Shown here piece after piece: positions 1-61,771 of a stretch of 61,771 bases of DNA; the stretch's first letter is position 1, and each line of letters starts with the position of its first letter. The translations under genes were made by a program, and so were the position numbers. The stretch is from Ruminococcus sp. GTDB lineage: Bacteria; Bacillota_I; Bacilli_A; RF39; UBA660. The notes beneath the pieces were generated by a model. The model saw nothing but the letters and a program-made list of their open reading frames with translations. It did not search any database and was not told the origin of the DNA. Location: contig JAMPHW010000002.1 of the NCBI GenBank assembly GCA_023663235.1, positions 1 to 61,771 of the forward strand. The letters are read 5' to 3'.

Positions 1-610
1 TTTTAGCTAGTCTTTCTAGTTCTTCTTCATCATCAGTACTTAGAAGTTCTAACCAAAGTTTTAGTCTTTCACTAATATTAGTATATCTAAATTTATCTTT
101 ATCGTCAATATCTATGATGTAAATTTTAAATAGGTCTGGTGATATTCTATCATTCATGTTTTCTTCATTTATGATAGTATATTTTCTAATAGGACTTAGT
201 TTATTATTATGTACTCTATCATCTTTTACAAAATTTATTTGATGAGCTTTTCTTGCTAAGTCATACTTTTCACTAGCCTTTAAAGATTTACTTCCTAGTA
301 CTTTTGATATATATAAGAGGCTTTTCTTTTCAGCATTAATATCATATTTATTATACATTTCTAAATTTATTAAATCGCCATTTTCTAGTTCTACTAAAAC
401 GTCAAGTTCAAACTTTTTATTCTTAATAGTATTTTGATTTAACTTAACACTATTAAGAATTTTTAAGTTTTTTAGACTTCCTGGTAATAGATTATAAAAG
501 CTTTCTAATAAATCAGATACATACTTAACATGATTATTCGTGCCAAAAATAAATTTAAAGACTAAATCATTAGATAAAAAGACAAGATTAGTTTCTTCTT
601 TTGTTGTCAT
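1..610 (-). CDS. Rpn / PD-(D/E)XK (PDDEXK_2) family recombination-promoting nuclease, putative transposase. N-terminal ~203 codons only; the 3' end runs off the window
   Basis: Absent from the ORF track because it is open at the window edge. Hand translation from ATG at 608-610 (RBS AGAAAGGAG upstream) gives MTTKEETNLVFLSNDLVFKFIFGTNNHVKYVSDLL...KKFELDVLVELENGDLINLEMYNK. This resembles the N-terminal FK.IFG and D..E.Q core of this family as I remember it. Confidence 0.55.
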   Translation of the reverse strand, partial: MTTKEETNLVFLSNDLVFKFIFGTNNHVKYVSDLLESFYNLLPGSLKNLKILNSVKLNQNTIKNKKFELDVLVELENGDLINLEMYNKYDINAEKKSLLYISKVLGSKSLKASEKYDLARKAHQINFVKDDRVHNNKLSPIRKYTIINEENMNDRISPDLFKIYIIDIDDKDKFRYTNISERLKLWLELLSTDDEEELERLAK

Positions 611-748
611 ATTTTTCTCCTTTCTAATTTTCTTGAAATTAAGAAAATGTCTATACTATACCATAAAGAAAGTGCGAAATTTGTCGAGGATTGTCATGGA
701 ACTTATGAAATTTAAAAAAATAATGATTTTACTCATTACTTTTTCATC

Positions 749-1981
749 CTAAACTATTTCATAAGGATTATTAATTGTACCATCACCAGTAACTACTACT
801 TTTCTTACTAAATTAATAGTTGGTCTTACATTACGATATAAAGTACCAGAAATATTAGTTACTAATTTACCATTTTGATTAACACTTATAGGATAAAAAT
901 TACTATTATTAGAAGTTGCTAAAGTAGAAGTCCACCAAATATCTTCTATTTTTTCATTATATAAATAATATTCTTTATTATCACCATTAAAATTAGCCCC
1001 AGCAAAAACAATTTCATCAGCTTGTAGCAAGCCTATTTTGCTACTAAAAGTAGTCCCTAAACAATTAAAAGTAGGTATCTTATTCGTTATTAACCTATCA
1101 TAAGGATTATAAACTAAACTATTACCGTTAATTGTATTCTCATTTTCTGAACAAAATTTAGAATTAACAATATAAGAATCTAAAGAAGATAAATAACTAT
1201 CATAAAAACTTTGTAAAAAACTAGTAATTGTTGTACTTTCTAGGTTATCAAAAGACTCAGTAGCATCATTATAACTTGCTAAATCACTTATAGCATCTTC
1301 CATTATAAGTTTAACAGTCCCATTTCCATTAACTCTTACAATTCGCCATAAATAATTACCAAATTTCACATAGTTATTATCTACTTTCCCCCTAAAATAA
1401 TAAGTTACCCCATAATCATCAATATCTTCTATTAAACCTTCATTAGTAGTAGCAATTTCTTCTCCCACTTTTGTCTCCGTATTTTTCTTTGTTTCATTAT
1501 TTTTTAGAATTGTCGCATAAAAATATTCAACAGATTCATTTATTTTTTTTACATTAATACTAAAAGAGGTTATCGTATTATTACTGATTTTAAGCACATA
1601 ATTTTGTGTTTCTCCCGCTTTTATATATATTCCACTAGTTAAAATATTCTGATCAGTATCAAAACTAGCATTTGTTATATGAACTTCACCCTCGGTCGAT
1701 ATTAAATTATAACGTATTTTTTCTTCAAAATTCTTTAAATCATTTATTATAAGATCAAAATATATATTATTAGCTCCATTATTAGTGACACTAAAAGTAT
1801 ATGTACCATCTTTATTTATTTTATTGCCATTTATAAAGTTTACAGATAACTCATCTTCAACTAAAACTAGGGTATCATTATTAATAACTCTATCATAAAA
1901 AAGATAGGCAACTCCAATAAATATACAAATTCCAAGTAAACCTGCAATAACTGTTAAAAAGCCTTTATATTTTACTTTCAT
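749..1981 (-). CDS. Exported/membrane-anchored DUF6273-like protein (paralogue 1 of 3 in the window)
   Basis: 410 aa ORF with an N-terminal TM (FLTVIAGLLGICIFIGVAYLF). It shares YYFRG..NYVKFGNYLWRIVRVNGNGTVKLI, GLLQADEIVFAG, WWTS and VRPTINL...GDGTINNPYEIV blocks with 48665-50083 and 60356-61765. Confidence 0.7.
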   Translation of the reverse strand: MKVKYKGFLTVIAGLLGICIFIGVAYLFYDRVINNDTLVLVEDELSVNFINGNKINKDGTYTFSVTNNGANNIYFDLIINDLKNFEEKIRYNLISTEGEVHITNASFDTDQNILTSGIYIKAGETQNYVLKISNNTITSFSINVKKINESVEYFYATILKNNETKKNTETKVGEEIATTNEGLIEDIDDYGVTYYFRGKVDNNYVKFGNYLWRIVRVNGNGTVKLIMEDAISDLASYNDATESFDNLESTTITSFLQSFYDSYLSSLDSYIVNSKFCSENENTINGNSLVYNPYDRLITNKIPTFNCLGTTFSSKIGLLQADEIVFAGANFNGDNKEYYLYNEKIEDIWWTSTLATSNNSNFYPISVNQNGKLVTNISGTLYRNVRPTINLVRKVVVTGDGTINNPYEIV

Positions 1982-2069
1982 ACATCTTATTCCCCTTTAT
2001 TTTAAGTATAAAGGTAAAGCATTTAAAAGTCAATTTAAAAAAATCTATTATTATTATTATTTTACATAG

Positions 2070-2091
2070 AAAAAAGCATCACTAGATGCTT
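2070..2091 (-). terminator. Rho-independent terminator after dnaJ
   Basis: Minus strand AAGCATC-TAGT-GATGCTT followed by TTTTTT. The stem overlaps the dnaJ stop codon. Confidence 0.6.
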
Positions 2092-3211
2092 ATAAGAACC
2101 TGTTAAATTTTTTAAATTCAGCGGCATCATCTAAATCAGTATTTGCAAGTTCTTTAATTAATCTTTTTTGACTCATACTAAGTTTAGTTGGTGTTATAAC
2201 TTTATAAACTACATACATATTACCATGTCCTATAGCATTAACTTTTTTAACACCCTTACCTTTTAATTTAACTTTCTCACCTGATTGTGTACCTGGTTTA
2301 ACTTCTAATAAAACATTACCACTTAAAGTAGGTATTTCCTTTTTAGTACCTAAAATAGCTTCTGTTATAGTAAGAGGAACATCTAAGTAAATGTCTTCAT
2401 CTTCTCTTGTAAATAATTCATGATTTTTAACTTTAAATTCTAAATAAATATCTCCGTTAGGTCCTCCATTAGAGCCAGCTGACCCTTTACCGCTTATGCG
2501 TAATTGGTATCCTGTATCAATGCCCTCAGGAATAGAAACTTCTATTTCTTTTTTCTTTCTTACATTTCCAATACCATTACATTCACTACATATTTCTTTA
2601 AAAGTATGACCTGTTCCATCACAATCACGGCAAGTAGTTTGTGTTTGAAAAACGCCGAATAAAGAACGTTGTTCACTAATTATACGACCACTTCCACCAC
2701 AAGTATGACAAGTAACTTCTTTAAATCCTCCAGCACCACCACACTTAGAACATTTTTCATTTAAGTCTAAATTAATGGTCTTTTTACAACCAAAAACGGC
2801 TTCTTCAAATGTTAAATTAACAACTACTAAACTATCTTCACCTTTGCGAGGCCTCTTAGAATTTCTTTTGGTTCCGCCAAAATTACTAAAACTTCCAAAT
2901 CCAGAAAATTCTCCACCAAAGATATCATTTAATATATCTCCTAAATCAATATCCTCAGCACTAAAACCACTATAATTTGCCCCACCATTATTTGTAAATG
3001 CTTGATGTCCAAATTGATCATATTGACGTCTTTTAGTAGCATCAGAAAGAATAGCATAAGCTTCTCCTACTTCTTTAAATTTAGCTTCATCACCTGTTTG
3101 TTTATTATCAGGATGATATGTTTTAGCAAGTTTTCTAAAGGCTCTTTTTATTTCTTCGTCTGAGGCAGTTTTGCTAACTCCTAAAACCTCATAATAATCT
3201 TTCTTATTCAT
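2090..3211 (-). CDS. dnaJ: Molecular chaperone DnaJ
   Basis: J-domain with HPD (KTYHPDNKQ), a G/F-rich linker and four CxxCxGxG zinc-finger repeats. RBS AAGGTGG. The start is 9 nt after the pepF stop. Confidence 0.97.
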   Translation of the reverse strand: MNKKDYYEVLGVSKTASDEEIKRAFRKLAKTYHPDNKQTGDEAKFKEVGEAYAILSDATKRRQYDQFGHQAFTNNGGANYSGFSAEDIDLGDILNDIFGGEFSGFGSFSNFGGTKRNSKRPRKGEDSLVVVNLTFEEAVFGCKKTINLDLNEKCSKCGGAGGFKEVTCHTCGGSGRIISEQRSLFGVFQTQTTCRDCDGTGHTFKEICSECNGIGNVRKKKEIEVSIPEGIDTGYQLRISGKGSAGSNGGPNGDIYLEFKVKNHELFTREDEDIYLDVPLTITEAILGTKKEIPTLSGNVLLEVKPGTQSGEKVKLKGKGVKKVNAIGHGNMYVVYKVITPTKLSMSQKRLIKELANTDLDDAAEFKKFNRFL

Positions 3212-3220
3212 TTTACCACC

Positions 3221-5011
3221 TTATTCCTTATATAAATCGGTAAGTTCCGATACTAATTCTTCAAAATATACAAAAGCTTCATTTAATGTATCTTCGCTAC
3301 TCATATCAACACCAGCTACCTTTAAAGATTCTATTGGTGTTTTAGTAGCTCCTAGTTTTAAAAATTCCAAATAATTTCTGACGCTACCTTCTTTTTTATT
3401 TAAAATATCTCTAACAATTTTTATAGATGCTGTATATGCCGTAGCATATTGATAAACATAAAAATTCATATAGAAATGCGGAATACGTTCCCATTCATAT
3501 CTTATTAAATCATCAATAACTATATTCTTGCCTAGATATTCTTTGTTTAAGCTATAGTAAGTATCTGATATCACTTCATGAGTTAAAACACTACCCGCTG
3601 CATCTAATTCATGTAACTGTTTTTCAAAATCCGCAAACATTGTTTGTCTATATATTGTTGCTTTAAAATCCTGAATTAAATCATCAATTAAATATTTCTT
3701 TTCCTCTAAATCACTAGTATTCGCAATTAAATATTTACTTAATAAAATTTGATTAACTTGACTAGCCACTTCCGCAACAAATATAGAATATGCATAATCC
3801 TGAAATGTTTGGTTTTTTATCGCATAATAATAGTGCATTGCATGTCCAAGCTCATGAGCAAGTGTTGAAACATTATTTAATGAGCCATCAAAACTAAGTA
3901 AAACATAAGGATGCACATTATAGCAAGCTGTACAATAAGCCCCATTTCTCTTTCCTGTATTAGGAGGATAATCTATCCATCTATCATCAAAAGCTTTCTT
4001 TAAGTCATTTATATAGGTATCTCCTAAAGGATTTAAAGCTTTAAGTATTAATTCTTCAGCGTCTTTTTCTGTATACTTATTAGTTGAATCTTTTGTAATT
4101 GAGGCAAAAGAATCATATATATGTAGTGAGCTTAATCCTAAAGCTTCTTTTTTTAATTTCCAATATTTAGATAAAGGCGCAATGTTCTTTTTAACACCTT
4201 TAATTAAATTATCATATATGGCATCAGGTATATCATTTTGAAAAAGCGAAGCACTAAGAGCACTTGGAAATTTTCTAATATTAGCAAGTTTATTATTACG
4301 TGATACTTCACTAGCAAGTAAACTAGCATAAGTATTTTTAAAATTACCATAAGTACTAAATAGTTTATTAAAAGCAGACTCTCTTACTTTTCTGTTAGAG
4401 CTTTCAATAAATTTACGATAACTTTTTTCTGTTAATTCTTCTTTATTACCCTCTTCATTAAGAATAGCGCCAAACTTTAAATCAGCATCTGTAAGAAGTG
4501 AATATGTATTATCTGGTGTATTAAATACTGTACTTAAACTAGATAATAATTGTTCCTCTTTCTCACTTAAAGTATGTTCCTTATTTTTAAATGATTCTCT
4601 TAATGTTCTTTCATAAACTTTTAACTTAGGATTATCTTTTAAATATTTTTCAATCAAACTATAATCAGCTTTTAATATTTCTGGTGTTATAAAAGCTGTT
4701 ACCTCTAAATATTTTTCATAAAGGCGATATGTTTTACCATGCATTGTTTGATATTTTGTATTTCTTGTATCTTGATCATTTTGTAAATAAGTATAAATAT
4801 ATACTTGTTCTAAGTCTCTTCCAAATTTATTATCAAAATCTAATAATTCTAAAAGAGTATCTGCATTATCTAATATATGCCCTCTATATTTTTGAAAACC
4901 GCTTAAATTATCTTCTAACTCTTTAAAAGCTTTTTCATAATCTTCTTCACTACTATATATATCTTTTATATTCCATTTTAAATCTTCACTATAAGTTTCT
5001 CTATTTGCCAT
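3221..5011 (-). CDS. pepF: Oligoendopeptidase F (M3B family)
   Basis: 596 aa with an HELGH zinc motif (TLAHELGHAMH) and the length and architecture typical of PepF. RBS AAAAGGAG. Confidence 0.85.
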   Translation of the reverse strand: MANRETYSEDLKWNIKDIYSSEEDYEKAFKELEDNLSGFQKYRGHILDNADTLLELLDFDNKFGRDLEQVYIYTYLQNDQDTRNTKYQTMHGKTYRLYEKYLEVTAFITPEILKADYSLIEKYLKDNPKLKVYERTLRESFKNKEHTLSEKEEQLLSSLSTVFNTPDNTYSLLTDADLKFGAILNEEGNKEELTEKSYRKFIESSNRKVRESAFNKLFSTYGNFKNTYASLLASEVSRNNKLANIRKFPSALSASLFQNDIPDAIYDNLIKGVKKNIAPLSKYWKLKKEALGLSSLHIYDSFASITKDSTNKYTEKDAEELILKALNPLGDTYINDLKKAFDDRWIDYPPNTGKRNGAYCTACYNVHPYVLLSFDGSLNNVSTLAHELGHAMHYYYAIKNQTFQDYAYSIFVAEVASQVNQILLSKYLIANTSDLEEKKYLIDDLIQDFKATIYRQTMFADFEKQLHELDAAGSVLTHEVISDTYYSLNKEYLGKNIVIDDLIRYEWERIPHFYMNFYVYQYATAYTASIKIVRDILNKKEGSVRNYLEFLKLGATKTPIESLKVAGVDMSSEDTLNEAFVYFEELVSELTDLYKE

Positions 5012-5034
5012 AATTCTCCTTTTAACTAACAGAA

Positions 5035-5054
5035 AGTCCTAGTTTCCTAGAACT
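5035..5054 (-). terminator. Intra-operon stem-loop between dnaK and pepF (possible partial terminator or processing site)
   Basis: Minus strand AGTTCTAG-GAAA-CTAGGACT (8 bp including one G.U) followed by TTCTGTT. Confidence 0.3.
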
Positions 5055-5062
5055 TGAGTGTC

Positions 5063-7451
<2,389 letters not shown>

Positions 7452-8453
7452 TTAATCACCTTTTTCTTCTAACCATTTATTTAATATATTTAAAACACCG
7501 ACAACTTTGTCATATTCCATTCTTTTAGGACCAACTATCGCAATTGTTCCTTCCTCACCATTTATCGCATAATTTGTTTTAATAACTGTTACATTATCAT
7601 CAAATTCGTTTTCTTTTCCAATATAAATACTAATATTTTTACCATCACTTTTTTCAATCTTCCGAATTGAATCTTCATCTTCAAGTTTGGCTATTAACCT
7701 TTTAAGTTCTGTTGTATCATTGTATTCAGGTTGTTCTAACATTTTTGATTTACCTACAACCCTGAAGTTTTCCTTAGAACTTACAAAATCATTAAACGCT
7801 TCATAAAAAATATTATATATTGTTTCATACTGTTCTATTTGCCTTGAAATAATTGGTTTAATTTCAAATTCTAAACGTTCTGAAACCATCGATATTGGAG
7901 TACCCATAAGCATTTTATTAATAATTTCACTAGTTTTAACTATTTCTTTAATATTAATATTGGAATTAACAATAAATTGCTTATTTTTTACAATTCCTTT
8001 ATCAGTACAAACAAGGGCTACTAAATGTTCCTCATCAAGTGGAATAATGGAAATTTGTTTTAAAGTATTGAGGTCACTTTCCTTTCCTAATGAAATACTG
8101 GTATAATTGGTGATATCACTTATTATTTCTAAACATCTTTCAATCGCATCACTAACCATCAAATTTTGATTAGAGAATATTGTTTGAAGTTTTAGCATAT
8201 CTTCACCAGTTAGTTCTTTAGGTTGCATTAAATTTTCTACATAATATTTATATCCAAGCTCACTTGGAATACGACCACTAGAAATATGATTTTTCTCCAC
8301 ATATCCTAATTTTTCTAGATAAGCCATTTCATTACGAATAGTTGCACTACTGCAATTAAATCTATCACATAAATGTTTAGAACCAATTGGCTTTGCTTCT
8401 TTAATATAGCCTTCTACTATTTCTTTTAAAAGGTCTTTTTGTCTATTATCCAT
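7452..8453 (-). CDS. hrcA: Heat-inducible transcription repressor HrcA
   Basis: Winged-helix N-terminus (RQKDLLKEIVEGYIKEAKPIGSK) in the operon position before grpE. ATG at 8453 is preferred (RBS AAAGGTGG). The ORF-track start at 8471 lies inside the CIRCE element. Confidence 0.95.
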   Translation of the reverse strand: MDNRQKDLLKEIVEGYIKEAKPIGSKHLCDRFNCSSATIRNEMAYLEKLGYVEKNHISSGRIPSELGYKYYVENLMQPKELTGEDMLKLQTIFSNQNLMVSDAIERCLEIISDITNYTSISLGKESDLNTLKQISIIPLDEEHLVALVCTDKGIVKNKQFIVNSNINIKEIVKTSEIINKMLMGTPISMVSERLEFEIKPIISRQIEQYETIYNIFYEAFNDFVSSKENFRVVGKSKMLEQPEYNDTTELKRLIAKLEDEDSIRKIEKSDGKNISIYIGKENEFDDNVTVIKTNYAINGEEGTIAIVGPKRMEYDKVVGVLNILNKWLEEKGD

Positions 8454-8464
8454 GTTACCACCTT

Positions 8465-8491
8465 TTAGCACTAATCATTTTTCAGTGCTAG
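8465..8491 (-). promoter_or_regulatory. CIRCE operator (HrcA binding site), promoter-proximal copy
   Basis: Minus strand CTAGCACTG-N9-TAGTGCTAA versus the consensus TTAGCACTC-N9-GAGTGCTAA. It starts 5 nt downstream of the -10 and abuts the hrcA RBS. Confidence 0.9.
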
Positions 8492-8495
8492 TACC

Positions 8496-8524
8496 ATTAT
8501 AATATTATGCTTAGCACTTGTCAA
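8496..8524 (-). promoter_or_regulatory. SigA-type promoter of the hrcA operon
   Basis: Minus strand TTGACA (8519-8524), a 17 nt spacer, then TATAAT (8496-8501). Confidence 0.85.
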
Positions 8525-8538
8525 TATATAACTGCTAA
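8511..8538 (-). promoter_or_regulatory. Second, degenerate CIRCE-like inverted repeat overlapping the -35
   Basis: Minus strand TTAGCAGTT-N10-AAGTGCTAA (7/9 and 8/9 arm matches, with a 10 nt rather than 9 nt spacer). The TTGACA -35 lies in its spacer. Confidence 0.55.
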
Positions 8539-8594
8539 TTTAACAAAAAATTAAAAATTGCCTGTTAAGACAATTTACCTTTTAGAAAATCTTT

Positions 8595-9140
8595 TTAAGA
8601 GTAGCATATATTATCAGGAAAAGATAAATTTTCTAAACTTATAAATACATTTTTACTACCACTAGTAATATTATTACACTTATATATTTTAATCTTCTCA
8701 TTAAATATATTTCTACTACTTCTATATTCTCTACTACCACCATCATAAGCGCTAAGATATATATTCATATTATTAAGCATTTTATCTATAAATAAATTAT
8801 CTTTAAATAATTTCTCTTTTAAAGTTACAGTATTATTTAATTCATTTACATATATTTCTTTAATACCCATAAAATATATACTATAATCCTCAAATTCATA
8901 ATATTTTATAATATCTTCATTTAATTCTTTGTTAATATTAAAAGTTATATTTTTAAATTCATATCTATCTAAAAAAGCATTATTAGTATAATGATAAACA
9001 AATAACATTTCCTTACAAGTATTATCTATGATAACCGCATTAGAATAATCATATACATCTCTTTTTAAAATATTATTATTTATAACAATTCCTAATAAAA
9101 CAAATATAACTATAATAATAAATAATCTAACCTTTTTCAT
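8595..9140 (-). CDS. Hypothetical exported/membrane-anchored protein
   Basis: 181 aa ORF with an N-terminal hydrophobic segment (LFIIIVIFVLLGIVI). No recognisable domain. Confidence 0.6.
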   Translation of the reverse strand: MKKVRLFIIIVIFVLLGIVINNNILKRDVYDYSNAVIIDNTCKEMLFVYHYTNNAFLDRYEFKNITFNINKELNEDIIKYYEFEDYSIYFMGIKEIYVNELNNTVTLKEKLFKDNLFIDKMLNNMNIYLSAYDGGSREYRSSRNIFNEKIKIYKCNNITSGSKNVFISLENLSFPDNICYS

Positions 9141-9143
9141 AGT

Positions 9144-9623
9144 CTAATCAATTCTACAAGAATTACTTATTCCCGCATTTCTTAGTGTTTCATAAAGTAT
9201 ATTATCTTCACCTTGAATAACGCCTTTATCACCATCTTTAGTAATAACATATAGCCCAGAGTAAGAATTTTTATTTATATTTTCTTTTATATATTTTAAT
9301 ATTTTAGTTACATCAACATCTGTTTTTATAGTCTTAAGCTCACTTAATTTATTATCATCGCTATCTTTTATAACTTTTATTTCCTTAGACTTAACATAAA
9401 TTAAATTAGCTCTACAATTTATATCACGTCTTGTAATAACAAGATCATAACCATTTAATTTAATATTATCAGGAAATTCTAATTTAGCATCTTTATAATC
9501 TTCACTTTTAATATTAGTATGATAAAAATCCATTTTATCCCGTTTAAAAACTAAAATAGAACCACCTATAAATAAAACGACTAATACTGTTGCTATGATT
9601 ATTTTCTTTTTCATTTCAAACAC
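9144..9623 (-). CDS. Hypothetical exported/membrane-anchored protein
   Basis: 159 aa ORF with an N-terminal TM (IIIATVLVVLFIGGSILVF). RBS TAGGAGTG. Located 3 nt upstream of the next ORF. Confidence 0.6.
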   Translation of the reverse strand: MFEMKKKIIIATVLVVLFIGGSILVFKRDKMDFYHTNIKSEDYKDAKLEFPDNIKLNGYDLVITRRDINCRANLIYVKSKEIKVIKDSDDNKLSELKTIKTDVDVTKILKYIKENINKNSYSGLYVITKDGDKGVIQGEDNILYETLRNAGISNSCRID

Positions 9624-9638
9624 TCCTATATAACTATA

Positions 9639-9686
9639 TTATACAATAAACATGACCTAAAAGAAAGATAATTTGTCTTTCTTTTT
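9639..9686 (-). repeat. Terminator-plus-promoter module, copy 1 (paralogous to 12922-12967)
   Basis: Minus strand AAAAAGAAAGA-CAAATTA-TCTTTCTTTT hairpin followed by AGGTCATGTTTATTGTATAAT. It is nearly identical in order and sequence to the copy upstream of the ABC ATPase gene. Confidence 0.6.
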
Positions 9687-10154
9687 AAATAATAAAATCA
9701 ACCGAAAATGTATGAATACTACTTTCATTAAATTCATTATCTTGATTTTCTTCTTGGAAAAGTACATCTTTTACAAGTTTATATTCGCCTGGTTTTAATT
9801 TTCCATATAGCCATTCCCAATCAGCTTCCATTTCTAATAAATTATCCTCATTTACATAATAATCTAAAAGTGTCCAACCATATTTATCTATTTTTGTAGG
9901 GAAATAATACCATTCGTTGTTTATTTTTTCATATAAAGTAAATGATATACCATAAATATGGTTTTTAGTGTTTAAATTTAAATCTTCAATTATAACTGTT
10001 GTGGAACCATCCGTTAAAGTTCCTTCTTTAATTCTCATAGTTATATTTTCTGCTGTATCACCTTTATACTTTTCTCTAGTTTCACTATCTGCTTCTTTCC
10101 ACAACCACTAATTGTTATAATAAGTAGTAATGATACCATTAATATTTTCTTCAT
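9685..10154 (-). pseudogene. Ig-like-domain lipoprotein disrupted by a 1-nt frameshift right after the lipobox (or a sequencing error)
   Basis: ATG at 10154 (RBS GAGGAGAG) encodes MKKILMVSLLLIITISGC, a signal peptide with lipobox. That frame stops after 37 codons. The 139-aa body ORF (9685-10104) continues in another frame from the same GGAAAGAAG run, and one extra A would fuse them (..SGCGKEADSETREKY..). Confidence 0.6.
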
Positions 10155-10184
10155 TCTTTAACTCTCCTCAACTACAGTAATAAA

Positions 10185-10988
10185 CTAATTAAAAATTAAA
10201 TAAATGCCACTTATCAATAAACTTAATAATATTGAAATTACAAATAATAAAACTAATTTTATAATGCTATATTTAGCTATTTGCTTTTTATTCTGTCCTA
10301 ACGCTCTATATAATATAACCTTTTTCTTTTCATCTTCAAAAATATTAACTATTGTAACAATTAGAATTATAGCGAACAAAATTATACTTAAAATAATAAA
10401 TATTTTAGTTAAAATTATTGTTGGTTCATAATTAATGTTTGATTTATACTTACGGCTAGCACTGATATCAAACTCTCCTAATTCGCTTATTTTAGTTCTT
10501 ATTTTATAATCTTTAGTCCAATCTTTTAAATCTAAAACATAAGTTTTATCCCCATAACTAGCTATTTCTTTCATAGTACTATTGCTTATCTTAAAAAGAG
10601 AAGAAGAATATTCATGACTACCAATAATATCTAAATCTTTTGAGTAATTTTCAAGTTCTAAAGAAATTATTTTATCAGGAAAATCACTAGACGAATAAAA
10701 ATCGGATATTTTAACCTCACTATCTTTTAAGTTATAATCTACCATAAATATTTTATTATCAATTGTTATGCCCTCACCAATTATTTTAACTTCTTTTATT
10801 TTCTTAATAACATCTAAATCTTCCTTATTGCTTGCAACACTTATAAAAGAGCCTTTATAATTATTGTTGTATAGTTCTATATAATGATTTTTATTAATTA
10901 CTAATAAAAATATAGCTGTTAAAATAAGAGTTATAATAAACACATATATTTTAGTAGTTTTTTTTCTAAAAAAACTTTTATAAATCAT
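10185..10988 (-). CDS. FtsX-like ABC transporter permease (short)
   Basis: 267 aa with an N-terminal TM, a ~150 aa extracytoplasmic segment and C-terminal TMs carrying an FtsX-like loop (ILYRALGQNKKQIAKYSII). It overlaps the upstream permease gene. Confidence 0.65.
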   Translation of the reverse strand: MIYKSFFRKKTTKIYVFIITLILTAIFLLVINKNHYIELYNNNYKGSFISVASNKEDLDVIKKIKEVKIIGEGITIDNKIFMVDYNLKDSEVKISDFYSSSDFPDKIISLELENYSKDLDIIGSHEYSSSLFKISNSTMKEIASYGDKTYVLDLKDWTKDYKIRTKISELGEFDISASRKYKSNINYEPTIILTKIFIILSIILFAIILIVTIVNIFEDEKKKVILYRALGQNKKQIAKYSIIKLVLLFVISILLSLLISGIYLIFN

Positions 10989-12225
10989 TATTTTCCTCCA
11001 ACATAGTTTTAATACTTTTATTTAAAGCCTTTTTAGTAGTTTTATAACTAATAAATAAAATTATAACATACAATATTATAAACAATAAAACTATATAGAT
11101 AATTGGTAAAGGAATATAATAATTATTATAAATTAAATCATAAAGAACATATCTACTAATAATTACATATAAAATTAAATATATAACTAACGATATAATA
11201 ATACTTATAAATAAAATAATCCCATTTTCAAACATATTTAACTTATTTATTATTCTATTTGTGTAACCACTAAATTTTAAAATACCTAAATAGTTAGACC
11301 TATTTTTACTCTTTTTATTTATAAAACTATAAACTAAATTAATAACAATTATCAATATTATGATTGTTATAAAAACAGGAATATTTAAAAGTAAATTTAC
11401 AAGTTCAACATCAATGGTTAGCATATCATTAATATAATAGCCACTCTTTATTAGTTCGTTGCGTACTTTTTCAACATTTTCATAAGAGTTAATTCTTGCT
11501 ATAACACCTTGAAAAGTATTAGGTTCATAAGTTGTTACACCATAAATATCGGTAGAACCACTAACACTTGAAATATTAGTATATAAATAATCAAAAGTAT
11601 CTTTATTAACATAACAAGTTTGGATAGTTCCACTTCCCTTAATACTTTGATATGTTCCTACAATTTTTATAGAAACTGATTCTTTGGGTTCTTCAATACC
11701 TTCATAAAAGGCAGGTGTTATCAAATAACTTTTATTAATATATTTATTGCCATCTAAGAATTTATTATAATAAATTTTAGCTTTAAAGTCATCTGGATAT
11801 ACACTATGAGGATAAAAGTTTTTAGGACATACCATTTCATTATTGTTCTTAATATTAGAACCAGTTATTATTTTAATATCATTATTATCTATTAAAGGAG
11901 CTATCTCTATCTCACCTATCGCTTTATCCGTGTCAAATTCTTTTACTTCACTATATAATGTTCGTGAAAATTTAAAATTAACATAATAATCAATTTCGGG
12001 TATATTGTCTAACACTTTATAATCTTCTTCATTATTATAGACCCATAATTCACGATATTTAGTATTATTAAGAATATAATTTTTTTCTACCTCCTGAGTA
12101 AAATAAATCACTGTTAAAGAACTATATATTATAACTAATAAAATACTTAAAATAATAAGAAGTAAAATATTTCTTTTTTCAAATAATCTTTTATTTACAA
12201 TATAAATTAAATCTCTTAAACTCAT
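10978..12225 (-). CDS. FtsX-like (MacB-type) ABC transporter permease
   Basis: 415 aa with TM1, a large extracytoplasmic domain and 3 C-terminal TMs (LGILKFSGYTNRIINKL). ATGA overlap with the ATPase gene. Confidence 0.7.
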   Translation of the reverse strand: MSLRDLIYIVNKRLFEKRNILLLIILSILLVIIYSSLTVIYFTQEVEKNYILNNTKYRELWVYNNEEDYKVLDNIPEIDYYVNFKFSRTLYSEVKEFDTDKAIGEIEIAPLIDNNDIKIITGSNIKNNNEMVCPKNFYPHSVYPDDFKAKIYYNKFLDGNKYINKSYLITPAFYEGIEEPKESVSIKIVGTYQSIKGSGTIQTCYVNKDTFDYLYTNISSVSGSTDIYGVTTYEPNTFQGVIARINSYENVEKVRNELIKSGYYINDMLTIDVELVNLLLNIPVFITIIILIIVINLVYSFINKKSKNRSNYLGILKFSGYTNRIINKLNMFENGIILFISIIISLVIYLILYVIISRYVLYDLIYNNYYIPLPIIYIVLLFIILYVIILFISYKTTKKALNKSIKTMLEENNDL

Positions 12226-12896
12226 AATATTTTACCGCCATCTAAAGTTATTATAACATCAGCATATTCTTTTATTTCATCTGAATGGCTTACAACTATT
12301 ACACATTTACCCAAACTAGTTAGTTTCTTTAATTCTTTAAATATTAAAGCCTCATTTTCCTTATCTAAATTACCAGTCGGCTCGTCTGCTAATATTATAC
12401 TAGGGTTATTAGCTAAAGCTCTAGCAATTGCTACCCTTTGTTTTTCTCCACCACTAAGTTCATTTGGATAATGATTTACTCTACTGCCTAAATCCACTCC
12501 ATCTAGAAGTCTTAAAGCTAAACCTTTTCTATCTTTTTTCTTTATTTTATCATTAGTCATCATCGGTAGAATAACATTTTCATAAGCTTTTAAATAACTA
12601 TCTAAGTAAAAATCTTGAAATATAAAACCAATATGTTTCATTCTAATGCGTGATAAGTTAACATCATCTAATTTAGTAACATCAACCCCATTTAAAAGAT
12701 ACTTACCACTAGTAAAATTCTCTATTAAACCCATAATACTTATTAAAGTTGATTTACCACTTCCTGAGTGCCCCATTATAGCATATAGTTTTCCGGTTTC
12801 AAAACTTAAATTAACATTATCTAAAGCTTTTACGGTCAGTGTTTTTGTTGCATATGTTTTAGTAATACTATCTAAAACAATTAATTCTTTCTTCAT
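12222..12896 (-). CDS. ABC transporter ATP-binding protein (MacB/LolD-like)
   Basis: Walker A GHSGSGKST, signature LSGGEKQRVAIARAL, Walker B ILADEPT. RBS AGAAGGAG. Confidence 0.92.
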   Translation of the reverse strand: MKKELIVLDSITKTYATKTLTVKALDNVNLSFETGKLYAIMGHSGSGKSTLISIMGLIENFTSGKYLLNGVDVTKLDDVNLSRIRMKHIGFIFQDFYLDSYLKAYENVILPMMTNDKIKKKDRKGLALRLLDGVDLGSRVNHYPNELSGGEKQRVAIARALANNPSIILADEPTGNLDKENEALIFKELKKLTSLGKCVIVVSHSDEIKEYADVIITLDGGKIL

Positions 12897-12921
12897 TATA
12901 AACTCCTTCTATTTTTCTTTA

Positions 12922-12967
12922 TTATACAATAAACATGACTTAAAAGAAAGACATTAGCCTTTCTTTT
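12922..12967 (-). repeat. Terminator-plus-promoter module, copy 2 (paralogous to 9639-9686)
   Basis: Minus strand AAAAGAAAGG-CTAATG-TCTTTCTTTT hairpin followed by AAGTCATGTTTATTGTATAAT, upstream of the ABC ATPase gene. Confidence 0.6.
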
Positions 12968-13068
12968 AAGAATAATTTTTGTTAATACAATTCTAATGTT
13001 CCTTTAATTTGCAATAAAGCAAAGATACATCTAGATGATTAGCTTTAATTTAATAATAGCATTCTTAT

Positions 13069-13512
13069 TTATTTTTGTATTGCTTCAAATAAAACATATT
13101 CATTATTATAATATAATACTATTGTAGATCCTTTATGACCTTCAAATACAGAGGAATTCAATAATTCTATATTATTAGTTTCAAAATCTAATTTTGGAAT
13201 ATAAATTGAATCAATTAATTTATCAACAACTCCAATTTTATTAGTAGTTCCTAAATAGTCTAATATTGCACTTGATTTGCTATAAAGAATGCCTTTTACT
13301 CTTACTAAAGTAGTCACATCAAATGATGGATTTTTTATTTCAGAAACTAATTTATATTCTTTTTCTTGATATGTTCCTGATGATTGACTGTATTTTGAGT
13401 TACTAAATTTTTGATTTTCCTTCAAAAAAATAACACAAGATATAAAAATAATAACTATTATAATAAATAAAAATTTTTTTTGCATTATCTTATTCATTTC
13501 CTTTACTAACAA
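13069..13512 (-). CDS. Hypothetical membrane-anchored protein
   Basis: 147 aa ORF with an N-terminal TM (FLFIIIVIIFISCVIF). No recognisable domain. Confidence 0.55.
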   Translation of the reverse strand: MLVKEMNKIMQKKFLFIIIVIIFISCVIFLKENQKFSNSKYSQSSGTYQEKEYKLVSEIKNPSFDVTTLVRVKGILYSKSSAILDYLGTTNKIGVVDKLIDSIYIPKLDFETNNIELLNSSVFEGHKGSTIVLYYNNEYVLFEAIQK

Positions 13513-13527
13513 TATTATAGCATCATT

Positions 13528-14220
13528 TTATTTTAAAGTAACTACATCTGATATTTTTTCCCAATTATTAGTATCATTATTCATAACTAATAAATCTGAG
13601 TAATTTGCCTCATTTAACAAAGTATCTTTTTTTATTTCTCTTAACCCATATTGCCCACCTACAATAGTATAATCAACATTACCAAAATCATCATTAGTAG
13701 CTGATAAATATGCTAAATAATATTTTCCTTCTAGTGGTTCTATATCTTTTTCTATTTTAGTTTCGATTTTATAACTTTTTAATTCTTCTAGTGAAATATT
13801 ATTTTGTTCCATAACTTCTATAACCTTTTCTGCATCGTCTTCACCTTTTATCCAATCTTCAAAATTCATAACTCCGCCTAAACGAGCAAATTCTATACGT
13901 TCTGAATTTATTTCACCTTTAATTACAGATAATACATTAGCAGTACCAAATGTATATGGCAAAGTGTTTTCATTTGTTGTTAAATTACTATTACTCACTC
14001 CTTTTACTTCTTCAATTTTGAGTAAAACTATGTCGTCAACATGTTCTTCGATTATTCTGGGATTTGAATAATCATACAACCTATCTACTGATAAAGTAGA
14101 TATAATTGTGTTATCAGATAATTTAAAATTATTTTTGTATTGATAATTCGCATGAATTGATAACGCAAATAATCCACCAACAGCCAGAATAAAAACCGCT
14201 ATATTTTTTAATTTTTTCAT
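13528..14220 (-). CDS. Hypothetical secreted protein
   Basis: 230 aa ORF with a signal-peptide-like N-terminus (IAVFILAVGGLFALSIHA). No recognisable domain. Confidence 0.6.
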   Translation of the reverse strand: MKKLKNIAVFILAVGGLFALSIHANYQYKNNFKLSDNTIISTLSVDRLYDYSNPRIIEEHVDDIVLLKIEEVKGVSNSNLTTNENTLPYTFGTANVLSVIKGEINSERIEFARLGGVMNFEDWIKGEDDAEKVIEVMEQNNISLEELKSYKIETKIEKDIEPLEGKYYLAYLSATNDDFGNVDYTIVGGQYGLREIKKDTLLNEANYSDLLVMNNDTNNWEKISDVVTLK

Positions 14221-14238
14221 TTATTATTTTCCTCCTTC

Positions 14239-14838
14239 TTAATAAATACTATGTAAAGTATTAATATCAACCGATTGCACAGTTTGAACCTTTCTACCAG
14301 CTCCAGTTTGACACATTATACTATTTTTATTGGTAGTATGTGCAAGCCCTAAAGCATGCCCTATTTCATGTGCAATAGTTCCTTGCTTCTGAGAATCTGT
14401 TTGATTAGCCATTGTAGATCTATTTAAGAAAATTTTTGCAAATTTCCAATTAGTTGTTGTAACATTTGCTATAGGATTTCCAACATTAGAATTATTTTCT
14501 TTAGAAGCATACATTTGAGTTATAGCTAGAGTAGAATCATCAAGTAAACTAAAACTAGAATTTTTAGCATAGAAATCTATTGTAGTATACATAGTATTTG
14601 TACTATCACTAAAAACAGATATCTTGCTACTTTGATTATTCCAATCATTAGCCGCTTTGGTTATTAAAGATCCATACAACGATAAAGTATCTGGAGTTGT
14701 GGATCTACAATAAGAAAGTGAATTAATTCCAGTAGATAATTTGCCTCCAAAAACTGGTTCAGCCGCAAAAGTTTTTTCACTAAATATAGTGAAAACAAAT
14801 AAAGATACAATTAACATTTTTAATAATTTCATTTTCAT
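14239..14838 (-). CDS. Secreted metzincin (matrixin/M10-like) zinc metalloprotease
   Basis: HEIGHALGLAH motif (HExxHxxGxxH) with a downstream Met (SIMC). Signal peptide MKMKLLKMLIVSLFVFTIFSEKTFA. The start is taken at ATG 14838 (or 14832) because the ORF-track start 14871 lies at or upstream of the predicted promoter. Confidence 0.8.
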   Translation of the reverse strand: MKMKLLKMLIVSLFVFTIFSEKTFAAEPVFGGKLSTGINSLSYCRSTTPDTLSLYGSLITKAANDWNNQSSKISVFSDSTNTMYTTIDFYAKNSSFSLLDDSTLAITQMYASKENNSNVGNPIANVTTTNWKFAKIFLNRSTMANQTDSQKQGTIAHEIGHALGLAHTTNKNSIMCQTGAGRKVQTVQSVDINTLHSIY

Positions 14839-14876
14839 TTTCCTTTCATAAATAACGATGTCAACCAACACTCCAT

Positions 14877-14904
14877 ATAATACCTCTTAAGCTCTCATTC
14901 TAAA
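14877..14904 (-). promoter_or_regulatory. Putative promoter of the metzincin gene with a direct-repeat element in its spacer
   Basis: Minus strand TTTAGA, a 16 nt spacer, then TATTAT. The spacer is the third ATGAG(AG)CTnTAAG repeat. Confidence 0.35.
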
Positions 14905-14980
14905 TATTACATCAATTATGTATACTTAGAGCTCATACCTCCTCTCGCGTTTATAACAAGCTATAAGCTCATTATCACTT

Positions 14981-15691
14981 TTAAATTGCTATATCTACAC
15001 CACTCATTCGGTCGTAAACTGAAGATGCTATGCCACTAAATTTAAATACACCACCATAACCATTTCTAGATAAAGTATAATTTTTACTATCAGCTAAAGT
15101 TATAACTCTAGTTGCATGTTGATAACTAGCGTAAACATGCCCACCTTTGTTTACTCTAAAGTTTTGATTTATAACTATTGAAGAACCTGATATTGGTAAA
15201 GATAGCGATACTCCAAAACCATTATTAAACTTTTGAATTTCTCCTGAGGTTCTAGTACCACTCGTGCTTGATATAGTCGTAACAGGGTTATTAACTAAAG
15301 ATGTATTTTCTAAATAAGCTCCCATAACATCATAACTTCTTATACTAGGAACTGTAGTCCAATTAGTGGTTAAGGATATATAACAATCACTAGCTATTTT
15401 AAATGTTTTTGAACCGTCATTTATTGATGTACTATAAAGAGCTCTATTATATTCGTCTTTAATTTCTTTAATAGTTATATCACCATTCATTATATTTGAT
15501 TTAACAAATTTGCTATAATCTTCTTCATTAAATAAATCTTGGCTTCCATTCCAATACATCATTGATAAAAATTCATATTCTTCCTTCGTAAAAGAAACTC
15601 CTTTTTCATTAACATAATAACTTTCTTTAGCATAAGCTCCACCTATAAAGATAAAACAACTAAATAGTAAAACAAATATTTTACTTTTCAT
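14981..15691 (-). CDS. Hypothetical secreted protein
   Basis: 236 aa with signal peptide MKSKIFVLLFSCFIFIGGAYA. RBS GAAGGAGG. No recognisable domain. Confidence 0.65.
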   Translation of the reverse strand: MKSKIFVLLFSCFIFIGGAYAKESYYVNEKGVSFTKEEYEFLSMMYWNGSQDLFNEEDYSKFVKSNIMNGDITIKEIKDEYNRALYSTSINDGSKTFKIASDCYISLTTNWTTVPSIRSYDVMGAYLENTSLVNNPVTTISSTSGTRTSGEIQKFNNGFGVSLSLPISGSSIVINQNFRVNKGGHVYASYQHATRVITLADSKNYTLSRNGYGGVFKFSGIASSVYDRMSGVDIAI

Positions 15692-15730
15692 TTTAATTCC
15701 TCCTTCATTTCAAAATTAGCATATTTTGTC

Positions 15731-15760
15731 AAAAAAAGGTAGGGCTTATTAAGCCCTATC
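15731..15760 (-). terminator. Rho-independent terminator after the XRE-family gene
   Basis: Minus strand GATAGGGCTTAATAAGCCCTACC followed by TTTTTTT. Confidence 0.7.
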
Positions 15761-15787
15761 ATATTTTTATAATATATTTTTATAATT

Positions 15788-16849
15788 TTAGTTTAAAAAT
15801 TCTTGTAGTTTAGTTTGCAAGGCCTTAATAATTTCATTATCATCGTCTTTTGTAATATCTTGACATTCATATTGTCTTAATAGCTCTGTTCCATTATATT
15901 CTCTATATAAAAGATAATTATTTTTTTCACGATATTGCCACTCTTTAGTTATGTCATGGTCCTTAAGACAATAAATTATCAATTTTGCCTCGTCAATATA
16001 AAATATTTCTTCATTTTTATTTCGATAAAAATAGATACCACCTTTATCAAGAGTTAATTTCTCTTTTAATTTTATTTCAAGGATTGTTGGATATTCATTA
16101 TGGATAGGATTCGGATAATTTACTTTAAGTTTCTCTGGTATTATATAGTCGTTGGCAAAACTTTCATTTACTTCTAGCTTTATATTTTCAATAGTTTCTT
16201 TAAAAGTTATTTCTAAATATAAATTTTTTATTATATATTTAATATTATCATAATTAAAATATTCATCAGTACCTACAAAATTTATTAAAGTTATTTTATC
16301 ACTATCAGTTTCCATAATCAAACGTTCTTTGTTGTCTCGTTCTTTATAATACAATCTTAAATTTTTAATTTCTTCATTAGTTTTAATTTCATTTGTTGTA
16401 AAATATATTTTCTCTCTTGTTATAATTAATAAACCATCTTGAAGATTAATATTATCACTATAATATTTTACATCATAAGCTTTAATAGAATTATAATTAT
16501 AATAAAAATAATATCCGAAAAATAAAGTACACATTATAATTAATAATACAATTAATTTAAAAATAGTTTTTTTAATTTTATTTCTTTCTTGATAAATAAC
16601 ACCATTAATATTAACTACTTTAGATTTATTTTCCTTGTTTTCTTTCTCACCATAAAGTAATTCATTGGTTGTAACATTAAAAATTTCACTTAATCTAAGC
16701 AAAGTTTGATAATCAGGATAGGTTTTCCCTCTTTCCCATTTTGATATCGCTTCTCTCCCAATAGGGATTAATTCTCCTAATCCTTCTTGAGTTAAGCCTT
16801 TTTCTTCTCTAAGTTCTTTTATAAATCTACCAATTTTTTCAGGATTCAT
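15788..16849 (-). CDS. Membrane-tethered XRE-family (HTH_3) transcriptional regulator
   Basis: N-terminal HTH (IGRFIKELREEKGLTQEGLGELIPIGREAISKWERGKTYPDYQTLLRLSEIFNVTTNELL), one TM (IFKLIVLLIIMCTLFFGYYFY) and a ~230 aa extracytoplasmic domain. Confidence 0.85.
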   Translation of the reverse strand: MNPEKIGRFIKELREEKGLTQEGLGELIPIGREAISKWERGKTYPDYQTLLRLSEIFNVTTNELLYGEKENKENKSKVVNINGVIYQERNKIKKTIFKLIVLLIIMCTLFFGYYFYYNYNSIKAYDVKYYSDNINLQDGLLIITREKIYFTTNEIKTNEEIKNLRLYYKERDNKERLIMETDSDKITLINFVGTDEYFNYDNIKYIIKNLYLEITFKETIENIKLEVNESFANDYIIPEKLKVNYPNPIHNEYPTILEIKLKEKLTLDKGGIYFYRNKNEEIFYIDEAKLIIYCLKDHDITKEWQYREKNNYLLYREYNGTELLRQYECQDITKDDDNEIIKALQTKLQEFLN

Positions 16850-16942
16850 ATAAACAAACTCCTCTTTAATTTATATAATACATATAAATTTTAAATAAAT
16901 CAATAAAAAGACTATTTTAAGCACTCTAACATATATTTTACT

Positions 16943-17317
16943 ATGGGTATTGGAGTTAAATTACAAAGACTTAGAACAGAAGATTTTATTTGGGTTATTT
17001 ACTTTTTTATAGCTCTTGCTGCTTTAATATCAGACAGCTATGAAAGAGATTATGTTCTAACTAATAATCAAAATGATAAAAGAAAATTTAAAACAATTAA
17101 TATTATTATATTAACTGTTGCTTTTTGTATCTATATTTATTTTGTTTTAATAAATTATGAGGATGTAAAAGAGTTGAAAAGAGAGGCAACAAAAAAAGAG
17201 GTAGCTTTAAAGCATTTAGGCTTAGTAGCTGCACTCCTCTTTTTATCAGCTGGCGTTATTTCTTTATATGTTGAATTAAACAAAGAAGAAGGATTAGAAA
17301 ATATCGAGTTATTTTAA
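16943..17317 (+). CDS. Hypothetical small membrane protein
   Basis: 124 aa with about 3 predicted TM helices, divergent from the XRE gene. Confidence 0.5.
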   Translation: MGIGVKLQRLRTEDFIWVIYFFIALAALISDSYERDYVLTNNQNDKRKFKTINIIILTVAFCIYIYFVLINYEDVKELKREATKKEVALKHLGLVAALLFLSAGVISLYVELNKEEGLENIELF

Positions 17318-18517
17318 AGAGCGATATGCTTTACCAATTTCTGCTGTTCTTCCTTTAAGTTGAAATAATTCACTTATATTCACAACTTGATAACCCATTG
17401 CATATAATCTAGGCAAAACTATCTTTAAAGATTCATAACTGGTTTCATATAATTCATGCATTAAAATAATTGAACCATCACTAACATTATCCATAATATA
17501 ATTTACAATATGATCAACGTTTCTGTATCGCCAATCTTCTGTATCTAAATTCCATAATATAAATGGTATTGTTGCATTCTCTAAATTAGTTTTAGAATAA
17601 GCTCCATAAGGAGGTCTTAAATATTTGATATTATCACCTGTTAGGCTATTATAAAGTTCATTAACCTTATTTAAAGAAGTATTAACTTTAGCTAAACTAT
17701 TCTTTTTTATATTCATATGCTCATAGGTGTGACTAGCAACTTCATTTCCTGAATTATAAGTATCTACTACACATTTATTACAAGCATTCATCATTCTTCC
17801 TACCATAAAAAATGTTGCATGAGCTTTATTCTTTTTTAATTCTTCTAATATTAAACTATTATAAACACTACTAGGCCCATCATCAAATGTTAAGGCTACA
17901 CTCTTTTTATTAGCATCAAAATTATAACCATCTTCATTAGTATATTCTTCTTCTTGTGGATTAAACTTTAAACATTCTTTTATTTCTTGATAATTAATTG
18001 TTAAAGTGGGTATTTCACTATAATTATAAGAATATACATAATCATAGTAATATATTATCACTTCATTATCTTTCACAAAATAACTCTTATAACCAGTTGA
18101 AGTACTATTTTCTAGTATACTCTTAACAATAAATTCTGGATATTTAAGATTTAATAATTCTTCTTCTTTTAAACTAAAAGTATCTATTTTATCTTCTAAA
18201 ATTAAATCGCTAAAAGTAATCTCATCACCCGTTTTAGTATCAATTAAAAAAGTTTTAAAACGTTCATTTTCTAAATAAACTAAACTTTTAAAATAAGCCT
18301 CATCACTATTTTCATATACTAGTTCCAAAGCTTCATTTTCTTGTTTTACTTCATCTATATATAACAATATATCTTTATCATTTAAAACACTAGATTTACT
18401 TGAATCAGGTTCTTTATCGTTAAAAGATATAATAAGTCCTATAGCCATAATAACTACAAATAATAAAAGAACAATTAATAAAATTACTTCTTTACTTCTG
18501 CATTTCATTTGATTCAC
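17309..18517 (-). CDS. Polysaccharide deacetylase (NodB-homology, PgdA-like), membrane anchored
   Basis: N-terminal TM and a C-terminal NodB domain with the TFDDGPS and HTYEH motifs. Confidence 0.85.
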   Translation of the reverse strand: MNQMKCRSKEVILLIVLLLFVVIMAIGLIISFNDKEPDSSKSSVLNDKDILLYIDEVKQENEALELVYENSDEAYFKSLVYLENERFKTFLIDTKTGDEITFSDLILEDKIDTFSLKEEELLNLKYPEFIVKSILENSTSTGYKSYFVKDNEVIIYYYDYVYSYNYSEIPTLTINYQEIKECLKFNPQEEEYTNEDGYNFDANKKSVALTFDDGPSSVYNSLILEELKKNKAHATFFMVGRMMNACNKCVVDTYNSGNEVASHTYEHMNIKKNSLAKVNTSLNKVNELYNSLTGDNIKYLRPPYGAYSKTNLENATIPFILWNLDTEDWRYRNVDHIVNYIMDNVSDGSIILMHELYETSYESLKIVLPRLYAMGYQVVNISELFQLKGRTAEIGKAYRSLK

Positions 18518-18543
18518 TACCTATAGTCTTATTATACCATATT

Positions 18544-19935
18544 TTAGATATTTTTTACATCCTTTTTATTAAAGAACATATAAGAAATAATAAGCATTAT
18601 TATAATATAAATTCCTACCACTAATAAAGATATTAAAGGCTTAATATTATATGGATTATTAGTAAAGTTAATTAAATAACTAAAATCCCAATGAAGTGAT
18701 ACAAATAACTTAAATAAGTTAAATGAATAAGTTAAAGCTAGACTATTTATAATATTACCAACTAAATATAAAAGAAAAGTTAAAGTTATAGATGCTGAGG
18801 TTGATAAAGTTATTACACTTAACATAAATGAAAATACTGTTAAAATTAAATATATAGGTATTTTAGCTCCTAAAGTTAATAATAAATATTTAAGTATTGG
18901 TACACTTATTAATGAATGATTATAAAGAATAGCTGGCAATTCTATAGTCTTAAAACCAAGTATAATTCCTCCTAAAATTATTTCAGTTATAATCATAAAT
19001 AAAATAACTAAAGGCACTAATAATAAAACTGTTAACAATTTAGAGGTTAATATTGTACTTCTCTTATAAGGCTTAGTAAGTAAAAACTTAATAGTTCCTT
19101 TATTAAATTCTTCACTCACAATAGAGCCACATATTAAAACAATATAAATTAGAATGAATAATTCAAACTCACTAGAAAAATTCTTTAAAACCGCATATAA
19201 ACTAGAACTATCATTAATATTTATTTTATTTTCTATTACATATTTATTAATATTTATTTCTTTTTCCAAAAAATTTAATCTTTTAGTTTCTTCTTTTGTA
19301 AGACCGTTTTTATCTTTTAAGTTATAATATTCTGCTAAATTAGTTGTAATGTAATTAATACTTTGATATAAATAATCCTGGTTATCATAAGGTATACTGT
19401 TATCTAAGCGATATTCATATATCTTAAGTAAAGATTCATTTAATTTAAGCACTTTTTTATCTGTCGCTGTTTTAATTTTTTCTTCTATTCTCTCCTTTTC
19501 TAAATTAAGAAAATATTTGTAATCATTGTTTTTTATTTTGGTATATAAAATATTATATTTATTCTCTAAAGTAATATCTAAATTCGGGTCTTTTGTCTTA
19601 TACTTATTAGTATATTTTTCAAATATAATATCATATAAATAAGTATCTATTAAATAATCAGTACTTGTTCCTTTAAACTTATCTTTTAATTTTAAAGCAT
19701 CAATCATACTAATATTTTCAATATATTCATCAAGATTCTCCTCTAATGTAATATCTAAATCTTTATTAATACTTTCTAATTCTTTTATATCAGGACCACT
19801 TTCTAGATTATAATTATCCATATCTTTATAGATAAAATTAGTTAAAAGAGCATATAAAATAAAAACAATCGTTACAATCATAAAACTTCTTTTTTTGAAT
19901 ATCTTTACTAATTCATTTTTAATCAGTCTAATCAA
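18544..19935 (-). CDS. ABC-2 type transporter permease
   Basis: 463 aa with TM1, a long extracytoplasmic insert and 5 C-terminal TMs. It overlaps the ATPase gene stop. Confidence 0.7.
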   Translation of the reverse strand: MIRLIKNELVKIFKKRSFMIVTIVFILYALLTNFIYKDMDNYNLESGPDIKELESINKDLDITLEENLDEYIENISMIDALKLKDKFKGTSTDYLIDTYLYDIIFEKYTNKYKTKDPNLDITLENKYNILYTKIKNNDYKYFLNLEKERIEEKIKTATDKKVLKLNESLLKIYEYRLDNSIPYDNQDYLYQSINYITTNLAEYYNLKDKNGLTKEETKRLNFLEKEININKYVIENKININDSSSLYAVLKNFSSEFELFILIYIVLICGSIVSEEFNKGTIKFLLTKPYKRSTILTSKLLTVLLLVPLVILFMIITEIILGGIILGFKTIELPAILYNHSLISVPILKYLLLTLGAKIPIYLILTVFSFMLSVITLSTSASITLTFLLYLVGNIINSLALTYSFNLFKLFVSLHWDFSYLINFTNNPYNIKPLISLLVVGIYIIIMLIISYMFFNKKDVKNI

Positions 19936-20824
19936 TTTTCTTGCCTCCCGCTCTTTTAATAAAAGCTTCTTCCAAAGTGAGAGTTTCTTTAACTACTTCA
20001 TAAACTAAAATATCATTTAAAACTAAGTCTTTGATAAATAAGGCTATATCACTCTCTTCTTTTATGACTTCTATATGATTATCATCTATAATTCTATCCT
20101 TATCACTTAAAAATTTTAAAATATTTTCTATATCACTTACTTTAATAATATATTTATTATCTTTAACTTCTTTTATTTTATCAATTGTATTTTCTTCAAT
20201 TATTGAACCTTCTGATATAATACATACTTTATTACAAAAACTTTCAAGTTCACTAAGATTATGACTAGATATTAAAATGCCCATTCCAAGTTTCGCTAGC
20301 TTTTGTAAAAGATTACGTAAATCTTTTATTCCTTCTGGATCTAAGCCATTAGTAGGTTCATCTAAAATAAGTAATTCTGGACTATTAATTAAAGCGATAG
20401 CAAGTCCTAGCCTTTGTCTCATGCCTAAAGAGTATTTGCTAACTTTATCATTTATTCTCTCTTCTAGGCCTACTAAAGAAACAAGCTTTAATATATCTTC
20501 GTCTGTTACACGAGAATATAAATTAGCCTGCAATTTTAAATTCTCGAAACCTGTTAAATACATATAAACATCAGGAGATTCTACTATAGCTCCAACTTTG
20601 CTTATAGCTTTAACAAAATTCCTTCTTATGTCATAGCCATTTATCAAAACTTTTCCTGAACCTTTTTGAAGTCCCAAAATACATTTAATCGTTGTTGTTT
20701 TACCAGCGCCATTAGGACCAATAAAAGCTAGAATATCCCCTTTATCAATTTCAAAAGAAACATCCTTTAAAATATATTTTTTACCAAATTTTTTTGATAA
20801 ATTTTCTACTTTTAAAATATTCAT
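19928..20824 (-). CDS. ABC transporter ATP-binding protein
   Basis: Walker A GPNGAGKTT, signature YSLGMRQRLGLA, Walker B LILDEPT. ATG 20824 is preferred because the ORF-track TTG lies in the RBS GAAAGGAAAT. Confidence 0.92.
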   Translation of the reverse strand: MNILKVENLSKKFGKKYILKDVSFEIDKGDILAFIGPNGAGKTTTIKCILGLQKGSGKVLINGYDIRRNFVKAISKVGAIVESPDVYMYLTGFENLKLQANLYSRVTDEDILKLVSLVGLEERINDKVSKYSLGMRQRLGLAIALINSPELLILDEPTNGLDPEGIKDLRNLLQKLAKLGMGILISSHNLSELESFCNKVCIISEGSIIEENTIDKIKEVKDNKYIIKVSDIENILKFLSDKDRIIDDNHIEVIKEESDIALFIKDLVLNDILVYEVVKETLTLEEAFIKRAGGKKID

Positions 20825-20892
20825 ATTATTTCCTTTCAAATAGCGGAAGCGGTTAAATATAATATAACATAAAAAAAGAATAAGAACAAGTT

Positions 20893-20923
20893 AAAGAAAA
20901 AGTAGACTAAAATTAATCTACTT
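20893..20923 (-). terminator. Rho-independent terminator directly after the topA remnant
   Basis: Minus strand AAGTAGA-TTAATTTTAG-TCTACTT followed by TTTTCTTT. It starts 3 nt after the remnant stop codon. Confidence 0.65.
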
Positions 20924-20925
20924 AA

Positions 20926-21250
20926 TTATTTACTTTCTTGTTCTAAAGTTCTTACTAAAGCCATTACTTGCTCTAATTCTTCACATAATATTTTTTATTT
21001 TTTGTAACTAATAAATTTTTACAGTTAGGACATATTTCTCCTGTTGGCTCATACCAAGTTGCATACTTACACTCAGGAAAATTACTGCACCCATAAAATA
21101 CTTTGCATTTTTTAGTGTGCCTTGCCACTATTTCGTGTTCACATTTAGAACATTTTCCATAGCTTTAAGTATAATTAACAAAATATCACTTAAACAAGTC
21201 AAATCTGTGCGCATATAAGTAATCAAACCTATTATCTCATTATTCAATTA
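20926..21250 (-). pseudogene. topA: Decayed second copy of topA: 5'-truncated, with a ~0.9 kb internal deletion and a frameshift
   Basis: 20977-21166 aligns to topA 23961-24151 with 6 substitutions and a 1-nt deletion. 21178-21248 aligns at ~85% to topA 25052-25126 (GLITYMRTD segment). Translation gives ..IIGLITYMRTDLTCLSD.. and ..YGKCSKCEHEIVARHTKKCKVFYGCSNFPECKYATWYEPTGEICPNCKNLLVTKNKK.. in different frames. Confidence 0.9.
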
Positions 21251-21287
21251 TAAGTATAACAAAAAGTAATTATTATATCTACTAATT

Positions 21288-22280
21288 TTAATTATCAGTA
21301 CGTTTTCTATTTAATTCTCTCCCTATTTCATTAAACTCTGGAGCATTAGTAAAATCAATCTCAATTCTACAATCGTCGTCATATTCTTCAACATAAGCAA
21401 TAATAGGATTATGAAAAATACCTTTCTGAGCAAGTTTTAATCCATCATAACTACTATTATGAGAAACACTCTTATCAAACTCACGTTCTTCCATTCCAAG
21501 TTCTCTAATAACATGCGTTTTTATATAATGATAAAAATAACCTAGACATGGATAATAATCAGAATAATTTTCAAAATTCTGGTCATCATATTCTTCTAAT
21601 AAATCCTGCTGTTGCTCTGATAAATCCTCAAAAGTTATTTGCCCTTTAGACATTTGTGTTTGCAGTTCATTAGCACTTCTAATATTATCCAAAACATTTT
21701 TAAAACCAGCAGAATAGAGTAACACTCTAGTAAGAATATTATATAGTAAAACGATTTCGTTTATTTCTTTTTCTGAATAACTATCAAATTTATTAGCCAA
21801 CCCCTTATCCTTAAGATAAGCTTCATGCATAAATTCATTATATCTTTTCACAATATTTGGAATATTTACTTCTGATAAATCAATCTCATCTTTAATAGCA
21901 TAATCAAGATTATTTAAGTCATAAGGTTCTGCTAAATAGTTTATTCTATATAAAGCATTTGCCATACACATTTCATTAAATAAATATAATACAAAATTCA
22001 ATGAAACAATTCGTTGATATTTACTATTTTCAAAATCCCATTTACCAACAGAAGGTTGAACATAATTAATAAAAATCCCATCTACAAATTGAACTCTTGC
22101 TAAAATTCCATTTCTTTCTGTAGAATAAATAATTCCATTTTTTGATAAAGTATAAAATAATAATTTTAAATAATCATTTAATAGCAAATCAAAACTATCA
22201 TATTTTGAACCCCTAAGTTCTGCTTCTCCAAATTCCTCTGGGTATTTTCCAATAATACTTATTGTATTAAAATTGTCCAT
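21288..22280 (-). CDS. Hypothetical cytoplasmic protein (330 aa), second gene of the topA-associated cassette
   Basis: Clean ORF with RBS GGAGAT, 5 nt after the upstream stop. It has no TM or signal peptide and no motif I recognise, plus an acidic stretch EDLSEQQQDLLEEYDDQNFENYSDYY. Confidence 0.7.
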   Translation of the reverse strand: MDNFNTISIIGKYPEEFGEAELRGSKYDSFDLLLNDYLKLLFYTLSKNGIIYSTERNGILARVQFVDGIFINYVQPSVGKWDFENSKYQRIVSLNFVLYLFNEMCMANALYRINYLAEPYDLNNLDYAIKDEIDLSEVNIPNIVKRYNEFMHEAYLKDKGLANKFDSYSEKEINEIVLLYNILTRVLLYSAGFKNVLDNIRSANELQTQMSKGQITFEDLSEQQQDLLEEYDDQNFENYSDYYPCLGYFYHYIKTHVIRELGMEEREFDKSVSHNSSYDGLKLAQKGIFHNPIIAYVEEYDDDCRIEIDFTNAPEFNEIGRELNRKRTDN

Positions 22281-22285
22281 ATCTA

Positions 22286-23869
22286 TTATCTCCTTCCTAA
22301 ATTAGAACCATCAGTAGGTGCATCTTCTGGTGATATTTCATAATTAAGAACAAAACCTTGATTTAATAAATTATTTTCTAAAGCTGCTTTTTTAGCTTCA
22401 GGCGTTAAATGTGCATAATTATCAAGCATTAATATCAACGAATTTGGTTCTCCTGGAATCTCTTCCTTTAACCCTGATGTTAATACATAATAACAAATAT
22501 TTTTGACTACTTCTTGTACTCTTTTGCTTAAAAAATGATAAAATTGATATCCATAATTAGAACCCTGTAAACACTCAACTTTACCTGAAAGTATATAGTT
22601 ATACGCATATAAAACATATTCTAAAAGACTTTCTCCTGTATAAAAAGTGCGATATATAACTTCATAACAATAAGCAAAAAGATTATTTACTGGTAAAATA
22701 TGAGGGTCAACTTCTAATATAAATTGTTTAGCTGAAGTTTTTAAATATCCTAATCCCTCAATGGTACCAAATCTCTCTAAATAAGACTTTAATAAATTCA
22801 TAGATTGAAGGGCATTCGCTTTAGAATTAAGTTTAGAAGCTCTTATTCTCTCTTTTATAGTCTTACACTTATATACTTCTTTATTATCTACTATAACTCT
22901 TAAAATAAAGTAATTATCAGCATCTTCAATATTAAAATTTGGCATTTCAATACCATTAGTGTCCACAGCATTCTCTAAATTAATAGTACCAAAATCACGA
23001 ATAGAACAACCTCTTTTCAAAGATGTTAATGTACCTTTTATTTTTCTTAAGATAGGCTTCCCATCTCCACCAATTACATAGAAAGAAACTGTCATTTCTT
23101 TACCAACAAATGTCTCAAAAATTTCTCTCATCCGATCATAATCTTTTGAGCTATATATCTTATTATTACATTTTTGCTCTTCTTCTCTTAACTCAGATAC
23201 ATAGTCAAAATTATATCCTCCGAGCCATGAACTAATTTTTTTAAGTTCTTCGCCACTATTAATAATGCAATTATACTCTTTTTCTAGTTCTTTTTTGTTT
23301 CTATATAAGGCAATGGCATCCTCATCAGTTTGAGCATTAGCAGTATGCAAAAAAACTAAAGTATCAAAAGTAATTTGTTCTCCCTTTTGTTCTAGATAAC
23401 ATAAAACGCTATAATTCTCAGCAAGAACTCTTCCTAAAGGTAGACCTAATTCTTGGAAATGAATTAACTTTTTTATTACTTCTTCCGTTTGTGATCTAAA
23501 AAGTATACTATCTAATTCTGTAGAGTTTATTTTCTTTACTTTTGAAGACATAGTCCAAGTTAAATCATTAAGGCAATTATAAGTATCTTTATTTATTACT
23601 AAACCATGCATTTCTGCTAAAACTAAAAAATCATAAATTTCTCCTACATAATTCGTATTTACCCCATTTTGATGCCAAGTTCTAAAATTAGGCAAAATTT
23701 CTTCCTTAAATTTTTTAATACTAAGATTATCTTTTTCTAATCCTGCTATCCAATGGACTATAATATAATCAGTACACAAAGCTAAATCTTCATTATCAGA
23801 AAAAAAGCCTAATTCTTTAGCAATATTAATATATTTAGAATTTTCTCTAACGGCTTTATAAAATTCCAT
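22286..23869 (-). CDS. Hypothetical cytoplasmic protein (527 aa), first gene of the topA-associated cassette
   Basis: Clean ORF. The start is taken at ATG 23869 (MEFYKAV.., RBS AAGGGGG) because the ORF-track start at 23923 is the TTG of the -35 box. No TM, Walker A, HExxH or HTH recognised. Confidence 0.7.
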   Translation of the reverse strand: MEFYKAVRENSKYINIAKELGFFSDNEDLALCTDYIIVHWIAGLEKDNLSIKKFKEEILPNFRTWHQNGVNTNYVGEIYDFLVLAEMHGLVINKDTYNCLNDLTWTMSSKVKKINSTELDSILFRSQTEEVIKKLIHFQELGLPLGRVLAENYSVLCYLEQKGEQITFDTLVFLHTANAQTDEDAIALYRNKKELEKEYNCIINSGEELKKISSWLGGYNFDYVSELREEEQKCNNKIYSSKDYDRMREIFETFVGKEMTVSFYVIGGDGKPILRKIKGTLTSLKRGCSIRDFGTINLENAVDTNGIEMPNFNIEDADNYFILRVIVDNKEVYKCKTIKERIRASKLNSKANALQSMNLLKSYLERFGTIEGLGYLKTSAKQFILEVDPHILPVNNLFAYCYEVIYRTFYTGESLLEYVLYAYNYILSGKVECLQGSNYGYQFYHFLSKRVQEVVKNICYYVLTSGLKEEIPGEPNSLILMLDNYAHLTPEAKKAALENNLLNQGFVLNYEISPEDAPTDGSNLGRR

Positions 23870-23893
23870 AAAAGACCCCCTTAAATGTCTTTT

Positions 23894-23923
23894 ATTATAA
23901 CATATGATGATATTATTTGTCAA
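23894..23923 (-). promoter_or_regulatory. Consensus SigA promoter of the two-gene cassette
   Basis: Minus strand TTGACA (23918-23923), an 18 nt spacer, then TGTTATAAT (extended -10, TATAAT at 23894-23899). It lies 19 nt after the topA stop. Confidence 0.8.
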
Positions 23924-23942
23924 TTTTTACAAAAAGAAAAGA

Positions 23943-25967
23943 CTACTTAACGTAGCCACATTCTTCACATAATACTTTTTTATTTTTTGTAACTAATAAA
24001 TTTTTACAGTTAGGACATATTTCTCCCGTTGGCTCATACCAAGTTGCATACTTACACTTAGGAAAATTACTGCACCCATAAAATACTTTACCTTTTTTAG
24101 TGTGCCTTGCCACTATTTCGTGTTCACATTTAGGACAGTTTCCATAGCTTTTTGTTTCTTTTTCATCTTTTTTTACATAGTTACAGTTAGGATAATTAGA
24201 ACAAGCAACAAATTCTCCATATTTACCACTTCTAACAACTAAATCACTACCACACAGAGGACAAGACTCTCCTGTTTTTTCAGGTTCTTTCTTTTCCATT
24301 TCTTTAAACGCTTTTTCCACTAAAGGAGCAAACTCTTGATAAAAATTAGTTAATACTTCAATATTATCTTTTTTATCATCAGCTATTTCATCAAGTTCTG
24401 TTTCCATATTAGCTGTATATTCAACATTTACTATTCCACTAAAGAACTCTTGTAATTTATCAGTTGTTTCTATCCCAATATCAGTTGGATAAAACTTTTT
24501 ATCTTCAATTTTAACATAGCCCCGGTCTTTAATCGTTTTCATAATCGTTGCATAAGTACTTGGTCTACCTATTCCTAAACTTTCCATTTCCTTAATTAAA
24601 CTTGATTCTGTGTATCTTGGAGCAGGCTTAGTAAAGTGTTGGAATTTCTCTATTTTATCAGCAGCAATAACATCACTTTTATAATTTTTAAAGTCTGGTA
24701 AAATAACATCTTCGCTATCTTCAAATTCTTTATAAACCTTTAAGTAGCCATCAAACTTTAAAACACTTCCTGATGCTTTAAATTGATATCCATTATTTTC
24801 TAAAGTTACAGTAGTTGCTAAAGTTTTAGCATTACTCATTAAATAAGCTAAAGTTCTTATATAAATTAAACGATATAACTTATATTCATCAGCACTTAAA
24901 TATTCTTTTAAAGACTCTGGAGTACGCATAATACTAGTTGGTCTTATTGCTTCGTGAGCATCTTGAGCTCCCTTAGGTTCCTTTGATGCTTTAACTCCAC
25001 CTACATATTCTGGTCCATAATTATTTTTAATATAACTTTTAGTATCATGAACAAAAACATCACTTAAACGAGTTGAATCTGTACGCATATAAGTAATTAA
25101 ACCAACCGTTTCATTCCCTATATTCATACCTTCATATAATTTTTGAGCTATTTGCATTGTTTTACTTGAAGAAAAATTAAGACGATTTGCTGCCATTTGT
25201 TGTAAAGTTGAAGTTCTAAAAGGATCTTTTGCTTTTTTTAACTTTTCTTTTTCTTCTACATTTTCTATCTTAAAAGACTTAGATAATTTATTTAATATCT
25301 CATCAGCTTCTACTTCACTATTAATTTCTATTTTTTTATTATGGTATTTCTCAAGTTCGGCTTTAAATTCTTTAAAATCAGCTTCAATAGTCCAATACTC
25401 TTTAGGAATAAAAGCTAGTATTTCCCTTTCTCTATCAACTATTAATTTAAGTGCTACTGATTGAACACGTCCAGCACTTTTACCACCAGTTTTTCTTTGC
25501 ATTAATTTACTTAATCTAAATCCAATAATACGATCTAGCATTCTTCTTGTCTCTTGACTTTTAACTAAATCCATATCTATTTTACGTGCATTATTTATTG
25601 CATTTACTACAACATCTTTGGTTATTTCATTAAAAACAACCCTTTCATAATCATTATCTTTTAAAGCAAGCTCATCATATAAATGCCATGATATAGCTTC
25701 TCCTTCACGGTCAGGGTCTGTTGCAAGTATTACTTTATCGCTTTCTTTAGCCATTTTCTTTAAAGCTGAAATATCTTTTTTCTTTCCTGTTATTGGAATA
25801 TAATTAGGTTTAAAATCATTTTCTATATCAATTCCTAAACCATATTTTCCAGTTGTTGCTAAATCCCTAATATGTCCTTTACTAGATACTACTTTATAAT
25901 CTTCCCCTAAATACTTTTCAATCGTTTTACTTTTTGCAGGTGATTCTACAATTACTAATTTACTCAT
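23943..25967 (-). CDS. topA: DNA topoisomerase I
   Basis: 674 aa with a Toprim N-terminus (LVIVESPAKSKTI, DPDREGE), an active-site Tyr segment (GLITYMRTDSTRLS) and three C-terminal Cys4 zinc ribbons. Confidence 0.97.
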   Translation of the reverse strand: MSKLVIVESPAKSKTIEKYLGEDYKVVSSKGHIRDLATTGKYGLGIDIENDFKPNYIPITGKKKDISALKKMAKESDKVILATDPDREGEAISWHLYDELALKDNDYERVVFNEITKDVVVNAINNARKIDMDLVKSQETRRMLDRIIGFRLSKLMQRKTGGKSAGRVQSVALKLIVDREREILAFIPKEYWTIEADFKEFKAELEKYHNKKIEINSEVEADEILNKLSKSFKIENVEEKEKLKKAKDPFRTSTLQQMAANRLNFSSSKTMQIAQKLYEGMNIGNETVGLITYMRTDSTRLSDVFVHDTKSYIKNNYGPEYVGGVKASKEPKGAQDAHEAIRPTSIMRTPESLKEYLSADEYKLYRLIYIRTLAYLMSNAKTLATTVTLENNGYQFKASGSVLKFDGYLKVYKEFEDSEDVILPDFKNYKSDVIAADKIEKFQHFTKPAPRYTESSLIKEMESLGIGRPSTYATIMKTIKDRGYVKIEDKKFYPTDIGIETTDKLQEFFSGIVNVEYTANMETELDEIADDKKDNIEVLTNFYQEFAPLVEKAFKEMEKKEPEKTGESCPLCGSDLVVRSGKYGEFVACSNYPNCNYVKKDEKETKSYGNCPKCEHEIVARHTKKGKVFYGCSNFPKCKYATWYEPTGEICPNCKNLLVTKNKKVLCEECGYVK

Positions 25968-26610
25968 TTTCTTTTCCCTTTCTTAAAGTATCTATTACTT
26001 CTAGCCATTTTTCTTCATTTCCTATCCAAAAGTTTGGATTAATATTCTCACTATCATCATCTTTATTAATATCATTAAAATAATATTCAATTATTTTTAA
26101 ATTTTTACATATATCTATTTCTAATTTAGGCTCTTCTATTAATCTATTTTGAATATTAATTAAAGTTATATTTTTATTAGGAAACAAAAGACCAATTGCT
26201 TTTAAAAAGCTTTTAAGTTCTTCTAAATTAACATTTTGATTAGTAAGCATTGCTATATTTCTAGCTTCTTTAATATGTTCTTTTAATCTATTGTATCTTT
26301 TTTGCATTAATTTTTTACAATTAAGAATTGCTGCCCCAATGTCTTCATCCTCTTTTATATGATGAGCAATAATTATCCCGTTATTATCTTTAATTCTTTT
26401 TAAACCTGGAATATGCCACTCTTCACTTACATCTTGAAAACTATTTAAAAATACATTAAAATCACTTTCAAAAAGCCTCAAAACAGTTTTCAAATCTGTG
26501 CCTAGCCAATCAAAAGGATAAGCATAAGTTCTAAGGCCAGTTAACGTAAGATAATAGGCTGGTCTGCAAAAAGGACCTATACTAAAAACTAAATCATATT
26601 TATTAACCAT
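25960..26610 (-). CDS. DUF1796-like (putative papain-like cysteine peptidase) protein
   Basis: 216 aa. The N-terminus FSIGPFCRPAYYLTLTGLRTYAYPFDWL matches the SxGxxC...PFDW pattern I associate with DUF1796. Confidence 0.5.
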   Translation of the reverse strand: MVNKYDLVFSIGPFCRPAYYLTLTGLRTYAYPFDWLGTDLKTVLRLFESDFNVFLNSFQDVSEEWHIPGLKRIKDNNGIIIAHHIKEDEDIGAAILNCKKLMQKRYNRLKEHIKEARNIAMLTNQNVNLEELKSFLKAIGLLFPNKNITLINIQNRLIEEPKLEIDICKNLKIIEYYFNDINKDDDSENINPNFWIGNEEKWLEVIDTLRKGKENE

Positions 26611-26643
26611 AAATAACCTAATTACTTTCTTTATTTGTGCTTA

Positions 26644-28683
26644 TTATGAGTTATAGAGATAACTATCTAACTTCTCGTTTAAATAGTTAAAGTAATTGCT
26701 TTTAATCGCTAAACTACTCATCTTTAATTTTAAACTCACTTTTTCATTAATTGCAAGTATTTCTTCATCAGTATACACTTTTTCTGTATAGTAATTAATA
26801 TTATTAGTACTAGAATCATAAAAAGCATATTCATTTTTCCATGATGCATCATCAAATATGACTAATGACTCATAATCAGCATCTAAAACATCATAGCCTG
26901 AATATAAACGCGAATCAAAATTTAAATTAAATAGATTAGCTAAAGTAGGTGTTGTATTTACGTGAGCTGTAAATTCTTTAAACTCTGTCTTTGATAGTGA
27001 TGAATTATAAATTATAAAAGGTACTCTTTCTGAATCATTATCTTTAGAAATATCATAGCCATAAGCTTTAGTTAAATTAGGTTTAGAAATACCATAAGGA
27101 TAGTGGTCAGCAAATAAAACAATTACTGTATCATCTAACATATCTCTCTCTTCTAAACCAGTTAATAATGAACCTACTGCATCATCAACAACCTTTAATT
27201 TTGACATATACGCTCTAACATCATTTGGATAACTAGTTGGAAATAAATCTTTATATAAATAATTATATGTTGAATCATCCGTATATGGCATATGTGATGT
27301 AACTGTCGTTAAAAATGTCATAAATGGTCTGCCTGTTTCTTTTTCGTCTAGCACCTTCAAATAAGATTTAATAAAGTCATCATCACTAGCCCAATTACCA
27401 TAAGAAGTACTATACTTAATATTTAAATCTGTAACTTTATAATATTTTTTACTTCCTAAATTCTTATGAATTGTAGTTCTTGGATAGTAAGCATCAATAT
27501 GATCATGATAACTACTAGTAGAATAACCTTTATTATTAAACAAGTTAAATAAACTAGTAAAATAAGTATTATTCTTATAATATGTCGCTGTACAATTATT
27601 ATTAATTGTATAAAGCCCTGTTATATTACTAAATTCATTATTTATAGTACTACAAGTATTTCTTGGACTATAATAGTTACTCCAACTCCAGCCTTCGTTA
27701 TATAATTTATAAATATTAGGATAATATTCTTCGTTTATCATTAAATTACTACCTGATTCAATCATTAAAACAATCAAGTTTTTATTTTCAAATATCCCTG
27801 TATAAGCATTTGTTTTACTTGGATATTTACTTATAAAATACTTATTTAAAGTATTTTTATTAACATTTTTTTCTTCATCAATAATACTTTTCCAAATATC
27901 ATTATCAATTGTTAATTGCTTTTTAAATGTAAGTGAGGCTTCTGGCTTACTAGATTCTAAATCATCAGGATTATAATCTATCTCCGTATCTAATTCTTCT
28001 CCTGGAAGTAAATATTCCTTTACATCTAAAAATCCAAACCCAATATACCCAAAATCACTAACAAGCAAACTAGGATTATTAGGTTTTTTAAATAAATCTA
28101 ATGATGAAACTGATTGCATTTTATTTTGAAAAACATCAAACTTTAAAGTTGTATAAAAACCTAAGCTAAAAAATATTAATAGCAATACTTCAAAATATTT
28201 AATAATGCCTAAATATATATCCCACTTTCTTTTTGGAATATCAAAAGTTATTCTTTTATCAACAAAAATATAATAAATTAACAATAAAATTAACGGAATA
28301 AAAATAAAATAATAAGTTATATGGAAACTTTTAATGAAATCCCAAATATATGAAGTTACAGCCTCTGCTTGAGAACTAGAAGCAATAGAGACATATATAC
28401 TAAAATAATTTTTAAAACCTAATTGAACAATTCCGTAAACGCTAAAAAAAGTAACAAAAATAATATTAAATATTGTTCCAGCCCGTTTAGGCAAAAAAGA
28501 AAATAAAAAACTAAAAAAAGTAGCTAAAATATTAAGTCCAAAAAATATTCTTAAACTTGCCCACGATAAAAGCGTTAATCCACTAATTAAATGGAAAATA
28601 ATTTCCAAAAGTAATAGCGATACTAATAACAAACAATAATTTCTAACAAACTTATATTGCCACAATCTCCTTATTTTCTTCAT
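26644..28683 (-). CDS. LTA synthase (LtaS) family sulfatase-domain protein
   Basis: 679 aa with ~5 N-terminal TMs followed by an extracytoplasmic sulfatase/alkaline-phosphatase-like domain (LIVLMIESGS.., FADHYPYG). Confidence 0.8.
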   Translation of the reverse strand: MKKIRRLWQYKFVRNYCLLLVSLLLLEIIFHLISGLTLLSWASLRIFFGLNILATFFSFLFSFLPKRAGTIFNIIFVTFFSVYGIVQLGFKNYFSIYVSIASSSQAEAVTSYIWDFIKSFHITYYFIFIPLILLLIYYIFVDKRITFDIPKRKWDIYLGIIKYFEVLLLIFFSLGFYTTLKFDVFQNKMQSVSSLDLFKKPNNPSLLVSDFGYIGFGFLDVKEYLLPGEELDTEIDYNPDDLESSKPEASLTFKKQLTIDNDIWKSIIDEEKNVNKNTLNKYFISKYPSKTNAYTGIFENKNLIVLMIESGSNLMINEEYYPNIYKLYNEGWSWSNYYSPRNTCSTINNEFSNITGLYTINNNCTATYYKNNTYFTSLFNLFNNKGYSTSSYHDHIDAYYPRTTIHKNLGSKKYYKVTDLNIKYSTSYGNWASDDDFIKSYLKVLDEKETGRPFMTFLTTVTSHMPYTDDSTYNYLYKDLFPTSYPNDVRAYMSKLKVVDDAVGSLLTGLEERDMLDDTVIVLFADHYPYGISKPNLTKAYGYDISKDNDSERVPFIIYNSSLSKTEFKEFTAHVNTTPTLANLFNLNFDSRLYSGYDVLDADYESLVIFDDASWKNEYAFYDSSTNNINYYTEKVYTDEEILAINEKVSLKLKMSSLAIKSNYFNYLNEKLDSYLYNS

Positions 28684-29305
28684 TATTACCCAACTCCTCT
28701 ATTATTTTCTTTACTGGTTTATAACTCATACGATATTCATCAAAAACCCCATATTTTTTTATTAATTCTAAATGTTCTTTTGTAGGATAACCCTTATGTT
28801 TTTTTAAATTATATTCTGGGTGAAGTTTATCCATTTCATACATTAAATGATCTCTAGTTACTTTAGCAACAACACTAGCCGCTGCAATAGATAACGATAA
28901 AGCATCACCATGAATAATTGGCTTAGAAGGAATATCTATATCATTTAAGCTCATCGCATCGCTTAAGATATATTCTGGGGTTATATCTAAATTATTTATA
29001 GCTATATACATTGCTTTTCTTGAAGCCTCCAAAATATTAATTTCATCTATTTCTTTAGCACTAACAATACCTACTCCAATACTAATGGCATCCTTCTTTA
29101 ATATTTCAAAATACTCTTCTCGCTTTTTTTCGCTTAATTGCTTCGAATCATTTAATCCTTCTAAATGATAATTTTTAGGTAAAATTACTGCTCCAGCAAC
29201 AACTGGGCCAACTAGAGGACCTCTTCCGGCCTCGTCAACTCCTGCTATTAAACAAATATTATTTTTATATAGTTCTTTTTCATATTTTAATAAATTAGAT
29301 TTCAT
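28652..29305 (-). CDS. rnhB: Ribonuclease HII
   Basis: GVDEAGRGPLVGPVV and DSK motifs, in the position after rbgA as in B. subtilis. The start is uncertain (ATG 29305 or TTG 29317). The 3' end overlaps the LtaS start by 32 nt. Confidence 0.93.
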   Translation of the reverse strand: MKSNLLKYEKELYKNNICLIAGVDEAGRGPLVGPVVAGAVILPKNYHLEGLNDSKQLSEKKREEYFEILKKDAISIGVGIVSAKEIDEINILEASRKAMYIAINNLDITPEYILSDAMSLNDIDIPSKPIIHGDALSLSIAAASVVAKVTRDHLMYEMDKLHPEYNLKKHKGYPTKEHLELIKKYGVFDEYRMSYKPVKKIIEELGNNEENKEIVAI

Positions 29306-30155
29306 TATCAAACACAATTCCTTTTATATACTCATCCTTGATATCATTAATAATACGATTGCTAATTCTCTCATAATCAGCTTCTCCATTTCTCATAGCT
29401 CCCATTCTTCTTCCTAATTCATTATATATTTTTTCAAAGTCAAGTTCAATATTATTTGGTTCAATTCCATATCTATCTTGTAAAATTGACGGATAATATC
29501 TATTTAATTTATTAAGAATATGAACTGCAACTTCGTTTACATCTAATACCTCAGTTTTTATTGAAAAGAAAGATGCTAAATTTAAAGCCACCTCACTGTT
29601 TTCAATTTTAGGCCATAAAATGCCTGGAGTATCTAAAAGCATAATATTATGATCTGTTTTAAGCCACGTTAAGCCTTTTGTAATTCCTGGTTTATTTCCA
29701 ACACTTACCACTTTTCTACCTGCTAATTTATTAATTAGTGTCGATTTCCCAACATTAGGAATTCCGACTACTAAAACATGAACCTCTTTCTTTTTAAGAC
29801 CTTTTTCTAATCTCTTAGCTTGTAACGTTTCCATTAAACTATGAGTTTCACTAATTATACTTGAAATATCATTAGGATTATTTAAATCAGCCAAAATAAC
29901 CTTAGTTCCTAAATTTTCATAGTATTGTCTCCATTTATCCATTAAAATAGGGTCTGCTAAATCTTTTTTTGTCATAATAAGTATTTTAGGTTTAGTTCCT
30001 ATTATGTCATAAATATTTTTTATCTTCGAAGATCTAGGTATACGCGAATCAATAAGCTCGTATACTAAGTCTATATTTTGATATTCTTTAAGCATTAATC
30101 TTTTGGCTTTTTCCATATGTCCTGGATACCAATTTATTGTATTTTTATCATTCAT
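29295..30155 (-). CDS. rbgA: Ribosome biogenesis GTPase A (YlqF/RbgA)
   Basis: INWYPGHM start and circularly permuted GTPase motifs (TKKD, GIPNVGKST, DTPG). Confidence 0.93.
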   Translation of the reverse strand: MNDKNTINWYPGHMEKAKRLMLKEYQNIDLVYELIDSRIPRSSKIKNIYDIIGTKPKILIMTKKDLADPILMDKWRQYYENLGTKVILADLNNPNDISSIISETHSLMETLQAKRLEKGLKKKEVHVLVVGIPNVGKSTLINKLAGRKVVSVGNKPGITKGLTWLKTDHNIMLLDTPGILWPKIENSEVALNLASFFSIKTEVLDVNEVAVHILNKLNRYYPSILQDRYGIEPNNIELDFEKIYNELGRRMGAMRNGEADYERISNRIINDIKDEYIKGIVFDNEI

Positions 30156-30156
30156 T

Positions 30157-31110
30157 TTATTTCACTCCTTTTTTTGATTGTGATGATAGAAAATATATTT
30201 CATAGCCATCAACAAGCTGTTCTATCATGTTATTTAACTGGTTAATCAATTCTTTGTTAGTTCCATTAATTGCCTCGTAGTAAGCTTTGATTCCTAATAA
30301 AAGCAATTTTGCCTTATCATAAGACGGAATTATACTTTGCATGATTTCATAGTATTCTTCTAGTGAATGATTTCGCCTTGCACTATGCAAATTACCTTCA
30401 GTGACTCTATCTAGTTTACGAGCAAAATTTGGTGATGTAGCACTATTAGATACTTCATCTGTTTCCATGGCATTAAACATCTCTTCTAATCCTCTACTAT
30501 CATTTTCCTTTATTTCTTTGCTATTATCAAGCCTATAGTAAGAATCACCATTCGTCGTTTTATATGACTGACTTATAGGAATTCTCATTTGTAAAAAACC
30601 AGTACTAATAGTAACATTCCATGCGTCTTCTAATTTTATTTCACTAACAGACAAATGCCCAATTTCATGAGCAATTATCTGTTGAAATATTAAATTTAAT
30701 TGCCAGTTTATATTTAACTCTTTCAAAAACTTTCTTGGTATCTTTATATTTATAGTATTACTAAAAGCTTCATAGGAAGCAGACGATTCTTGTAAATCAC
30801 TTTCATCGTCGGACTTAATATATAAATTTTGTAAATTTCTTTGCAAAGCTGAATTAGAAAAACCATTTTTATTATTATTCTCTAAATACTTTTTACCTAT
30901 ATTATCTATAAATTGTCTAATCTCATTTAAAGTTTGCAAAGATTTAAATTTTTTAGCTAATATTTTACTCTTAATTTCATCTGAAACTGGTATGATTTTT
31001 CCATTATTTTCAATATAAAAATATAATTCTCGCGTAAGAATATCTGTACCTTCTAATATTTGCATATCTTCAAATTTAAAATTGTCTATCTCAACAACTA
31101 TTTTACTCAT
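30157..31110 (-). CDS. Hypothetical protein with an HExxH motif (possible zinc metallopeptidase)
   Basis: 317 aa with IIAHEIGHLS. No signal peptide. RBS AAAGGAGG. The stop is 1 nt before the rbgA start. Confidence 0.55.
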   Translation of the reverse strand: MSKIVVEIDNFKFEDMQILEGTDILTRELYFYIENNGKIIPVSDEIKSKILAKKFKSLQTLNEIRQFIDNIGKKYLENNNKNGFSNSALQRNLQNLYIKSDDESDLQESSASYEAFSNTINIKIPRKFLKELNINWQLNLIFQQIIAHEIGHLSVSEIKLEDAWNVTISTGFLQMRIPISQSYKTTNGDSYYRLDNSKEIKENDSRGLEEMFNAMETDEVSNSATSPNFARKLDRVTEGNLHSARRNHSLEEYYEIMQSIIPSYDKAKLLLLGIKAYYEAINGTNKELINQLNNMIEQLVDGYEIYFLSSQSKKGVK

Positions 31111-31146
31111 AAAATTAAATCCTCCTTTGATGAAGAGAAAACTAAA

Positions 31147-31270
31147 AAAAATGTAAAAACTTTTTGATAATCTCTTGTTTTATAAAGGGTTGCTAGGGTG
31201 TTTCTTTAAATCCCACTTACCCAGTTGATTGTCGAATTTTGTCGATTATTCATCTACTTCACTTCCTTTT
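31147..31270 (-). repeat. Decayed small-ORF module, copy A (homologous to 32387-32512)
   Basis: Minus strand AGGAAGTGAAGTAG-ATGAATAAT...CCTAGCAACCCTTTATAAAACAAGAGATTATCAAAAAGTTTTTACA. It reads MNNRQNSTINWVSGI*RNTLATLYKTRDYQKVFTFF.. with one in-frame stop. Confidence 0.6.
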
Positions 31271-31333
31271 ATATTGCTTAGTAATTGGTAAATTTTATTA
31301 TAGCAATCATTTCTATTTTCTTCTAAATTATAC

Positions 31334-32359
31334 TTATCCATTATTATCATCCATCTTACTTTCATTTAAATATTTATTATAAAATTCATCCATAGAAGAA
31401 ATATATTCTTGATCCTGTATTATTCTATATTTTTCATATTCGCTTTCTGCTTTATCGACTGCCTCTTTGTGTGAAATATTTCCAGAATGTTTCAAAATAT
31501 TTTTTCTTCTAAATTTTAATAAGTCATCTGTTGCATTAATCCAATCCTGCATAGTCATAATATGCCTTTCTTTTGCCTCATCTTCTGCAAAAACTAGAAA
31601 CATATTTGTTAAATCATTTAACTTATTTAATTCTTCTTCATTCAAGTAATTTTTAGCAATTGAAACATCATATTTATATATCAATCCGTCAGGGCTATTC
31701 TTCCAATTTGTAAGTCCCATATGATCTTTGTTGGAATCTGCTCGACTATATATAAGTTCAGCGGCTGTATGTCCAGAGATGGCGAAGTGAAGTTTATTTT
31801 GCACAATTTTGAAAAAGGTATAGGCTTCTTCTGACTTAGAATTATAATCTGTTGATGTGGCAATAAATAAATCTGTTATTTTTTGATAAGACATTCTTTC
31901 ACTTACTCGGATAGTCTTTATTCTTTCAAGTAATTCGTCAAAGTATTTCATATCGTATTTATTACCTTTGATAAATCTTTCATCATTTAGAGCAAATCCT
32001 TTAGTCATATATTCCTTTAATATTTTTGTTGCCCATATTCTAAACTCCGTTGCCTTCTTGGAATTGATTCTGTAGCCTACTGCAATAATAGCGTCTAAAT
32101 TAAAGACATCTGTATTATAATTTTTTCCATCATCTGCAGTTATTTCCATTTTGGAAACAACTGAATCTCTATTTAATTCTCCATCATCAAATATATTTTT
32201 CAATTGTTTTGAAATAGCAGGCACTTGCACATCAAAAACTTTTGACATTCCTTTTTGCGATAGCCATAATGTTTCATCTTTATATATTGCATCAACAACT
32301 ATATTACCATCTTTATTTTTATAAATTAACAAATTATTTTTTTCTTCTAACTCATTCAT
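31334..32359 (-). CDS. RhuM-family virulence-associated protein
   Basis: LLIYKNKDGNIVVDAIYKDETLWLSQKGMSKVFDVQVPAISKQLKNIF...AVGYRINSKKATEFRIWATKILKEY is the characteristic RhuM pattern. ATG 32359 (RBS AAAGAGGTG) is preferred over the ORF-track TTG. Confidence 0.8.
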   Translation of the reverse strand: MNELEEKNNLLIYKNKDGNIVVDAIYKDETLWLSQKGMSKVFDVQVPAISKQLKNIFDDGELNRDSVVSKMEITADDGKNYNTDVFNLDAIIAVGYRINSKKATEFRIWATKILKEYMTKGFALNDERFIKGNKYDMKYFDELLERIKTIRVSERMSYQKITDLFIATSTDYNSKSEEAYTFFKIVQNKLHFAISGHTAAELIYSRADSNKDHMGLTNWKNSPDGLIYKYDVSIAKNYLNEEELNKLNDLTNMFLVFAEDEAKERHIMTMQDWINATDDLLKFRRKNILKHSGNISHKEAVDKAESEYEKYRIIQDQEYISSMDEFYNKYLNESKMDDNNG

Positions 32360-32386
32360 TTTTTCACCTCTTTTTCTTGTTTTTAG

Positions 32387-32512
32387 CAAAATGTGTAAAA
32401 ACTTTTTTATTTAATCCCTTTATTTATAAGGCTTTGCTAATGATTTTCCATAAATCCTGATACCATAATTTATTATGTTTTTATCATTCATTATTTTCAC
32501 TTCCTCTACTTT
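32387..32512 (-). repeat. Decayed small-ORF module, copy B (homologous to 31147-31270)
   Basis: Minus strand AGGAAGTGAAAATA-ATGAATGAT...CATTAGCAAAGCCTTATAAATAAAGGGATTAAATAAAAAAGTTTTTACA. It reads MNDKNIINYGIRIYGKSLAKPYK*RD*IKKVFTHF.. with two in-frame stops. Confidence 0.6.
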
Positions 32513-32934
32513 CTTATTTTAGAATCGTATTTTATATAATTTTTATAAAACTCATAATATTTTTCAATAGAATCATTAACATTTATCCAATAGTAATTTG
32601 TCATCATATTATCATATACATCAATTTCAGTTTTTTCTAATTTACCACCTAAAGCTAAAATTGTTTTATTCGAACCAATATTATCAGTAGTACAATCCAA
32701 TAAGACTCTTTCCTCTCCATTTTTTTGCTCTTCTAACAACCCTAAGTATAATGTTAATTTTGCATAACCTTTTTCAAGTTCTAATAACCACTCTTCATAA
32801 GTCATTCCAGCCAAACATCTATCCATACTACCAGTACCATTTAAATCTGAATTATATCTGACATGTTCCTCTAAATAATCTAAGGCTTCTTTTTTTCTAT
32901 TTATTGTAGGTATTTCTAAAAAGAATTTTTCCAT
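32506..32934 (-). CDS. GNAT-like acetyltransferase remnant (apparent in-frame internal deletion)
   Basis: 142 aa. The N-terminus (EALDYLEEH...NGTGSMD...YEEWL) and C-terminus (GYAKLTL..VLLDCTTDNIGSNKTILALGGKLE) resemble a Firmicute GNAT family, but the central acetyl-CoA-binding beta strands (~50 aa) seem to be missing. Confidence 0.45.
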   Translation of the reverse strand: MEKFFLEIPTINRKKEALDYLEEHVRYNSDLNGTGSMDRCLAGMTYEEWLLELEKGYAKLTLYLGLLEEQKNGEERVLLDCTTDNIGSNKTILALGGKLEKTEIDVYDNMMTNYYWINVNDSIEKYYEFYKNYIKYDSKIRK

Positions 32935-33019
32935 AAATTTCCTCCTTATGCTACATAATCAAAAACCCAACCCTTGTACTTCTAATAATTAAATCTCTAC
33001 TCATAAAACAAATATCTCC

Positions 33020-33601
33020 TTATTTATCTTTTTTGCTTATTTTTGCTAGCTTGTTTAATTTATATATAACATCACCAAAATTTTTGTCTTTACTTAACTC
33101 AATAGTTGAAATCCACTTATAACCTTTAAATTCTTTTTCATCAAAAGATATTTCATTCATTGTTTCAACCAAAAACAAATATCTAAAATCAAAATGATAA
33201 TGTTCTAGCATATTAACCCTTTTATTAAACGGAATCATATGTGTATCAATATCAAATGGTAAAATAGTACCACATATCTTTAATAAATCTAAACCTTCTA
33301 AGCCAGTCTCTTCCTTTAATTCTCTTTTTGCCGCATCCAATAAAGTGCTATCACCTTCATCAATATGTCCACCTGGATATAAATACATTTTTAAATCTTT
33401 GTGATATAACACTAAAAACTTATCATCTTTTTTACAATATACAAATGCGCCAACAGTTAAATGACCTTCTTGATTATTCCAATCTATAATTTTTTCTCCA
33501 GAAGTTTGCTCTAGAAATTTTATCAGTTTAGTTAGTCTACCTTTCTCATTTGGAAACACTTTTAAATAATCATCAATTAACAACTGAATATTTTCTTTCA
33601 T
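33020..33601 (-). CDS. NUDIX hydrolase
   Basis: Nudix box GGHIDEGDSTLLDAAKRELKEETGL. ATG 33601 (RBS GGAGAGA) removes the overlap with the upstream gene. Confidence 0.85.
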   Translation of the reverse strand: MKENIQLLIDDYLKVFPNEKGRLTKLIKFLEQTSGEKIIDWNNQEGHLTVGAFVYCKKDDKFLVLYHKDLKMYLYPGGHIDEGDSTLLDAAKRELKEETGLEGLDLLKICGTILPFDIDTHMIPFNKRVNMLEHYHFDFRYLFLVETMNEISFDEKEFKGYKWISTIELSKDKNFGDVIYKLNKLAKISKKDK

Positions 33602-33639
33602 AATCTCTCCGCTTCTTCTCCATATACTTTTAACCTTAA

Positions 33640-34431
33640 TTATTTTACACACTCTTTGGTACAAAGTTTTTTTAAAGGACATTCATAACACTTTTTATTA
33701 TTGCAGAAACTATTACCTACTTCCCATAGATATTTATCTACATCACTAGGATTAATATTCATTTCTTTGCCACATTTAACATAAGCGTCTGATAAGTTTT
33801 TAACATTTTTGTTATTTATTTTTTTGTCATTTATAATACTAGTTAGATAGCTAATTTCAACATCATGTCTATCAATAGGAATACTTTCAATATTTTCTTT
33901 AAAATTACATATTTGTGTATCACAAATTATCCTTGTTAATAATCCACCTGTCTTTTGACCATAACTTTTAAGACTTCTTATAAATGAATTAAGTTCTTCA
34001 AAACTGTTAATACTTCTTAAATAATTTAAAATACTATCATACTCAATTAGTTTTTTTGATAAGATAATCCATTTTCTAACTGCTACATTAGGATATCTTG
34101 GATGAATATTATTTATTATAATATCTTTTAATATATTTTCGTTCATTTCTAAAACGCATCTTGGAACAAATATATTTGGATAAATTTTATAAGTATTTAC
34201 CAAATTTTTATGGTATACTTTTGAACGTATACCATAATCAAGCAAACAAGAATAAAACATATATAAATAGTATTCTTTTGTTTTATATAATATATTTGAT
34301 GGGTATTCTATATCTGCTATTTTATTTTTATCCTTAAAATAATTATTTAAACACTCAATCACTTTCATACATTTTTTATAATCAATAAAGTTATTTTTTT
34401 CTTCTATTTTACAAAAATTCATCATTTTCAC
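33640..34431 (-). CDS. Hypothetical protein, possibly HhH-GPD/endonuclease-III-like with a C-terminal Cys cluster
   Basis: 263 aa. YGQKTGGLL...IPIDRHDVEISYL resembles the HhH and pvDtHv motifs. The C-terminal CNNKKCYECPLKKLC (C-x4-C-x2-C-x5-C) resembles an Fe-S cluster loop. Confidence 0.4.
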   Translation of the reverse strand: MKMMNFCKIEEKNNFIDYKKCMKVIECLNNYFKDKNKIADIEYPSNILYKTKEYYLYMFYSCLLDYGIRSKVYHKNLVNTYKIYPNIFVPRCVLEMNENILKDIIINNIHPRYPNVAVRKWIILSKKLIEYDSILNYLRSINSFEELNSFIRSLKSYGQKTGGLLTRIICDTQICNFKENIESIPIDRHDVEISYLTSIINDKKINNKNVKNLSDAYVKCGKEMNINPSDVDKYLWEVGNSFCNNKKCYECPLKKLCTKECVK

Positions 34432-34452
34432 ATTCTTTGCTTTTAGTTTTTT

Positions 34453-34965
34453 CTAGTTCGAATTTCTTACATCATAATGGCATTTAACTTGCGAGTGCCT
34501 TTTATCATTACTATCTTCATCTTCATATATTATTTTCCCATTCATTTTTTCATAAAAATCTCGTCCAATCATGTTATATTTGTTGCAAGAAACAAACAAA
34601 TTAGTATAACCATTATCTTTAACTTTATGACAAGCAAGTTCAAATAGCTCTCTACCTATGCCTCTCCTTTGAAAAGACTCTAGCAAATACAGCAAAATAA
34701 GTTCTTGCTCATAATTTTTAAACGTTCTAAGAGGTCGCCCTATCGCCATATATCCAACTAATTTATCTTCACTTTCAACAACAAAAAAGTCTATTTTATT
34801 GTCAGTTATTATATTATAAAATTTATTTTCTGCTTTTTCATAATTAAAACTATCTATTAAATCATCTTCATATATTCCTCTATATGTTTCAGCCCATAAT
34901 TTCTGTTTTAGTATAGCTAAATTTCTAATATCTTCTATGATTGCCAATCTAATTTTATAATTCAT
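34453..34965 (-). CDS. GNAT family N-acetyltransferase
   Basis: 170 aa with motif A QRRGIGRELFE. RBS AAAGGG. Confidence 0.8.
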   Translation of the reverse strand: MNYKIRLAIIEDIRNLAILKQKLWAETYRGIYEDDLIDSFNYEKAENKFYNIITDNKIDFFVVESEDKLVGYMAIGRPLRTFKNYEQELILLYLLESFQRRGIGRELFELACHKVKDNGYTNLFVSCNKYNMIGRDFYEKMNGKIIYEDEDSNDKRHSQVKCHYDVRNSN

Positions 34966-34988
34966 TATTACCCTTTAATTAATACCAT

Positions 34989-35129
34989 TTACTTTATTTT
35001 AACTAACTTAATCTTATTCCCTATATTCATAGTCTTTAGAACCCGTTCTAGAACTTCTACTTTTTCGACATTTTCATTCGCATAAGTACCTTTTTTAGCT
35101 TCAATTAAAAATTCTCTTAAATCTTTCAT
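34989..35129 (-). pseudogene. 46-codon ORF resembling the N-terminus of DUF5680 proteins (gene fragment)
   Basis: Below the ORF-track length cutoff. RBS AAAGGAGAT plus ATG at 35129 gives MKDLREFLIEAKKGTYANENVEKV.., then divergent sequence and a stop. The L..FL.EAKK.TYA start matches DUF5680 as I recall it. Confidence 0.35.
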
Positions 35130-35263
35130 TTTATCTCCTTTCAAAATATAATAACTATTCATCTAGCAATTCTATTTCCTATTTAATTATATCATGCGAA
35201 CATATATGTGTCAATTTATACTTTAAATATCAATAAAAAAACACTCATTTTTAAAAGAGTATT

Positions 35264-35746
35264 TTATTCAACTTTTCCGAAGCTCTTAAAAGGATAAAGG
35301 ACAAAATTTGTAGTACCTTTTATTTCATTTTCCTTAATAGAACCAAATAATCTGGAGTCTAAAGAAACAACTCGGTTATCTCCTAATACAAAATATTCAT
35401 CTTCTTTAAGTGTTGTTTTATCAATATTATATGTAACTCCATAACCATATTTATCTTCTAAAAGCTTATCATTAACATATATTTCATTGTCTTTAATTTC
35501 AATAGTTTCCCCAGGAAGAGCGATTACTCTCTTAATTAAATTATCTTCTTCTTCAGGAATTTTTAAAACAACAATATCAAATCTATCTATTTTGCCTAAT
35601 TTATTTAAAAGCATTATTTCTCCACCTTTTAAAGTCGGATACATACTAGGTCCATTAACTCTAACTGGTGTTACTAAAAAAGAACGAATTAACACTACTA
35701 CTATAACAATTATAATATAAGGAATTAAACTTTTTATAAACTTCAT
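35264..35746 (-). CDS. lepB: Signal peptidase I
   Basis: TM followed by VNGPSMYPTL (catalytic Ser box), KRVIALPGE and GDNR boxes. ATG 35746 (RBS AAGGTG) is preferred over the GTG at 35755. Confidence 0.93.
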   Translation of the reverse strand: MKFIKSLIPYIIIVIVVVLIRSFLVTPVRVNGPSMYPTLKGGEIMLLNKLGKIDRFDIVVLKIPEEEDNLIKRVIALPGETIEIKDNEIYVNDKLLEDKYGYGVTYNIDKTTLKEDEYFVLGDNRVVSLDSRLFGSIKENEIKGTTNFVLYPFKSFGKVE

Positions 35747-35841
35747 TAAAATCACCTTAACCTATAATTATCTTATCACTTTTTACTATTACTTTCAAGA
35801 TAAAAAAAGAAATAGCCTTAAATCTATTTCTGTCATTTTTT

Positions 35842-36201
35842 TTAATTGGTTTTAACGCTATCGTTTCTTTCTTTAACACGATATTCTTTACGCATATTCT
35901 TGATAAAGTTAAGTTTAGCACGTCTAACCATACCTTTTTTAACAACTACAATCTTATCAATAGTTGGTGCATTAACTGGAAAAATACGAGTTACACCAAT
36001 TCCACCAGACTTTTTTCTAACTGAGAAAGTTTCAGAAACTCCAGAACCTTTCTTAGCTACAACTAAGCCTTCAAATGCTTGAATTCTCTCTTTTTTTCCT
36101 TCTTTAACCCATACATCAACACGAACAGTGTCCCCAACTCTAAATTCAGGAACATCTTTTCTTATATGACGTTCATTAATTTTGTCTACTAAATTAGCCA
36201 T
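35842..36201 (-). CDS. rplS: 50S ribosomal protein L19
   Basis: FRVGDTVRVDVWVKEGKKERIQAFEGLVVAKKGSG..FSVRK matches L19. The start is ATG 36201 (or 36207). Confidence 0.96.
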   Translation of the reverse strand: MANLVDKINERHIRKDVPEFRVGDTVRVDVWVKEGKKERIQAFEGLVVAKKGSGVSETFSVRKKSGGIGVTRIFPVNAPTIDKIVVVKKGMVRRAKLNFIKNMRKEYRVKERNDSVKTN

Positions 36202-36207
36202 TTTCAT

Positions 36208-36288
36208 CTATCCTCTCTATTTTATTTTAACCAATAGTCATTACCAAAATAAGCGGACTATTTTCTTGGGTTCCTATGCATTATAACA
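36208..36288 (-). promoter_or_regulatory. rplS promoter (extended -10) plus a structured 5' leader, possible L19 leader
   Basis: Minus strand TGTTATAAT at 36280-36288. The ~70 nt leader contains AATAGTC...GACTATT (7 bp) and the competing pairing CCAA(GAA)AATA/TATTTTGG. Confidence 0.45.
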
Positions 36289-36295
36289 CAAAAGG

Positions 36296-36790
36296 TTATA
36301 AAACACAATCTTTTTTTATTTTTAAAGCTCTTTCTAAAGGTAAAGATAATTCTATCAAATAAGTATTATTTAATGCTATTCTATCTAAATTTTCATTTTC
36401 TAATAAAAAAGCATAGTCATCAAATGATACTTCACCATCTTTTATTTCTAATTCTTTAAAATGTCTTTTATTACCTTCCATATAAACAACTTTAATTTTA
36501 TTGTCTTCCAAAAATTCTGCCAACAATAACTTACTAGAAAATGGAATAACAAGTCTTCTTTCTAAATACATTTTTCCATCTAATTCTAGTAATCTAAACT
36601 TGACTAGACCTGCCATTAAACGTCCTAAATTAGTTCCTCTACTGACATAACTTTCATTAGCTATTATAACATAAATATCATTATGCCTTCTAAATACAGA
36701 ATAACTATCTAAAAGTAATGTTAAATCCTGTTCTGGAATTTCTAATCTAGGAAGATTAAAGAGACAACTGGTAATATCTTCTTGATCCAT
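36296..36790 (-). CDS. Hypothetical protein
   Basis: 164 aa ORF between greA and rplS. No motif recognised. Confidence 0.55.
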   Translation of the reverse strand: MDQEDITSCLFNLPRLEIPEQDLTLLLDSYSVFRRHNDIYVIIANESYVSRGTNLGRLMAGLVKFRLLELDGKMYLERRLVIPFSSKLLLAEFLEDNKIKVVYMEGNKRHFKELEIKDGEVSFDDYAFLLENENLDRIALNNTYLIELSLPLERALKIKKDCVL

Positions 36791-36796
36791 ACTGGT

Positions 36797-37264
36797 TTAA
36801 TTCACGCTCTTTAATAAAACATCATAATTTCCATTAGGACTTTCAACAGATATTTTCTCTCCTGCTTTATGACCTATTACAGCTTTACCTATTGGAGATT
36901 CATTAGATATCTTGTTATTAAAAGGGTCAGCTTCTAATGAACCAACAATTTTATATTCTTCATCGTCACCAGGTTCATAGTCTATTACTATAGTTGAACC
37001 AACATTAACAACATTTTTATCTTTGTTATCAGCGATTTCCGAATGTTCTAATTTATACTCCAACTCTTTAATACGACTTTCTAACTGTGCTTGTTCATTA
37101 CGAGCTGCATCATAATCAGCATTCTCTGATAAATCGCCTAAGCTTCTTGCATATTTTAAAGCATTAATTACTTCTGGTCTTTTATTTAATTTCAAATCAT
37201 TTAACTCCGCTTCAAGTTCTAAATAACCCTCAGGCGTAAGTACAACTTTATTTTCTTTTTTCAT
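36797..37264 (-). CDS. greA: Transcription elongation factor GreA
   Basis: LTPEGYLELEAELNDLK...ARSLGDLSENADYDAARNEQ, typical of GreA. ATG 37264 (RBS GAGGTG) is preferred over the GTG at 37273. Confidence 0.95.
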   Translation of the reverse strand: MKKENKVVLTPEGYLELEAELNDLKLNKRPEVINALKYARSLGDLSENADYDAARNEQAQLESRIKELEYKLEHSEIADNKDKNVVNVGSTIVIDYEPGDDEEYKIVGSLEADPFNNKISNESPIGKAVIGHKAGEKISVESPNGNYDVLLKSVN

Positions 37265-37312
37265 TCTATTCACCTCATATTTTTTTAAATAATTTATATC
37301 TACAAAAGAATA

Positions 37313-38500
37313 CTACAAATAATTACTTTTGTCAAATACTTTTAAACGCATCATCGCGTTTACTTCTAACTTTTCAGAAATTTCTAAATAAACCTTCATT
37401 CTAGGATGTCTTGCCACTTCAATTTCTGTCCCATCTTCATCATATATCTTATTAATCGTATGTGTAATAAGTTCCATATTTGGACCAAAAAATTCTACAA
37501 CATCACCAATCTTAAAATAATTTCTCTCCTCTATTAAAACCACGTCCCCATTAACTTCCAAAACAATACCTAAAAAGTCTTGATTAGAAACTTCTTCTCT
37601 TCCTAAAAAATATTGTTCTTTATTAGTTGGCAATTTATCATAAAATTGGGGTGTACTTTCTCTATTAGCTGAGCGATTAATAATGTCATTAGCATATCTT
37701 ATGTCACCTTCTGTTAAAGTATGATTCTTAATTTTTAGCATAAGATTATGATATTCATGTATAATAGTTGCAATATAATAAACAGAGCGCATTCTACCTT
37801 CTACTTTAAAAGAATTAACTCCTATATTTATCATATCTTCTAAATAAAATGCCATATTTAAATCCTTAGGTGTCATACTAAATATTTTGTCTTCATCATT
37901 TACTTTAAAAGTCCAACGACATATTTGGGCACAACCTCCGCGATTAGAATCTCTACTCGTTGTTACGTTTGATAAAACACACTTGCCACTAAAACTTGTA
38001 CACATAGCTCCCTGAACAAAACACTCTAAATCCAAATTAGTTTTTTCTTTAATAACTTTTATATCCTCTCTTGAAGCTTCACGTGCTAAAACTATTCTTT
38101 TAACTCCTAACTTTTTATAAAATAAAGCAGCTTCATAATTAAGCGTTGAACTTTGCGTTGATATATGAATTTCTAAAGGAATATTATGTGTTCTTATACA
38201 ATTTATAACTGCCATATCACTTACAATTACGGCATCAACCTTTAAATTGGCTAATTCTTCTAAATAATCTTTTAAACCAGCTAAATCACTATTATGTAGT
38301 AAGATATTTACGGTAACATAAACTCTTTTTTTTAAATTATGAGCAAATTCTACCGCTTCTTTTAATTCATCACTACTAAAATTTATAGCATTAGCTCTTA
38401 GACTATAATTATACCCACCGATATATATTGCATCTGCTCCATATAAACAAGCTATTTTAAGTCTTTCTAAAGAACCAGCAGGAGCTAGTAATTCAATCAT
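37313..38500 (-). CDS. U32 family peptidase-like protein (YrrO/TrhP-type, tRNA ho5U synthesis)
   Basis: Starts MIELLAPAGSLERLKIACLYGADAIYIGG, typical of U32. Its position after a YrrN-like gene and trmR matches B. subtilis yrrMNO. Confidence 0.85.
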   Translation of the reverse strand: MIELLAPAGSLERLKIACLYGADAIYIGGYNYSLRANAINFSSDELKEAVEFAHNLKKRVYVTVNILLHNSDLAGLKDYLEELANLKVDAVIVSDMAVINCIRTHNIPLEIHISTQSSTLNYEAALFYKKLGVKRIVLAREASREDIKVIKEKTNLDLECFVQGAMCTSFSGKCVLSNVTTSRDSNRGGCAQICRWTFKVNDEDKIFSMTPKDLNMAFYLEDMINIGVNSFKVEGRMRSVYYIATIIHEYHNLMLKIKNHTLTEGDIRYANDIINRSANRESTPQFYDKLPTNKEQYFLGREEVSNQDFLGIVLEVNGDVVLIEERNYFKIGDVVEFFGPNMELITHTINKIYDEDGTEIEVARHPRMKVYLEISEKLEVNAMMRLKVFDKSNYL

Positions 38501-39300
38501 GGTAACTCCTCCTTTAACTTAACAATCATTTTTTTATCACTTAAATACTTATAAGGATATTTAGTCTCTAAATTATTATCACTATTTAATATTTCTTCTA
38601 CTTCTTCTGGCTTTAAAAACAAAGTATTAATAAGATTATATAAAACATTATCCTTATCCCTAAGGTTTAAAGCATTAAATGGCTTATTAGGATAAATTAC
38701 CGTTCCATTAACACTTTCTACTACCTTAAATTTTTGTTTAGAAATCTCTTCTTCTAAACTAGAATTTAAAGGTATGTTCTTATTAAATTCTTCGTTATAA
38801 TTAGTTAAAAGGGTTCTTCTTGAATACATAATACTAATAAAACCAAATGTATATAAAACTACTGGTTTTAAAGCTTTAGCTAATATTTCATCAATTTCCT
38901 CTAAATTAATATCAGGACTTACAACAACACTATCCACATATTCTAAATAAGCATTAATACTTTCATAATTACAATTTAAATGATTTAAAAACAAAATGGT
39001 GGTTATGGGAAGCTTAAGATCTAATAAAACATTTAAAACTCCTATATCATCAAAAACAATACCTTTTATATCATTAGGTAGATTCTCTAATAATTTTCTT
39101 AAATTATCTATATCCTTATTATCAAGAACTCTATTTAAAAATATAAAAGAGCCCATAGGAAGTTCTTCTACTTTAAAAGTATTAGGCATTCCTACTGTAA
39201 AATCTTTAATAGGAAAAAGAAAAGTAATATCATCCTTTTCTTCTAGCTTATCTACTAACTCTATATTATCTACTAATAATAACGTTTTATTTCTTTTCAT
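38497..39300 (-). CDS. U32 family protein (YrrN-like)
   Basis: 267 aa with ATGA overlaps to both neighbours. Position and size fit the shorter U32 partner (YrrN) in the yrrMNO arrangement. Confidence 0.6.
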   Translation of the reverse strand: MKRNKTLLLVDNIELVDKLEEKDDITFLFPIKDFTVGMPNTFKVEELPMGSFIFLNRVLDNKDIDNLRKLLENLPNDIKGIVFDDIGVLNVLLDLKLPITTILFLNHLNCNYESINAYLEYVDSVVVSPDINLEEIDEILAKALKPVVLYTFGFISIMYSRRTLLTNYNEEFNKNIPLNSSLEEEISKQKFKVVESVNGTVIYPNKPFNALNLRDKDNVLYNLINTLFLKPEEVEEILNSDNNLETKYPYKYLSDKKMIVKLKEELP

Positions 39301-39883
39301 CTTTTCTTACACTTACAGAAAGACCATCACCAACATCATAAAAGGTAGTTTCAAATTCTGTATTTTCCTTTAAAAAAGTAATATAATCTTCTATTTTACC
39401 AACTAAACTACGTAAGTTTTTAGATTCAATTTCTTTTGAATGGCCAACATTACCATGAAATTTTAAATTATCAGTAATTATTGCTCCACTTGGAGCTAAA
39501 AAATACTTAAACTTTTCAAAATAATTAGTGTATTGCCCTTTAGCTGCATCTATAAAGATTAAATCATAACTAACATTAGATAAATTAACATCTAAAGCAT
39601 CTTGAAAAACAACATTTATTTTATGCTCAAAATTACATTTTTTAACGTTTTTTAAGCATTCCATATATCTTGCTTCATCTCTTTCAATTGTCGTTAAAGT
39701 TATTCCTTCTTTAACACTTGCCATTAGTATTGATGAATATCCAATAGCACTTCCAATCTCTAAAATATTTTTAACATCATGTGATTTTATATATTTCATA
39801 ATAAATGTTATTGAAGCTTTTTCAATTATTGGAACATTATGTTCCGCGGCATAAGCTTCCATTTCTAAAATTAACTCTTTCAT
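39287..39883 (-). CDS. trmR: SAM-dependent O-methyltransferase, TrmR (YrrM)-like tRNA mo5U34 methyltransferase
   Basis: HNVPIIEKAS...ILEIGSAIGYSS...IFIDAAKGQYTNYF...ITDNLKFHG...VGDGLSVS closely follows B. subtilis YrrM, and the synteny agrees. Confidence 0.75.
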   Translation of the reverse strand: MKELILEMEAYAAEHNVPIIEKASITFIMKYIKSHDVKNILEIGSAIGYSSILMASVKEGITLTTIERDEARYMECLKNVKKCNFEHKINVVFQDALDVNLSNVSYDLIFIDAAKGQYTNYFEKFKYFLAPSGAIITDNLKFHGNVGHSKEIESKNLRSLVGKIEDYITFLKENTEFETTFYDVGDGLSVSVRKDEKK

Positions 39884-39893
39884 TTAATTCTCC

Positions 39894-40958
39894 TTATTCG
39901 TAAACGTACCATAAACCATTTCTTTTTAATTCATCTGTCTTGGCTATATGTTCGCTATATGTTTTTGAAAAATAAGTCTTTTTATTCTTATCAGCCACAA
40001 AAAAATAATAATCATGATCTTTAGGACTTATTGTAGCCTTAATAGATTCAAAACTTGGATTACTAATTGGTCCAACTGGAACTCCAACTATCGCACAAGT
40101 TCCTCTAGTGTTATAGGGATTACATGCATTTATCTCATCTAAATACAAATCAGTTGAAAAGTCTTTTTTAGCCGCATAATAAGCTGTTACATCACTACCT
40201 AAAGCTTCATTATTATTTAAACGATTATAAAAAACTCCGGCAACCCCTGCTCTATCATCAGCATTAGCACCTTCACTCTCCACTATACTAGCAAGAGTAA
40301 TTATCTCGTGAACAGTATATTTTGAGTTTTCAATATCATCTTTTATATCTTTTAGCTTTGTCTCCATACCATCTAATAATCTTGTTATAATGTCTTTTAT
40401 ACTACTACCATTATATAAATTATAAGTACTTGGAAATAAATAACCCTCTAAAGGATAATAAATTCCATCTTTTAAAATATCTTCTGTTAAAAACCAATAT
40501 TTATTAATTAATTCCTCTAAGTATTCTCTATCATTTAAAAATTCCATTACTTCATCAGGTGTAGAATTGGTAGCCTCAGCAATAACCTTAGCATAATCAG
40601 TAATTCTTTTACCTTCGATAAAAGTTAAAGAAAAAGTATTTTCGATTTTTTTGATATCACCAGTATTTAACTTAGCAATTATTTCCTTGGCATCCATATT
40701 AGGCTTTAACTCATATAAACCGGCTTGTAAACTAATGTCATTATATAAAATATATATAGTTGATGCTAACTTACTTTTTATTAACCCTTTATTTTTTAAA
40801 TCATTAACAATATCTAATTTGTTAGCACCCGCTGAAACATTAAATTCGATAGTAGTATTACTATTTGATACTGGTTTTAAACCTGCAAAATATAATCCAA
40901 AAGCTGCCCCTAGAAAAACGCCAATTATGGCTATAAAAATAATAACTTTATTTTTCAT
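39894..40958 (-). CDS. mltG: Endolytic murein transglycosylase MltG (YceG-like)
   Basis: N-terminal TM and a YceG domain (LASIVESEG, VFYNRLNNNEALGSDVT, PGPISNP). ATG 40958 (RBS AAAGAGG) is preferred; the alternative is 40985. Confidence 0.9.
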   Translation of the reverse strand: MKNKVIIFIAIIGVFLGAAFGLYFAGLKPVSNSNTTIEFNVSAGANKLDIVNDLKNKGLIKSKLASTIYILYNDISLQAGLYELKPNMDAKEIIAKLNTGDIKKIENTFSLTFIEGKRITDYAKVIAEATNSTPDEVMEFLNDREYLEELINKYWFLTEDILKDGIYYPLEGYLFPSTYNLYNGSSIKDIITRLLDGMETKLKDIKDDIENSKYTVHEIITLASIVESEGANADDRAGVAGVFYNRLNNNEALGSDVTAYYAAKKDFSTDLYLDEINACNPYNTRGTCAIVGVPVGPISNPSFESIKATISPKDHDYYFFVADKNKKTYFSKTYSEHIAKTDELKRNGLWYVYE

Positions 40959-40977
40959 AATACCTCTTTTATTCTTT

Positions 40978-41253
40978 TTAATCACTCATTTTATCTTCAA
41001 TTTGAGCAAGTAAACTTTCAATTAAATTCCACTCTTTATCAGACTCTATATCTTTTAACTCTAAATTATCTCCCATTTTGTTATATGTTGCTGCATAAGT
41101 TATTAAACTACCATCTTCATCGGTATTATTATCTGTAAAAACAATATAACTCTTTTTAGTTTCATCAGAATCAAAAGTAAATAATATTTCATACTCTATT
41201 GATTTACCATCACCGTCTGTTACTGTAAAAAAACGCCCTTTTTCATTATTCAT
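40978..41253 (-). CDS. DUF1292 family protein (YrzB-like)
   Basis: 91 aa, acidic (FTVTDGDGKSIEYEILFTFDSDETKKSYIVFTD). Position between ruvX and mltG as in B. subtilis. Confidence 0.75.
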   Translation of the reverse strand: MNNEKGRFFTVTDGDGKSIEYEILFTFDSDETKKSYIVFTDNNTDEDGSLITYAATYNKMGDNLELKDIESDKEWNLIESLLAQIEDKMSD

Positions 41254-41671
41254 GTTTTTCCTCCATTTTTAAAAAAGTATCAAGTATTATCTCAGCTGCT
41301 ATTCCATCAATTACTTTTTTTCTTTTATTTCTGCTAACATCAGCATCAATAAGCATATTTTCTGCTTCAACTGTACTTAATCTCTCATCAATTAGATGAA
41401 TTGGAATATCTATTTTACTTTCTAAAAGCTTTTTAAAATCCAAACTTCTAGAACTAGCATACCCAAGAGAGTTATTCATATTTTTAGGCAAACCTAAAGC
41501 TATCTTGCTAATATTATATTCATTAACAATTTTTATTACTTCCTCTGCTGCCATATCATAATCTTCGTTCTTAAAACGAATTACTTTTAGAAATCTTGTA
41601 ATTGTTCCTGTTCTATCAGTTATAGCAACACCAAGAGTTTTTGTACCTAAGTCTAGTCCTAAATAACGCAT
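41246..41671 (-). CDS. ruvX: Holliday junction resolvase-like RuvX (YqgF)
   Basis: Starts MRYLGLDLGTKTLGVA with DERLST near the C-terminus. ATG 41671 (RBS AAAGGA) is preferred. Confidence 0.9.
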   Translation of the reverse strand: MRYLGLDLGTKTLGVAITDRTGTITRFLKVIRFKNEDYDMAAEEVIKIVNEYNISKIALGLPKNMNNSLGYASSRSLDFKKLLESKIDIPIHLIDERLSTVEAENMLIDADVSRNKRKKVIDGIAAEIILDTFLKMEEKHE

Positions 41672-41759
41672 AACGAAGTCCTTTCTAAGTACATACAACA
41701 TTTTAACAAATTTTTATGTAAATTACAAGACTATAAAAAAACAAGTCTTATAAACCTGT

Positions 41760-42002
41760 TTACTTATCTAATTTGCAGCTCCCTCTCCATGTTACAATTG
41801 TTTTGCCATTTTCATCCAAACCATAATTATAACATATTGTCGCGGTCTCATTACAAGCAGCTAATTTACAATGTTCTTCGATTTCTTTTTTGCGATTATT
41901 ATAATTAATAGTTGGAACTAAATAACACATAATAAAACATTCTATAGCTACTAATATAATTATAGTTATAAAAAAGTATTTTAAATTTATTTCTTTTTGC
42001 AT
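41760..42002 (-). CDS. Hypothetical small membrane protein
   Basis: 80 aa with one TM and 4 Cys in the C-terminal half. Confidence 0.45.
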   Translation of the reverse strand: MQKEINLKYFFITIIILVAIECFIMCYLVPTINYNNRKKEIEEHCKLAACNETATICYNYGLDENGKTIVTWRGSCKLDK

Positions 42003-42011
42003 AACTTCTCC

Positions 42012-42413
42012 TTACAAATTAGGTGTTACAAACTTATATAAAACAATAAACGCTAATAAGAGAATTATTGCCCCAAAGAATATTGCTTCATATAATTTAA
42101 TTGTTCCTTTTTTATTTATTTTTCCTTCTGTAGTTTTAACTTCCTCTTTTTTATCTAATACAAGAGAATTACTATTAACATTAGATGCTTCTTTTTCTTT
42201 TATCTCCAGCTTAGAAGTATTAGTCTTTGCTTCTTCTTTTACTACAGTTTTATCCTTTTTAGCAGTTGTAGTTGTTTTCTTTGTATTTCTCATTTTAGAA
42301 GGGCTTTTCTTAGCAGTAGATGCCCCACTTTTTTTAGATTCTGCTTTTACATTTTTAGTAGCTTTTCCAACATCTTTGTTGGTACTATTTGCTTTTCTCT
42401 TCTCTTCTGCCAT
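42012..42413 (-). CDS. Hypothetical Lys/Thr-rich tail-anchored protein
   Basis: 133 aa with a low-complexity basic N-terminal ~100 aa and a single C-terminal TM (AIFFGAIILLLAFIVLY). Confidence 0.5.
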   Translation of the reverse strand: MAEEKRKANSTNKDVGKATKNVKAESKKSGASTAKKSPSKMRNTKKTTTTAKKDKTVVKEEAKTNTSKLEIKEKEASNVNSNSLVLDKKEEVKTTEGKINKKGTIKLYEAIFFGAIILLLAFIVLYKFVTPNL

Positions 42414-42421
42414 AATATCAC

Positions 42422-43015
42422 CTACTTAGCTGTAAAACTATCTTTAGTTTTAAAGTAATAATCACAAGCACTAACAACAGATAAAACAGTTGCTATAATA
42501 ATTAAAGCATAACCTATATTTAAACCAACTAATTCAAATGGTAAATTGTAAAATAAAGTTAGAGCAATACCTATCATCATACACATTGTCTTAGCTTTTC
42601 CAATATAAGAAGCAGCTACAACCTTACCTTTTTTGCCACTAGCCATTTTAAACGAGTCTACAAATATATCCCTTGTTATTATAATAACTGGTATAGCAAC
42701 ACTTATAAAACCATCATAAGCTAAGATTATAAGAATTCCATTAACTAAAACTTTATCAGCTATTGCATCCATTACTTTGCCAAAATCTGTTACCATATTT
42801 TTGCTACGCGCAATATAACCATCTAAAAAATCGGTTAACGCAGCTATTATAAATAAAGCACCAGCTATTATATATTTTAAATTAATAACTATTTTTCCTG
42901 CTACATTAAATGTTGGAAAATCTATTCCTAAACTGTACCAAGGTATCATTAACATTATTAGCATTAATACTGATACAACTATTCTTCCCATTGTTAATTT
43001 ATTAGGTAAATTCAT
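42422..43015 (-). CDS. pgsA: CDP-diacylglycerol--glycerol-3-phosphate 3-phosphatidyltransferase
   Basis: CDP-alcohol phosphatidyltransferase motif DFLDGYIARSKNMVTDFGKVMDAIADK, multiple TMs, and a position after the RodZ-like gene as in B. subtilis ymfM-pgsA. Confidence 0.92.
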   Translation of the reverse strand: MNLPNKLTMGRIVVSVLMLIMLMIPWYSLGIDFPTFNVAGKIVINLKYIIAGALFIIAALTDFLDGYIARSKNMVTDFGKVMDAIADKVLVNGILIILAYDGFISVAIPVIIITRDIFVDSFKMASGKKGKVVAASYIGKAKTMCMMIGIALTLFYNLPFELVGLNIGYALIIIATVLSVVSACDYYFKTKDSFTAK

Positions 43016-43027
43016 AACTTCACTCCT

Positions 43028-43510
43028 CTAAAACGCAACATAACTAACTTCACTAGTTATATGATTTCCTATTGTTATTTGTTTTACACTCCATAGTATC
43101 GCTAAAATAACAAGTAATAATATTCCTAAATATATCATTACATAATAACTTCTTTTATACTTTTTAGGCGGCCTAGTATAAGGACTTACAACCTTATTAC
43201 TTTCAGCTTTAGCCTCTTTTTTCGCTTGTTTTTCGATCTTTTTAATAGGTATCTTAGAAGTATATTCAAACATATACTCATTAAATTCATCAATTAACTT
43301 ATTAGCATCTAAACCTAAGTATTTAGCATAACTACTTATGTAACCTTTTAATTTAAAAATATCTTTAAAGCACCCTATTTTTCCTTCTTCAATATTAAGT
43401 AAAAATTCTGCTTTAATATCTAAATCTTCACTAGCTTCTTTGATACTAACCCCTGTAAATTCTCGAGTTTCTTTTAATAAACTCCCTATATTATCCAAGG
43501 TTTTCTCCAC
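43028..43510 (-). CDS. RodZ/YmfM-like HTH membrane protein (short)
   Basis: N-terminal HTH (LLKETREFTGVSIKEASEDLDIKAEFLLNIEEG) and one TM. The start is uncertain (GTG 43510 abuts the RBS; TTG 43498 is possible). Confidence 0.65.
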   Translation of the reverse strand: MEKTLDNIGSLLKETREFTGVSIKEASEDLDIKAEFLLNIEEGKIGCFKDIFKLKGYISSYAKYLGLDANKLIDEFNEYMFEYTSKIPIKKIEKQAKKEAKAESNKVVSPYTRPPKKYKRSYYVMIYLGILLLVILAILWSVKQITIGNHITSEVSYVAF

Positions 43511-43525
43511 TCCTTTTTAATCAAA

Positions 43526-43877
43526 AATAATATAACTAAGCCATGTTCTGTTCCTTTAAAAGGCGACAAATATTTATCTACTAGTTACCTAGTCCCTTAC
43601 GCCATTATTATTCTTTTGTAAGAGCTCTCCTACCAAATTTGGATTTCTCACTCGTGGGGTTTACCGCGTTCCACTTCCACCGTTTCCGATTTCTTCGTCA
43701 CTATGGCACTTTATTCCTACTACTTCCATAATTTCTTTTAGGAAGCCTTGGAGCCGTTAGATTTCTCTACCTTAGGTTATTTTTTCCCTAAGCACGAACA
43801 CTACAATCATTCCAGATATGTGTGAGCATGGACTTTCCTCTACATAATTTCTATGCAGCATTTGTCTTTATATTATT
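43526..43877 (-). ncRNA. rnpB: RNase P RNA, bacterial type B
   Basis: The minus strand contains GUAGAGGAAAGUCCAUGCUC, GUAGUGUUCGUGC, AAGUGCCAUAGUGACGAAG, GUGGAACGCGGUAAACCCC, GAGAAAUCCAAAUUUGGUAGG and GGAACAGAACAUGGCUUA, collinear with B. subtilis rnpB. P1 is formed by AAUAAUAUAA (43868-43877) and UUAUAUUAUU (43526-43535). Confidence 0.95.
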
Positions 43878-44208
43878 CATATTTTCCAAAAACAACTTTT
43901 TCAAGCTGACTTATTCTTTTTAATAAATCAACATTATTAACAGCTGCACTGCTATTACTACTAGCTTCTTCGCTAGCTACTAATTGTTCACGTAATTTTC
44001 TAATCTCTGCTTTTAATTTAGCATTATCATCTGCTAGATCTTTCATTTCCTTTTCGTTTCTCTTAATGATGTTAATAAATTCTGTATAATCTCTTATAAT
44101 CATATCTAGGTATTTATCAACTTCTTGAGGACGATATCCTCTAGCATCAATTTTAAATTCCTTATCAAGTATCTCTTGAGGTGTCAAATAAATTCTTTCA
44201 CTATACAC
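43873..44208 (-). CDS. gpsB: Cell cycle protein GpsB (DivIVA domain)
   Basis: LTPQEILDKEFKIDARGYRPQEVDKYLDMIIRDY with a coiled coil and C-terminal LLKRISQLEKVVFG. Adjacent to rnpB as in B. subtilis. Confidence 0.8.
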   Translation of the reverse strand: MYSERIYLTPQEILDKEFKIDARGYRPQEVDKYLDMIIRDYTEFINIIKRNEKEMKDLADDNAKLKAEIRKLREQLVASEEASSNSSAAVNNVDLLKRISQLEKVVFGKYE

Positions 44209-44292
44209 AAAAAGCCACTCCTTAACCTGTATTAATTATAATATTTTTTAGGTTATTTTGTCAATCTATAGTATAAAAGAAATGTAAACAAA

Positions 44293-44943
44293 TTATTTTA
44301 ATGTATCACTTTTCTTAACAAGATATATTTTATTCTGACGATAAAAAGCATAAAAAACATCATTTACTTTTATTTTCTTTTTACTTAACTCAAGTTCTAG
44401 CCAACTAGTAGTTTTACGAATGTATTTAAGGGCTTTCTTTTGAATACTACCATCAACAATTAAAGGCATCGGATAAGCACTTTTCATTTTAAAGAAATTA
44501 TATTTAAAAATAGATAATTTACCATTAGGTTCTAAAAAAGCATATTCGACATCTTCTATATTCCTAATTTCTTTTTGTCTCAAGCTAAGAAGCAAATCAT
44601 CCATACTATAACGTTGTTTAACCATTTCATGATAATTTATCTTACCATTAACAATAATTAAGGATGGCTTACCTCCAAATATTGTTCTAAAGGTCCTTGA
44701 TTTTATAGAAATATAAGCAAGTAATAATTCTAATAAAACAAGTAAACTTATTGGTAAAATAGTAAGAAATATTGATTCTTTATTATTCTCTATACTGATA
44801 GCAACGAGTTCTGCTATTAAAATAGACACTATTAAATCAATAATACCTAATTGTCCAACTTCTCTTTTTCCCATAATACGATAAGCAAGTGTAATAAAAA
44901 AATAAAAGAATAACGTTCTAAATACAACATTAAATAATTCCAT
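44293..44943 (-). CDS. DUF421 (YetF-like) membrane protein
   Basis: YRIMGKREVGQLGIIDLIVSILIAELVA pattern. ATG 44943 (RBS AGGTGA) is preferred. Confidence 0.7.
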   Translation of the reverse strand: MELFNVVFRTLFFYFFITLAYRIMGKREVGQLGIIDLIVSILIAELVAISIENNKESIFLTILPISLLVLLELLLAYISIKSRTFRTIFGGKPSLIIVNGKINYHEMVKQRYSMDDLLLSLRQKEIRNIEDVEYAFLEPNGKLSIFKYNFFKMKSAYPMPLIVDGSIQKKALKYIRKTTSWLELELSKKKIKVNDVFYAFYRQNKIYLVKKSDTLK

Positions 44944-45016
44944 AATATCACCTAAATCTATTATGATACTATTCATATTTTTTTAATCATCTAATATATA
45001 TTATTAAGGTGATTAA

Positions 45017-45397
45017 ATGGAAAAACTATTAAATTATTTAAAATATTTAGGCTTATTTATAGTTTTTATAATTGTTATAAGTCTAATAACATCTCTAATA
45101 AGTTTAACTGGTATCAATAGCATTTTAATAAATAAACTTGGTATTATTTTAACAGCTTTATCATTTTTTATTGTTGCGTCTATTGCCAGTAGCGAAACTA
45201 AAGAAAAAGGCTATATTTTAGGTTTAAAGTTAGGTTTATTATTTATTATAATTTTACTATTTACTAACTTAATAATTTTTAAAAGTAGCTTTAGCATTGA
45301 TAGACTACTATACTACATTATATTAATTTCAAGTGGTATCCTAGGTGGCTCTTTTGGTAAAAATTTTAAAATAAATTTATTTGCCAGAAAAAAATAA
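45017..45397 (+). CDS. Small multi-pass membrane protein (YrzE/TIGR04086-like)
   Basis: 126 aa with 4 TM helices. RBS AAGGTGA. Confidence 0.55.
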   Translation: MEKLLNYLKYLGLFIVFIIVISLITSLISLTGINSILINKLGIILTALSFFIVASIASSETKEKGYILGLKLGLLFIIILLFTNLIIFKSSFSIDRLLYYIILISSGILGGSFGKNFKINLFARKK

Positions 45398-45422
45398 ATC
45401 TTAAACTATTATTATAATCCTT

Positions 45423-45449
45423 ATCTCCAATATATAAATTGGAGATTTT
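45423..45449 (+). terminator. Rho-independent terminator
   Basis: ATCTCCAAT-ATATAA-ATTGGAGAT followed by TTT. Confidence 0.75.
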
Positions 45450-45550
45450 AAAATCATCAAATTTCTAGATTTCTTAGTGAAATCAATTTCTTAACTTATT
45501 ATTGCCTTTTTTTATTTTTATGATAGAATAATGATATTTGGTGATTATAT

Positions 45551-46453
45551 ATGTATAAAAGTAATATTAATTTAAATTTATATAAAAATTTTTACGAAGT
45601 TGCTAAATACGGTAGTATTAGTGAAGCAGCTAAACAAACCTATTCTTCTCAACCTGCGGTTAGTAAATCTATTAAAAAATTAGAAAGTGATCTTAATGTA
45701 AAACTCTTTTACAGGACTTTAAATGGTGTAGAGTTAACAGACAAAGGAAAAGAATTATTATTTTTCGTTGAAAAATCCTTTAATAATCTTGTTATCGCGG
45801 AAAGACAAATGATAGAAGATAATAACTTAGAAAGAGGAAAATTATCAATTGGCATGCCTTCTAATGTTGGCTCGTTTTATTTATTTGATAGTATAGTTGA
45901 ATTTCACAAGAAATATCCTAATGTAGAAATTACTATTATAACTGGCTCTTCATCAAAATTAATGAGCTTGCTTGATTCTCACATAATAGATTTCTTTATT
46001 GATACAGCACCTATTAATACCAAAGATAGCGATAGTCTATCTATTGTCGAATTAACTTCTGTTAAATATTCTTTTATTGCTAAAAAAGACACTAAAATCA
46101 AAGGTATAAACAATATAAAAAAACTTAAAGACTTAAAAAATAAGCAATTAATTCTCCCTATTCCAGGAACAGCAAATAGAAATGATTTAGATAAACTATT
46201 TTTTGACAATAATATAGAAATTGAAAACATCTTAAACATACATACTAGTGAAATGATTATAGCTGCTGTAAAAAAAGATTTAGGAATAGGATATGTTATC
46301 GAAAATCTAGCAGATAATGATATTCAAATATTAAAAATAACTGAAGATCTTCCTACAGTGGAAATTGATTTAGTATATAATAAAAATTATTTAACAACTT
46401 CTTCAATTAAGTTTATCAACAATTACTTAAAAGACATGAAAACTAAGTTATAA
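45551..46453 (+). CDS. LysR family transcriptional regulator
   Basis: N-terminal HTH (FYEVAKYGSISEAAKQTYSSQPAVSKSIKKLESDLNVKLF) and a ~200 aa substrate-binding domain. Confidence 0.9.
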   Translation: MYKSNINLNLYKNFYEVAKYGSISEAAKQTYSSQPAVSKSIKKLESDLNVKLFYRTLNGVELTDKGKELLFFVEKSFNNLVIAERQMIEDNNLERGKLSIGMPSNVGSFYLFDSIVEFHKKYPNVEITIITGSSSKLMSLLDSHIIDFFIDTAPINTKDSDSLSIVELTSVKYSFIAKKDTKIKGINNIKKLKDLKNKQLILPIPGTANRNDLDKLFFDNNIEIENILNIHTSEMIIAAVKKDLGIGYVIENLADNDIQILKITEDLPTVEIDLVYNKNYLTTSSIKFINNYLKDMKTKL

Positions 46454-46565
46454 CCCCCATAATTATTTTTTATAGGTATAAACTTTATCTATATTTTATA
46501 TGAAAATTTAATATTTGTTTTATTAATATTTTAAGATTATAATTTATTTGTCAGGAGGAAATATT

Positions 46566-47549
46566 ATGTTAGATAATTTAGGAGTTTTTAAAGATTATGA
46601 AGATAACTCATTAAAATCAGTTTTTCAAAAAGATAATAAAATTATAGAAATGACTTTACTTTTTAATAAAGAAAGCATGGATGTTGTATGTGTTCCTACT
46701 CATCATTTCTGTAATTTAGGATGTAAGATGTGTCATTTAACTAACAATAAATTAAATAAAGCTATGGTCCCTATTAATGCCGAAGACTTTATAGAAGCTT
46801 TAAAGAGAACTGTCTATCTTGATGGTGCAAAAAGGACAAATAAAAAGAAAATACTAATTTCGTTTATGGGTGTTGGAGAGCCTACTTTAAACTTAAAAAT
46901 GATAGAGGAAATTTTTAAACGTGAAAAGGAAATTAAATCTTTAGGATATGAAGACGTTGGATACGCAATTAGCACCATGATGCCCAATAGCCAAAGTGTT
47001 TGTAGATTAATAGAACTGGTTAATAAATATAACAAGCCTTTAAAACTACATTTTTCTTTACATACCCCTATTGATAATGAAAGAAAAAATTTAATACCAT
47101 CAACAAAAGTTGATGTGGAAGAAGCTTTAAACTTACTTTTGAATTATAGAAATAGTGTCAAAAACAATAGACAATTCACAAAAGAATATATTAAATTTCA
47201 TAGAACAGATATACCAATTGAGATTCATTACACATTAATTAGCGGAATTAACGATAGCGAAAAAGAATTAAATATTTTAATAGAATTACTTAAAAAATAT
47301 AAAATTCCCATTAAATTTATAAAGTTGAACCCTATAAACGATCTAAAAAGAAGTAATAACGAAAAATTATGGATTGATACATTACATAAAAGCATTCCTG
47401 ATTTAAGAGTCAAAACATACTGTCCACCTGGAAGAGAAATTGGAAGCTCTTGTGGTGAATTTACTAAACATTATTATCATGAGGAAATTGAAACAGATGA
47501 AGAAAGACAAGAATTCGAAAAATGGCGTAAATTGCATTTAGTTAAATAG
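46566..47549 (+). CDS. Radical SAM enzyme of the RlmN/Cfr methyl-synthase type, lacking the usual N-terminal domain
   Basis: CVPTHHFCNLGCKMC (upstream Cys plus CxxxCxxC), FMGVGEPTLN, LHFSLHTPIDNERKNLIP, IHYTLISGINDS, IKFIKLNP and C-terminal GREIGSSCGEF parallel the RlmN motifs. ATG 46566 with RBS AGGAGG. Confidence 0.7.
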   Translation: MLDNLGVFKDYEDNSLKSVFQKDNKIIEMTLLFNKESMDVVCVPTHHFCNLGCKMCHLTNNKLNKAMVPINAEDFIEALKRTVYLDGAKRTNKKKILISFMGVGEPTLNLKMIEEIFKREKEIKSLGYEDVGYAISTMMPNSQSVCRLIELVNKYNKPLKLHFSLHTPIDNERKNLIPSTKVDVEEALNLLLNYRNSVKNNRQFTKEYIKFHRTDIPIEIHYTLISGINDSEKELNILIELLKKYKIPIKFIKLNPINDLKRSNNEKLWIDTLHKSIPDLRVKTYCPPGREIGSSCGEFTKHYYHEEIETDEERQEFEKWRKLHLVK

Positions 47550-47638
47550 TTATCTCATAGAAAATAAAGACATCTAAGTAATAAAACTAGATATCTAATT
47601 AATTTATACCCATTATTATATAACCATTAATTTTAAGG

Positions 47639-47959
47639 TTATATTTTTTTAATTTTAACTGCTGTTCCATAAGCAATTACCTCTGCTGCCCCACTCATAA
47701 CAGATGAAGAACCATAACGAATATTAATTATCGCATCAGCTCCTAACGCATCAGCATCATCAACCATTCTTTTAGTTGCAATTTGTCTTGCGGTTGTAAG
47801 CATTTCTGTATAACCAGCTATTTCTCCTCCAACTATTGTTTTCATACCAGCCATAAAATCTCTTCCTATATTTTTAGATTGAACAATTGCACCCTTAGCA
47901 ATTCCTAATACTTCTGTTATTTCATAGCCTGGAATGTAATCAATATTTACTAGCTTCAT
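47639..47959 (-). CDS. YbjQ family (UPF0145) protein
   Basis: GYEITEVLGIAKGAIVQSKNIGRDFMAGMKTIVGGEI..Y..ML..AR..A..RM...A..LGADAIINIRY pattern. ATG 47959 with RBS GGAGGTG. Confidence 0.85.
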   Translation of the reverse strand: MKLVNIDYIPGYEITEVLGIAKGAIVQSKNIGRDFMAGMKTIVGGEIAGYTEMLTTARQIATKRMVDDADALGADAIINIRYGSSSVMSGAAEVIAYGTAVKIKKI

Positions 47960-48581
47960 CTTCTTCACCTCCTTTAATTTCTTTAATTCTTTTAGCTAAA
48001 TTAATAACGATTCCAAGTATCGGCATACCTAATATAAACATAACAAATAGATATAAAATAATAGGTATACTATCTTCTACAAAAAATGTACCATAAGTTA
48101 AAACACAAATCAAGAAGATAAATATAGAACTAAACATTAAACTAGATAATACAGCTCCCTCTATTTTTCTTTTATTCCTTTTTGAAATATCTTTCATACT
48201 AAATCCTTTCTTATTTAAAATATTCACTTCATTAAAATACTTAGTTACATCAATATTTTTATAAGTATCTTTATTATCAATTATCTCAATACACATATTT
48301 TTGATTTTTTCATAACTTTTTTCAATACTATTAATTTTATTAATTCGATCTTTCATACAATCTTCTAAAGTTATTTCTTCACTCTTAAGCTTTTTAATAT
48401 CATTAACAGGAACATTTAATTCTCTTAAAAATTTAATTAATTTAAGTGTTTTTAAATCATCATCACTAAACTCTCGATAAGTATTACTTTTTCTAATTGG
48501 TGTAAGTAACCCTTCTTCTTCATAATATCTAATACTCTTTTTTGTTAAACCTGTTTTACTCGCTACCTCTTGAATAGTCAT
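47940..48581 (-). CDS. MerR family transcriptional regulator with C-terminal transmembrane segments
   Basis: MTIQEVASKTGLTKKSIRYYEEEGLL HTH, a coiled coil, then two hydrophobic helices (LSSLMFSSIFIFLICVLTY, IILYLFVMFILGMPILGIVI). Confidence 0.85.
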   Translation of the reverse strand: MTIQEVASKTGLTKKSIRYYEEEGLLTPIRKSNTYREFSDDDLKTLKLIKFLRELNVPVNDIKKLKSEEITLEDCMKDRINKINSIEKSYEKIKNMCIEIIDNKDTYKNIDVTKYFNEVNILNKKGFSMKDISKRNKRKIEGAVLSSLMFSSIFIFLICVLTYGTFFVEDSIPIILYLFVMFILGMPILGIVINLAKRIKEIKGGEEDEASKY

Positions 48582-48603
48582 ATAATCTTCCTTTCACAAT
48601 TTA

Positions 48604-48634
48604 ATTATAAAGTATTACCTAAGGTTAAAGTCAA
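48604..48634 (-). promoter_or_regulatory. MerR-type promoter with a 19-nt spacer containing a dyad
   Basis: Minus strand TTGACT (48629-48634), the 19 nt spacer TTAACCTTAGGTAATACTT, then TATAAT (48604-48609). The spacer holds the inverted repeat ACCT-T-AGGT. Confidence 0.6.
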
Positions 48635-48635
48635 G

Positions 48636-48657
48636 AAAAAAATCACTAAAAGTGATT
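48636..48657 (-). terminator. Rho-independent terminator after DUF6273-like paralogue 2
   Basis: Minus strand AATCACT-TTT-AGTGATT followed by TTTTTT. Confidence 0.7.
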
Positions 48658-48664
48658 TTTTAAA

Positions 48665-50083
48665 CTAAACTACAACTTTATATGGGTTAGAAATAGTTCC
48701 ATCACCTATAAAAGTAGTGTCTGAACGTAAATTTATAACAGGTCTTACTCCACGAGCATTGGATGCGTTAGCATAACTAAGACAACCTCTACCTCCTACA
48801 CGAAGCATAGCTGCTGTTTTATTTACTAAATAGAATGGCGACATAGTCCAATAGGTATTGGTTGTATATAAATAATTATCTTTAGTAGCTATCGTATCAC
48901 CTGAACCGTAATTATTTTCTATTTCATCATTAGGAATATATACCATACCAGCATAAATGACTTCATCTGCCGTTATTAGTCCCACTGGATTCTTTAGCTT
49001 TTTATTACCTCTGATAGAACTTGTATGCGTAAATAAGTCATTATCATTTTCACATATATAAGTTGGACTAGCATTCCTAGTTGATGACATATATAATCTT
49101 GTATATGGCCCATAATAAGTAGTTGTATTACTAATTCCACCACTTCCGTTTATTGTACTGCCACTAGTACTGGATTGTCTATCATTACAAAAACCACTAT
49201 TTAATTCAATCTTATCATAATAGACGCTTCCTTCTTTGATATTAGAATTTTCAAACCAATTATCTAAAGTCTTTTTTATTATACTATCATTTAAATTGCT
49301 ATGAGTAGCATCATAAGTACTAGAATTAGGCATTCCATACATATATCCTACATAAGTATTATCATTTTGAGGATTATTAAAACTAGAAGATAGGACTTGA
49401 GTACCTATTCCTTTTTCATTGGGTTCTGTTCCTTGATAGATTAATCTTATACTTCCATCTCCATTAATTCTGATTATTCGCCAATAATATCCTCCAAATT
49501 CGACCCAGTTGTCTATAGGATTTCCTGCAAAATAATAGCTTATTGTATCATCTACGTCTATGGCACTATAAATAACTTTTTTGGTCGTTTCACTTAATGT
49601 CTTATTAAAAGTTCCAGCTTCTCTTACTCTTTTATCTGTATAATAAGTTTCTAATAAATTACTCATCGTAACAGCATTACTACTATCAATTTTATCAAAA
49701 TATAAAAAGCATTTTTCACCTTTAGATACACCTTTAAAGATATGTAGTCCTGCAAAAGTTCTTAAAATTACATTATTATCTTTATCTTCCTTTTTACAGT
49801 TGCTTCCTTTACAGCAAAAACTATTAGTTTCGTTAATTGAATATCCTGATATGGGTATTGGCGTATCTTTAGGTTGTTCGACATTATCAAGATATAAAGC
49901 CACTACATTAACATCATAGGGACTTGATATTACTTTACCCTCTGTTAAAGGAATAGATGCTGTCATACGATAATTAGCTTTTGATGTTATAAAAGTAACT
50001 GTAATAGTAAGTACTACTACCATTATTAAGCCACACAAAAAATACTTTTTGCTATTCTTATTTCTCAATTTTTCTATTTTCAT
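48665..50083 (-). CDS. Exported/membrane-anchored DUF6273-like protein (paralogue 2)
   Basis: 472 aa from ATG 50083 (RBS AAAGGAG). N-terminal TM followed by YYFAGNPIDNWVEFGGYYWRIIRINGDGSIRLIYQG, LDNWF, GLITADEVIYAG, YWTMSP and GVRPVINL..GDGTISNPYKV, which matches the WRVL / W.N.F / LLS..E / WWLRSP / gvRP pattern of DUF6273 as I remember it. Confidence 0.75.
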   Translation of the reverse strand: MKIEKLRNKNSKKYFLCGLIMVVVLTITVTFITSKANYRMTASIPLTEGKVISSPYDVNVVALYLDNVEQPKDTPIPISGYSINETNSFCCKGSNCKKEDKDNNVILRTFAGLHIFKGVSKGEKCFLYFDKIDSSNAVTMSNLLETYYTDKRVREAGTFNKTLSETTKKVIYSAIDVDDTISYYFAGNPIDNWVEFGGYYWRIIRINGDGSIRLIYQGTEPNEKGIGTQVLSSSFNNPQNDNTYVGYMYGMPNSSTYDATHSNLNDSIIKKTLDNWFENSNIKEGSVYYDKIELNSGFCNDRQSSTSGSTINGSGGISNTTTYYGPYTRLYMSSTRNASPTYICENDNDLFTHTSSIRGNKKLKNPVGLITADEVIYAGMVYIPNDEIENNYGSGDTIATKDNYLYTTNTYWTMSPFYLVNKTAAMLRVGGRGCLSYANASNARGVRPVINLRSDTTFIGDGTISNPYKVVV

Positions 50084-50243
50084 ATTTGCTCCTTTAATAA
50101 GCAAATCCGGATTATTTTAGAAATTTCTAGCTTATACATTTATTATATTCTTGAATATTATATTTGTCAAGAAAATTGTTCTTATTTATTCGAACAATTA
50201 TAAACTATTTAAATACTATGAGAAGATTTTATTAGGTGATATT

Positions 50244-50699
50244 ATGAACTTCGGAGATAAATTAAAGATTTTACGTGAAAGGAATGGATTTACATTAATA
50301 GAAATCGCAAATATTTTAAATATAAGTGATAGCCTATACTCTCGTTATGAAAAAGAAATTCAGTTAATACCTACTAAACATTTAAATACACTATGCAATT
50401 ATTTTAATGTTTCTTTTGATTATATTTTCAATTTTAATAGTATTAAGCAATATAACGAAATTAAAAAAGACATTAACAAAACCTTATCTGGTCAAAGGCT
50501 AAAAGAATTTAGAAAGGAAAATAGTCTAACTCAAGAAAAACTAGCTAAAAACTTAAATACTGTTCATTCTGTTATTGTTAAGATTGAAAATGGCGGAAAT
50601 CTAATTGCATTACCTTTTCTCTATGATATTTGCAAAAAATATCATATATCAGCCGATTATCTTTTAGGCAAAGTAGATTATCCTAAATACTTGAAATAA
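50244..50699 (+). CDS. XRE-family regulator with two tandem HTH_3 domains
   Basis: FGDKLKILRERNGFTLIEIANILNIS.. and LSGQRLKEFRKENSLTQEKLAKNLNT... ATG 50244 (RBS TAGGTGA) is preferred over the ORF-track start. Confidence 0.85.
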   Translation: MNFGDKLKILRERNGFTLIEIANILNISDSLYSRYEKEIQLIPTKHLNTLCNYFNVSFDYIFNFNSIKQYNEIKKDINKTLSGQRLKEFRKENSLTQEKLAKNLNTVHSVIVKIENGGNLIALPFLYDICKKYHISADYLLGKVDYPKYLK

Positions 50700-50798
50700 A
50701 TAATATATTATGATAATATGTATATAGGTGAAGAAAACTTCATACAATAAAAGAGACATATAACTTTGTCCGTTAAATGCCTCTAAAAATGTAGAATT

Positions 50799-50845
50799 GC
50801 ACTTAGTGCTTCAAATTAATGAAGTGTTAAGTGCACTTTTTATTT
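50799..50845 (+). terminator. Rho-independent terminator (plus strand)
   Basis: GCACTTAGTGCTTC-AAATTAAT-GAAGTGTTAAGTGC (14 bp, of which three are G.U pairs valid only on the plus strand) followed by ACTTTTTATTT. Confidence 0.65.
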
Positions 50846-51041
50846 GCCCTGATTTTTGGGTGTGTTGTCTTGTTTTATTACTAAAATAAGTACTACTAGA
50901 CACTTAACAGCTATATTTCTCCTATTAATATTTTATCATTTATTTTCTATTATGTAAAGAAAACAACCTTTTCAGAAGAGCCTTCAATCTCAGTATTTAT
51001 AAGGCTTTAAAAAGTTTCACTAAACTTTCACAAAAGAAATT

Positions 51042-51064
51042 AAAAAAGTGTTATTCCTAACACT
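51042..51064 (-). terminator. Rho-independent terminator after efp
   Basis: Minus strand AGTGTTA-GGAA-TAACACT followed by TTTTTT. Confidence 0.7.
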
Positions 51065-51075
51065 ATTATTTCAAC

Positions 51076-51636
51076 TTAAGCACGAGATGAATATTTACCA
51101 TCTTTAGTAGATATAATTATTTTTTCTCCTTCGCTTATAAATAAAGGCACTTTTACAGTATATCCAGTTTCTATTTTAGCATCTTTTTGAGCATTATTAG
51201 TTGTATTTCCTCTTACTGCAGGTTCCGTTTCTATAACTTCATATTCTACTTTTTCTGGTAAGTTAATACCTAATATTTCTCCTTCAAAATACTCAACAGT
51301 TATATCAAGGCCCTCTTTAATAAAGTTTACTTGATCGCCTAAAACTTTAGTAGATATTTCTACTTGCTCATATGTTTCATTATTCATAAAAACATACATA
51401 TCTCCTGCTGCATATAAATATTGCATTGGTGTTCTATCAACATGAGCTTTAGTTATTTTAATATTTGTATTATAAGTATCCTCAGTTATAGATCCTGTTC
51501 TTAAATTTTTTAATTTCATTCTAACAAAAGCAGAACCTTTTCCAGGTTTAACATGTTGAAACTCAACAATTTGATATAAATTATTATCTAAAATAATAGT
51601 CATACCATTTTTAATATCATTAATATTTATATTCAT
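51076..51636 (-). CDS. efp: Elongation factor P
   Basis: 186 aa with MNININDIKNGMTI..QHVKPGKGSAFVRMKLKNLRTG (the conserved KPGKG loop). Confidence 0.96.
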   Translation of the reverse strand: MNININDIKNGMTIILDNNLYQIVEFQHVKPGKGSAFVRMKLKNLRTGSITEDTYNTNIKITKAHVDRTPMQYLYAAGDMYVFMNNETYEQVEISTKVLGDQVNFIKEGLDITVEYFEGEILGINLPEKVEYEVIETEPAVRGNTTNNAQKDAKIETGYTVKVPLFISEGEKIIISTKDGKYSSRA

Positions 51637-51638
51637 AC

Positions 51639-51866
51639 CTATTCTCCTTTATTTTCTGTAGGTTTTTTATTGCATTTAAGTATTTTTCTAGCTGGATTTA
51701 ATACTCTACTTCTTCCTTTAGGATTAGTTCTAAACCTAGGAGTAGTATCTTTTACAATGGTTCCAAAATCAGTTTTGATTGGAGTTTCCATTTTCTTTAC
51801 TCCTAAAGCCGCAAAAACTGGACCCACAAAATTTGTTCTTACTAATTTAAATGATTTTCTCTTCAT
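51639..51866 (-). CDS. Hypothetical small basic protein packed between rpmG and efp
   Basis: 75 aa, rich in K/R/P. RBS AAGGAA 8 nt upstream. The stop is 2 nt before the efp start and contains the efp RBS. The antisense frame is also open, so coding is not certain. Confidence 0.45.
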   Translation of the reverse strand: MKRKSFKLVRTNFVGPVFAALGVKKMETPIKTDFGTIVKDTTPRFRTNPKGRSRVLNPARKILKCNKKPTENKGE

Positions 51867-51881
51867 GTCTTAAATTCCTTA

Positions 51882-52046
51882 CTATTTCTTTTCTTTTACT
51901 GTTTGATGTTTGTGACAGTTTTTACAATACTTCTTAACTTCTAAGCGGTCAGGAGTATTCTTTTTATTCTTACTAGTACATCTTAGTTCTTCACCACATA
52001 CAGTACATTTTAAAGTTACATAATTTCTATTTTCATTTTTAGCCAT
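51882..52046 (-). CDS. rpmG: 50S ribosomal protein L33
   Basis: Below the ORF-track cutoff. Hand translation gives [54 protein letters not shown]. It has the CxxC..CxxC zinc ribbon and the KN..N.P.RLE.KKYC pattern. RBS AAAGGAGGTG. Confidence 0.9.
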
Positions 52047-52095
52047 AAAAGCACCTCCTTTGTAAAAAGACTATTAATATTATAACATTTAATTA

Positions 52096-54039
52096 TTAAC
52101 TTGAAAAGAGGAAATCGTTAATATTTCTTGCTATTACTCTATTTACTCCACTTATATAAGAACTTTTTCCATTTAAATTGCTTATATTAGGACTTATTAC
52201 GACCATTGAATACTTAGGATTATCAAATGGTGCATACATCCAAAATGTATTACTAATAACATATGCATCAAGTGTGCCATCATAATCACTATCTATATAT
52301 GTTTCACTTGTACCAGTTTTTCCGGCGCCTTTAACATTTTCTTTAGCATAATAATATCCCGTTCCTGTCTTCATTACTTCTCGAAGCCCATCTTTAATTC
52401 TATTTAAATATTTTTCTTCTAAATTAACCTTGTTTAACTCTTTAACTTCATTTTCTATAATAATATCTTCTTTATCTTTAATACTATGCATTAAATTAAG
52501 TTTTAATCTAGTACCATTATTAGCGATGGTATTAGCATATTGAAGTAAACTTACTGGTGTATATAAATCATATTGTCCTATAGCTAAATTCATTAATAAA
52601 TCTGGAGCTATTTTATCTCCTACAAGCCCAATAGACTCTTTTGGTAAATCAATTTCTGTTTTAGCACCTAAGCCAAAACTTTTAAAAACATCACGATATT
52701 TATTAAAATCTTCAAGCGTAACTGGTGCTTCCATATCATAAGTATAATCATACCCAGCCACTTTTAAAGCTGTAATAAATTGATAATAATTAGAACTTAA
52801 AGATAAAGCTTTAATATCATTTATTCTACCTAACTTTTTCCATGAACACTTAGCAGGAATATTAGAGAGTTTAACACAACTATCAGTCATAGTTGTATTT
52901 ATATCAATCGCCTTATTTAAATAGCCTACAGTCATTGAAGCCGCTTTTACTACACTTCCCATTGTATAAGCATTTTTAATAACATTTATGCTCACATCCT
53001 GAAATGTATTATCCTTAATTAATCTAATTCCCGCAATAGCCTTTACTGCTCCTGTACTAGGCTCACTAATTAAAGCATAGCTTTCTTTATAATATTCTGT
53101 ATTAGGTTCCTTTTTCGCTTTAATTATACTTGTTTTTATAATTTCTTCTACTTTTAATTGTATGTCAATATCTATTTCTAAAACTAAGTCCTTACCTCTT
53201 TTAGCTTCACTCACCATTACTAAATCATTATTTTCAAGTTTATAAACTGCCTTCTCACCTTTTAAATATTCTTCATAATATTCTTCTAAACCACTTATAC
53301 CCACTTTATCTAAGTAACTATAACCATCATTTAATAAATAACTCTTTTCTTCTGGTAAAGAATTACTAATTGTTCCTAAAATAGATTTTAATGTATCACC
53401 ATAAACATAGTTCCTTGACCAATCCATTTCACCAAAAACACCTCTTAAATCACTTTCTATAATACTAGCGTATAAATTATCATCTATATCTTTTAATAAA
53501 ACTTTATTGTCATAAATATAACCATCATTCATTAAATAATAAAAATAAGAGCTATATTTTTCTAAATCATTTAATTCATCTAACATTACATCAGTTATCC
53601 GCTCTAACTTTAAATTATGAAGTTCATCTTTAGTTATTTTACGTTCATTATAAAGTCTTTTTTCTTCCTCTGTAATTAAGTTATTATCATCCCGAGTTAT
53701 TAAATAATATTCTTTTAATAAGTCTTTATTATAATTATAAGCATAATTAGTAAGTTCTACTAAAGATTTAGCTATCTCAATCTCTTCTTTTGCTGTTATA
53801 TTATTAGGTTTATGATAAACAATTTTATTAACTCCAATATTATCTACAATAACTTTACCATTTATATCCAAAATTCTTCCTCTTGGCGCTGAACTTCCCA
53901 AAATATATACTTCATTTATTTTTTTATATTCTTCTAAATAATAATCATGGTGACTATAAGCAAGATCAACTATTCTAATTAAAAATATACTAAAGACTAA
54001 AAATAACATTAAAACTATTTTATAAAACTTTTTAGTCAT
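52096..54039 (-). CDS. Penicillin-binding protein 2-type transpeptidase (class B PBP)
   Basis: N-terminal TM, a dimerisation domain, and a transpeptidase domain with SVVK (SxxK), SSN and KTGTSE motifs. Confidence 0.9.
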   Translation of the reverse strand: MTKKFYKIVLMLFLVFSIFLIRIVDLAYSHHDYYLEEYKKINEVYILGSSAPRGRILDINGKVIVDNIGVNKIVYHKPNNITAKEEIEIAKSLVELTNYAYNYNKDLLKEYYLITRDDNNLITEEEKRLYNERKITKDELHNLKLERITDVMLDELNDLEKYSSYFYYLMNDGYIYDNKVLLKDIDDNLYASIIESDLRGVFGEMDWSRNYVYGDTLKSILGTISNSLPEEKSYLLNDGYSYLDKVGISGLEEYYEEYLKGEKAVYKLENNDLVMVSEAKRGKDLVLEIDIDIQLKVEEIIKTSIIKAKKEPNTEYYKESYALISEPSTGAVKAIAGIRLIKDNTFQDVSINVIKNAYTMGSVVKAASMTVGYLNKAIDINTTMTDSCVKLSNIPAKCSWKKLGRINDIKALSLSSNYYQFITALKVAGYDYTYDMEAPVTLEDFNKYRDVFKSFGLGAKTEIDLPKESIGLVGDKIAPDLLMNLAIGQYDLYTPVSLLQYANTIANNGTRLKLNLMHSIKDKEDIIIENEVKELNKVNLEEKYLNRIKDGLREVMKTGTGYYYAKENVKGAGKTGTSETYIDSDYDGTLDAYVISNTFWMYAPFDNPKYSMVVISPNISNLNGKSSYISGVNRVIARNINDFLFSS

Positions 54040-54102
54040 ATTACCACCTTTTATTAGTATTCAAAATTATCCTTAATTCATACAATATAATAGGTGTTGT
54101 GT

Positions 54103-54363
54103 ATGTATAATTTAATTAAAAGATATATGGCTAATTTAACTAAAGACGATATTAATAACTTTGCTACTAGTAAAAATGTAGTTTTAAATACCGAAGAATT
54201 AGACTTTATATTTGAATTTGTAAAAAAGAATTGGGAACAAGTTTTAAATAATCCTAAATTACTCAATTTAGATCGTTACAAAAATCGTTTTAATGAAGAA
54301 AATTTTATAAAAATTAAAAAGTTATTTAATGAATATAGTGCCAAATATCAAAATTTCTTATAA
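54103..54363 (+). CDS. DUF2624 (YqfT-like) protein
   Basis: 86 aa with LTKDDINNFATSKNVVLNTEELDFIFEFVKKNW. Convergent neighbour of nfo as yqfT is in B. subtilis. ATG 54103 preferred. Confidence 0.55.
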   Translation: MYNLIKRYMANLTKDDINNFATSKNVVLNTEELDFIFEFVKKNWEQVLNNPKLLNLDRYKNRFNEENFIKIKKLFNEYSAKYQNFL

Positions 54364-54366
54364 AAC

Positions 54367-54390
54367 AAAAAAACGTGATAACACGTTTTT
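54367..54390. terminator. Bidirectional terminator between convergent genes
   Basis: AAAAAACGTG-ATAA-CACGTTTTTT, with A/T runs on both sides. Confidence 0.7.
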
Positions 54391-55292
54391 TATTTATAAT
54401 AATTTCTTATATCTTCCATTAAATTAGTATTAAATTCTTTTTCCTTTATCATCGCAATTTCCATTTTATATGGAGGATATAATCTTTCTTTATCATCATC
54501 ACTATTACCTATATAGGGAGTCTCTAAAATTTTAGGAATGTCTTTTAAAGCTTCACAATTAATAATATTAAGAAGATTATTAAAGCCAATAGTTCCAAAA
54601 CCAATATTAGCATGTCTATCTTTATGAGAATTAAAAGGATTTTTACTATCATTTATATGAATACATCTAATATAATTAAGGCCAACTATTTTATCAAATT
54701 CTTCTAAGAATTCACTAAAATTAGCCATATCATATCCCGCATCATTTAAATGACATGTATCTAGACAAACCCCTATCTTTTCTTTTAAATCTACTCCATC
54801 AATAATATATTTGATCTCGCCTAAATCTCTTCCAAGTTCTGTACCTTTACCTGCCATTGTCTCTAATAAAATCATTGTTTCTGTATCGCTATTTATTACT
54901 TTATTTAAAGCAAAAACAATGTTATCTAAAGCTTCATTTACAGGTATTCCAACACTAGAACCTGGATGTAATACTAAATACTTAATACCTAATTCTTTAC
55001 ATCTTTCAAGTTCCTTTTTTAAAAAATTAATACTAAAATCATATTTCGTAGGATCATTATTAGCTAAATTGATAATATAAGGAGCATGACATATGACATT
55101 ATTAATATCTATATCATTTTCTTGCATTAAAGTTCGTGCCTCTTCTAATAAACTTTTATCTATATTCTTTCTAATCGTATTTTGGGGAGCTCCTGTATAA
55201 AACATGAATGTATTTGCTCCATAACTTAAAGCTTCTTTAACACTCCCAAGTAATTGTTCTTTCCCAAAAGAAACATGAGAACCAATAATCAT
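54390..55292 (-). CDS. nfo: Deoxyribonuclease IV (endonuclease IV)
   Basis: Starts MIIGSHVSF with the conserved HAPYIINLA, LVLHPGS, LETMAGKG, VCLDTCH and HINDS motifs. Confidence 0.95.
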   Translation of the reverse strand: MIIGSHVSFGKEQLLGSVKEALSYGANTFMFYTGAPQNTIRKNIDKSLLEEARTLMQENDIDINNVICHAPYIINLANNDPTKYDFSINFLKKELERCKELGIKYLVLHPGSSVGIPVNEALDNIVFALNKVINSDTETMILLETMAGKGTELGRDLGEIKYIIDGVDLKEKIGVCLDTCHLNDAGYDMANFSEFLEEFDKIVGLNYIRCIHINDSKNPFNSHKDRHANIGFGTIGFNNLLNIINCEALKDIPKILETPYIGNSDDDKERLYPPYKMEIAMIKEKEFNTNLMEDIRNYYK

Positions 55293-55310
55293 AATAACCT
55301 ACTTTCTATT

Positions 55311-55332
55311 TAAAAAGAGCTTTAAAGCTCTT
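55311..55332 (-). terminator. Rho-independent terminator after the pilin gene
   Basis: Palindrome AAGAGCTTTAAAGCTCTT followed on the minus strand by TTTAAAT. It overlaps the stop codon. Confidence 0.6.
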
Positions 55333-55750
55333 AATTTCCACACACCGCTGAGGCATCTTCACTTGACTCAATTACATCATCACTTGTAACATCAGGTGTC
55401 TTTCCATCAACCATATTTGTTCCATTTGATAACCATATTTTATATGAATATTTTCCATCGTTGTCTTCAATCAAGAAACTACCACTATAGGCTTCATCAT
55501 TCTTAGTAATTAATCCTGAATTCATTATATCTTGATAAGAATAACACTTTGTGCCACTTTGACTTTCTTTAACATATAAAGTTTGAGCTGCCGCAATAAA
55601 CTTATTAGCCTCTGTTGCAAGCACTTGTTTTTTAGCACTAGACATCATTGGTACAACAGCATTGGTAGCTATTAAAACAACAACAGATAAAATAACTATT
55701 ACACTTAATAATTCTACTAAAGTAAAACCTTTTCTATTTAGATTATTCAT
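55331..55750 (-). CDS. Type IV pilin / pseudopilin with a prepilin-type N-terminal cleavage-methylation signal
   Basis: MNNLNRKG|FTLVELLSVIVILSVVVLIA (class III signal, Glu at +5). Two Cys (TKCYSY, AVCGN) could form a D-region disulfide. ATG 55750 (RBS GAAGGTGAAGG) preferred. Confidence 0.85.
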   Translation of the reverse strand: MNNLNRKGFTLVELLSVIVILSVVVLIATNAVVPMMSSAKKQVLATEANKFIAAAQTLYVKESQSGTKCYSYQDIMNSGLITKNDEAYSGSFLIEDNDGKYSYKIWLSNGTNMVDGKTPDVTSDDVIESSEDASAVCGN

Positions 55751-55770
55751 TACCTTCACCTTCTAAACTA

Positions 55771-55798
55771 ATTATATCAAAAAATATAGCATAGTCAA
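55771..55798 (-). promoter_or_regulatory. Strong SigA-type promoter of the pilin gene
   Basis: Minus strand TTGACT (55793-55798), a 16 nt spacer, then TGATATAAT (extended -10, TATAAT at 55771-55776). Confidence 0.7.
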
Positions 55799-55864
55799 GG
55801 ATTATAAGTTTAATTTTTGTAGAAAATTATCTGCGTTCTTGTTTACTAAGTTTCTTTAAAACTA

Positions 55865-57058
55865 TTAGTTAGCAATAACTCTTCTTTGCTTATTTTGATT
55901 ATGTTTAATTGGCTCCCAAACTTTAACTGGCTTAATTAAACATACCAGATTTATAAAAAACCAGGTTGTTAGAAATAAAGGAAAGAATAATATACCTTTA
56001 TAATAATCTCTAATGTTTTTATGATACGTTTTAATAACAAATATCCCTAAAAATATTGTAAGTAAATAAAACATCAACATATTTCCAAGCCATATTATAT
56101 CAAAATAACCTAAAGTTAAATTATAAAGAAAAGGAATTAAAGCTAAAGTAAAAGTTATTATTTGATAATGAGGAGCTCCATAAAAAAGTAGCATATCTAA
56201 AGAACTAATATTACCAGTCTTAAAAAAGTTTATTAATAATCTTTTAGCATATAAATAAAAGCATGATATAGAACCTGTACTCCATCTTTTTCTCTGCCGC
56301 CATGAAACTTTAAATTCAAGTGGATGTTCATCATAAACTATCGCCTCTTTAATAAAACCTATTCTAACATTATTTAAAGCACATATTCCACTAAATTCTG
56401 TATCTTCGGTTAAAGTTTTAGTATCAAAGCCAATTTTATTTATAATTTCTCTCGTTACCATAAAGCCAGTTCCGTTAATAGTCGCAGAACCTTTCATATT
56501 CATACGTGCTTCGTTAAAAAATAAATTTTGGACATAATAAAGCATTGTATAACTTCCTGTTAACCAATTATCTTGAGGATTTTTAGCATCTCTAAAACAC
56601 TGGGCAACATCATATCCATCATTTAATCCCTTATTCATATTTAATAAAAAGTCTTGATGAACTAAATTATCGGCATCTATTATAATATAAGCATCATAAG
56701 AACTATCTTTATAATATTTAAATATATAATCTAAAACTTCCCCTTTAGTTTTAGTCTTATATGGAACTTTTAATATTTTAACATTTAAATTTCTAGCCAC
56801 CAACTCTGTATTATCTGTACAATTATTAGGCAAAACTATAATATCAAAATATTCTTTAGGATAATTAGAATTATTAAGGCTTTTAATTAAATCACCTATT
56901 ACTTCCTCTTCATTACGTGCAGGTATCAAAACAGCTATCTTATGAAATTTATCTACATCTCTAAACTTAGGTTTCTTTTTAAAAGTAAATAAAGCTGTTA
57001 TTATAAAATATAAAGAAAAAAGAAAAGTTAATTTACTTAAAACAACAAATATAATCAT
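55865..57058 (-). CDS. Family 2 glycosyltransferase, processive synthase type (PgaC/IcaA/cellulose-synthase-like)
   Basis: N-terminal TM, a GT-A domain (IIIDADN), TED (TLTEDTE), the Q(R)xRW motif WRQRKRWSTG and C-terminal TMs. Confidence 0.85.
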   Translation of the reverse strand: MIIFVVLSKLTFLFSLYFIITALFTFKKKPKFRDVDKFHKIAVLIPARNEEEVIGDLIKSLNNSNYPKEYFDIIVLPNNCTDNTELVARNLNVKILKVPYKTKTKGEVLDYIFKYYKDSSYDAYIIIDADNLVHQDFLLNMNKGLNDGYDVAQCFRDAKNPQDNWLTGSYTMLYYVQNLFFNEARMNMKGSATINGTGFMVTREIINKIGFDTKTLTEDTEFSGICALNNVRIGFIKEAIVYDEHPLEFKVSWRQRKRWSTGSISCFYLYAKRLLINFFKTGNISSLDMLLFYGAPHYQIITFTLALIPFLYNLTLGYFDIIWLGNMLMFYLLTIFLGIFVIKTYHKNIRDYYKGILFFPLFLTTWFFINLVCLIKPVKVWEPIKHNQNKQRRVIAN

Positions 57059-57411
57059 TTAATTTTCTTAAATATTTCTTCTTTAGTTAAACCATAAGCT
57101 TTTAACTCATTTATTTTATTATTAATATCTTTAATTAACTCTTCTATCTTCATATTTTTAGCTGAACTAATATTATCGGAAATAAAAGTTCCTTTTGTCG
57201 ATTTAGAAACAATAATACCATTATTTTCTAAAATATCATAAGCTTTCTTTACTGTATTAGGATTTATTCCTAAATTATAAGCTAACTCTCTAATACTAAG
57301 TATTTGTTCCCCCTTTTTTAGAATATCTAAACTAACTAAACGTTCTACTTCTTTAACTATCTGCTCATATATAGGTTCTCTTTTGCTATAATCAATATTA
57401 ATATTCATCAT
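57055..57411 (-). CDS. GntR family (YtrA-like) transcriptional regulator
   Basis: PIYEQIVKEVERLVSLDILKKGEQILSIRELAYNLGINPNTVKKAYDILENNGII. The start is uncertain (57408-57435). Confidence 0.85.
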   Translation of the reverse strand: MMNINIDYSKREPIYEQIVKEVERLVSLDILKKGEQILSIRELAYNLGINPNTVKKAYDILENNGIIVSKSTKGTFISDNISSAKNMKIEELIKDINNKINELKAYGLTKEEIFKKIK

Positions 57412-59380
57412 AACCATCCATATCTTCAGTATCATAATTATTATTATATTCTAATAATTGCTGATAAGTTGGACTGTTTTTAACTCTATCTTTATATTTA
57501 TCGTATTCTTCCTTAAATTTAATCGCATCATTAATAATGATTTCTCTACTATAGCCATTAATATATGCATAAATACATAGACTATTATCGGTTAACTCTT
57601 GATTATTTTCTTTTAAATATATAATAAAGCTTTCTAAGTTAGAACCAACAACATAATCAAACATAGCTCCACTATCGCTTATTTTATCCTCAATATTGCT
57701 ATCATAATTTAAATTATAATAGTTATTAAAATGAACTGCTGTTCCATTAGCTTTAAGAAGTTTAATTGTTTTTTCATTCATATAACTTGTAACATAATCT
57801 GCAAGTTCTTTATTACTAGTTAAATCAATTCTTACTCTTGTATCTTTATGATTCTGATATCTATGAATATTTAAGCATTGTTCTGATTCACAATCCTTTT
57901 TATCAGCTTTTTTAATCAACTCAACTAATTTCTTTTCTTTAGGAATATAAGTACCATTAAAATAAATATAATCTATCTTATCAAAATTAAAATCCTTAAT
58001 ATTCTTTTCTCTTAAAGTTTGTAAAATATCTTGGTTATTTATTTTTAAAGCAACACTATTAATATGGCCTTTATATTTATTTCCAGCGCTATAAAAGGAA
58101 GCGTCATAACTGCCACCTCTATCATAGACTAAATCAGCATCATATTCGATTTTATTTTTAAGAATACTTTTTATCATATTTTTATCAGTTATAGCAATAT
58201 CCTCATAAGTTAAATTAATAACTATTTTATCAACTTTATCAATCATATCATAATTATTATTACTAGATAAATCATATAAAGCATAACCACCTGCAAATAT
58301 AACTAAAGTAATTAAAGACACTAAAGATGATTTTAAAAACCTATATATTTCTTTTCTGGTAATTAAATCATATAAAGCCGAATAAACAAGTATTATTACA
58401 AGTGAAATTATAATACCAATTAATTCGCTTTCTTTAACTAATAGATAAGCGACAAAAGATACAGGTAAAAGTGTAATTGTTTTAACTAAATAATGAACAA
58501 ACTCACTCTTAAAGCTTGTTTCATTATTTTCCATTTTACGTACTTTAAAAGCATAACCCCCAATTAAAAGATAAATAATACTTAATCCTAACATCTTAAT
58601 TAAACGATAGTTACTATAATTTAAAGTATGTTCTGCATCAAGAAATAATGATGTTGGAGTGGTAAGCTTATAAGCTAAATCTTTATCAAGTTCAATTTCA
58701 TATAAACCCTTTTTTAAATTTTCTTCACAAGTTTTATTACTGCATACAATATTTGTTGCACAATTCATTTTGTTACAGTCGATAAATGTTTTATCATTAC
58801 TATAATATTTATTTACTAATATTGAAAAAGGAAATAATAATAAAATAATTAAAGATATTACTAAACTACTCATAAAGTTACCAGCTATACTTATAGATAG
58901 TATACTTATACTAAACATAAAAATATAAATCATCGACAAATATATAAAATAATCTAGAAGCATCGGGATGGGCAATATTATATTACTTGACATCAATGAA
59001 AATAAAGCAAAAATAATAGTATTAAATAACATAAAGGCAAGAATTATAAATATACCTCCAACCACATTAGTAAAATAAATACTCTTCCTACTAATTGGCT
59101 TTGACATTATAAAATCTACACTTTTTTGTTTAAAAACAAAGCCTAATAATGCCATTGAAAAGACAAGTGGTATAGCATAAATTCCTACAAAAGACGTTAC
59201 ACTTAAAGTAGCAAAATTAATATATAGTGCTTCTCCTGTTTTACTAGTAGCATTTATAATTACTATTAAAACAATAATATTAATTAAAGTTATAACTCCA
59301 AAAAAGAATGCTAATAATCCTTTTGATTTTTTTATATTCTCTTTAAAATAATTAAAATTAAACAATTTCATTAAATTCAT
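57398..59380 (-). CDS. ABC-2-like multi-pass membrane protein with a large C-terminal soluble domain
   Basis: 660 aa with ~8 TMs in the first 380 aa followed by a ~280 aa non-membrane domain. It overlaps the upstream ATPase gene. Confidence 0.6.
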   Translation of the reverse strand: MNLMKLFNFNYFKENIKKSKGLLAFFFGVITLINIIVLIVIINATSKTGEALYINFATLSVTSFVGIYAIPLVFSMALLGFVFKQKSVDFIMSKPISRKSIYFTNVVGGIFIILAFMLFNTIIFALFSLMSSNIILPIPMLLDYFIYLSMIYIFMFSISILSISIAGNFMSSLVISLIILLLFPFSILVNKYYSNDKTFIDCNKMNCATNIVCSNKTCEENLKKGLYEIELDKDLAYKLTTPTSLFLDAEHTLNYSNYRLIKMLGLSIIYLLIGGYAFKVRKMENNETSFKSEFVHYLVKTITLLPVSFVAYLLVKESELIGIIISLVIILVYSALYDLITRKEIYRFLKSSLVSLITLVIFAGGYALYDLSSNNNYDMIDKVDKIVINLTYEDIAITDKNMIKSILKNKIEYDADLVYDRGGSYDASFYSAGNKYKGHINSVALKINNQDILQTLREKNIKDFNFDKIDYIYFNGTYIPKEKKLVELIKKADKKDCESEQCLNIHRYQNHKDTRVRIDLTSNKELADYVTSYMNEKTIKLLKANGTAVHFNNYYNLNYDSNIEDKISDSGAMFDYVVGSNLESFIIYLKENNQELTDNSLCIYAYINGYSREIIINDAIKFKEEYDKYKDRVKNSPTYQQLLEYNNNYDTEDMDGYDEY

Positions 59381-60257
59381 AACCTAATGCCTCCATTTGA
59401 TAAATAAATACTTCCTCTAATGTAAGAGGCAAATAATCTAATATTATAGGATTTAACTTCTTTAATATAGACTTACTATCTTTACCTTTTTCATCAATTA
59501 TTAAAGTAGCTACACTACCCATTTTCTTATATGAAAGAATATTTAAACCCTTAAAAGTACTCTTATTGAATTCTCCCTTTAAAGATATTTGAACCTTAAA
59601 CATTGTTGTTTTTAAAGTATCAATATCACTTTCAAATAAAATATTTCCTTTATATAATAAACCTAAATTATCACATATATCTTCTAATTCTCTTAAATTA
59701 TGACTAGTCATAATAATAGTTGCTTTATCATTACTTAAAGCTTCTGATAATAACTGTTTAAAATATTTTCTTACTACAGGATCCAATCCATCAAAAGTTT
59801 CATCAAAAAACAGATATTTAGCATGTGTTGCTAGAGCACATATTAAAGCACATTGTCTTTTCATTCCTTTAGAAAAAGAACTTATTTTAGCGTGAACATT
59901 AAGTTTTAACTTTGATGCTTTCTCAATTAAATAGTTCATATCAAATTTGTGATACATTGCTTCATAATAAGCGCCCATATCCATTAAACTATAACCTGAA
60001 TAGAAAAATAAATCATCAGGTACAAAAACCATCTCTTGTTTTAATTTTTCATTATCATAAACATTTTCACCATCAATTAAAACTTCACCATCTTCAGCTT
60101 GATAAATACTATTAATAATTCTAAGTAATGTTGATTTACCAGCACCATTAGCCCCTACCAAACCATATATAGCATTATCTTTAATTGAGGCGTTTAACTT
60201 TTCTAACACATAAGTTTCATTATTAAAACTCTTAGTTAGATTTTTTATTTCTATCAT
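59358..60257 (-). CDS. ABC transporter ATP-binding protein
   Basis: Walker A GANGAGKST, signature FSKGMKRQCALI, Walker B LFFDETFDGLD. Confidence 0.9.
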   Translation of the reverse strand: MIEIKNLTKSFNNETYVLEKLNASIKDNAIYGLVGANGAGKSTLLRIINSIYQAEDGEVLIDGENVYDNEKLKQEMVFVPDDLFFYSGYSLMDMGAYYEAMYHKFDMNYLIEKASKLKLNVHAKISSFSKGMKRQCALICALATHAKYLFFDETFDGLDPVVRKYFKQLLSEALSNDKATIIMTSHNLRELEDICDNLGLLYKGNILFESDIDTLKTTMFKVQISLKGEFNKSTFKGLNILSYKKMGSVATLIIDEKGKDSKSILKKLNPIILDYLPLTLEEVFIYQMEALGYEFNEIV

Positions 60258-60323
60258 AATACCTCCATTGTACTATATGTACTAGTACAATTAAAATATA
60301 ACACTATTTATATAAAAACGCAA

Positions 60324-60346
60324 TAAAAAAATCACATAAAGTGATC
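60324..60346 (-). terminator. Rho-independent terminator after DUF6273-like paralogue 3
   Basis: Minus strand GATCAC-TTTAT-GTGAT(T) followed by TTTTTT. It is homologous to the terminator at 48636-48657. Confidence 0.65.
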
Positions 60347-60355
60347 TTTTTTAAT

Positions 60356-61765
60356 TTAATCGGTAACTTTATAAGGGTTAGATATAGTTCCATCACCCGT
60401 AAATTTGACATCTGAACGAAGATTTATTACAGGTCTTACGCCAGCATTATCAGGAACCCATGGAGTACCAATATACCCAACAGAAGAAACTCGACATACA
60501 CTAGCTGCAGTACCAGTAAATGCATATGGAGATAAAGTCCAATAGTTTTGACCAGTATATAAATAATTTATAGTAATTTTATTAGCTGAATTAAAGGCCA
60601 TTCCAGCATAACTTAGTTCATCAGCGGTAATTAAACCAACAGGATTAGCTAATTTTTTATTTCCACGGTTTGCTATATTATAAGTATACACATCATCACC
60701 GTTTAAACAATTTAATGAAGGATTAACAGCTGGAGAAGATGACGTAGGAATAATTTCAGAAGGAAGCATTCTTACAAAAGCACCATAATACGTTTGCACA
60801 GTTCCTGTTCCACCTTTTCCGTCTATCATATCTGCACTTGAACTAGGAGTTCTATCTCCACAAAAACCACCATTGATGTCTATCTTATCAAAATAGATTG
60901 ACCCTTGCTTTATATTAGAGTTTGCAAACCAATTATTTAATGATATATAAATATCTGATGAGGTATCTAGTCCTCTTAATTCATCGTTTACACTATACCA
61001 ATAACCTACATATTTATTGTTATTATATGCTTTATTAAATGCACTCACTCCTATTTGTGTTCCTTCTCCAATTACTTGAGGTTCTAATTCATTTCCGCTT
61101 TCATCCTCGGTTCTTCCTTGATATATTAGCCTAATACTACCATCACCATTAATTCTAATTATTCGCCAGTAATATCCTCCGAATTCTACCCAATTATCTT
61201 TTGGGTTTCCTGCAAAATAATATGAAAGACCATCGTTATCCGACGCTACAAATATTGTTCGTTCTGTATCTTCACCAAATGGCACATTAAAATCTTTATT
61301 TTTACTTGTTCTAACCCTTTTATAAATATAATAATTATCAAGTAAATCTTGCATATTATGATAATTACTAGCTATTGCTTTTTCTAAATATAAGACACAT
61401 TTAGAAGATTTACTTATACCACTAAAGGAGTGATTTCCGAGTTCATCGGTATACAGTTTAGCATTATCATCTTTATTATTTTTATTTGTGCCTTTATAGC
61501 AATAACTCATATCTTCATTTATTTTATAACCATTAGGTATTATAGTATTACTATCTTGTTCTACATTATCTAAATATAAAGCTACAATATTTATATCATA
61601 AGGACTTGATACTACTTTACCTTCTGTTAAAGGAATAGACGCAGTCATACGATAATTAGCTTTACTACCTATAAAAGTTACTGTAATAGTAAGTATTACT
61701 ACACTTATTAAACCACACAAAAAATACTTTTTGCTATTATTCTTTCTTAATTTTTCTATTTTCAT
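60356..61765 (-). CDS. Exported/membrane-anchored DUF6273-like protein (paralogue 3)
   Basis: 469 aa. The first ~65 aa, the YYFAGNP.DNWVEFGGYYWRIIRINGDGSIRLIYQG block, the GNKKL.NPVGLITADE block and the GVRPVINLRSD..F.GDGTISNPYKV tail are nearly identical to paralogue 2. The segments between are divergent. Confidence 0.75.
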   Translation of the reverse strand: MKIEKLRKNNSKKYFLCGLISVVILTITVTFIGSKANYRMTASIPLTEGKVVSSPYDINIVALYLDNVEQDSNTIIPNGYKINEDMSYCYKGTNKNNKDDNAKLYTDELGNHSFSGISKSSKCVLYLEKAIASNYHNMQDLLDNYYIYKRVRTSKNKDFNVPFGEDTERTIFVASDNDGLSYYFAGNPKDNWVEFGGYYWRIIRINGDGSIRLIYQGRTEDESGNELEPQVIGEGTQIGVSAFNKAYNNNKYVGYWYSVNDELRGLDTSSDIYISLNNWFANSNIKQGSIYFDKIDINGGFCGDRTPSSSADMIDGKGGTGTVQTYYGAFVRMLPSEIIPTSSSPAVNPSLNCLNGDDVYTYNIANRGNKKLANPVGLITADELSYAGMAFNSANKITINYLYTGQNYWTLSPYAFTGTAASVCRVSSVGYIGTPWVPDNAGVRPVINLRSDVKFTGDGTISNPYKVTD

Positions 61766-61771
61766 TTGTTT

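What the first reader, a model, noticed from the sequence alone, without database searches (positions are those of the whole stretch)
20926..24151. Intact topA, a two-gene insert, then a decayed 5'-truncated topA copy: footprint of a Campbell-type insertion
Seen in the sequence: 20977-21166 matches the last ~190 nt of topA (23961-24151, Zn-ribbon region) with only 6 substitutions and a 1-nt deletion by hand alignment. 21178-21248 matches topA 25052-25126 (the GLITYMRTDS active-site segment) at about 85% with a 6-nt gap. The downstream copy is therefore a 5'-truncated topA with a ~0.9 kb internal deletion, a frameshift and stops. The two copies diverge only in the last codons (CEECGYVK* in the intact gene, CEELEQVMALVRTLEQESK* in the remnant). 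The remnant is followed 3 nt later by a good terminator (20893-20923), whereas intact topA has no terminator and runs 19 nt later into a consensus promoter. Two unknown ORFs lie between the copies. Inference: this layout is what single-crossover integration of a circular DNA carrying a topA 3' fragment produces. No integrase, transposase or terminal inverted repeats are visible, so the mobilising agent is missing or acted in trans.
Basis: partly seen in the sequence, partly recalled or inferred. Interest (0 to 1): 0.8.

Follow-up and report, generated by a model that had tools for sequence, protein, structure and literature searches.

The report
Decayed topA duplicate beside accessory cassette
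A broken second copy of the end of the topoisomerase I gene really does lie downstream of a two-gene insert, but it is most likely the eroded leftover of a later duplication at a site the insert already occupied, not the scar of the insert's first arrival; it is an ordinary relic of genome evolution.

Summary
20976-21166 matches topA 23960-24151 at 185/192. 21159-21229 matches topA 25032-25103 at 61/72. The two pieces are fused at an 8-9-nt microhomology.

- About 20 related gut Bacilli (RF39-like MAGs) have topA followed directly by the ABC-transporter gene, or by other cargo such as AbiE. None has a topA remnant.
- Two nearer lineages carry diverged orthologues of the same two unknown genes at this site. 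One shows the same left junction. The other shows the right junction with no long remnant, only a ~30-nt second copy of the topA terminal hairpin.
- The remnant lies between two diverged copies of the stretch that runs from the orf330 3' end to the abcA promoter. The 50-nt tail after it resembles an orf330 3' end.
- The 191-nt piece is 96% identical to the genome's own topA but 82% to the nearest relative's.

Best reading: a ~4.2-kb direct insertion-duplication (Campbell-type, one-sided-homology or unequal crossover) running from mid-topA to the abcA promoter. It arose after the cassette was in place, and two deletions then eroded its distal copy. The cassette's function is unknown. Interest is modest.

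The parts
23943..25967 (-). Intact topA (674 aa: Toprim, Topoisom_bac, three Zn ribbons) with the native C-terminus CEECGYVK*.
   Evidence: Pfam. It is 82-90% aa identical to topA of about 25 relatives, all of which end CEECGY[VT]K*.
23930..23957 (-). Native intrinsic terminator of topA. The hairpin GGCTAC-GTTAA-GTAGTC encloses the stop codon and is followed by TTTTCTTTTT. The left border of the cassette lies just after it.
   Evidence: -9.4 kcal/mol, z -3.1. The motif sits at 27 topA ends in 2.26 Mb of loci. It occurs once in the window against 0.01 expected.
23894..23923 (-). The cassette's own promoter: TTGACA, 18 nt, TG-TATAAT.
   Evidence: 12/12 match. Homologous pairs in other genomes carry their own TTGACA-17/18-TAxAAT promoter.
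22286..23869 (-). orf545 (527 aa from ATG 23869; the mechanical ORF extends to TTG 23923). Unknown function.
   Evidence: No Pfam, PADLOC, NCBIfam or PHROG hit. Four homologues among 5.8e9 proteins and 26 among 1.84e9 representatives. AF2 pLDDT 62, with only a weak match (best E 6e-3; alignment positions not reported) to ~65-130-residue Sm/LSm-type barrels; the model's only beta block spans residues 258-334.
21288..22280 (-). orf330, the constant partner of orf545 (5-nt spacing). Unknown function.
   Evidence: it lies directly downstream of an orf545 homologue in every contig that extends far enough. AF2 pLDDT 73, no PDB fold match at E<=0.001.
21230..21287 (-). Region A: a decayed copy of the post-orf330 spacer and the abcA promoter (-10 region). 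It forms the proximal side of the duplication joint. The hairpin and T-run are lost.
   Evidence: It aligns to the L087 post-orf330 region (42/55, shuffle p 0.0005; distal part against the abcA promoter p 0.0012). No terminator-like fold.
21167..21229 (-). Remnant mid piece, from the topA active-site segment (GLITYMRTDS...). It contains a frameshift and a stop.
   Evidence: 61/72 (85%) to 25032-25103. Its codon usage groups it with window-type topA alleles.
20976..21166 (-). Remnant 3' piece, from the last Zn-ribbon region of topA. It stops 17 nt short of the topA stop codon and has a 1-nt deletion near its 3' end. 21159-21166 is the microhomology of the ~880-nt internal deletion.
   Evidence: 185/192. 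95-96% identical to the window's own topA against 82% to L086 and 84% to the next-best relative.
20926..20975 (-). Non-topA tail, probably the last ~14 codons of a second orf330 allele (reads ...GFSKNFRTRK*).
   Evidence: 35/45 to the L087 orf330 3' end (p 0.014), and not alignable to the window's own orf330 end (p 0.99). Collinear with L087 from the orf330 3' end to the abcA RBS, 107/147. No other copy in the window or loci.
20855..20923 (-). Region B: a working terminator (hairpin 20900-20923, T-run 20890-20901) and the abcA promoter (-35 at 20884-20889, -10 within 20855-20868).
   Evidence: Homologous to the L087 terminator and abcA promoter (one search score 56, p<0.0005).
19928..20824 (-). 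abcA (ABC ATPase), the conserved right-hand neighbour of topA in relatives.

Best explanation
The topA remnant is a pseudogene relic of a direct segmental insertion-duplication of about 4.2 kb. The duplicated unit ran from about nt 860 of topA, through the two-gene cassette, into the abcA promoter. The event happened at a site where the cassette already sat.

One joint of the event was homologous, inside topA. The other was illegitimate, joining the abcA promoter to mid-topA; this is the A|mid joint at about 21230-21246. A Campbell-type single crossover of a circular fragment, one-sided-homology (HFIR-like) integration of linear DNA, and unequal sister-chromatid exchange all give this same topology.

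The product was topA-cassette-A | topA'-cassette'-B-abcA. Two deletions then stripped the redundant distal copy. One removed about 880 nt inside topA' at the microhomology AAAAGYTAT. The other ran from the codons CEE of topA' to about 14 codons before the end of orf330'. What is left is 72 + 191 nt of topA, a 50-nt orf330-like tail, and the working terminator and promoter in front of abcA.

The two copies are unevenly diverged: 96% in the 191-nt piece, 85% in the mid piece, about 73% between A and B, and the tail is unlike the present orf330. This suggests that the two units were different alleles, meaning an incoming allele displaced a resident L087-like one, with the 191-nt tract being the crossover or gene-conversion zone. 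An older in-situ duplication with later gene conversion of that tract fits too.

Shown: the repeats, the junctions, the empty and occupied sites in relatives, and the relative ages. Inferred: the order of events, the mechanism of the joints, and the two-allele origin. The remnant itself most likely does nothing beyond forming the 3' UTR of the cassette transcript.
For: - The repeats and the microhomology joint are real.
- Intact topA has the native end and native terminator, so the cassette begins after it.
- Relatives show empty or differently filled sites and no remnant.
- L086 (topA 93% aa) has topA-orf545-orf330 with the same left junction.
- L087 has orf545-orf330, then 98 nt, then abcA, with no long remnant.
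- Region A matches the post-orf330 spacer and abcA promoter of L087 (p 0.0005 and 0.0012).
- The tail plus region B is collinear with L087 from the orf330 3' end to the abcA RBS (107/147). The duplication model predicts exactly this arrangement.
- The 191-nt piece is closest to the window's own topA (95-96% against 82-84% to L086), whereas the cassette is shared with lineages whose orthologues are only 65-78% identical.
- Divergence differs between the two remnant pieces (7/192 against 11/72, Fisher p 0.002).
- Substitutions in the 3' piece are mostly non-synonymous, as expected for neutral decay.
- The cassette shows no compositional anomaly.
Against: - No genome of the same species exists in the collections (best full-length topA 89%), so the state before the event is inferred from other species.
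- The short alignments that carry the model (A 49-55 nt, tail 45 nt) rest on mononucleotide-shuffle tests in 26% GC DNA, and the tail result is only p 0.014.
- The first 13 nt of the tail and about 15 nt at the A|mid joint remain unexplained.
- The 96% identity of the 191-nt tract needs either gene conversion or a crossover there.
- L087 could have lost a remnant rather than never having had one.
- L086 and L087 are short contigs that each show only one side of the locus.
Confidence: 0.6

Rival explanations
1. A circular DNA carrying the two genes plus a topA 3' fragment integrated by a single crossover into a naive topA. The remnant is the footprint of that founding event. L087 later lost it by deletion, and the 191-nt tract has been kept similar by gene conversion.
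For: The topology fits. The site is empty in about 20 relatives. L087 keeps a ~30-nt second copy of the topA terminal hairpin directly after orf330; this could be the last stump of a longer displaced topA end.
Against: Region A contains an abcA-promoter copy, so the incoming unit came from a locus that already had the order topA-cassette-abcA. The tail looks like an orf330 3' end lying between the remnant and the terminator, which a naive site would not have. The intact copy, not the remnant, carries the native topA end and hairpin. The 3' piece is far younger than the divergence of the cassette.
Confidence: 0.15
2. A purely in-situ tandem duplication of identical sequence, with no incoming DNA, followed by decay. 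The unevenness in divergence comes from gene conversion of the longest tract and fast drift elsewhere.
For: It is the simplest event that gives the A|mid joint. Tandem duplications are frequent in bacteria; transformation-stimulated merodiploidy is documented in PMC3784515.
Against: The tail cannot be aligned with the window's own orf330 3' end (p 0.99) but does align with L087's. A and B are only about 73% alike, whereas the 191-nt tract is 96%.
Confidence: 0.2
3. Assembly or binning chimera: the remnant is an artefact of joining reads from two strains.
For: The window comes from a metagenome-type genome, and its only record in the collection is a single contig of 219,768 nt. The repeat is short.
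Against: An assembler does not create a copy with 6 substitutions, an indel, an 880-nt microhomology deletion and unique flanks on both sides.
Confidence: 0.03
4. The remnant is kept because it is useful. It could encode a small Zn-ribbon peptide (51-aa ORF 20973-21128), serve as a structured 3' UTR, or act as a homology arm that lets the cassette loop out and re-enter topA.
For: Region A has lost its terminator, so the cassette transcript probably runs through the remnant to terminator B. Two 191-nt direct repeats at 96% identity flank the cassette.
Against: The ORF starts at GTG with no RBS and its changes are mostly non-synonymous. There is no Rfam hit. No other lineage keeps such a remnant. 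Loop-out between the repeats would usually leave topA with the frameshifted end ...KNKKYYVKN*, which lacks its last CxxC.
Confidence: 0.04

Closest known systems
Campbell-type (single-crossover) insertion-duplication and transformation-induced merodiploidy / tandem duplication (Johnston et al. 2013, PMC3784515)
   Same: Direct repeats of a chromosomal segment bracket the duplicated material. One copy of the target gene is complete and one is 5'-truncated. There is one novel joint. The structure is unstable and decays by deletion.
   Different: The duplication here is small (~4 kb) and heavily eroded. Its outer joint is illegitimate rather than repeat-mediated. No circular form or donor is known.
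Homology-facilitated illegitimate recombination and the 'displacement' model for Rhs/CDI/T6SS effector-immunity arrays (Kirchberger et al. 2017, PMC5361080, and references cited there)
   Same: A conserved upstream gene serves as the homology anchor. An incoming variable module is placed next to it. The older module and the old 3' end of the anchor gene are pushed downstream and survive as orphan fragments.
   Different: The anchor is an essential housekeeping gene (topA), not a polymorphic toxin gene. Only ~50 nt of the displaced module survives. No toxin or immunity function is shown for the pair.
Integrative elements that target the 3' end of a housekeeping gene and restore it (recalled from memory: SCCmec at rlmH/orfX, ICESt1/3 at fda)
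   Same: The insert lies immediately after a conserved gene. A short direct repeat of the gene's terminal ~30 nt flanks the cargo; this is seen by combining L086 (left side) and L087 (right side).
   Different: No recombinase gene is in or next to the cassette. The long remnant includes mid-gene sequence and an internal deletion, which att-site recombination does not produce.

Membership tests
Campbell-type / insertion-duplication product | Two direct copies of a chromosomal segment flank the inserted material, one copy complete and one truncated. | tested here: met
   a full topA plus a 5'-truncated copy, same orientation, about 3 kb apart.
Campbell-type / insertion-duplication product | A novel joint where the distal end of the unit meets the start of the repeated segment. 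| tested here: met
   Region A (a copy of the post-orf330 spacer and abcA promoter) abuts the topA mid piece at about 21230-21246.
Campbell-type / insertion-duplication product | The event delivered the cargo into a previously empty site. | tested here: not met
   The cassette is shared with L086 and L087 at the same junctions. The remnant's 3' piece is younger than that split, and an orf330-like tail lies distal to the remnant.
Campbell-type / insertion-duplication product | A circular intermediate or excised form exists. | not testable with these tools
   This needs reads or PCR.
Site-specific integrative element (integrase plus att) | A tyrosine or serine recombinase gene in or beside the element. 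| tested here: not met
   There is no Pfam, NCBIfam or PHROG recombinase hit in either ORF. The neighbours are the sulfatase, DUF1796, topA and ABC-transporter genes.
Site-specific integrative element (integrase plus att) | Short direct att repeats at both ends. | tested here: inconclusive
   The topA terminal hairpin motif is present at the left end (window, L086) and again after orf330 in L087. In the window's region B only TTAAGTAG and the T-run are recognisable.
Transposon / IS | Transposase gene, terminal inverted repeats and a target-site duplication. | tested here: not met
   No transposase domain. No inverted repeats at the borders.
Known anti-phage defence systems (PADLOC 2.0) | A match of either protein to a defence-system model. 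| tested here: not met
   no hits at E<=1. The only support is context, since AbiE occupies the same site in L012.
Rhs/T6SS-type module displacement array | Orphan 3' fragment(s) of the anchor gene plus retained downstream module genes. | tested here: inconclusive
   An orphan topA 3' fragment is present, but only a 50-nt relic of the displaced module remains. No toxin or immunity evidence exists.

The most novel reading that the evidence does not exclude
The orf545/orf330 pair is a new, fast-evolving accessory module, possibly a conflict or defence module. Its alleles replace one another at the topA-ABC transporter hotspot without any dedicated recombinase. Instead they use the 3' part of the essential topA gene as the homology anchor, by Campbell-type or one-sided-homology integration. 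The remnant would then be the orphan left by one such allele displacement. This would extend Rhs/T6SS-style displacement to a housekeeping-gene anchor in reduced-genome gut Bacilli.
Probability: 0.25. Interest if true: 0.55.

Novelty: new member of a known kind. Interest (0 to 1): 0.3.

Why it matters
The case shows, at base-pair resolution, how a small accessory cassette next to an essential gene turns over in uncultured RF39-like gut bacteria that lack obvious mobile-element machinery. Duplication anchored on host homology and deletion at microhomologies do the work, not an integrase. It marks the topA-abcA spacer as a variable site in this clade. It also flags an uncharacterised, very rare two-gene family for functional study. 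As a biological mechanism it is not new.

Tried and rejected
Function of the two ORFs; none of these gave a result:
- Pfam, PADLOC, NCBIfam and PHROGs.
- Profile searches against PDB sequences.
- AF2 models with Foldseek against the PDB.
- A full HMMER scan of 1.84e9 representatives, followed by Pfam on the distant hits.
- tblastn against phages and plasmids.
- IMG/VR scans.

Other searches:
- No tRNA in the window and no Rfam RNA in 20000-27000.
- topA remnants in 80 related loci: none.
- Another copy of the tail, or of the linker sequences, in the window or any locus: none.
- A closer genome: exact topA look-up and a topA homologue search found nothing above 89% full-length.
- JGI metagenome scan: only two distant pairs at 35% identity.

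Ideas considered and dropped:
- The tail as the native end of this species' topA. All relatives end CEECGY[VT]K*.
- Reciprocal-recombinant hairpin arms as an att signature. This would over-read 6-nt stems.
- A KEF-codon microhomology at the CEE|tail joint. The reading frames do not agree.
- Composition offers no foreign signal.
Full report
**Setting.** The window is 26% GC. Its topA (23943-25967, minus strand; Toprim, Topoisom_bac and Zn-ribbon domains) is 82-90% identical in protein to topA of uncultured gut 'Bacilli', including Mycoplasma sp. CAG:776 and Candidatus Caccenecus-type MAGs. No full-length topA above 89% identity exists among 5.8e9 proteins, and the exact protein is not on record. 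There is therefore no same-species genome to compare with.

**Observation.** BLASTN confirms both similarities. 20976-21166 matches 23960-24151 at 185/192, with 6 substitutions and a 1-nt deletion. 21159-21229 matches 25032-25103 at 61/72, E 6e-18. The repeat finder recovers both. The pieces overlap by 8 nt (ATAGCTTT / ATAACTTT), which in topA orientation reads AAAAGCTAT / AAAAGTTAT. The ~880-nt gap is therefore a microhomology deletion inside a copy that once covered at least 1.14 kb of topA.

**The intact gene has the native end.** All 27 relatives examined end CEECGY[VT]K* or a near variant. In most of them (27 of the topA ends scanned, the window's included) the last codons and stop codon lie inside a hairpin (GGYTAY-NNNAA-RTARYC) followed by a T-run. 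This motif occurs 31 times in 2.26 Mb, 27 of them at topA ends. The window's topA has it at 23930-23957. The claim that intact topA lacks a terminator is therefore wrong. The insert begins just after the hairpin, with a perfect TTGACA-18-TG-TATAAT promoter.

**The site in relatives.**
- About 15 close relatives have the order sulfatase-topA-abcA-abcP, with only 70-270 nt between topA and abcA.
- L094-L098 (topA 89%) have 176-510 nt of non-coding spacer.
- L012 carries 4.9 kb at this spot, including AbiEi/AbiEii. L020 and L025 carry a 180-197-aa ORF, and L052 a 223-aa ORF.
- The spacer is thus a variable site. None of the 80 loci has a second topA fragment.

**The cargo.**
- orf545 (527 aa from ATG 23869) and orf330 have no Pfam, PADLOC, NCBIfam or PHROG match.
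- Each has only four homologues in the large protein collection, and orf545 has 26 in 1.84e9 representatives. None of the nine distant relatives scanned has a Pfam domain.
- There is no PDB sequence or fold match and no phage, plasmid or IMG/VR relative.
- The two genes are adjacent wherever the contig extends far enough, and where the upstream region was read (L081-L084, L086) they have their own promoter; the genomic contexts differ.
- Their function is unknown, and the cassette's composition matches its flanks.

**Two nearer lineages are decisive.**
- L086 (topA 93% over 299 aa) has topA-orf545 (70%)-orf330 (77%) with the same left junction as the window...GGCTACGTTAAGTAGTC, a T-run, then the TTGACA promoter.
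- L087 has orf545 (73%)-orf330 (65%), then 98 nt, then abcA (79%) and abcP. It has no long remnant.
- The L087 post-orf330 terminator, GACTAC-ATAA-GTAGCC-TTTTTCTTTT, is a second copy of the topA terminal hairpin.
- The founding insertion of the cassette, seen by combining the left side from L086 with the right side from L087, appears to be flanked by a ~30-nt direct repeat of the topA end. That repeat, not the 260-nt remnant, looks like the original footprint.
- L086, L087 and the window are about equally distant from one another in the pair (65-78% aa). This fits an old, vertically inherited cassette.

**Anatomy around the remnant.**
- Upstream of it, region A (21230-21287) aligns with the L087 post-orf330 region (42/55, p 0.0005). 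Its distal part aligns with the abcA promoter's spacer and -10 box (p 0.0012). Region A has lost the hairpin and T-run.
- Downstream, the 50-nt tail (20926-20975) has no other copy. It cannot be aligned with the window's own orf330 end (p 0.99) but matches the L087 orf330 end at 35/45 (p 0.014). In that frame it reads ...GFSKNFRTRK*, against ...GFDKNLTRERTN* in L087.
- The tail plus region B is collinear with L087 from the orf330 3' end, through the terminator and abcA promoter, to the RBS (107/147).
- The locus therefore reads: topA - cassette - [post-orf330 spacer and PabcA copy] | [topA mid..3'] - [orf330' end - terminator - PabcA] - abcA. This is the signature of a direct duplication of a unit running from about nt 860 of topA to the abcA promoter, with most of the distal copy deleted.

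**Timing.**
- The 3' piece is 95-96% identical to the window's own topA, while both copies are 82-84% identical to L086. The next-best relative stands at 84%.
- The duplication, or a conversion of this tract, therefore postdates the split from L086. The cassette predates that split.
- Divergence is uneven: 7/192 against 11/72 (Fisher p 0.002), about 73% between A and B, and a tail unlike the present orf330.
- In the mid piece, one remnant state (AAT where the intact gene has CAT) is the state common among relatives.
- This gradient fits a unit from a different allele recombining in the 191-nt tract, with crossover and heteroduplex repair there. It also fits an older duplication with later gene conversion of the only tract long enough to convert. 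I cannot separate the two.

**Mechanism.** A Campbell-type crossover of a circularised fragment, one-sided-homology (HFIR-like) integration, and unequal exchange all yield this topology. Transformation-induced tandem duplication is documented in PMC3784515. Displacement of modules that leaves orphan 3' ends, attributed to HFIR, is described in PMC5361080. Its reading as the founding insertion into a naive topA does not.

**Verdict.** It is a decaying relic of a secondary insertion-duplication beside an uncharacterised, rare two-gene cassette at a variable site. It is a new member of a known kind, and interest is modest (0.3). The main uncertainty comes from the short alignments in AT-rich DNA and the lack of same-species genomes.

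Noticed in passing
window 25960-26610 (-): A DUF1796 (putative papain-like peptidase) gene sits between the sulfatase gene and topA only in this genome. In every other locus with a sulfatase match, no DUF1796 relative is present and topA follows the sulfatase gene (directly, within ~30-110 nt, in the seven spacers read). The gene's last codons read through the native topA RBS, and its stop overlaps the topA start. It is a second, independent insertion flanking topA.
   Followed up: partly
L012:5630-10545; L020:6337-7074; L025:5605-6342; L052:5797-6620: The topA-abcA spacer is a variable site in this clade. L012 holds an 802-aa fn3-like surface protein, a 180-aa ORF and an AbiEi/AbiEii pair. 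L020 and L025 carry 180-aa and 197-aa ORFs that by eye resemble the L012 180-aa ORF (no alignment run). L052 holds an unrelated 223-aa ORF.
   Followed up: partly
window 23930-23957 and topA ends of 27 loci: Across the clade the topA stop codon lies inside the stem-loop of the gene's own intrinsic terminator (GGYTAY-NNNAA-RTARYC plus a T-run). The last four codons are therefore constrained both as protein and as RNA structure.
   Followed up: partly
L087:1628-1665 versus L086:886-915: The cassette appears flanked by a ~30-nt direct repeat of the topA terminal hairpin and T-run. The left copy is seen in L086 and the window, the right copy in L087. This may be the footprint of the founding insertion. 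No recombinase is nearby.
   Followed up: partly
L062, L048, L078 (contig ends): Three MAG contigs end inside topA at residues 524-592. This could be chance fragmentation or a repeat-induced assembly break, as would happen if those genomes also hold a topA 3' duplicate.
   Followed up: no
window 20973-21128 (-): A 51-aa ORF (GTG start, no RBS) preserves one Zn-ribbon of topA within the remnant. It is probably not expressed as a protein.
   Followed up: partly
L093:1441-5645; L085:5104-8689: In L093 a distant version of the pair (35% identity) follows a 548-aa unknown ORF and a histidine-kinase/receiver hybrid. L085 has a further run of four unknown ORFs near its pair. These may be additional partners of the family.
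   Followed up: no

Follow-up and report, generated by a model that had tools for sequence, protein, structure and literature searches.

In low-GC bacteria, AbiL, AbiE and the PADLOC 'PDC' cassettes are compact two-gene operons that carry their own promoter, show a patchy, mobile distribution and occupy variable spots between core genes. The cassette described here, whose genes we call A and B, lies in a 61,771-nt stretch of DNA from Ruminococcus sp. (the window, meaning the whole stretch analysed) and shares these features. It differs from AbiL, AbiE and PDC in having no sequence relation to PADLOC v2 models and no ATPase, nucleotidyltransferase or nuclease domain. A-B is an undescribed two-protein module and very probably a real, selected and mobile one. 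For a putative role in defence or genetic conflict, which is plausible on circumstantial support, we estimate a probability of roughly 0.35.

The cassette and the topA sequences around it comprise the following features.

23894..23923, minus strand: cassette promoter, TTGACA (23923-23918), an 18-nt spacer and TG-T-TATAAT (23902-23894), a perfect sigma-70 consensus with an extended -10
23876..23882, minus strand: ribosome-binding site of gene A, AAGGGGG
22286..23869, minus strand: gene A, a 527-aa ORF with its ATG at 23869
21288..22280, minus strand: gene B, a 330-aa ORF with its ATG at 22280
20892..20922, minus strand: weak AT-rich hairpin (AGTAGA..TCTACT), then TTTTTCTTT, read from the sequence
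23941..23957, minus strand: terminator-like hairpin and T-run across the topA stop codon, parting topA from the cassette
23943-25967, minus strand: intact topA, 674 aa, aligning end to end with relatives
23960..24151, minus strand: upstream direct-repeat arm, within intact topA
21159..21229, minus strand: topA pseudogene fragment 1, equivalent to topA nt 865-936 (the GLITYMRTD region), 85% identical to the resident gene
20976..21166, minus strand: topA pseudogene fragment 2, the downstream repeat arm, equivalent to topA nt 1817-2008, 96% identical, with a 1-nt deletion

The promoter and gene order were found just as an earlier note, written from the DNA letters alone, had laid them out, from the extended -10 to the ribosome-binding site ahead of each ORF. 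A 5-nt gap separates the two genes, and the gene B ribosome-binding site, GGAAGGAGA, sits within the last codons of A. A mechanical ORF list begins gene A at TTG 23923, giving 545 aa; ATG 23869 is preferable on account of its ribosome-binding site and its agreement with the N-termini of homologues. The promoter is the sole 12/12 site with a TG in 20700-24300. Across the whole window there are 5 perfect TTGACA-N16-18-TATAAT sites against 0.13 expected, a count reached in 0 of 100 shuffles, and comparison with the ORF list places all five directly upstream of gene starts, for example those of hrcA and a DivIVA-like gene. The cassette promoter is beyond chance, and its sequence predicts a transcription start at ~23887 and high constitutive expression, the latter a property that is not specific to defence. 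An extended -10 (TGnTAnAnT) also lies upstream of gene A at every locus where upstream DNA was read (L001, L003-5, L006, L090, L091 and L092), and the block conserved between the window and L003 begins 5 nt upstream of the -35 element. On the far side of the operon, the hairpin at 20892..20922 is the first terminator-like structure 3' of B, just ahead of the ABC transporter promoter region; it went unflagged in a consensus scan because it has fewer than three G-C pairs. An Rfam scan of 20600-24300 returned no RNA family.

The hairpin and T-run at the end of topA also close topA in empty-site relatives. Since the ABC ATPase gene comes straight after topA in roughly a dozen related species (70-270 nt apart in L008, L010, L016, L022, L028 and others), the cassette is accessory. 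What follows the topA terminator in related species is nothing, a 180-223-aa ORF or an AbiE block, the last being a 4.9-kb block with AbiEi/AbiEii at the topA|ABC site of a sister species (L019); L027, L032 and L059 carry other small unknown ORFs there. As in variable hotspots between core genes, the cassette sits exactly after the topA terminator at a site whose content varies among relatives, and the locus is an example, in this genus, of a variable hotspot beside topA.

The earlier note had placed the operon inside a topA insertion, and the analysis bears this out with a refinement. The cassette is flanked on both sides by the topA 3' end, present as a direct repeat of 191 nt (20976-21166 versus 23960-24151, 96-97% identity). 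The upstream topA is intact; downstream lies a topA pseudogene, decayed and internally deleted. Integrations at the 3' end of a conserved gene are likewise flanked by a direct repeat of the gene end. Unlike such integrations, the cassette has no integrase or recombinase gene, instead of a short att core it has a repeat arm that belongs to a composite, internally deleted topA pseudogene, and the closest cassette-bearing relative, L007, lacks the repeat. Simple Campbell-type integration through the topA repeat was rejected because the native topA end adjoins the upstream arm, not the downstream one. The cassette was probably acquired by the common ancestor of the window, L006 and L007, a small clade, landing in the variable spot that separates topA from the ABC transporter; the same event would have left the partial topA duplicate, whose 3' piece may since have been kept similar to live topA by gene conversion.

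The flanking repeat, together with a homologous pair carried on an element with integrase and relaxase genes, would also suit a degraded mobile element or prophage leftover integrated at the topA 3' end, with A and B as surviving replication, partition or structural genes and the topA repeat as an att-like scar. Such an origin is highly improbable. The arm-to-arm segment of 2,985 bp holds A and B as its only ORFs of at least 60 aa and no integrase, transposase, relaxase or recombinase domain, and in L007 the cassette is present without a topA remnant, alignment with the window resuming at ~20902. A tblastn search with B against 50,697 phage records and 72,556 plasmids returned no relative, nor did profiles of A and B in IMG/VR, and PHROGs gave no meaningful match. 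Both genes are, moreover, under purifying selection and as old as their clade.

Neither protein matched Pfam, NCBIfam, PHROGs, PADLOC or PDB sequences, a PDB sequence search with four profiles included, and a literature search yielded nothing specific. The absence of recognisable domains first noticed by eye thus holds in profile searches, and no ordinary metabolic or structural family emerged from Pfam, NCBIfam, PHROGs or PDB sequences. By these searches, A and B belong to no described sequence family. DefenseFinder or PADLOC had been suggested as a check; PADLOC, which was run, contained no model matching A or B in four different pairs, with 0 families in PADLOC-DB v2.0.0 at E ≤ 1 for the window A and B and, with the cutoff at E ≤ 0.01, none for the pairs of L091 and L088 or for L097 A. 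No signature of an ATPase, nuclease, nucleotidyltransferase, TIR, SIR2 or other effector was detected in A or B. Matches to rSAM XyeB, Imm3, RimP_C and Flagellar_rod, seen when all family members were searched against Pfam, NCBIfam, PHROGs and PADLOC, were scattered over one member each at E > 0.003 and were treated as noise. A paralogous relationship between A and B was rejected at a profile-profile probability of 2.8%. Both proteins are soluble and acidic (pI 5.4 and 4.6), and hydropathy confirms the absence of a transmembrane segment in each (top 19-residue value 1.2-1.3). Neither family keeps a catalytic-looking residue set, the invariant residues being mostly hydrophobic or aromatic.

Type II toxin-antitoxin systems combine a small toxin of ~100-aa scale and known fold with a DNA-binding antitoxin (HTH, RHH or AbrB) that autoregulates the operon. 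A-B was rejected as such a system: at 527 and 330 aa its proteins are far above the classical components in size, and Pfam/NCBIfam searches of 9 and 17 family members, with a cutoff as loose as E ≤ 1, yielded neither an HTH or RHH domain nor a toxin family. A broader selfish addiction or toxin-immunity module, in which one protein is harmful and the other neutralises it, stabilising the carrier DNA or mobile element, draws some support from the strict two-gene architecture with translational coupling, the patchy distribution, the carriage of one pair on an integrative mobilizable element beside an Abi system, and the occurrence of a solitary B-like gene (L093) and a truncated A (L001). We nevertheless judge it improbable, given the size of both proteins, the lack of antitoxin-like or known toxin domains, a promoter without sign of autoregulation, and a weak Imm3 match (E 0.068, one member only) that was not reproduced across the family.

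Protein A has helical regions at both its N-terminus and its C-terminus, the latter conserved (EKFGTIEGLAYL...LPxNNLFAYCFE), and between them a predicted Sm/SH3-like beta-barrel (~255-335). In the model, which was built from 4 sequences, the predicted barrel is the only confident region, and the remainder is poor (pLDDT 51; block-mean pLDDT 66-89 for residues ~230-350 and <60 elsewhere). LSm, Hfq and WYL domains, which bind ligands or nucleic acids, adopt the Sm/SH3-like barrel fold. The centre of A, 75-90 residues predicted as a small five- or six-stranded barrel, aligns with Sm/LSm and WYL barrels with probability up to 1.0, the top Foldseek matches being 6am0_D (Edc3 LSm, E 0.019), 1m5q_A (archaeal Sm, E 0.048) and 6bk8_o (E 0.099). 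These matches reach probability 1.0 and target-normalised TM values of 0.43-0.70, but the E-values of the Sm-like ones are just 0.02-0.3; further matches are ribosomal proteins and the BrxR WYL domain (E ~0.8). Set against Sm/LSm proteins, which fold as a small, strongly bent antiparallel beta-barrel, the structural likeness (E-values 0.02-0.8 overall) comes without sequence-level support: a profile of the barrel domain had no sequence match, and no Sm1/Sm2 motifs were seen. The barrel is also enclosed by ~450 residues of unassigned helical protein, unlike the barrels of Sm/LSm and WYL proteins. WYL-domain regulators of the BrxR type carry an N-terminal winged HTH, a WYL barrel and a WCX dimerisation domain; A was rejected as one of them, having no HTH or WYL match in Pfam and no wHTH or WCX module, with BrxR aligning to the barrel alone.

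An Sm/LSm/L19-like barrel would also fit a lineage-restricted cellular complex outside conflict, for example an RNA- or nucleoid-associated scaffold in which the A barrel binds nucleic acid, gained and lost sporadically in small-genome gut Bacilli. A promoter of the same class as those of hrcA and the DivIVA-like gene, a composition identical to that of the host and the lack of a catalytic motif all agree with such a complex.

Protein B was modelled confidently by AlphaFold (pLDDT 84, pTM 0.84) as an alpha/beta head with the motif YSTxRNGxLAxV..NYVQPxIGKWDF..YQRxVSPDFVLYLFN, long helices and a C-terminal beta-hairpin. Foldseek against PDB and BFVD gave no fold match (best E 0.27-0.35, TM ≤ 0.4), and claudin-design, XLF, sliding-clamp and SAVED matches were rejected. 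An XRCC4/XLF-like head-and-stalk protein, with a beta-sandwich head and a coiled-coil stalk, was likewise dismissed (best XLF match 2qm4_D, E 0.6, probability 0.03, TM 0.09-0.13). A PD-(D/E)xK nuclease core in the head, an idea that came from the order of predicted secondary structure, was discarded because no acidic or Lys residues are conserved. As modelled, B resembles no solved structure in PDB and no viral one in BFVD, and this makes it worth attention regardless of function; A-B is a clean, very small family whose invariant operon structure makes it tractable for structure determination and heterologous testing.

The family is extremely rare: 5.8 billion proteins yielded 4 clusters of A type and 5-8 of B type, and B has 15 clusters among 1.84 billion representatives. 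None of 80 species representatives encodes A or B, and a genome contig search with the A profile found no relative. A lies ahead of B, tightly coupled, in 12 of 13 informative loci, directly so in L001, L002, L003-5, L006/L007, L088/89, L090, L091, L092, L094, L095 and L097, where the gap or overlap spans -17 to +5 nt. Across these loci, A and B lose identity to their window counterparts in parallel. The two genes have been inherited and have moved together, in the order A-B. The exceptions to an intact pair are L001, in which gene A is broken, and L093, where the B-like gene stands alone. The loci are otherwise unrelated, and the compact, self-promoted unit, promoter-A-B, recurs at them in other low-GC gut lineages.

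Both genes are real and under purifying selection, with dN/dS at 0.24 in A and 0.28 in B. At synonymous sites they have diverged as far as the core genes beside them (dS 0.74 for A versus 0.72 for topA, and 0.80 for B versus 0.87 for ABC), and the cassette is therefore no recent insertion; it has co-diverged with its flanks under stable vertical inheritance in its clade, which is compatible with any useful accessory function. Such inheritance, with dN/dS of ~0.25, would sit well with the cellular complex considered above, as would neighbours that are mostly housekeeping genes (alr, smpB, RNase R, asnB and pheST at the various loci, topA in the window). That complex is harder to reconcile with a pair missing from nearly all sister species, including 80 of 80 species representatives, placed at different loci with its own promoter in different lineages, carried as cargo on a mobilizable element, broken in gene A at L001 and evolving faster than the flanking core genes. 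We regard it as a serious but rather unlikely account.

The case for a role in conflict draws on two neighbourhoods and on the topA site, where AbiE takes the place of A-B in the sister species. In L091, genes of an integrative mobilizable element (integrase, Mob_Pre and AAA_25) flank the pair on one side, and AbiLi/AbiLii follow it directly on the other; no att repeats or tRNA were found around this element. In L003 a DUF5131 gene with a match to the PADLOC candidates PDC-M30B and PDC-M41B comes right after the pair, together with the gene for a mad2-like methyltransferase. The remaining 7 of ~9 independent neighbourhoods contain housekeeping or miscellaneous genes only, and the defence-adjacent share (2 of ~9) is weakly above chance in this small sample (rough binomial p ~0.1 with an assumed background adjacency of ~6%). 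The suggestion in the earlier note that A-B is a conflict module thus survives in part: the cassette is accessory, self-promoted and accompanied by Abi and PDC neighbours, whereas the missing PADLOC match, the mostly housekeeping surroundings, the lack of phage or plasmid relatives and the age of the insertion do not support it.

The cassette is a self-contained accessory module in which a strong promoter, predicted to be constitutive, drives two translationally coupled genes whose products most likely form a cytoplasmic complex. If A-B does act in conflict, most likely against phages or other mobile elements, A, with its predicted Sm/SH3-like barrel between two helical domains, would be the sensing subunit, and B the partner that executes or relays the response. 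Because neither family keeps obvious catalytic residues, such a response would more likely be stoichiometric, with a phage or host component being bound or sequestered, than enzymatic. We tentatively put A-B forward, in this specific form, as a candidate new anti-phage or anti-mobile-element system of uncultured small-genome gut Bacilli with no recognisable enzymatic effector, made of two families without described relatives, one of them with a fold absent from PDB and BFVD, a reading we hold to be possible and hardly yet probable. Orphan gene pairs are common in metagenome-assembled genomes, a caveat for the putative role. Were A-B indeed a conflict system, its defence mechanism would be one without a known enzymatic module, from a major uncultured gut group (gut Bacilli/Mollicutes-like MAGs) whose phage interactions are almost unstudied. 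The named relatives of the pair are uncultured Bacilli or Mollicutes-like gut MAGs, and the GC content of all loci found is 24-30%.

The minus-strand cassette beside topA is established as a real, strongly promoted, translationally coupled and selected two-gene module, accessory, patchy in distribution and hitherto undescribed. Its promoter reads exactly as the earlier note had it, with TTGACA at 23923-23918, an 18-nt spacer and TG-T-TATAAT at 23902-23894 on the minus strand, and no other site in the region scores 12/12 with a TG. The minus-strand sequence also confirmed both proposed reading frames: gene A follows the ribosome-binding site AAGGGGG, opens at ATG 23869, encodes 527 aa and stops at 22286; after a 5-nt gap, gene B opens at ATG 22280, encodes 330 aa and stops at 21288. 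A mechanical ORF list starts A at TTG 23923, inside the -35 element, and we place the start at ATG 23869 because the ribosome-binding site and aligned homologue N-termini support it. The ribosome-binding site of B (GGAAGGAGA) is encoded within the final codons of A. Cassette GC and GC3 equal host values, and both proteins are acidic and soluble, lacking transmembrane segments as the earlier note had claimed. A proteins have basic C-terminal tails, G-R-R, G-R-K or K-R-G-G (22286-22300, minus strand, and homologues); since the tail codons GGA AGG AGA serve also as the ribosome-binding site of B, this conserved tail may reflect that site instead of protein function.

Perfect TTGACA-N16-18-TATAAT sites number five in the window against 0.13 expected (0 of 100 shuffles gave five), and the cassette promoter is beyond a chance match. 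Compared with the ORF list, all five lie directly 5' of gene starts; the genes behind the other four are hrcA (the operon appears to be the hrcA heat-shock operon), one for a GNAT acetyltransferase, one resembling DivIVA and one whose 479-aa product matches no Pfam family. A hairpin and T-run at the topA stop codon make the cassette its own transcription unit, and an RNA family scan found no RNA family at the cassette.

Features of the window around the cassette
8496-8524, minus, perfect promoter
35186-35214, minus, perfect promoter
44235-44264, minus, perfect promoter
50142-50170, minus, perfect promoter
23941-23957, short hairpin and T-run across the topA stop codon
20976-21166 and 23960-24151, direct repeat of the topA 3' end, 96-97% identity
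21159-21229, minus, first topA piece, 71 nt, equal to topA nt 865-936, 85% identical to the resident gene
20976-21166, minus, second topA piece, 191 nt, equal to topA nt 1817-2008, 96% identical, with a 1-nt deletion

Upstream, topA is intact (23943-25967, 674 aa) and carries Toprim, Topoisom_bac and zinc-ribbon domains; the suggested topA insertion is borne out by the repeated topA 3' end on both sides of the cassette. The downstream arm is joined at 21159-21166 to the other topA piece and has a non-native end, its tail reading ..CEELEQVMALVRTLEQESK and stop. Fused pieces, 1-nt deletion and non-native end together make 20976-21229 a composite, internally deleted topA pseudogene, whose 3' piece was probably held similar to the live topA by gene conversion, as the two pieces diverged unequally. 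Plain single-crossover integration through the repeat was rejected: the native topA end (..CEECGYVK and stop), common to relatives, follows the upstream arm, not the downstream one.

On the other side of topA, a 216-aa gene (25960-26610, minus strand) with a weak match to DUF1796, a putative papain-like peptidase, lies between topA, whose start it overlaps by 8 nt, and a gene with an LtaS-like sulfatase domain. No relative of it turned up at the 80 related loci, the LtaS-like gene standing 25-110 nt from topA there, so lineage-specific genes occur on both sides of topA.

These 80 loci come from species representatives matched by topA protein, all uncultured low-GC gut MAGs, mostly labelled Bacilli, Mycoplasma or Tenericutes ('Mycoplasma sp. 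CAG:776' and Candidatus Caccenecus among them); their topA reaches at most 88-90% identity, which makes it probable that the window's own species is missing. Neither A nor B is encoded at any of the 80 topA loci. Among the closest species, about a dozen have topA leading into the window's ABC-transporter operon within 70-270 nt, with only a terminator for topA and a promoter for ABC in between. Inserts at this topA-ABC junction differ among sister species, which makes it a variable hotspot in the genus. By inspection, the N-terminus of the L027 and L032 ORFs resembles that of the 180-aa ORF of L019, and none of the small ORFs of the four loci has a Pfam or PADLOC match.

Inserts at the topA-ABC junction of relatives
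L027, 6437-6979, ORF of 180-197 aa
L032, 5637-6230, ORF of 180-197 aa
L059, 5868-6539, a different ORF, 223 aa
L019, 5627-10545, 4.9 kb with an 802-aa fn3 surface protein, a 180-aa ORF and AbiEi/AbiEii

Two metagenomic contigs, nearer to the window than any species representative, have the cassette in the same position: L006 (81% nucleotide identity; order topA, A, B) and L007 (78%; order A, B, ABC), the latter lacking the topA remnant. In synonymous divergence A (0.74) matches adjacent topA (0.72), and B (0.80) comes near the ABC ATPase (0.87); dN/dS values are A 0.24, B 0.28, topA 0.056 and ABC ATPase 0.17. The cassette is thus an old, vertically inherited unit of a small clade, itself subject to purifying selection and evolving more quickly than the core genes beside it.

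Both families are small: among 5.8 billion proteins A forms four clusters and B five to eight, and an exhaustive profile search of 1.84 billion representatives gave 15 clusters for B. GC content is 24-30% at every locus. A (483-673 aa) directly precedes B (266-337 aa) in 12 of the 13 informative loci, spaced by -17 to +5 nt, and identity of A and of B falls in parallel from locus to locus; the two are not paralogues, and we infer that they form a complex. An addiction-type module, ranked third, would accord with this fixed pairing and is rather unlikely. A distant B-like gene (L093 4875-5750, 291 aa) is unpaired, coming after pheS-pheT on a contig that has no A-like sequence. Every locus with upstream DNA read carries an extended -10 (TGnTAnAnT), often plus TTGACA, 5' of A, and between the window and L003, a homologous pair in a different context, nucleotide similarity starts 5 nt ahead of the -35 element. 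What moves is therefore promoter, A and B together, ~2.65 kb, without its own recombinase. That the cassette is a mobile-element remnant, to be weighed against its purifying selection, ranks last and is improbable.

Two homologues depart in A. At L001 (1169-2736) it is divided into 43-aa and 483-aa ORFs, the N-terminus frameshifted or truncated; at L088 (7978-9999) the most distant A, 673 aa, has a ~60-residue Lys/Glu-rich insertion right after the beta-barrel domain and a C-terminal extension of ~80 residues.

The absence of recognisable domains held up: Pfam, NCBIfam, PHROG and PADLOC scans of every A and B family member gave no match, nor did PDB sequence searches. The B model (17 sequences; pLDDT 84, pTM 0.84) shows an alpha/beta head (helix 30-47, three-stranded meander 50-74, strand 89-92) containing the family signature YSTxRNGxLAxV..NYVQPxIGKWDF..YQRxVSPDFVLYLFN, then a long-helix bundle and a C-terminal hairpin; Foldseek against PDB and BFVD gave a best E of 0.27 and TM <=0.4. 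By all these resources the pair is outside all known families and systems. The A model, from four sequences, reaches pLDDT 51, its sole confident part being the beta-rich middle that had been noticed by eye. This aligns to Sm/LSm-type barrels (Edc3 LSm, an archaeal Sm protein), ribosomal-protein chains and the WYL domain of BrxR, with probabilities up to 1.0 yet E of 0.02-0.8. A lineage-restricted nucleic-acid-associated cellular complex is a tentative second-ranked reading, set beside such a barrel and mostly ordinary neighbours on one side and the mobility of the unit on the other. Invariant residues in both families are for the most part aromatic or hydrophobic, and neither has a conserved Asp/Glu/His/Lys constellation, and this speaks against a hydrolase or transferase of conventional type.

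Neighbours of A-B pairs at other loci
L001, transglutaminase-like gene, DUF2207
L002, ABC exporter, LysR regulator
L088, formyltransferase, asparagine synthase, RNase R
L094, alanine racemase
L095, histidine kinase, secreted protein
L097, smpB
L091, 226-10244, tyrosine integrase, Mob_Pre relaxase, AAA_25 and HTH regulator genes, then A-B, then AbiLi/AbiLii
L003, 2847-4449, right after A-B, DUF5131 gene matching PADLOC candidates PDC-M30B and PDC-M41B (E 5e-28); next a methyltransferase with a mad2-like region, then NUDIX and DUF1003 genes

Ordinary genes are the majority of these neighbours, and searches of phage, plasmid and IMG/VR collections found no relative. The L091 and L003 contexts, with AbiE at the L019 junction, hint at a defence-island association that at ~9 independent contexts is not statistically secure. 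We rank a conflict or defence role first, at a probability of roughly 0.35, because of mobility, hotspot location, cargo position beside Abi systems and faster evolution. Were it a defence system, it might sense through the barrel of A and then interfere stoichiometrically instead of killing enzymatically, a speculation prompted by the absent catalytic signatures. Orphan gene pairs are frequent in uncultured genomes; this one is a clean, testable unknown, as yet with no surprising mechanism.

The L091 element looks like an integrative mobilizable element, its ends not found. Two 40-nt repeats in tandem occupy 5231-5310, between its HTH gene and the A promoter; each includes the inverted repeat AACGAAAA..TTCGTTTT, and they could be operators or terminators.
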